Source: Cyanobacteria bacterium auto_48_18 (GTDB lineage: Bacteria > Cyanobacteriota > Vampirovibrionia > Obscuribacterales > Obscuribacteraceae). Taken from it: 25,654 nt of DNA. This document shows, one piece after another, positions 1 to 25,654 of the stretch (the first letter of the stretch is position 1; the number at the start of each line of letters is the position of its first letter). Location of the stretch: assembly GCA_036170915.1 (NCBI GenBank), contig JAVHQC010000038.1:1-25654 (forward strand), in the 5' to 3' direction. Position numbers and translations under genes: made by a program. The notes beneath the pieces were generated by a model. It did not search any database. It was not told the DNA's origin and saw only the letters and a program-made list of their open reading frames with translations.

Positions 1-1520
1 CGCAGAGGCAATCTTCCTACTGCTATTTTGGACGCAGTCATCAGCGGTTGAACCGAAATCGTACCGGTTGCCACCACCAGCAATGTGCAAATCAAAAGCG
101 CGATGGCTGGAGCTTCCTGGGGGCTTCCCACCCATGGTCTGGGGGCTTGAGGCCCAGGCATGGAGGCGACTTTTTCAGATGGTTCAGGCACTATCATCAT
201 AATTACCACACGAGTGTAGTAATAGATGGCCGGCACAGATGTAATCAATGCACATGCCACCAGAACCCAACCCATAGGCATACCTAGATATGGATCAGGA
301 ATGTGCGCACCAGCGGTGAAAATGAATACCTTGGCAAAAAATCCGGCTGGTGGAATTGGCAGACCAGCCAGGTTAAGCAAGCAAAGCGACATGGCAATAG
401 TTGTTAGTGGACGTTTGCGAATCAGCCCGGCAAAATCTTCGATGCGATCAGAACCAGTCTCATTGCTCACCAGAATAGCTCCGGCAAAAGCACCAAGGTT
501 CATCAAACCGTAAACTACAACATAGAAAACCAGAGCAGACAGACCTGATTCAGAAGCAGCAATTAAGCCGATCAGAATGTATCCGACATGAGCGATAGAA
601 GAATAAGCGAGCATTCTTTTAAGTGAATTTTGTGCTAGCGCAATTAAGTTTCCGGCAACCATAGAGAAGATTGCCAGAGTGGCCAAAATCATCATCCATT
701 GTGCTTGTGATTGGGCAAATACAATCAGCAAAAGGCGCATGGCAATGATGAAGCCACCAGCTTTCGAACCGATAGAAAGGAAGGCGGTAACAGGTGTTGG
801 TGCGCCTTCGTAAACGTCTGGTGTCCACATGTGAAATGGCACGATAGATAGTTTGAAGCCGATGGCACTGATAATTAAAGTGAGCAGAAGCAACATAAAG
901 AATGATGGTGCACCATCGCCGGCCAGTGAAAGACTGTCGCGAATAGAACTAAATGTGGTGGAGCCGGTCAAACCATAAAGGAACGAGAGGCCATAAAGAA
1001 GAGTAGCCGTGGTGGCTGCGGTAGATAGCAAATATTTTAGTGTTGCTTCGCCGCTGCGCACGTCTTTTTTAGTGAAGCTGGTGAGCAACACGCAGCAAAC
1101 ACTCAAAGTTTCAAGGGCAACAAACAACATGATCAAATCTGTGGAGCCGGCCAGGAAAATATTCGAGACCACTGCGGTCATCATGATGGCGTAATATTCG
1201 CCGCGGTTGCGGCCAAACATATGGTCGTAACCCATGCTCATGAGAATGACAATAAAGCCCACCGCTACTGCAATCAGAGAGAAAGTTGAGAAGAGGGGGT
1301 CAATAGTAAAAAGTCCGCCGCAGAGAATGATGCTCTGCCCAAACTGGGTGGCTAACAAATAACCGGAAATTGCAAGAGTGATTAAACAGACGATGGGAGT
1401 GAGACCCTTGGCCTTGGGAGCAAACAGATTCCACAGTGCGGCAAACAAAATGCCGACCACAATAACCAGTTGCGGAGCCATTAGCGTTAAAGTGCGAGTG
1501 TAATCTTGATAGTCGCCCAT
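1..1520 (-). CDS. nuoN: NADH-quinone oxidoreductase subunit N (NuoN/NdhB), 3' end beyond the window edge
   Basis: Not in the ORF track (no stop in the window). Manual minus-strand translation from ATG at 1520 gives MGDYQDYTRTLTLMAPQLVIVVGILF..., very hydrophobic, with family motifs PFHMWTPDVYEGAPTPVTAF (~781-840), KRMLAYSSIAHVGY and LAGLPIPPAGFFAK. GGGGA SD-like element upstream. Confidence 0.93.
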   Translation of the reverse strand, partial: MGDYQDYTRTLTLMAPQLVIVVGILFAALWNLFAPKAKGLTPIVCLITLAISGYLLATQFGQSIILCGGLFTIDPLFSTFSLIAVAVGFIVILMSMGYDHMFGRNRGEYYAIMMTAVVSNIFLAGSTDLIMLFVALETLSVCCVLLTSFTKKDVRSGEATLKYLLSTAATTATLLYGLSFLYGLTGSTTFSSIRDSLSLAGDGAPSFFMLLLLTLIISAIGFKLSIVPFHMWTPDVYEGAPTPVTAFLSIGSKAGGFIIAMRLLLIVFAQSQAQWMMILATLAIFSMVAGNLIALAQNSLKRMLAYSSIAHVGYILIGLIAASESGLSALVFYVVVYGLMNLGAFAGAILVSNETGSDRIEDFAGLIRKRPLTTIAMSLCLLNLAGLPIPPAGFFAKVFIFTAGAHIPDPYLGMPMGWVLVACALITSVPAIYYYTRVVIMMIVPEPSEKVASMPGPQAPRPWVGSPQEAPAIALLICTLLVVATGTISVQPLMTASKIAVGRLPL

Positions 1521-1822
1521 TTGAATTTGATGTCCCCAAAGTTCGCGTTCAGCTTGAAAACCTGTTCAGTGTTGTCACCCAGGCGCCTCTAATTCTACAT
1601 AGGTAAGTGATAAGAATCCCAGCGAATCGTTCAAACTATAAGTAAGCTTTGCTTTAGTTTGCTAAAATTTTTTGTGAAATCATATTGACAGCTCAAGGTC
1701 AGATGGGGTTTCAAAGAAGAAATAGCGCTCAGCGGCTAATAGTAGTAAGAGTTGCTAAGATAGTGATTACCGGAGCAAGCTCAACGGCAAAGGCTCCTTC
1801 TTAACGGCGACCAACAAAGAAA

Positions 1823-2989
1823 ATGGCAAACGGTACAAGGCTAAGCGAAAATTCCAGTGGCCTCCTGGAAATTGACGGCGATTACAAACCAGCACTAATG
1901 ATGTTGGAAGACGGCACTAGTTTTACGGGTAAAGCCTTCGGCGCTTCCACCACCACAGTAGGCGAGCTGGTTTTCAATACCTCGCTGGCGGGCTACCAAG
2001 AAATTCTCACTGACCCTAGTTATGCCGGTCAGGTGGTTACTCTGACGTATCCAGAAATCGGCAATTACGGCACCAATGACCATGACCTAGAATCACGAGC
2101 TATTTTTGCCCGTGGTCTAGTGGTAAGACATCTAGCGCGCAAATACAGCAATCACCGGGCAACTGGCAGTCTCGATTCGTTTTTGAAAAAATTCAATATC
2201 CCCGGCATATCTGATGTTGATACAAGAGCGATCACTCGCAAATTGCGCGACCAGGGGGCAATGCGTTGCGCCATCTCAACTGAAGATGATGTAATGACTG
2301 AAGCAGGGCGCAAGAGACTGACAGAAGCTGTTCTCTCAGCTCCTCAAATGGCCGGCCTCGATCTAACAGATGAAGTCAGCACAAAAGAAATTTATACAAT
2401 TGGTACGGGGCGCCATAAAGTTGCCGTATACGATTTTGGCATCAAGCAAAACATACTGCGTGAGCTGGTTGCCAGAGATATTACAGCAACCGTTTATCCG
2501 GCGCGCACAAAAGCTGCCGATATACTTGCCACCTCTCCTGATGGCATCTTTTTATCAAATGGACCAGGCGACCCTGCCGCTTGCGAAGACATCATCAAAG
2601 AAATGGCGTCGCTTATAGCCGCTCGTATTCCTATTTTTGGTATATGTCTAGGGCACCAACTACTATCAATTGCACTTGGTGGCAGCACGTATAAATTGAA
2701 ATTTGGTCACCGGGGCGGCAATCAACCGGTGAAAGATTTGACCACTGGCAAAATCGAAGTCACCTGTCAAAATCACGGTTTCGCCGTAGACGACAAAACT
2801 TTGCCTGCACACCTTGAGCTTACACATATCAATTTAAATGATAATTCGGTGGAGGGTTTCCGCCATAAAGAGCTGCCTATTTTCGCTGTGCAATATCACC
2901 CCGAAGCGCACCCAGGGCCTCACGATTCTAATTATTTGTTTGATCGGTTTTTATCATTGATAGAGTCACATCATAAGGTAAGTAAGTGA
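1823..2989 (+). CDS. carA: Carbamoyl-phosphate synthase small (glutaminase) subunit
   Basis: GELVFNTSLAGYQEILTDPSY, LSNGPGDP, GICLGHQ (catalytic Cys), KLKFGHRGGNQPV, QYHPEAHPGP. Exact start uncertain. Confidence 0.97.
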   Translation: MANGTRLSENSSGLLEIDGDYKPALMMLEDGTSFTGKAFGASTTTVGELVFNTSLAGYQEILTDPSYAGQVVTLTYPEIGNYGTNDHDLESRAIFARGLVVRHLARKYSNHRATGSLDSFLKKFNIPGISDVDTRAITRKLRDQGAMRCAISTEDDVMTEAGRKRLTEAVLSAPQMAGLDLTDEVSTKEIYTIGTGRHKVAVYDFGIKQNILRELVARDITATVYPARTKAADILATSPDGIFLSNGPGDPAACEDIIKEMASLIAARIPIFGICLGHQLLSIALGGSTYKLKFGHRGGNQPVKDLTTGKIEVTCQNHGFAVDDKTLPAHLELTHINLNDNSVEGFRHKELPIFAVQYHPEAHPGPHDSNYLFDRFLSLIESHHKVSK

Positions 2990-3011
2990 AGCAAGTTAAA
3001 GCAGGCCTGAT

Positions 3012-3686
3012 TTGTACAAATTAGCAATTTTTGATTTTGACGGCACGCTTGTAGATTCCACCCCTGGCATTGTTGATGTCATGAAAGTGGTGGTGGATGA
3101 ATATCAATTTCCACCTAAACTGTTAGAAGAATGGGCGCTTTTGGTTGGTGTTCCTCTACCCAAGCAGATGGAAATCATCTTGCCCGAACGCTCACCAGAC
3201 TTTCACCTTGAAGTTGCAAATCGCTATCGGGCGATTTACGACACCATGGCGATTGAGATTTGCCCGCCGTTTCCTCATATGTTTTCAATGCTGCAAAGTC
3301 TCAAAGACGCAGGCGTGGTCATTACAATTGCCTCTTCAAAGCGCCGCAACCTTGTAGAAGTGGTGCTTGATCATCACGAGATCGCACACTATTTTGAAAT
3401 GGTTGTGGGGGCCGCCGATGTCGAAAATCACAAACCCCACCCTGAATCTGTGCACATTACCCTCGATAAGCTGGCCATTGCGGGCGATCACGCGGTAGTG
3501 ATCGGCGACAGCAGTTTCGATTTAGACATGGCTAGAAACGCCGGAGTAGACGCTATCGGCGTCACCACTGGTTTGCACAGCAAAGAAATGTTGGCAAAAT
3601 CGAAACCATTGCACATTGTCGGCGGGCTGCACGAGGTCTTGCCTCTAATTCTTAAGGGTCGCAACGGCTCAAAACCTGATCACTAA
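3012..3686 (+). CDS. HAD-superfamily phosphatase (Gph/PpaX-like, subfamily IA)
   Basis: Motif I FDFDGTLVDS, motif II ASS, motif III KPHPE, motif IV GDSSFD; TTG start. Confidence 0.9.
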   Translation: MYKLAIFDFDGTLVDSTPGIVDVMKVVVDEYQFPPKLLEEWALLVGVPLPKQMEIILPERSPDFHLEVANRYRAIYDTMAIEICPPFPHMFSMLQSLKDAGVVITIASSKRRNLVEVVLDHHEIAHYFEMVVGAADVENHKPHPESVHITLDKLAIAGDHAVVIGDSSFDLDMARNAGVDAIGVTTGLHSKEMLAKSKPLHIVGGLHEVLPLILKGRNGSKPDH

Positions 3687-3803
3687 CTTGTAACGAAATG
3701 CTGACAATAAAATTTGGCGAGTAGCCAGCCAGTCTGCACCTGGCGCGATCTCTGTGTGGGCAAATTGCAGAAAATTTTCATCTAATTGCGGCTCCAATTG
3801 GCA

Positions 3804-3840
3804 ACCTCGTGTCGTCTGTTATTATTAGCAACCACGAGGT
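3804..3840 (+). promoter_or_regulatory. Stem-loop sequestering the Shine-Dalgarno of the downstream TPR gene
   Basis: ACCTCGTG (3804-3811) is the perfect reverse complement of CACGAGGT (3833-3840), which contains GAGGT; inner pairing TGTTA/TAGCA. Confidence 0.5.
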
Positions 3841-3848
3841 AGACAGTT

Positions 3849-4838
3849 ATTTTTTCGCTTTCAACCACAAGAACACTAGGCGCTGCACTCAGTCTCGGCG
3901 CTTTGCTGACAGGCAACGTTGCGCTGGCCGCAGAAAATATTGCCCAAGCGCAGTCGCCAGCGCCTGCTGAAGCAGCCAAACCCACCAGCAGCTGGACTTT
4001 TAAGCCAGGCCAGCCGATTTCAGTGGGCATGGAAACTGAAGATACTATTTGCACCTATGACCTGGCTCTAGCGAAGCGCCAGAAAGAAGCCTATCCTGAC
4101 AGTGCCGAAGCCGCTTTCATCTACGCAGTGGCTTTGAGCCGCACCAGCCAAATTGAAACTGCACTGCAAGAAGTGCGTCGGGCAAAAAGATTGGCCGAAA
4201 AAGACGGTGGCCCAGCATATTTTGACAAGATGATCGCCACATACGAAAAAATGCTTACATACACCCCAGAAGATAACCAGGTGCGCTATCACCTGGCATG
4301 GGCTTATTACATGAAAGCATATCTCTTAGATAGAGCTTCGCGTCAAACAGCACAGCAAAATGCCAAGTACGCCGCGTGGATTGCTCAGGCACAAAATCCA
4401 CAAGCTGAAGTTGAAACGAATACAGCACCTGATGCAGTTACCACCACAGCCAGCGCTGCTCCTGCTGTGACTGCTGTCGTTACTCCTGCTGCAGCTCCTG
4501 TTGCTACTCCTGCTGTATCTACAAGTGCTGTATCTGCCACACCAGATGCGATACCACAAGTCAAGCGCTACTACGAACTGGCGCTGAATAAGTTAGATGA
4601 TTTGCTGGCCAGGCAACCTGATGATGTCTGGGCCAGGGTTTACCGGGCCCATTTGCAAGCCGAATCAACAGGCAGCATTGATCAAGCCATGATCGAATGG
4701 CAAAAAGTAAAAGACGCTTCACCATTGAATCCTGCAGCCTATTTCTTCCTCGGCCAGGGTTATCTTAAGAAGGGCAATCTAAAAGAAAGTATGAGCAATG
4801 TCTCCAAAGCCATTGCCCTAAGGGCCACAGGAAACTGA
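3849..4838 (+). CDS. Exported TPR-repeat protein with an Ala/Thr/Pro-rich linker; first gene of the lpt cluster (probable ATT start at 3849; ORF track uses TTG 3903)
   Basis: TPR-like helices (AEAAFIYAVAL, VRYHLAWAYY, AAYFFLGQGYLKKG). Extension to 3849 restores a complete signal peptide MFSLSTTRTLGAALSLGALLTGNVALA; in-frame TAG at 3840-3842 limits further extension. Confidence 0.8.
   Translation: MFSLSTTRTLGAALSLGALLTGNVALAAENIAQAQSPAPAEAAKPTSSWTFKPGQPISVGMETEDTICTYDLALAKRQKEAYPDSAEAAFIYAVALSRTSQIETALQEVRRAKRLAEKDGGPAYFDKMIATYEKMLTYTPEDNQVRYHLAWAYYMKAYLLDRASRQTAQQNAKYAAWIAQAQNPQAEVETNTAPDAVTTTASAAPAVTAVVTPAAAPVATPAVSTSAVSATPDAIPQVKRYYELALNKLDDLLARQPDDVWARVYRAHLQAESTGSIDQAMIEWQKVKDASPLNPAAYFFLGQGYLKKGNLKESMSNVSKAIALRATGN
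4425..4550 (+). repeat. Low-complexity GCT/CCT/ACT-rich repeat encoding an A/T/P/V linker
   Basis: Recurring ctcctgctg/gctgtatct units encoding APDAVTTTASAAPAVTAVVTPAAAPVATPAVSTSAVSATPDA. Confidence 0.7.
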
Positions 4839-4842
4839 TTCA

Positions 4843-5448
4843 ATGTTCCAAATTTTTAAATCTGACTGGTTCAAATTGGTGCTGGCTCTGAGCATTCTTG
4901 GTGTCATCGTTGGTTTGCTTTACTATGCAAAGTGGAGCGCCACCATTCAAGAAGCCGAGTTTGAGGCGAACAAAAAAGCTAATCCGACTGCCAGTAACGT
5001 CTCTTTTGACAAATTTGAGCTTAAAGAAGTAGACGAACACTATAAAACTCGCTGGCTCTTGAGCGCGAAAACCGGAACTATTATCAGCAACACCAAAGAC
5101 GTCGCTCTCACCGGCATTACCATGAAGTTTTTCGACGGCGATAAGATAAAAATGCATGTGACCGCACCCACCGGGGTGGTGAACCAGAAAAGTCTCTATG
5201 TGCAGCTCAATTCAGCATCTGGGCAAAGAGTTACCGCCTCCGGAATGGAGGGGAAATCAATGATGGATATGGAAAAACTGGAATTAGAGAAAAAAAATCA
5301 GTTCAAGGCCTCTGGTGGTGTTAACATCGCCATGGGGGTAGCCAAGGTGACCGGCGATCATGCCACAGGTCGTTTTGCCGGAACATCGTTCCAGAACGTA
5401 AAAATAGTCGGAAATACCCATGCCATCATTGCCAGCGGGACACCATAA
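4843..5448 (+). CDS. lptC: LPS export periplasmic protein LptC-like
   Basis: Single N-terminal TM helix, then beta-jellyroll-type sequence (RWLLSAKTG, VTAPTGVV, FKASGGVNI); upstream of lptA/lptB. Confidence 0.8.
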   Translation: MFQIFKSDWFKLVLALSILGVIVGLLYYAKWSATIQEAEFEANKKANPTASNVSFDKFELKEVDEHYKTRWLLSAKTGTIISNTKDVALTGITMKFFDGDKIKMHVTAPTGVVNQKSLYVQLNSASGQRVTASGMEGKSMMDMEKLELEKKNQFKASGGVNIAMGVAKVTGDHATGRFAGTSFQNVKIVGNTHAIIASGTP

Positions 5449-5449
5449 A

Positions 5450-6937
5450 ATGTCTATTTCAGAACACAGCGCCAGAATGCTCAAAGGAATTGAACTAGCA
5501 ATGAGTGGCCCCAAAGCGAAAAGAACTTTTTTACTGATGCTCTCCGCTGTTGTCAGTGTGCAAGTGCCACTAACCGCGATGGCACAACCAACTGCCACAC
5601 CTGCTGCTCCTGCCGCTGCTGGTGGTGCAGGTATTGATATTAAAGCTGAAGAACAAGAATTTTCCGACGGGTCTATTATCGCTCGCGGTCACGTGCGAGT
5701 TCTCTATCAAGACACGGTTGTAGTTGCACCTGTAGCTACACTTTATCGCGACCCAGCTACCGGACAGCCGCAGCGGGCCGTGTTTACAGGCCATCCGCAC
5801 CTCGTGCAGGGCAACAACAAAATAGATGCTGATACCCTTACTTTTGAAATGGCAAGTTCTAAAGTAATCGCTGAAGGTCATGCGCACTCAGAAGTAGAAA
5901 ACGCTGCCCCACCAGAACCAGTAGCTACGCCTGTAACTGCAATGCCTACTATTGCTGGTGCAAAGTTGAAGAAAGTAGCACCGGCAAACAGCGCCGAAGC
6001 AGCACTGGCCCAGGCCGCCGCTACTCGAGGCCCGCTTGCTCAACAGGGTGATTCGGCCACTAAAATTCACGCTGGTGCTGCAGATGCAGGCGGCTCCGCA
6101 CCAACCACAGCAGCTGTTGCGCCCGCTAATGAAGGGCCAACCACCATCATTACCGATTCTGACAAACAAATATATGAAAGAAGTGCCGGTCAATTTGAGG
6201 CGATCGGTCACGTAAAAGTTAAAGCCGGCGATATTGATGTGATCTCTGATCACTTACGCATGGCCTACGGTGTTGACCGCAAACCAGAAGCAGCGGTTTT
6301 CACAGGCCGTGCCAACGCCACACAGGGCCAAAACAATACCCAGGCCGACACTATGACCTACTTCCTCAATACCAAACGCTTGCAAGCCACTGGCCATGTA
6401 CGCTCGAAAGTAATTCAATCAGGCAACAGCACTGCCGCCAAATCTGATACCGTAACCGCGCCTATCAATGAAGGCAAGATGGAACCGATTGTCAACGGTG
6501 GCGTCCCGGTTGCCACCACCCCCAGTGCACCGATCATTATTGTTTCTGACACTCAAGACAACAATAAAGAGACAGGCCGTCTTGATGCTATGGGCAATGT
6601 CAAAATCTTCTACAACGACACTGTTGGCATCGGCCCTAAAGTAGTGATGGTGCGCAACGCCTACGGCCAGGCCGAGAGAGTAGTGTTCATCGGACGCTCG
6701 CAAGTGACGCAACCAGGCAAACGCTGGATTGGCGACCGCATCACCATGACCATCGCTGACAAAAAAGTCTTGGCCGAAGGTAATACCAAAGCCTTTATTC
6801 TGCCGAAGAAAAACGCCCCTGCTCCAGGCTCGATGCCGGCTAATGGTTTCACTCAGCAGGAAGAATTTAAGTTGGCCGGTAAACCTAGCTCTGAAGGCGG
6901 CAAGCTCAGTACAACGAGGGTAGAAAGACCAGAATGA
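5450..6937 (+). CDS. LptA/OstA-family LPS transport protein with three tandem repeats
   Basis: Signal-peptide-like segment (KAKRTFLLMLSAVVSVQVPLTAMA) and three ~90-aa OstA-like units (A[RIM]G[HN]V ... F[TI]G ... [AG]D.[LMI]T ... A[ET]G[HN]); lies between lptC and lptB. Start set at ATG 5450 just after the lptC stop; could be later. Confidence 0.82.
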   Translation: MSISEHSARMLKGIELAMSGPKAKRTFLLMLSAVVSVQVPLTAMAQPTATPAAPAAAGGAGIDIKAEEQEFSDGSIIARGHVRVLYQDTVVVAPVATLYRDPATGQPQRAVFTGHPHLVQGNNKIDADTLTFEMASSKVIAEGHAHSEVENAAPPEPVATPVTAMPTIAGAKLKKVAPANSAEAALAQAAATRGPLAQQGDSATKIHAGAADAGGSAPTTAAVAPANEGPTTIITDSDKQIYERSAGQFEAIGHVKVKAGDIDVISDHLRMAYGVDRKPEAAVFTGRANATQGQNNTQADTMTYFLNTKRLQATGHVRSKVIQSGNSTAAKSDTVTAPINEGKMEPIVNGGVPVATTPSAPIIIVSDTQDNNKETGRLDAMGNVKIFYNDTVGIGPKVVMVRNAYGQAERVVFIGRSQVTQPGKRWIGDRITMTIADKKVLAEGNTKAFILPKKNAPAPGSMPANGFTQQEEFKLAGKPSSEGGKLSTTRVERPE

Positions 6938-7710
6938 GCTCGGCCATGTCCTCACCATCGTCTATGCCTATGACCATGGACGATACTAGAACTCTCAGAA
7001 TCGATAATTTGCAAAAATCCTACAACGGCAGGCGCGTTGTCGATGGTGTGAGCTTTTATCTCAATCGCGGAGAAGTTGTGGGTCTGCTTGGCAGAAACGG
7101 AGCCGGCAAAACAACCTCATTTGACATGGTACTGGGTCTGGTGCGCCCAGAACGGGGCTCAATTACCCTTGGCAGTAAAGACCTGACAAAGATGCCCATT
7201 CACCTGCGCAGCCGCATGGGCATTGGTTATCTTCCTCAAGAAGCTTCGATTTTTCGTAAATTATCTGTAGGCGATAACATCAAATTGATTCTCGAGCTGC
7301 GCAATATTCCATCGCGCGAATATAAAAAACGCATTCTCGGTCTACTGGAACAGTTCGGGCTTGAACATCTCATCGATGTAATTTCAGGCAGCCTATCAGG
7401 TGGTGAACGCAGACGATTAGAGTTGGCTCGCTGCCTGGCTTCTGAACCTGAGTTTATTTTGCTTGACGAACCATTCACCGGTGTTGACCCGATTTCGATT
7501 ACCGACATTCAAGGGCTAATCCGCAGACTGCGCGACGAGTGGAATCTTGGTGTACTAATCACCGACCACAACCCCAGGGCAACTCTAAAAATTACAGATC
7601 GCGCATATTTAATTGACTACGGCAAGATTCTTGTGGCCGGCACATCAAAAGAAGTGGCAGAAAGTCCTATAGCGCGCAAACAGTATTTGGGCGAGGATTT
7701 CAGTCTGTGA
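6934..7710 (+). CDS. lptB: LPS export ABC transporter ATP-binding protein
   Basis: Walker A GRNGAGKTT, GYLPQEASIFRKLSV, LSGGERRRLE, LLDEPFTGVDP, ITDHN; 4-nt overlaps with both neighbours. Confidence 0.95.
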   Translation: MSSAMSSPSSMPMTMDDTRTLRIDNLQKSYNGRRVVDGVSFYLNRGEVVGLLGRNGAGKTTSFDMVLGLVRPERGSITLGSKDLTKMPIHLRSRMGIGYLPQEASIFRKLSVGDNIKLILELRNIPSREYKKRILGLLEQFGLEHLIDVISGSLSGGERRRLELARCLASEPEFILLDEPFTGVDPISITDIQGLIRRLRDEWNLGVLITDHNPRATLKITDRAYLIDYGKILVAGTSKEVAESPIARKQYLGEDFSL

Positions 7711-8807
7711 GCATTGGTCTTAAACTTCTTGATCGTTATATCGGCAACGAGTTCTGGCAGCCACTGCTATTTGGTATTGGTATCGTCACCGGTGTGTGGT
7801 TCGGCGCTGAACAACTGCGAACAATTTTCAACTTAGTCACCAGATCTGGTGTGCCTCTGCAAATGGCAGTTACGATTTTAGGCTTACACTTGCCTGAAGT
7901 AATCGTCATGACTATTCCCATCGGTGTGCTGCTGGCCGTCCTGTTGGTCTTTAATCGACTGTCAGGCGATTCTGAAATTTTGGCATTGCGAACCAGTGGT
8001 GTGAGCTTTTACCGCATCATGGTGGCACCGTTACTCTTTGGTTTGTTCACATCAATTGTCAGTTTTGGCCTGAGTGAACTGGTTGTGCCTGAAGCTAACC
8101 GCACTTCCAAACGTCTAGAATTTCTGGCCATGTATAAAACTGAATTACCTTCAGGTCAGGCCAATTTCACTTTTATTGAACGCGGCAAAGACCTCAATAT
8201 TGAGCGCATTTTCTTTATTGGCTATTACGAAGGCAAAAATCTGAGCAATATCATCATTCTCGATTTTTCCCGCGCTCACCTGACACAGATTATTTGCGCC
8301 GCCACGGGCGTTTGGGACAACGGCATGTGGACTTTGCATAACGGGCGCACCTACGTTTTATCAGGCGATACAGACATCACCCGTATTATGCAGTTCAAAG
8401 ATCTGGTCATTCCAGGCTTAGGTACCGTGCAAAAAGCACTGGGTGCAGGCAAAGTTTCGCCCAAAGAAATGAACATGTTCGAACTGAAAAATTATCTCGA
8501 CGTGCTCCAGGGCTCGAATTCTATGAGCAATGACCTGCTGGTTAAGTACTATCAGAAGGTTTCGCAACCCCTTGCTTGCCTGATTGTGTCACTGGCAGGC
8601 GCTCCCCTGGGGCTCCTCGCTCGCCGCTCTCGTACCAACCTGGGCTTGATTTACAGTGCCGTTGTAGTCTTCCTTTATTATGTGCTGCAATCTTCGTCGG
8701 GCGCCCTTGGTGATGCCGGTCGAATTGCACCGCTTTTGGCCGCCTGGCTGCCGAATCTTGTTATCGGCGTCATGGGCGCCATAATTCTATATATCAGAGC
8801 CAAATAA
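7707..8807 (+). CDS. LPS export ABC transporter permease LptF/LptG (YjgP/YjgQ family)
   Basis: LLDRYI start, RLSGDSEILALRTSGVS, 3+3 TM helices around a periplasmic domain, C-terminal PLLAAWLPN. Confidence 0.93.
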   Translation: MSIGLKLLDRYIGNEFWQPLLFGIGIVTGVWFGAEQLRTIFNLVTRSGVPLQMAVTILGLHLPEVIVMTIPIGVLLAVLLVFNRLSGDSEILALRTSGVSFYRIMVAPLLFGLFTSIVSFGLSELVVPEANRTSKRLEFLAMYKTELPSGQANFTFIERGKDLNIERIFFIGYYEGKNLSNIIILDFSRAHLTQIICAATGVWDNGMWTLHNGRTYVLSGDTDITRIMQFKDLVIPGLGTVQKALGAGKVSPKEMNMFELKNYLDVLQGSNSMSNDLLVKYYQKVSQPLACLIVSLAGAPLGLLARRSRTNLGLIYSAVVVFLYYVLQSSSGALGDAGRIAPLLAAWLPNLVIGVMGAIILYIRAK

Positions 8808-8906
8808 AACAGTTATCGGCATGCCACTGGCGCTTGCTTGCTGTACAAATGAGAGTGCTCTAACTTTAGCTCATGGCAATTGTGTCTCAGCTGCGTAAAT
8901 ACCGCA

Positions 8907-8935
8907 TTGACTATCTCCTTATGCGCCCTTAATCT
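8907..8935 (+). promoter_or_regulatory. Sigma70-type promoter for the TPR-aroK unit
   Basis: TTGACT (8907-8912), 17-bp spacer, TAATCT (8930-8935). Confidence 0.65.
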
Positions 8936-8977
8936 GGGACATAACCCTAAAACTTTCCGACAGCTGCAGGCAACCCA

Positions 8978-10705
8978 TTGGCTAGCACTAGTCAAATATC
9001 AGCTTCTATACATGCTAACCGGCGTCGTAACTCGCGCTTGCTACTTGCGTTCACCCTGATTGGCGTTAGCGTGGTGGTGGTTCCAGGTGTATTTTTCGTG
9101 TGTCAAGACAGCAGCCAGCGCAATGAATTTTGCCATCGCCTGAGTACGCTCACCACAGGGCTCGGTTCTAGCTTTTCAAATCTTCCAGATATTTCCAAAA
9201 TGTTCGCCGGTCAGAGCCCGAGTGGCAGCGACCTTCCGGTAGCTCACAACGAGAAAAGCGACAAGCATAAAGGTCAGCCTGTTGCCACAGCGCGCAACAT
9301 AGGCGTCACCGCAGGCAACGTCAAAATGATTGACGAAGCCGTCAAAATGCTCGAAGGTCAAATTGCTCAAAATCCTAAAGATGCTTCCCTCCATAACCGC
9401 CTGGGCTTAATTTATGCCGAGCTGGGTGAGTTAGGGCAAGCCGAGGCTCAGTTCACTCAAGCCATTCAGATTGCTCGCACCGAAATTGCCGAGGGCCGCC
9501 AAAGTCTGGAAGCGAAAAAGGCAGCCGGTGAATTTGCTGACGCCAGTCAGTTGATGCTCAGCAATTCGAAAAATGCTTTAGAGCTATCTACCGCTCACAG
9601 CAATCTGGCTCGCGTTTTTGAAAAACTCGGACAGCAATCTAAAGTGGTGGCACAACTAGAACAACTAAACAGAGACGTGCGCATCGGTGAAGGAATCACT
9701 GGGGGGGTTAGTGGTTCATCAGCCATGTCGCCTCTCGCTCAAGGTTTAGCCGGCAGCACCAAAAGCGATACCGTGGGCAAAAACAAAGCTTCCATGCGCG
9801 TTGTCGAAGGTATGGCTCGTGCCGAAGCTCTAATGCAGGCACATCTTTTGCCCCAAGCAATGCATGAGTGGAAACAGATTGTAGAAATCGACCCTACCAT
9901 TGCCGAAGCGCATGAAAAACTCGGCACTGCCGCACTGTCGTCAGGCAATATTGCTCTAGCCACACAAGAATTGAAAAAAGCTGCACAGCTCATTCCGGGC
10001 AAAGCAAGTATTCATGCCGCTTTGGGCATCTGTTATCAGTGCCGCACCAGAAACAAAGAAGCGATTGACGAGTTTAATAAAGCTCTGGCGCTTAACCCCA
10101 AAGACGCTCAAACATCTTTCAATTTAGGAAATGCTTATGCAGCCCTGGGACAAAATAAAGATGCCAGACGTTGTTATTTGCAAGCAATAGCAATCAGACC
10201 AGAAATGGCTGTAGCACACAATAATTTAGCCACTCTGTATTCTCTCAGCGGCAACTACGATCAAGCTATAGAACAATTTGAGCACACTCTTAGTTTGGCA
10301 CCAAATATGGCTTCAGCTCACTACGGGCTGGGCCTGGCCTTCTACAATAAATCAGAGTTCGATAAAGCGGTGCGTGAGTTTAAAATCGCACTGGCAATAA
10401 ATCCGGCCCTGGTTGATGCTCACACAAAAATTGAGCTCTGCCACCACCGCAATAATGGTCAGAATCAAAGAGAAGTTGGTTTTGCATCAGGTTCAGGTTC
10501 TGGCTCAGGCGGCAGTCAAATGTCTATGGGCAGCGGCGGCAGACGAGTACGCTCCGCTTCTAATGTAGACGAAGGACGCCATCGCACACTAACCATGACC
10601 AACGTAAATGGTGACAATGTGGTTGCCCACCGTCAACGCAAAGTGTCACTGAGTTCTCCTATTGATGAAGGCAGCAACCGAGCGCTGGTGCAACGACTAA
10701 ACTAG
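8978..10705 (+). CDS. Membrane-anchored multi-TPR protein with a Gly/Ser/Arg-rich tail
   Basis: Basic stretch plus hydrophobic N-terminal anchor; canonical TPRs (AQTSFNLGNAYAALG, AVAHNNLATLY, ASAHYGLGLAFY); GSGSGSGG tail. Confidence 0.88.
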   Translation: MASTSQISASIHANRRRNSRLLLAFTLIGVSVVVVPGVFFVCQDSSQRNEFCHRLSTLTTGLGSSFSNLPDISKMFAGQSPSGSDLPVAHNEKSDKHKGQPVATARNIGVTAGNVKMIDEAVKMLEGQIAQNPKDASLHNRLGLIYAELGELGQAEAQFTQAIQIARTEIAEGRQSLEAKKAAGEFADASQLMLSNSKNALELSTAHSNLARVFEKLGQQSKVVAQLEQLNRDVRIGEGITGGVSGSSAMSPLAQGLAGSTKSDTVGKNKASMRVVEGMARAEALMQAHLLPQAMHEWKQIVEIDPTIAEAHEKLGTAALSSGNIALATQELKKAAQLIPGKASIHAALGICYQCRTRNKEAIDEFNKALALNPKDAQTSFNLGNAYAALGQNKDARRCYLQAIAIRPEMAVAHNNLATLYSLSGNYDQAIEQFEHTLSLAPNMASAHYGLGLAFYNKSEFDKAVREFKIALAINPALVDAHTKIELCHHRNNGQNQREVGFASGSGSGSGGSQMSMGSGGRRVRSASNVDEGRHRTLTMTNVNGDNVVAHRQRKVSLSSPIDEGSNRALVQRLN

Positions 10706-10708
10706 GCC

Positions 10709-11248
10709 ATGTCTGAGACAATAATTTTAATTGGTCTTTCTGGTGCAGGTAAATCTAGCATTGCGCACGAACTCGCTCAGAGACTCAATTTCGAATATCT
10801 CGACAGCGATCAATCAATTGAAGAAAAAACAGGTCAGACCATTAGCGAACTTTTTCAGCAGAGAGGCGAAGCAGAGTTTCGCTTGCTTGAAAATCAGTGG
10901 TTGAACAGTTTGCCCCAGGGCACTGAAAATGGCGAAATTCATCGAGGTCAAGTAATCGCCTGTGGTGGCGGGCTGCCCATTGCTGCTGGCAACATAGAAA
11001 AATTAAATGGTCTGGGTACGACGATTTATTTGCAAGCTGAAGAAACAGTGTTGGCACACCGAATTGGCAATGGTCAAAATCGACCTCTGCTATCTGGGTC
11101 TGAAGATATCGTAGTCAAGATAAAAGCCATGCTGGCAAGCCGTCGCAACCGTTACGAACAAGCCCACATGACAATCGATACAAGCCACAAAACTGTGGCC
11201 GAAGTGGCCGACGAGATTCAAAGAATCCTCACAAACACAACACTTTGA
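10709..11248 (+). CDS. aroK: Shikimate kinase
   Basis: GLSGAGKS Walker A, DSDQSIE, GEAEFRLLE, ACGGG, RPLL. Confidence 0.95.
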   Translation: MSETIILIGLSGAGKSSIAHELAQRLNFEYLDSDQSIEEKTGQTISELFQQRGEAEFRLLENQWLNSLPQGTENGEIHRGQVIACGGGLPIAAGNIEKLNGLGTTIYLQAEETVLAHRIGNGQNRPLLSGSEDIVVKIKAMLASRRNRYEQAHMTIDTSHKTVAEVADEIQRILTNTTL

Positions 11249-11327
11249 GCCGAGGGCGTTATAGTATCTGTTAGCACAATAAATCGGTAGTTATTTATTA
11301 GGCCACAGGGTTCCGGAGGACACGATC

Positions 11328-11966
11328 TTGTCAGCAGTGACACAAGATGAGCTAATGTACTTGCAGTCTCAACTCGAGGGGCTGGAGTCGATTTTTATGG
11401 AGCTCATGCCGTTCAGCATCGAACTGAAGCGCCAGCATGTGCAAGATTATTATGACAAGCGCTTTGACGCCGCCACTAAACCGGTTTCTTCCGTGGCCGA
11501 AACCGAACTGCGCCGCCAGTTCAATACTAAGGCCAACCAGGTGCGCAACCTTGTTGACAGCGCCGAATCACTGGGTGATGCCGGCAACAAACTCAATCTA
11601 ATCAGGGCAGCCGCATCTTTACCCGAAGAGCGCAGCAAAGGCTTATTAAATTCGGTTTTGCAGTTTTGCAAAGGCTTGGTCATGGAGACCAGGACCGAAC
11701 CTGAGTTATTTAAAGAGATTATCGCCTCTAAAGAACTGCGGGCGGTTGAAGCGCGTGTGCTGCTTGGTTCAACAATGTTTATCATCGCCGACGAAGTCAA
11801 ATATGGCGACAAAATGCTACCACTGCGCGATTTGCTCGGTCAACTTTTACAGATGGTGAGACAGGAAGGGTTGCTCACGCGCAATGATCCATTCCTGATT
11901 GAAGCTCAATGCGCCATGGAAGCACTTGAACTTGACGCCGAAGAGGCCGAGGCTGCCCAAGCTTGA
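11328..11966 (+). CDS. Hypothetical, predicted all-alpha cytoplasmic protein
   Basis: 212-aa ORF, strong GGAGGA SD before a TTG start, stop overlaps the aroQ start (TTGA); family not recognised. Confidence 0.85.
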   Translation: MSAVTQDELMYLQSQLEGLESIFMELMPFSIELKRQHVQDYYDKRFDAATKPVSSVAETELRRQFNTKANQVRNLVDSAESLGDAGNKLNLIRAAASLPEERSKGLLNSVLQFCKGLVMETRTEPELFKEIIASKELRAVEARVLLGSTMFIIADEVKYGDKMLPLRDLLGQLLQMVRQEGLLTRNDPFLIEAQCAMEALELDAEEAEAAQA

Positions 11967-12415
11967 AAATACTGGTTATCAACGGCCCCAATTTGAATTT
12001 GTTGGGCACACGTGAACAGTCAACTTATGGCAAAACCACTCTCAGCGATGTGGAAAACAGACTGAAATCGTTGGCAGTCGAACTATCTAACACCCACAGT
12101 CAGGCTCTTACACTCGAATTTGTGCAATCAAATATCGAAGGCGAACTGGTATCAGTAATACAGTCCACGTTAAATAGTGATGTAGCCGGCATTTTGATTA
12201 ATCCTGGTGCTTATGGCCACACATCTATCGCCATGCGTGATGCTTTTCTGGCAGTAGCAGTACCTTTTGTTGAAGTGCATGTTTCAAATATTTATGCCCG
12301 TGAAACATTTCGCCACCATTCTTATTTGACTGATATTGCTAAAGGTATAGTCGCCGGTTTTGGCGCTAACAGTTACGAATTGGGGCTAAAAGCACTTTTT
12401 GAGGCCTTGTTGTAA
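11963..12415 (+). CDS. aroQ: Type II 3-dehydroquinate dehydratase
   Basis: NGPNLNLLGTRE..YG, QSNIEGE, INPGAYGHTSIA, EVHVSN..RE.FRHHS. Confidence 0.97.
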   Translation: MKILVINGPNLNLLGTREQSTYGKTTLSDVENRLKSLAVELSNTHSQALTLEFVQSNIEGELVSVIQSTLNSDVAGILINPGAYGHTSIAMRDAFLAVAVPFVEVHVSNIYARETFRHHSYLTDIAKGIVAGFGANSYELGLKALFEALL

Positions 12416-12421
12416 TGTAAT

Positions 12422-12558
12422 TCATTCAACTGCTCATTCAGCTGCTCGACTGCATCAAGCGGATATAATGAACTCGGAGTAGAATATTCGCCATGGAAAA
12501 CCACAACCAGAGAGCAATTGGAGCAATTAATTCAGGCATGAATATTTCAGGCATGAAT
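12422..12558. repeat. Cluster of short tandem duplications upstream of the TPR gene
   Basis: TCATTCA[A/G]CTGC x2 (12422-12445) and TTCAGGCATGAAT x2 (12531-12543, 12546-12558); a TATAAT hexamer lies at 12464-12469. Confidence 0.6.
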
Positions 12559-12597
12559 GATTGTTTTATAGCCACCAGACATACAAGACTATTAGAC

Positions 12598-13659
12598 ATG
12601 TTATCTAAGCCGACGCCTTTGCTTAGCTTTCTGGCCGTTATCAGTCTACTGAGCTGGCAAAGTTGTGGGCCCGCATTTTGTCAAGAAGACGATGCCGGCT
12701 CTGGCCAAACACAACCAGCGCCAAAGCCTGAGCCAAAACCTGAAGCTAAAAAAGCCCTATCGGCGGAAGCAGTCAAGCATTATAACCGCGGCCTGGAGTT
12801 TCACCAGTCTGGTTTTCTGGTTAAAGCTATCGAGGAATATAAAGCCGCCATCGCTGCCGACGATAGGCTTGAGCAGGCATACAGCAACCTTGGACTGATT
12901 TATATTTCTCAAAAAAGCTACGAGCTGGCCCAAGATGCGTTTAACAAGGCATTATTTCTGCGGCCAAATCGTCCTACGTCATTGAATGGTTTAGCTTCCG
13001 TTTTGTATGCCCGCGGTAAGGTGGGCCCCGCCATTGAGAACTGGCAAAAAGCGGTGGAGATCGATCCCAAATTTGCCAGCGCTTATTTCAATATGGGTAC
13101 CGCGCTCGAGTCGCAGAAAAAGCCTGACGAGGCTCTCAAAGTTTATGTCAGAGCCATTAACATAGCACCAGATATGGCCGACGCTTACTACCATATGGCT
13201 AACTTATTGAGCAAAGAAAAACATCCGGCGCAGGCACTTGTACTCTTTCGCAAATCTGTTGAGCTGGCACCAGAATCAGAATTTGCCCGAGATGCGCGTA
13301 AACAAATTTCCGGCATAGAGAACCAGTTTGTTAAAGAGTCCGGCAAGACCACTAAAGCGGCAAACAAACTCGTAGGCGAAAATACTATCACCACATCAAC
13401 AGCTACCGAGTCACCATCTATGGGGGCAACAAAAAGAGAAATTGCTGAGACCGCCCGGCGTGACGCTGAAAAAAAGCAAATGCTGAAAGAGGCTAAGGCA
13501 AAGGGTTTGGTTCCAAAAGAAGCGCCTAAAGAACGCGGTGCCTTCTTCGGTTTTGGCAAACCCAAAAAAGTTGATCCTAATTTGAAAATGTTTGTACAAC
13601 CGCCTCCGCAGCAAAAACCTGACCTCTATCCAAATAAGTCTCCCGAGATCGAACCATAA
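12598..13659 (+). CDS. Exported TPR-repeat protein with a charged, Pro-rich tail (alternative start 12493)
   Basis: About five TPRs (QAYSNLGLIY, SAYFNMGTAL, DAYYHMANLL). ATG 12598 yields a signal-peptide-like MLSKPTPLLSFLAVISLLSWQSCGPAFC. Confidence 0.87.
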   Translation: MLSKPTPLLSFLAVISLLSWQSCGPAFCQEDDAGSGQTQPAPKPEPKPEAKKALSAEAVKHYNRGLEFHQSGFLVKAIEEYKAAIAADDRLEQAYSNLGLIYISQKSYELAQDAFNKALFLRPNRPTSLNGLASVLYARGKVGPAIENWQKAVEIDPKFASAYFNMGTALESQKKPDEALKVYVRAINIAPDMADAYYHMANLLSKEKHPAQALVLFRKSVELAPESEFARDARKQISGIENQFVKESGKTTKAANKLVGENTITTSTATESPSMGATKREIAETARRDAEKKQMLKEAKAKGLVPKEAPKERGAFFGFGKPKKVDPNLKMFVQPPPQQKPDLYPNKSPEIEP

Positions 13660-13660
13660 T

Positions 13661-14227
13661 ATGTTTGATAAAGAAGCCAAGCTCAATGAACTGGCTCTGG
13701 TCATTGAAGGTAAGGTTGTCGACGACAGTGATCGCGTAGAAGTATGCATTAAGGGCACAGTGCTCGGATTTCCGGCGACTATAGAAGCCTTACGCGCCAA
13801 TTTTCCATTTGGTGCTTCGTTTTTTTTAGAAACTGACGTACTCAATGAACATAATTCCAGCAGTGATCAGCAAGGTTTTACTCTTACTATCAGCCCGAAA
13901 GTAGTCACCGGATTTTGGGCCAATTTCAGCCGCATTTTACTAATCGATCATCAGACAAAATTGATCGGCGACAAACGCTTTGACAATCATTATCTCGCAG
14001 TTACAAACAACGATGAAGAAGCGCGCCGCTTCATCAGATATCCGGCGATGATGGACAAAATTATTTTGCTTTCGCGCACCTGCAGCTTTACCGAGGTGCA
14101 CATTCGTGCTGGACACGGGCTGGTGACAGTGCAACCAACATCAATTGAAAAACTTGATGGTGACGTGGTGCGCGAGTCTTTCAGAGTGATGGGAGAAATG
14201 GCTCAAGTAATGTTTGAGGCTTTCTAA
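13661..14227 (+). CDS. Hypothetical protein
   Basis: ATG 1 nt after the upstream stop and stop abutting the next ATG, consistent with operon packing; no motif recognised. Confidence 0.8.
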   Translation: MFDKEAKLNELALVIEGKVVDDSDRVEVCIKGTVLGFPATIEALRANFPFGASFFLETDVLNEHNSSSDQQGFTLTISPKVVTGFWANFSRILLIDHQTKLIGDKRFDNHYLAVTNNDEEARRFIRYPAMMDKIILLSRTCSFTEVHIRAGHGLVTVQPTSIEKLDGDVVRESFRVMGEMAQVMFEAF

Positions 14228-14827
14228 ATGAGCCTTTCGCGTCCGCAATACATTGCCGAGGTGCAATCAAAATTACAAGATTATCTCGCCATTAGCCCAC
14301 ACGAGTCGCTGCGCATCGAAACATTGCTGAAGCAACTAGCCACAGGAGACGTGGCTTTGTCTGATAGAAAGAATATGGTCGGTCACCTCACAGCCAGTGC
14401 GCTGGTGCTCAACAGTGAGGGCTCTCATGTCTTGCTTATCGCCCACAAAAGTCTTGGTCGCTGGCTTCAACCAGGCGGTCACATAGAGCCTGATGAAGAG
14501 CTTGAAGCCGCGGCACGCCGTGAGCTTGTGGAAGAGACCGGTTTGAGCGCAGTGAGACTGTTAAACGAACTGCCAATTGATGTTGATAGCCACGAGATTC
14601 CGGCCAACGCACAGAAAGGCGAGGGGCCTCACCTGCACCACGATTTTCAATATCTGTATCAGCTGACCTCTCCTGCCGCCATTGCCCTGCAAGAAGATGA
14701 GGTATCACAGTTCAAATGGGTGAGCCTCGATGATTTAGCCCACGGCGACTATGGCCGTCGGTTAAGCCGAGTGAGCGCCAAGCTCAGCGATCTAAAAGGC
14801 CAAGAGGGTAGCCTGGTGGGCCTCTAA
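14228..14827 (+). CDS. Nudix hydrolase
   Basis: Nudix box GHIEPDEELEAAARRELVEETGL (GX5EX7REUXEEXGU); also GHLTASA and H.HHD motifs. Confidence 0.93.
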   Translation: MSLSRPQYIAEVQSKLQDYLAISPHESLRIETLLKQLATGDVALSDRKNMVGHLTASALVLNSEGSHVLLIAHKSLGRWLQPGGHIEPDEELEAAARRELVEETGLSAVRLLNELPIDVDSHEIPANAQKGEGPHLHHDFQYLYQLTSPAAIALQEDEVSQFKWVSLDDLAHGDYGRRLSRVSAKLSDLKGQEGSLVGL

Positions 14828-14956
14828 GCCAAAAGCAAAGAGAAAAGGATTGTTACGGACCAGGGTATTTATCTGGCTTTGTGCTAAATTTACTGTGTGG
14901 GTGGTTACTCTAAGTAAATGACTTACTCACATACAAGCACAAAAGAGGTATCGGAT

Positions 14957-15310
14957 ATGGCAGACACTACCACAGCGCCTACTTCCACAACCATTGTCGG
15001 TTTAACTGAAGTTGCAGCAGCAGAAGTGAAAAGACTTCTCGTTGATGAGCAAGGTAAAACTGGTCTGCGGATGGAAATTAAAGGTGGCGGTTGCTCAGGC
15101 ATGTCTTACGGCATGAGCTTTGACAATGCTCAAGAAAAAGATCATGTAGTTGAAGCGCACGGCGTCAAACTTTTCATCGATCCTAAAAGCGCTATTTATC
15201 TGAAAGGAACAGTTCTGGATTTCCAGAGCGGTCTTGAAGGACAGGGCTTCGTCATCAAAAATCCACAAGCAAAAAGCTCATGTGGTTGCGGCAATTCATT
15301 CTCGGTTTAA
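14957..15310 (+). CDS. iscA: A-type Fe-S cluster carrier (IscA/ErpA/HesB family)
   Basis: GGGCSGMSY and C-terminal SCGCGNSF; GAGGT SD favours ATG 14957 over 14918. Confidence 0.95.
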   Translation: MADTTTAPTSTTIVGLTEVAAAEVKRLLVDEQGKTGLRMEIKGGGCSGMSYGMSFDNAQEKDHVVEAHGVKLFIDPKSAIYLKGTVLDFQSGLEGQGFVIKNPQAKSSCGCGNSFSV

Positions 15311-15348
15311 ATACTGAATTTTGATCAAGCACTTAGTTAGATAACGAG

Positions 15349-15381
15349 AACGTGCCGGTCAATTGTCCGGCACGTTTTTTT
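15349..15381 (+). terminator. Intrinsic terminator after iscA
   Basis: AACGTGCCGG (15349-15358) pairs with CCGGCACGTT (15367-15376); T-run to 15381. Confidence 0.85.
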
Positions 15382-15411
15382 CGACTACGAACCACCAGGA
15401 ATATAGCTTTT

Positions 15412-17151
15412 ATGGGCAAACTTCAAATTTATAGTCAGTCATCAGCCCCGCTGGGCCAGATGCCTCTAGCCACTGGCTACGCCCTGGCCCCCTACAGCTT
15501 AATTGAAGTCCATGGCCCTGACGCCCAGCGTTTTCTCAATTCGCAGACCACCAGCGACGTTAAAGCACTTCAGCCTTATCAATCACAAAAAAGTGCTTTG
15601 CTTGATCGTAAAGCGAAAGTGGTGGCATACTTCACTCTCTACCGTAAAAACAAAAGCTATCGCATCGTTTGTGAAAATGCCCAGACGCAAACCATTCTCG
15701 AGCATTTAGATAAATATGTTTTTTCCGATAAAGTAGAAATTTTCAATCTCAGCGCAGGCTCTATGTTGGCAATAATCGGGAGCGACGCCCGAGTATTGAT
15801 CAACGAAAATTTGACCAGTGAAAAAAATCTTGCGCTTTTTGATCGCGATCTAATTGACGGTGAACTGGCTAATATAGGCGTACATATTTTTAAAGCACAT
15901 TTATCTAGCCGCGAAGCGTTTCTGATTTATTGCGACGCCCAGAATTTTCAGAATCTGCAAACTAAGCTAGAACCAAGTTTTGAGCGTTTCAAACTAAAAG
16001 AGCTAAGTGCCGATGACTTGATTGTTGAAAGAATTGAAGCCGGTGTTGCCCAATTCGGCAAAGATTTTGACAGCGACAATTTGATTATCGAGCTGGGCAT
16101 GGAAGACACTGCCATAAGCTACACCAAAGGTTGCTTTCAAGGGCAGGAAGTGTTGGCTCGCGTAAAAAGCCACGGCTCACCAAACAAACAGCTGGCAGGG
16201 CTGGTTTTAGAACCTGCAGCATCCATTGAATGCGGCACTCCTCTTATGGTTGCCGGCCAGGAAGCAGCGCAAGTCTTATCGAACGGCTACTCAAGCAAAT
16301 TGGGCAAGCAAATTGCTTTGGCTCTGGTTAAGCGCGATTACCGCACTCCTGGACGCGTTTTAGAAGCCTCGGCAGGCGAGTGGAACGGCACAGCCACGGT
16401 GCAGATGCTGCCATTTATACAAAATTCTGATCCTAAAGCAAAGGCGCGTGAACTCTACCAGGGCGCCTTGCAGCTTTACACCACAGGTGGTGCACCCGAA
16501 AACAATATTGCCCAGGCGATCACTGATTTGCGCAACGCGCTTTTACTTGACAGCACTATGGAAGATGCTTATGAAGCACTAGGCGTTATTCTTTCAAAAG
16601 AAGGCCAAATCGACGAAGCGGTGGAACTTATGGAAGCCCTGACCCGCATCAATCCTGACTCAATTATGGCTTATGCTAACCTCTCTGTATTTTATCTGGA
16701 ACAAGGCGGCGACAAAGAAAAAGCTGAAGAAGCTAAGGCTCAGTCTATGAGCATTCGTATGCGCCTGGCTGCTAAAGAAGCAATGCAACAGCATCAAGAA
16801 AAAGAAGACAGCGCCAAAATTGAAGCCGAGGCTCGCGAGCGGCAGGCAATGTTTGAACAAGTAATCGAAATTGACGCCGACGACTTATTTGCTAATAACG
16901 GCCTTGGTAATTGCTATAACATCTTGAAAGAGTATGCACTTGCTGAAAAATATTTGCTTAAAGCCTTAGCGATTAAACCGACTCACACAGTGGCATACCA
17001 GGAGCTGGGCACTACATATGAAGGGCTCGGTCAACTAGATAAAGCCATGGATACTTACAAAGCAGGCATTGATGTTGCCGCACAGAAAGGTGACATGACA
17101 CCACTGAAAGCGATGCAAAGTCGCTTAGACGCACTATCTAAACAACAGTAG
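15412..17151 (+). CDS. ygfZ: YgfZ/GcvT-like folate-binding Fe-S repair protein fused to a C-terminal TPR region
   Basis: V.GPDA.RFLN.QTT.DV, RIEAG and signature KGCFQGQE; ~230 C-terminal residues are TPR/helical. Start moved to ATG 15412 (AGGA SD) because 15352 lies inside the terminator hairpin. Confidence 0.9.
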   Translation: MGKLQIYSQSSAPLGQMPLATGYALAPYSLIEVHGPDAQRFLNSQTTSDVKALQPYQSQKSALLDRKAKVVAYFTLYRKNKSYRIVCENAQTQTILEHLDKYVFSDKVEIFNLSAGSMLAIIGSDARVLINENLTSEKNLALFDRDLIDGELANIGVHIFKAHLSSREAFLIYCDAQNFQNLQTKLEPSFERFKLKELSADDLIVERIEAGVAQFGKDFDSDNLIIELGMEDTAISYTKGCFQGQEVLARVKSHGSPNKQLAGLVLEPAASIECGTPLMVAGQEAAQVLSNGYSSKLGKQIALALVKRDYRTPGRVLEASAGEWNGTATVQMLPFIQNSDPKAKARELYQGALQLYTTGGAPENNIAQAITDLRNALLLDSTMEDAYEALGVILSKEGQIDEAVELMEALTRINPDSIMAYANLSVFYLEQGGDKEKAEEAKAQSMSIRMRLAAKEAMQQHQEKEDSAKIEAEARERQAMFEQVIEIDADDLFANNGLGNCYNILKEYALAEKYLLKALAIKPTHTVAYQELGTTYEGLGQLDKAMDTYKAGIDVAAQKGDMTPLKAMQSRLDALSKQQ

Positions 17152-17163
17152 AGAGCCGAAAGC

Positions 17164-17955
17164 ATGCCGCGATCAAAAGCACTGAGCGCATTTGCCATAG
17201 CCATCTATATTTTCATGTACGTGCCCATTTTAGTGCTTATAGTTTTTAGTTTCGACAATTCGCGACTAGCCGTTGAGTGGCATGGATTTACTTTGCAATG
17301 GTATGAAAAACTCTTTCACAATGAAGCGGTGGCCTCGGCCTTAAGTAACAGCCTGATTGTGGCTTTAATTTCAGTGGCGATTTCTGTTGTTATGGGAGTG
17401 CTCGTCGCGGTTGGCCTCAGCCGAGCTAAATTTAAAGGCACATCAATGGTACGAGGCTTGATTGTCTTGCCTATCATTGTGCCTGAAATTGCTATGGCGG
17501 TGGGGGCATTGATTTTGTTCATTGCTATCGGATTACCTCTGGGCTTGGCCTCGGTCATAGTCGCTCATATTGTATTTTGTCTCTCTTATGTTGCTCTCAC
17601 TGTCATGGCCAGACTGGAAGGTCTCAACCCGCAACTTAACGAAGCAGCACTAGACCTTGGTGCCACGCCGGTAGAGGCTTTCTTTAAAGTAACACTACCA
17701 ATATTATTACCCGGCATCATCTCTGGTGCCCTGCTGGCTTTTGTTTTGTCTTTAGATGATTTTGTCATCACCCAGTTTACTGCCGGCGTTGGTGCCACCA
17801 CTTTGCCGCTACGCATTTACAGCATGGTCAAATTTGGTGTCAGCCCTGAAATTAACGCACTTTCCACCCTGATGCTGACTGTGACAATTTTGATTACCCT
17901 CCTGGCTGAGTGGGTGAGAACACACCGTGGTCACGTTGAGACTTTGCAGCACTGA
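17164..17955 (+). CDS. potC: Spermidine/putrescine-type ABC transporter permease (PotC-like)
   Basis: YVPILVLIVFSF, FTLQWY, EAALDLGA (EAA loop), FVLSLDDF, TLPLRIYSM..GVSPEINA. Confidence 0.9.
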   Translation: MPRSKALSAFAIAIYIFMYVPILVLIVFSFDNSRLAVEWHGFTLQWYEKLFHNEAVASALSNSLIVALISVAISVVMGVLVAVGLSRAKFKGTSMVRGLIVLPIIVPEIAMAVGALILFIAIGLPLGLASVIVAHIVFCLSYVALTVMARLEGLNPQLNEAALDLGATPVEAFFKVTLPILLPGIISGALLAFVLSLDDFVITQFTAGVGATTLPLRIYSMVKFGVSPEINALSTLMLTVTILITLLAEWVRTHRGHVETLQH

Positions 17956-17968
17956 TTAAACGCAGTTA

Positions 17969-19429
17969 CTAATAATAGAGAGGCAGTTGCGGTATGTAGA
18001 TAAAGTATGGGATCAGTGCATCTTTCACTTTAGTCATCAATGGTTTTTCGGCAACGCTCTCGTCTCTAACAATGACAAATTTTTCGTCTCGTTTATACAA
18101 AGGCTTATTGCCTTCACCCACACCAAGCTTTTCGGCCAGTTCTTTTTTGTCGAACTCTTCTACATACTTGCTCAATTCTGGCGCTTCGCGTGCCAGTTTA
18201 GCTCTCGATTCGGGACTCTGACGATAACGAGCCACACCTTCGGCAAAATCGTCACGAGGTGTATAGAAGTAATCTGATGAGGGCTTAACCAGTGCTTTTT
18301 CCATCATCTGCGAATTAGTAATTAAACCCTCAAGTGAATTAGGATGTATGAAGTTGCCCTTCCCATCAACTTCTACCCAACCAGCAGGACTCTCACAATT
18401 AGCATTCTTTCTTTCATTCCAGATGTAGAGTTTGTCGTCGGTGGTGACTTTAGCCCAGTTGTTGTTTTCCAGGCGTCGCCAGCCAAACTTCGAATAGTCG
18501 GCAGCGTTGGCGGTATTCTCTGCCACATGGCCAAATTCGTGCAAGAAGTCGTCTTCAACTGAATCTAAAATACCAGCTTGTTTTTGGGCGTCAGATCTTT
18601 GCACACTGGTGACTGCACCTCGTGGAGGCCCGAATATTACTATGCGATTGGCAACGCCCTGGGTTTGCATCGAAGGCTCGAACTCACGTAGTTCGTCTAT
18701 AAACAATATTCGCAAGTTATCACTAGAACTGAGACTGGCACGCGATTTGCGTAAGGCCGAATCTAAGGCGTCAAGCTCATCGAGTCGAGGTTCGCGGGCT
18801 CGGTTGCCATATTCAGGGCTTGTTGCTGCAGTTTCAAATTTGAGCTTAAACTCTTTCTCCAGAGCTGATTTTTTGTCATTCAGTCTGGTGGAAAGCGCCT
18901 TGTCTACGCTATCTAAGCCTTCAGGCGATTTTTCAAAAATACCAAGTGCCACATCTTTGCCACTGGTATTAATAGAGCACTCATACTTACCTTCGCTATT
19001 AACGGTCATTTTAACGCCGTATTTTTTGCTCAAGCTCTCGGCAGTTTTCGGAACTTCCTCTTTGACTTGATCTGTTAGTTCGGTGGAGTCTTTTGTCTCT
19101 GCTGTTTTCTCACCAGCAGGTACTTCGCATTGCCCTTTGGCCGCAAGCCTTTTCTCAATATCTTTTACAGGAGGTTCTTCTTTTTTGTCATCAGGTTTGG
19201 TTACTGCGCTAATCGGCTTGACTTTTTCATTGCCTGAAAGCTTTAGTCCAGGCAAATATTTCTCTACACCTGGTGTCTCGTCTTTGCTTCCTTTATGACC
19301 ACGCCTGTCTTTCAAAATATGCTGGGCCTGCTGACTGAGCTGTTTGGCGTCATCGTCGTCAGATTTATCATGACGACGATGCTGCTCTTTGCTTTCAGTT
19401 TTGTGATGACCTTTTCTTTCGTGAGACAT
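17969..19429 (-). CDS. Putative zinc metalloprotease (HEXXH, anthrax lethal factor/M34-like C-terminal domain) with a long charged N-terminus
   Basis: LHEFGH (18527-18541), downstream Y..DDFAE and R..L...APEL..YV. GGAG SD supports ATG 19429 (486 aa). No Sec signal peptide seen. Confidence 0.7.
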   Translation of the reverse strand: MSHERKGHHKTESKEQHRRHDKSDDDDAKQLSQQAQHILKDRRGHKGSKDETPGVEKYLPGLKLSGNEKVKPISAVTKPDDKKEEPPVKDIEKRLAAKGQCEVPAGEKTAETKDSTELTDQVKEEVPKTAESLSKKYGVKMTVNSEGKYECSINTSGKDVALGIFEKSPEGLDSVDKALSTRLNDKKSALEKEFKLKFETAATSPEYGNRAREPRLDELDALDSALRKSRASLSSSDNLRILFIDELREFEPSMQTQGVANRIVIFGPPRGAVTSVQRSDAQKQAGILDSVEDDFLHEFGHVAENTANAADYSKFGWRRLENNNWAKVTTDDKLYIWNERKNANCESPAGWVEVDGKGNFIHPNSLEGLITNSQMMEKALVKPSSDYFYTPRDDFAEGVARYRQSPESRAKLAREAPELSKYVEEFDKKELAEKLGVGEGNKPLYKRDEKFVIVRDESVAEKPLMTKVKDALIPYFIYIPQLPLYY

Positions 19430-19603
19430 AGTCTGCTCCACTTTATTTTGAAAAGTTAGTTTTGACGAGTTAGTAAAGTTGGTTGCTTTGTGCTGCCGCT
19501 GCACTGACACTACCTCCAAGTTGCTAACAAAACGTTAACCGGCAGCTCAAAACCGCGAACTTATCGCCGAGGCAAAGACATTACATCAAGAAGAACCAGG
19601 CAG

Positions 19604-19612
19604 TGTTATTCT
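19604..19612 (+). promoter_or_regulatory. Possible extended -10 promoter for the TPR gene
   Basis: TGtTATTCT 28 nt upstream of the GTG start, in a divergent intergenic region; no clear -35. Confidence 0.35.
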
Positions 19613-19640
19613 AATAGTCAGCGTTTGCGAGACTTAGATA

Positions 19641-20384
19641 GTGAAACACTACTTCTTCTTTTTCTTTTGCTTAGCAGTAAGCACTTTCGCTGCATCAGTT
19701 GAGAGCAAAGAACTGCCGGGTAAAGCTGATTGGAAGGTTTATTACGACCGAGCTGTCGCTTTAAAGGCGGAAGGCAAACTCGAAGAAGCGCTTAGCCTGG
19801 TCAATCAATCTATGAAGCTGAAGCCTGACCATTTCGATTCAGCATTACTGCACGGTTCGATTGATGTCGACATGATAGAAGACGAGCAGGCGATCAAATA
19901 TTTCACAATGGCCATGAAGCTTAAGCCCTCAGCACGTCCTCAGGTGCTGGTTGCACGCTCGCAAGCATATGAGCGCTTGGGGAAATTTGAACTTGCTCTG
20001 GCTGACTTGAAGGAATTTATGTACAAACATCCTGAGTGGGAAACGGGGGATATTTATCGTCAGGCAGGTTCACTGTATGCCAAAACTAATCAGCCAGCAA
20101 AGGCCGTGGAAGCACTGAGCAAAGCAATCAAGCTCTCACCAGATGTAACAAAGGCGCATGGCTACAGGGCCGACTGCTATATAATTTTGAAGAAATATCA
20201 GGCTGCTGCCGATGACTATTCTGCCGAAATCAAAAACGAAAAGATGCCACCACGGTTGCTCTATAGTAAAAGGGCAAATGCATATCGCTTGCTGGGGCAA
20301 AAAGACAAAGCGGCAAGAGACGAAGCCTTATCAAAGGAAGCAGACCTAGAGCTGTTCAACAATGCTCCTTTCGTTAAACACTAA
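19641..20384 (+). CDS. Exported TPR-repeat protein
   Basis: Signal peptide MKHYFFFFFCLAVSTFAA; about six TPR-like repeats (VLVARSQAYERLG, AHGYRADCY, LYSKRANAYRLLG). Confidence 0.9.
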   Translation: MKHYFFFFFCLAVSTFAASVESKELPGKADWKVYYDRAVALKAEGKLEEALSLVNQSMKLKPDHFDSALLHGSIDVDMIEDEQAIKYFTMAMKLKPSARPQVLVARSQAYERLGKFELALADLKEFMYKHPEWETGDIYRQAGSLYAKTNQPAKAVEALSKAIKLSPDVTKAHGYRADCYIILKKYQAAADDYSAEIKNEKMPPRLLYSKRANAYRLLGQKDKAARDEALSKEADLELFNNAPFVKH

Positions 20385-20386
20385 AA

Positions 20387-21457
20387 TTATTTTGTGCTCT
20401 GGCGCAGCGCAGCCACGTTACGCTTGGCTCGGTCACCCACTTGATCATAATAGGCGGTTCTTTCAAGAGCACCAGCGGCGGCGTCAAAATTACCCGTTCT
20501 CATAAGCCCGTTAAAAGTGGTGAACTCTTGCAGTTTGGCTGCACCCATATTAAAAGTTAGATCTACAGCAACAATTTGCGCACTTTTTGGCATGCTGTCA
20601 AAATTTGGATAGAGCGCCCGTGCTTCCATTACTGTTTGCGCTATATCACCATCAAAAAGCACTTTGATTTGTTCATCAGTAAGTTCAGGCTTTGGCCCTT
20701 TATAACTTTTACTGGCCGATTTGACCATCAATTCATAATCAACGCCCAGGGCTTCGATCTTGGCCCGCGCATCGGGCCTTTCGAGCATAAAGCCAATGCC
20801 CACAGTGGGGTAACCCTTAGAGCAATAATAGGCGCACTTCTCGCTGCTCTCATTCAGTGTCTCCATTTTAAAGAGATTTTCTCTTTGCTCTGGCGTCAAA
20901 AATGCTTTTGCCTTCTCGGTGTCTTGCTTGAACTGAGTAAACTGATCGTAGAGCTTCTTCATAGTCACTTCACCATCAATGGACACAGTTCGCTGAAAAG
21001 TGCCATCACTAAAAGTGGCATTATGGCCATTCACAGTTTGAATTTTACCGTTCACCGCAAGCGGCATGCCGACTTCATTGTACGTCTGCCATTTCTGGTT
21101 ACTGGCATTGTATTTCAATGCTGTGCCATCAGCAAAAGTGATTGACTCAAGGCGATCGCCTGACCAGACAAACTTTTCTTTGCTATCGGAAGGACCGTAA
21201 GAAAATACTTGCCTGTCATTAATTGATAGACTGGCTTTGCCTGCGCTATCAACTTTAATCTGACCATAGTCTGTGCTGGCATTGCTGACGATTGGATTGC
21301 CAATTTCGATTTTTGGTAAAAGGTCTAGTGCGCTCGACTTAGTGCGCTTAAAAGGATCGCCCGGTGAGAAAGGTCGATCGTCGCCATACAAATCAAGCAA
21401 ATTAATGGTTGGCTGCTCTTTGACTTCACTCCGCTCTGCTCGTCTCGCATCACTCAC
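20387..21457 (-). CDS. T4-type (GH24) lysozyme domain protein with a ~190-aa N-terminal extension
   Basis: C-terminal E-X8-C-X5-T triad (NESSEKCAYYCSKGYPTVGIG), DLTFNMG, AA..L..T.YY.QV..RAKR. N-terminal charged segment plus beta-rich repeats (ITFADGT, ATFSDGT). No signal peptide. Confidence 0.88.
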   Translation of the reverse strand: MSDARRAERSEVKEQPTINLLDLYGDDRPFSPGDPFKRTKSSALDLLPKIEIGNPIVSNASTDYGQIKVDSAGKASLSINDRQVFSYGPSDSKEKFVWSGDRLESITFADGTALKYNASNQKWQTYNEVGMPLAVNGKIQTVNGHNATFSDGTFQRTVSIDGEVTMKKLYDQFTQFKQDTEKAKAFLTPEQRENLFKMETLNESSEKCAYYCSKGYPTVGIGFMLERPDARAKIEALGVDYELMVKSASKSYKGPKPELTDEQIKVLFDGDIAQTVMEARALYPNFDSMPKSAQIVAVDLTFNMGAAKLQEFTTFNGLMRTGNFDAAAGALERTAYYDQVGDRAKRNVAALRQSTK

Positions 21458-21551
21458 GACCGCTTCCCCGCTACTAATTGATAGTTGCAGTAAAGCGGTT
21501 ATTTGTTGCCGAAGTGTTAATGCTTGCCTGTAAGGTTCCTAGCAGCACCTC

Positions 21552-21581
21552 AACTAGAACTGGTAACTTGAACTGGCAACT
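21552..21581. repeat. Imperfect 13-bp tandem repeat
   Basis: AACTAGAACTGGT / AACTTGAACTGGC / AACT... Confidence 0.55.
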
Positions 21582-21596
21582 CAAAAATGTCAATTC

Positions 21597-21636
21597 AAAA
21601 ACGCAGAGAAATTTGCGCAAAATTTCTCTGCGTTTT
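21597..21636 (-). terminator. Long hairpin, probable (possibly bidirectional) intrinsic terminator downstream of ileS
   Basis: Perfect 17-bp inverted repeat AAAACGCAGAGAAATTT (21598-21614) / AAATTTCTCTGCGTTTT (21620-21636), 5-nt loop. Confidence 0.85.
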
Positions 21637-21659
21637 CAACTATCAAAAAACTGACCCGT

Positions 21660-21707
21660 CCAAGCTTCTGCCGTATCTAAGCTTCCGTCGTACCTAAGCT
21701 TCCGTCG
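21660..21707. repeat. Three 17-bp-period copies of the ileS 3' end
   Basis: CTAAGCTTCCGTCG at 21694-21707 (last codons plus stop) and 21677-21690; degenerate CCAAGCTTCTGCCG (11/14) at 21660-21673. Confidence 0.85.
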
Positions 21708-24540
21708 CCCACTCGGCCATCACTTCATTACAAGGCAGGCACAAGTCGGGCAGCAGGCCGGCTCCTACTTCCTCAGTAAACTTCCAGCAGCGGGCACATT
21801 TGGTGCCTGAGGCTGGTATTACTTTGACACTGATACCATTTTCTTGAATGGCAGCCAGGGCCTCAGCGGTAGATGTGATGCCAATCACGGCCTGCGAGGT
21901 GATGAAGAAACCTGGTAGGTCAGCGCCCAGTGATTCTACTTTCTTAGCCAGTTCAGCATCATCAAAGGCTAATTCAACTTTTGCTTCTAGTGAACCGCCG
22001 ATTTTCTTAGCCGCACGAGCTTGCTCGAGAGCCTTGTTCACGGTGATGCGCACGGCAATAAGTTGATCCCAAAATTCAGCTTGTACTTGATCGTCAAACG
22101 ATTTGTCTGGTTTAGGGAAATCAGTCAACAGTACGCTTTGATGACCACCACCAAAGGCTCTCATGGGCTCGCTCATATGCTGCCAGATGTCTTCGGCCAT
22201 GTGTGGCGTCACTGGCGCGAGTAAACGTACCAGGGCTTGCAGCATGTGCGTTAGAACCGTTTGTATAGAGCGGCGTTTGAGCGATTTGGTCGAAGAAGTG
22301 TAGAGAATATCTTTAGCAATATCGAAATAAAACGATGAAAGTTCGACCACACAGAAATTTTGCAACAGTTGATAGTATTTGAAAAATTCAAAACGATCAA
22401 AATCTCGCGTCACTTCTTCAACAAGTTCGTTGAGGCGGTGCAACAAATAGCGATCTAGTGATGAAAGCTCGCTCAAAGGCACGCAGTCAGCCGGGTCAAA
22501 ATCATGCAAGTTGCCGAGCAAGAACCTCGCTGTATTGCGAAGCTTGCGATAAACTTCGGCCAGCTGAGCCAGCATATTTTTGCCGATTGGAATATCGTCA
22601 GTGTAATTGACAGAGGCAACCCAGAGGCGCAATACATCGGCACCATATTGTTTGATCACTTCATCAGGGTCAACAACGTTGCCCACCGACTTAGACATTT
22701 TACGACCGTTTTCATCTACTACAAAACCATGTGTGAGCACAGTTTTGTAGGGCGCGCGGCCATGAATGGCAACGCTGGTCAAAAGTGATGACTGGAACCA
22801 GCCGCGGTGCTGGTCAGAACCTTCTAGATATAACTCGCACGGGGTGCCGCGCAGCTCAGGGCGTGCGTCGAGCACTGCGGCGTGAGTGACCCCCGAGTCA
22901 AACCAGACATCCATAATGTCGGTTTCGCGTACAAAATCTGATGATGAACACTTGCCGCATTTCATGTCGCCAAGAAATTCTTGTGGTGCTTTTTCCCACC
23001 AGCTGTCTGAACCTTCAGCATCAAACACTTTTGCTACAGATTCGATACTTTCTTCATTCATCAATGGCTCATTGCATTTTCGGCAATAAAACACAGGTAT
23101 TGGCACACCCCAGGCGCGCTGCCTGCTTATGCACCAGTCAGAGCGGTTTTGCACCATATTGAAGATGCGGTTGCGTCCAGAATTGGGCAGCCATTCTACC
23201 TGGTCAATACACTCAAGTGCTTTTGCCCGGAAGCCTTCAACTGAAGCGAACCACTGTTCTGTGGCTCTGTAAATCAGTGGATTTTTGCAACGCCAGCAGT
23301 GAGGATAGCTGTGTGAAAAAGTTTGATGCTTGAGCAAAGCACCAACTTCTTTTAAATGCTCCACAATTAGCGGGTTGGCTTTGCCATAATGCTGGCCTTC
23401 GAACTTGCCACCCTCGGCAGTAAATATGCCGCGGCCGTCAACGGGAGACAGCACGCCCAGTTGATAAAGCTTGCCTACTTCAAAGTCTTCCGGACCGTGA
23501 CCTGGTGCAGTGTGCACCACCCCAGTACCAGCTTCGTTGGTGACGTGATTACCAACAATCACCCGACTATTTCGTTCTACAAAAGGATGCCTGGCTTCGA
23601 TTAACTCGAGCTCTTTACCAGTAGCTGTGCCTAATAGTTTTATTTGAGCCGGATCTATTCCTACAGCCAGCAAAAATGCATCTTTGAGGCTTTGTGCCAC
23701 CACTAGTATGCCATGGTCTTCCGTTTGCAAAAACTCATAGACAAAATCAGGATGCAGCGCTACAGCCAGATTGGCAGGTAGTGTCCAGGGCGTGGTAGTC
23801 CAGATCACAAATGACAATGGTGTAGAAGCGACGCCATTTGTACTGCCGGAAATAAAATCAGGCATGCGGCCGCGCTCGCTATCAGGCACAGCAAACTTGA
23901 CGTAGATAGAATCAGATTTGTGATCGGCATATTCGACTTCGGCTTCAGCCAGAGCGGTTTCGCACGTAGGGCACCAGTAAACAGGCTTGAGCCCTTTGTA
24001 GAGATAACCATTGGTCACCATTTTGCCGAACACACGTATTTGTCTGGCTTCAAAATGTTGATCAAGGGTGATGTACGGATTAGCCCAATCGCCCCAGACA
24101 CCCAGTCTTTTAAAATTGTCTTCTTGCCCTTTCAGATTTGAAAGCGCAAACTCGCGACATTTTTTGCGCAACTCTACTGGAGTAATGGCGGCGCGGCCGC
24201 CTTTTACGTCTTTAAGAGCAGCATTTTCAATAGGCAAACCGTGACTGTCGTAGCCAGGCACGTAAGGAGAATAAAATCCGTGGAGAGATTTATATTTGGT
24301 GACGATGTCTTTAAGAATTTTATTGAGGGCAGTGCCGATGTGAATTTTGCTTGAGCTCAAATAAGGAGGGCCGTCATGCAGCACAAACTTTTCTGAGCCG
24401 GCGCGCTTTTCCAGGTTGAGTTCATAGACGCGTTTGTCTTCCCAGAATTTCTGAATCTCCACTTCTCTTACACTGCTATTTGCTTTCATGGGAAAGTCGG
24501 TAGCGGGTAGATTAACCGGGTATTTTTTCTTCTCGTTCAC
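21694..24540 (-). CDS. ileS: Isoleucine--tRNA ligase (bacterial type 1)
   Basis: LHDGPPY, HIGT (HIGH variant), WTTTPWTLPAN, GTGVVHTAPGHG, WCISRQR, EGSDQHRGWF, KMSKS, C-terminal CARC...CLPC zinc finger. Confidence 0.98.
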   Translation of the reverse strand: MNEKKKYPVNLPATDFPMKANSSVREVEIQKFWEDKRVYELNLEKRAGSEKFVLHDGPPYLSSSKIHIGTALNKILKDIVTKYKSLHGFYSPYVPGYDSHGLPIENAALKDVKGGRAAITPVELRKKCREFALSNLKGQEDNFKRLGVWGDWANPYITLDQHFEARQIRVFGKMVTNGYLYKGLKPVYWCPTCETALAEAEVEYADHKSDSIYVKFAVPDSERGRMPDFISGSTNGVASTPLSFVIWTTTPWTLPANLAVALHPDFVYEFLQTEDHGILVVAQSLKDAFLLAVGIDPAQIKLLGTATGKELELIEARHPFVERNSRVIVGNHVTNEAGTGVVHTAPGHGPEDFEVGKLYQLGVLSPVDGRGIFTAEGGKFEGQHYGKANPLIVEHLKEVGALLKHQTFSHSYPHCWRCKNPLIYRATEQWFASVEGFRAKALECIDQVEWLPNSGRNRIFNMVQNRSDWCISRQRAWGVPIPVFYCRKCNEPLMNEESIESVAKVFDAEGSDSWWEKAPQEFLGDMKCGKCSSSDFVRETDIMDVWFDSGVTHAAVLDARPELRGTPCELYLEGSDQHRGWFQSSLLTSVAIHGRAPYKTVLTHGFVVDENGRKMSKSVGNVVDPDEVIKQYGADVLRLWVASVNYTDDIPIGKNMLAQLAEVYRKLRNTARFLLGNLHDFDPADCVPLSELSSLDRYLLHRLNELVEEVTRDFDRFEFFKYYQLLQNFCVVELSSFYFDIAKDILYTSSTKSLKRRSIQTVLTHMLQALVRLLAPVTPHMAEDIWQHMSEPMRAFGGGHQSVLLTDFPKPDKSFDDQVQAEFWDQLIAVRITVNKALEQARAAKKIGGSLEAKVELAFDDAELAKKVESLGADLPGFFITSQAVIGITSTAEALAAIQENGISVKVIPASGTKCARCWKFTEEVGAGLLPDLCLPCNEVMAEWATEA

Positions 24541-24566
24541 TTGCGACCTACAATTTTTCTGGTATT

Positions 24567-24600
24567 AAAAACAAAAACCGCCAACAGAACTGCTGGCGGT
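24567..24600 (-). terminator. Attenuator terminator in the ileS 5' leader
   Basis: Minus strand ACCGCCAGCA-GTTC-TGTTGGCGGT followed by TTTTGTTTTT, 26 nt upstream of the ileS GTG. Confidence 0.88.
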
Positions 24601-24623
24601 GGTAATTAAACAACCCTCGCCTG

Positions 24624-24671
24624 CTACTTGCGTTTAATAATTTCTGTGGAAATCACGTTGCCAAGTTTCAC
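24624..24671 (-). CDS. Putative ileS leader peptide MKLGNVISTEIIKRK (alternative ATG start at 24689, 21 aa)
   Basis: GAGGG SD-like element before GTG; three ATT Ile codons (24651-24653, tandem pair 24636-24641); stop lies directly before the antiterminator/terminator. Confidence 0.75.
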   Translation of the reverse strand: MKLGNVISTEIIKRK

Positions 24672-24712
24672 GACGAACCCTCTGCACATTACATAAGTAG
24701 TTTACATAAAAG

Positions 24713-24742
24713 AGAATAGAGGCGTTGATGCTCGGCCGTCAA
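24713..24742 (-). promoter_or_regulatory. Sigma70-type promoter for leader-ileS
   Basis: Minus strand TTGACG (24742-24737), 18-bp spacer, TATTCT (24718-24713). Confidence 0.6.
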
Positions 24743-24809
24743 TAAATACCTAGTATTCTCTAAACAAGTCTTTATTCAGTTATGTGCACCTTACCCTGGA
24801 GATAATTGC

Positions 24810-25613
24810 TTGTCTAACGTTCTAGAAGTAGCTCTGGCCGCAGCAAGAGCAGGCGGCGAATTATTAAAAAGCCGGGTGGGCAAAATCAAAACTGTCGACT
24901 ACAAAAGTGCCTACAATCTGGTCACTGACGTCGATAAAGCATCAGAAGAGCTGATTATTAAAATCATCAGCAAGGCTTTTCCTCAAGATGGCTTTTTAGC
25001 TGAAGAAGGCGGCGTCACCAGTGGCAAAGGCGACGCTGTAACCAAGCGGCGTTGGATTATCGATCCACTTGACGGCACCACAAATTACACCCACGGATAT
25101 CCGTTCTTTTGTGTTTCTATTGGCGTAGAAGAGGATGGCGAGCTCACTCACGGTGTCGTTTTCAACCCCATGAGCGGCGAGTCTGGCGAGCTTTTTCGAG
25201 CCAGCCTGGGGCAGGGCGCCTTTTTAAATGACGAAGCCATTCACGTCTCAAAAAACGCCTCCCTTGACAATAGTTTGCTCGCTACCGGATTTCCACTAGA
25301 CACAGTCAATAACGTCTACAACAACATGGATAGCTTCAAGCACATTACCAATATTTGCCATGGAGTGCGCCGTGATGGCTCAGCAGCCTTAGATCTATCT
25401 TTTGTCGCCTGTGGTCGCCTCGACGGCTTTTGGGAGCGCAAGCTGTCAGCCTGGGACGTAGCTGCCGGCAGCTTGATAGTGACCGAGGCAGGCGGCTCGG
25501 TTAGCGACCTCGAAAACGGCACGCTCGATATGATGAGTGGTCATATTCTTGCCAGCAACGGCAAAATCCACGGTGAAATAGTTGCTGCGCTGGCAGCGGC
25601 CAACGCCCATTAA
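24810..25613 (+). CDS. suhB: Inositol monophosphatase family protein (SuhB)
   Basis: LVTDVD, LAEEG, WIIDPLDGTTNY, R.GSAALDL..VACGR.DG.WE, WDVAAG; GGAG SD before TTG. Confidence 0.95.
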   Translation: MSNVLEVALAAARAGGELLKSRVGKIKTVDYKSAYNLVTDVDKASEELIIKIISKAFPQDGFLAEEGGVTSGKGDAVTKRRWIIDPLDGTTNYTHGYPFFCVSIGVEEDGELTHGVVFNPMSGESGELFRASLGQGAFLNDEAIHVSKNASLDNSLLATGFPLDTVNNVYNNMDSFKHITNICHGVRRDGSAALDLSFVACGRLDGFWERKLSAWDVAAGSLIVTEAGGSVSDLENGTLDMMSGHILASNGKIHGEIVAALAAANAH

Positions 25614-25654
25614 TTTTAAAGTTCGGGTTTTTCGATCACATTGCTAATTTTAGC

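Follow-up and report, generated by a model that had tools for sequence, protein, structure and literature searches.

A putative leader-peptide attenuator with isoleucine control codons upstream of ileS in the Obscuribacteraceae

Introduction

The pheM-pheST system of Escherichia coli is a leader-peptide attenuator of an aminoacyl-tRNA synthetase gene. Attenuators of this kind have been described for pheST and for leuS and trpS of Streptomyces (PMC1262725), for leuS, trpS, thrS and alaS of Streptomyces lividans with their leaders leuL2, trpL2, thrL and alaL (PMC8079986), for the hisS paralogs of Bacillus (PMC2965389) and, under the name uORFC-8-2, for cysS of Rhodobacterales (PMC8632094). In the available parts of these four papers, ileS is not given as a leader-peptide-attenuated gene. 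According to the same parts, the described systems have in common with the locus reported here a short upstream open reading frame (uORF) with cognate codons and, in several cases, an antiterminator together with an intrinsic terminator. Compared by description only, the present locus differs from them in that the codons are for Ile only, the gene is ileS, and the host belongs to the Obscuribacterales within the Cyanobacteriota.

A leader ORF before ileS has a described counterpart in Caulobacter crescentus, CCNA_03934, which appears as an "ileS leader CDS" and was named as a negative control in a ribosome-profiling study (PMC4117421); the available part of that paper gives no Ile content, terminator or mechanism for it. 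The general scheme of the four-segment trp, his, leu, thr and ilv attenuators of enterobacteria (PMC1183508) shares with the present element, as far as the available part of that source describes it, the regulatory codons, the mutually exclusive 2:3 and 3:4 helices and the race between ribosome and polymerase. In Firmicutes and Actinobacteria, ileS is found under T-box riboswitches (PMC1262725, available part). For cyanobacteria, a paper of 2016 stated in its available part that reliable data on attenuation were lacking (PMC4833913).

The mechanism class itself is textbook material, and control of synthetase genes by leader attenuators is well documented. In the main texts searched, which did not extend to the broadest survey of synthetase attenuators (Lopatovskaya et al. 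2010), no description of the element was found. None was found either that brought Obscuribacter, Obscuribacterales or Melainabacteria together with attenuation, and "ileS" is absent from the main text of PMC11109978 and PMC6429828. Within that literature, a complete Ile-specific terminator switch at ileS in Cyanobacteriota is new. We put the probability that this leader is a ribosome-mediated transcription attenuator sensing charged tRNA-Ile at roughly 0.86.

Results

Anatomy of the ileS leader

The window, that is, the whole stretch of 25,654 nucleotides that was analysed, carries on its minus strand a gene of 948 codons' worth of product (21694..24540), the gene presumed to be controlled. 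The first-pass annotation had taken this gene for ileS, the gene of isoleucyl-tRNA synthetase (IleRS), and the product indeed scored 973 bits against TIGR00392, for which the cut-off is 621. It was the single match at E<=1e-50 when the genome was searched with the IleRS N terminus. Its closest relatives are mostly from Candidatus Obscuribacter, Obscuribacterales or Melainabacteria, with 93% identity to a Ca. Obscuribacter IleRS, which places the window in Vampirovibrionia, a non-photosynthetic class of Cyanobacteriota. The leader is intergenic and lies between ileS and a divergent inositol-monophosphatase-like gene on the plus strand (24810-25613; family match below cut-off).

The promoter, GAGGG word, uORF, terminator and U-tract described by the annotation were all found at their minus-strand coordinates. 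The predicted sigma70-type promoter, TTGACG-N18-TATTCT, occupies 24713..24742 (-35 box 24742-24737, -10 box 24718-24713). As stand-alone evidence it is weak, because four promoter-like sites were found in 23500-25654 and 2.0 are expected by chance; 55 of the 69 element-bearing relatives have a promoter-like site with a spacer of 17-18 at most 170 nt above the uORF start, and in 50 the -35 box reads TTGACG. The SD-like GAGGG precedes the start codon at 24678..24682. Such a word is not general: of the 69 leaders, only 9 have one ahead of the start codon that was chosen.

The uORF has 15 codons, MKLGNVISTEIIKRK, and runs from GTG at 24671 to TAG at 24624 (24624..24671). An in-frame ATG further upstream, at 24689, was considered as the start and was not favoured; the relatives back GTG 24671, with ATG or GTG at this position in all 13 genus members (9 ATG, 4 GTG). 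Ile codons stand at positions 7, 11 and 12 of the uORF. All three are ATT and two are in tandem, as had been noted; the placement of the pair "just before the stop" was inexact, since it sits three codons before it. The tandem codons Ile11-Ile12, the putative control codons, lie at 24636..24641 and the third Ile codon at 24653-24651. A candidate pause hairpin inside the uORF (24626..24666, minus strand), built from ACUUG/CAAGU and AUUUC/GAAAU, was present in the consensus of nine genus sequences and in the minimum free energy fold of the window. It is tentative and confined to the genus, and no compensatory change was seen in its 10 pairs.

Below the uORF, an intrinsic terminator hairpin (24577..24600, minus strand) is formed by a 5' arm at 24600-24591, a loop at 24590-24587 and a 3' arm at 24586-24577. 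The U-tract TTTTGTTTTT (24567..24576, minus strand) follows directly after the stem, which ends 38 nt above the ileS start. Taken alone, the terminator is no more than chance would give, with two matches against an expectation of 2.6, and the folding of the whole window leader gave z = -1.6. Across the family, the strand just past the stop codon nearly duplicates the 3' arm of the terminator, with the core GCUGG, and both are complementary to the same 5' arm. In the window, this antiterminator 5' strand, GCAGGCGAGGGT (24613..24624, minus strand), pairs with 24603-24592 at 9 of 12 positions, in agreement with the pairing first proposed. The segment has a stability of -14.1 kcal/mol, which exceeds chance, since 29 of 2000 spacer shuffles were as good. 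The whole element spans about 150 nt, and a covariance model built on it found one copy in the genome.

Other features of the neighborhood were recorded as well. At 24775-24755 (minus strand), just above the ileS -35 box, the window and most family leaders carry a conserved word, AATAAAGACTTGTTTAG in the window and GAAATAAGATTCATTAAC-like in other genera, which is also present in genomes without the attenuator. This word may serve the divergent gene as its promoter, or a factor may bind there. A palindromic hairpin, AAAACGCAGAGAAATTTTGCGCAAATTTCTCTGCGTTTT, lies at about 21510-21480 (minus strand), ahead of an ORF at 20387-21457, and has near-identical copies on contigs C29 and C30; we tentatively read it as a small repeated element or a bidirectional terminator. 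The ORF itself (minus strand, 356 amino acids) has a C-terminal half that resembles, by eye, a glycoside hydrolase family 24/T4-type lysozyme domain.

Conservation of the element in the family

The sample comprised 107 genomes of the order. An IleRS N-terminal match was obtained in 99 of them and upstream DNA from 98; the one genome left out of the leader set had an IleRS match starting at residue 77. The 98 leaders consist of 95 from the family of the window and three from a second family, and 11 leaders from other families of the class were added. The terminator was defined blind to the peptide, and all ORFs ending 20-45 nt above it were taken as candidates. By this definition the family terminator is present in 71 of 95 family leaders and in none of the 14 others (second family and rest of the class). 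In 69 of the 71 it is preceded by a short ORF with at least two Ile among its last seven codons, which is the conserved Ile-containing uORF that the first-pass annotation had anticipated in relatives. Over the last seven codons of all candidate ORFs, Ile accounts for 215 of 616 residues; by the per-leader count, the runner-up, Ser, reaches 12 of 71. The element occurs in 23 of the 36 genera of the family, whereas 13 genera and 24 of 95 family genomes are without it. Because the genomes are related, these leader counts are not independent.

The two leaders that keep the terminator and miss the uORF are L094 (genome G105) and L096 (genome G081). In G105 the promoter runs nearly straight into the hairpin, as though the uORF had been deleted. 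Our tentative reading of both is decay or misassembly.

An independent, generic test, which asked for a terminator together with a uORF, detected an Ile cluster in 70 of the 95 family leaders. Among 96 outgroup leaders, drawn from elsewhere in the order, the class and the phylum and perhaps including a few duplicate genomes, it detected none; seven of these have an Ile-Ile ORF without a terminator. In searches confined to Cyanobacteriota, the covariance model matched 73 of the 107 order genomes, and in 120 other genomes of the phylum it gave one marginal match, which is not at ileS. Two genomes outside the training of the model have a complete element directly before ileS. The model also gave weak matches in G021 (its second), G027 and G199; none of these precedes ileS, and they look accidental.

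Coding of the uORF and tests for a T-box

The uORF peptides are alike only in the Ile run, as in MTSSIIIRP, MPSAPSSSIIIIS and MSTLLVSAIII; the N-terminal sequence and the length of the peptide vary freely among relatives. In a frame test anchored on the Ile-Ile pair, a start codon upstream and a stop codon one to six codons below were found in 67 of 68 leaders, against 1 of 68 and 4 of 68 in the other two frames. The Ile codons of the family vary synonymously at their third positions (ATT 165, ATC 47, ATA 15). The Ile frame is under selection.

The coding evidence bears directly on the possibility that a ligand works the terminator and antiterminator, be it IleRS, a metabolite or, in the manner of a T-box, uncharged tRNA, and that the Ile codons are merely an AU-rich binding motif. 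Such a switch would explain why no word above the helices is better conserved than ATTATT in the leader alignment and how two leaders can keep the terminator without a uORF; a binding motif would not, however, tie start and stop codons to one frame while its third positions change synonymously. A weak match to the L10 leader (E 0.28) points the same way, but it reaches only 20.8 bits against a gathering threshold of 44 and rests on the terminator.

A T-box riboswitch (RF00230, translational ileS T-boxes) was tested for and rejected. The T-box motif TGGNACC occurs in 0 of 69 leaders. The search of the whole window against Rfam gave no gathering-level match, that of the window leader at E<=10 gave three chance-level matches, and that of 20 relatives at E<=5 gave three more of the same level; no T-box or other riboswitch was among them in the window or the 20 relatives. 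No Rfam family accounts for the region, and we regard a ligand switch as very improbable. The ileS T-boxes control the same gene and, by inference, respond to the same signal, the charging of tRNA-Ile; in the element described here, the sensing would instead be done by a translated ORF.

Covariation and folding of the rival helices

Both stems were compared in 61 distinct leaders. For the terminator, 93% of cells are paired and two-sided changes occur at six of nine pairs, with 78 two-sided cells in all, a value reached in 0 of 500 shuffles. Six to seven T follow within 8 nt of the stem in 60 of 69 relatives, and in the other nine the U-tract is weak (4-5 T of 8). For the antiterminator, 87% of cells are paired compared with 25-58% in slid registers. 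Its covariation is modest (three of seven pairs; 149 of 500 shuffles were as high) because the core is almost invariant. In the genus of the window, the antiterminator helix is aligned in a shifted register, towards a 5' extension of the arm. The distance from the start of the last Ile codon to the antiterminator strand is 12-19 nt in 67 of 69 leaders, and from the start of the stop codon it is 1-13 nt.

Folding was then constrained by a ribosome, using the nascent RNA below it and footprints of 6, 8 and 10 nt past the A site. In the window, the probability of the antiterminator was 0.79 with the A site on Ile compared with 0.05 on the stop codon. The switch was obtained in 40, 46 and 52 of 69 leaders at 6, 8 and 10 nt, respectively, and failed in 17-29 of 69. 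Most genus members gave about 0.5 on Ile and 0.41 on the stop at the 8-nt footprint, perhaps because the helix there pairs mainly 5' of the scored 5-nt core. In nascent RNA without a ribosome, the antiterminator forms in 65 of 69 leaders. When the full-length leader was folded at equilibrium with the ribosome on Ile, the terminator still won in 44-47 of 69 leaders, including the window (P = 1.00). For read-through, the antiterminator would therefore have to be trapped kinetically.

The dominance of the terminator at equilibrium is also what would be seen if the uORF were translated and the hairpins served fixed termination, as a constitutive dampener or as the end of a separate small RNA, with little control by Ile; the family genomes that live without the element would fit this as well. 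A dampener has no need, however, of a second copy of the 3' arm, and in 23 genera this copy keeps a constant spacing to both the Ile run and the stop codon. The 38 nt between stem and ileS start leave little room for a separate promoter. We consider fixed termination a very poor candidate for the function of the leader.

A pause/protector helix had been proposed between 24638-24631 and 24612-24605. All eight of its pairs form in the window, but it is not conserved: seven and six of eight positions pair in the two closest relatives, and three to four of eight in the other 10 genus members. A family-wide 1:2 helix was sought by comparing one leader from each of 23 genera with shuffles, and none was conserved. 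In 13 of the 23 genera, the antiterminator strand paired with upstream RNA more than the shuffles did on average (medians 0.62 versus 0.57), with no fixed position of the partner. Without this control a 1:2 helix had seemed to be present in 56 of 69 leaders; once controlled, it was not above shuffles. Because the proposed protector is unconserved and no 1:2 helix is conserved, the element is not of the full four-segment trp design. The trp/his/pheST geometry suggested at first thus stands for uORF, terminator, antiterminator and spacing and falls for the 1:2 protector, whereas the proposed logic, a stall on Ile against covering of the strand at the stop, fits the conserved spacing and the footprint folding. 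Of the refuting conditions named in the first-pass annotation, the two open to sequence analysis, a lack of the Ile uORF in relatives and an Rfam T-box match, did not hold.

Sibling leaders and amino acid metabolism

Leaders of ilvD were surveyed in 20 of 46 ilvD-bearing genomes (L190-L209). Within 80-330 nt upstream of the gene, 17 of 20 have their own promoter-like site and an Ile/Leu/Val-rich ORF. The ORF ends in an R-C-G-like tail, and its codons supply a strand, GGUGCGGG, that matches the 3' arm of a terminator CCCCGCAC...GGUGCGGGG; ORF and terminator occur together in 14 of 20. We regard this leader as a candidate attenuator of the ivbL/ilvL type. Upstream of ilvD lies a leuA-like gene that reaches none of the NCBIfam cut-offs for leuA or cimA. 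In 16 of 18 cases it is preceded by a leader ORF with a Leu run and then by GACAGAGC...GGCUCUGU...ACAGAGCC and a U-tract; because this leader is Leu-only, the gene product is suggested to be isopropylmalate synthase. Second copies of serS (L308-L321) have leader ORFs with Ser runs and hairpins in 10 of 14 cases. Among the main serS copies, eight of 30 gave loose Ser matches, none of them convincing, and the single serS of the genome of the window likewise has none.

In this genome, inspection by eye of ten other synthetase genes (tentatively those for Ser, Thr, Pro, His, Phe, Tyr, Trp, Val, Leu and Met) revealed no such leader. A strict gene-blind attenuator scan of the genome listed 30 candidates, of which none but ileS is convincing; ileS has the most stable rival fold (-14.1) among the listed candidates. 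A loose version of the scan gave at least 139 noisy candidates. One candidate on the minus strand of contig C22, above a gene at 32757-34028, has the ORF MAILTAFHHRPGG with tandem His codons and a weak terminator; the next gene shows no evident link to His, and the candidate was dismissed as probably due to chance.

The search for ilvD in the genus of the window found it absent in 14 of 14 genomes. The genome of the window, which is 86% complete, has no hisG, no trpE-family match and no ilvB above cut-off, and from these gene absences it likely has several amino acid auxotrophies. An ilvC-like gene is present in it; of 14 other members of the genus that lack ilvD, 11 have one too, and it may have another role. 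Despite this gene, the organism is likely an isoleucine auxotroph, because ilvD is absent and no ilvB scored above cut-off. No link between the element and isoleucine biosynthesis, judged by the presence of ilvD, was evident: leaders with the element come from 29 genomes with and 40 without ilvD, and those lacking it from 13 with and 13 without.

Work on runaway transcription is reportedly the source of the distance between stop codon and terminator as a criterion for coupling. The genome of the window has 69 terminator-like hairpins behind long ORFs, and only four of them are found within 12 nt of the stop codon, a figure compatible with coupled transcription and translation.

Discussion

The element upstream of ileS has every testable feature of the leader-peptide attenuator class. 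It is not a T-box, and it fails to show the 1:2 protector of the trp type. From its anatomy we infer that the uORF is translated, that the hairpin terminates transcription and that termination responds to Ile. Transcription would start about 35 nt above the uORF, with the ribosome trailing the polymerase. At ample Ile-tRNA, the ribosome would reach the stop codon and cover the antiterminator strand 1-13 nt past it, so that the terminator could form and transcription would end in the U-tract near 24570, giving a leader RNA about 135-140 nt long. At scarce Ile-tRNA, the ribosome would wait on the Ile run, 12-19 nt above a free antiterminator strand. The free strand could then pair with the emerging 5' arm before the 3' arm exists, and the polymerase would read into ileS. 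Such a switch would be kinetic. Because no protector helix is conserved, it would be the time the ribosome spends at the stop codon, and not a 1:2 hairpin, that sustains the off state.

A ribosome stalled at any point before the last few codons would leave the antiterminator strand free, and this opens another reading of the same anatomy, in which the uORF is translated and controls the terminator and the signal is a general slowing of ribosomes or an arrest by the Ile-rich nascent peptide, mediated for example by a drug or a factor. The residues after the Ile run are often small or basic, and ATT is over-used in the run (73%, compared with 55% of Ile codons genome-wide, where ATC and ATA make up 31 and 14%), both of which would suit such a signal. 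On the other hand, Ile alone is conserved and the length and N-terminal sequence of the peptide are not, the controlled gene encodes IleRS itself, and the sibling leaders match the amino acids of their own pathways. These points make a signal other than charged tRNA-Ile unlikely, if a little less so than the ligand switch and the fixed terminator considered above.

With sensing of charged tRNA-Ile as the preferred reading, the element differs from the enterobacterial attenuators in two respects: it is without a conserved 1:2 protector, having only a genus-level candidate pause hairpin, and it controls a synthetase gene, not a biosynthetic operon. In place of the T-box found at ileS in other phyla, a translated leader would do the job, and the family provides a clean and well-sampled case of this.

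On balance, we favor the view that in Vampirovibrionia at the level of the Obscuribacteraceae the set of attenuators (Ile at ileS, Leu at the leuA-like gene, Ile/Leu/Val at ilvD-ilvC and Ser at the second serS) is the first evidence for ribosome-mediated attenuation, and hence for functional coupling, in Cyanobacteriota. In the same view, the attenuator at ileS would be of a minimal design, with three strands and no protector; it would have arisen independently of both the ileS T-box and the alphaproteobacterial leader and be kept even in genera apparently without isoleucine biosynthesis. Together, the ileS leader and its siblings indicate coupling of translation and transcription in uncultured relatives of cyanobacteria. 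As the genus of the window is without ilvD, the switch there would adjust the synthetase to isoleucine obtained by scavenging. In most genomes of this non-photosynthetic family, the element likely raises the output of the enzyme when charged isoleucine tRNA is scarce.
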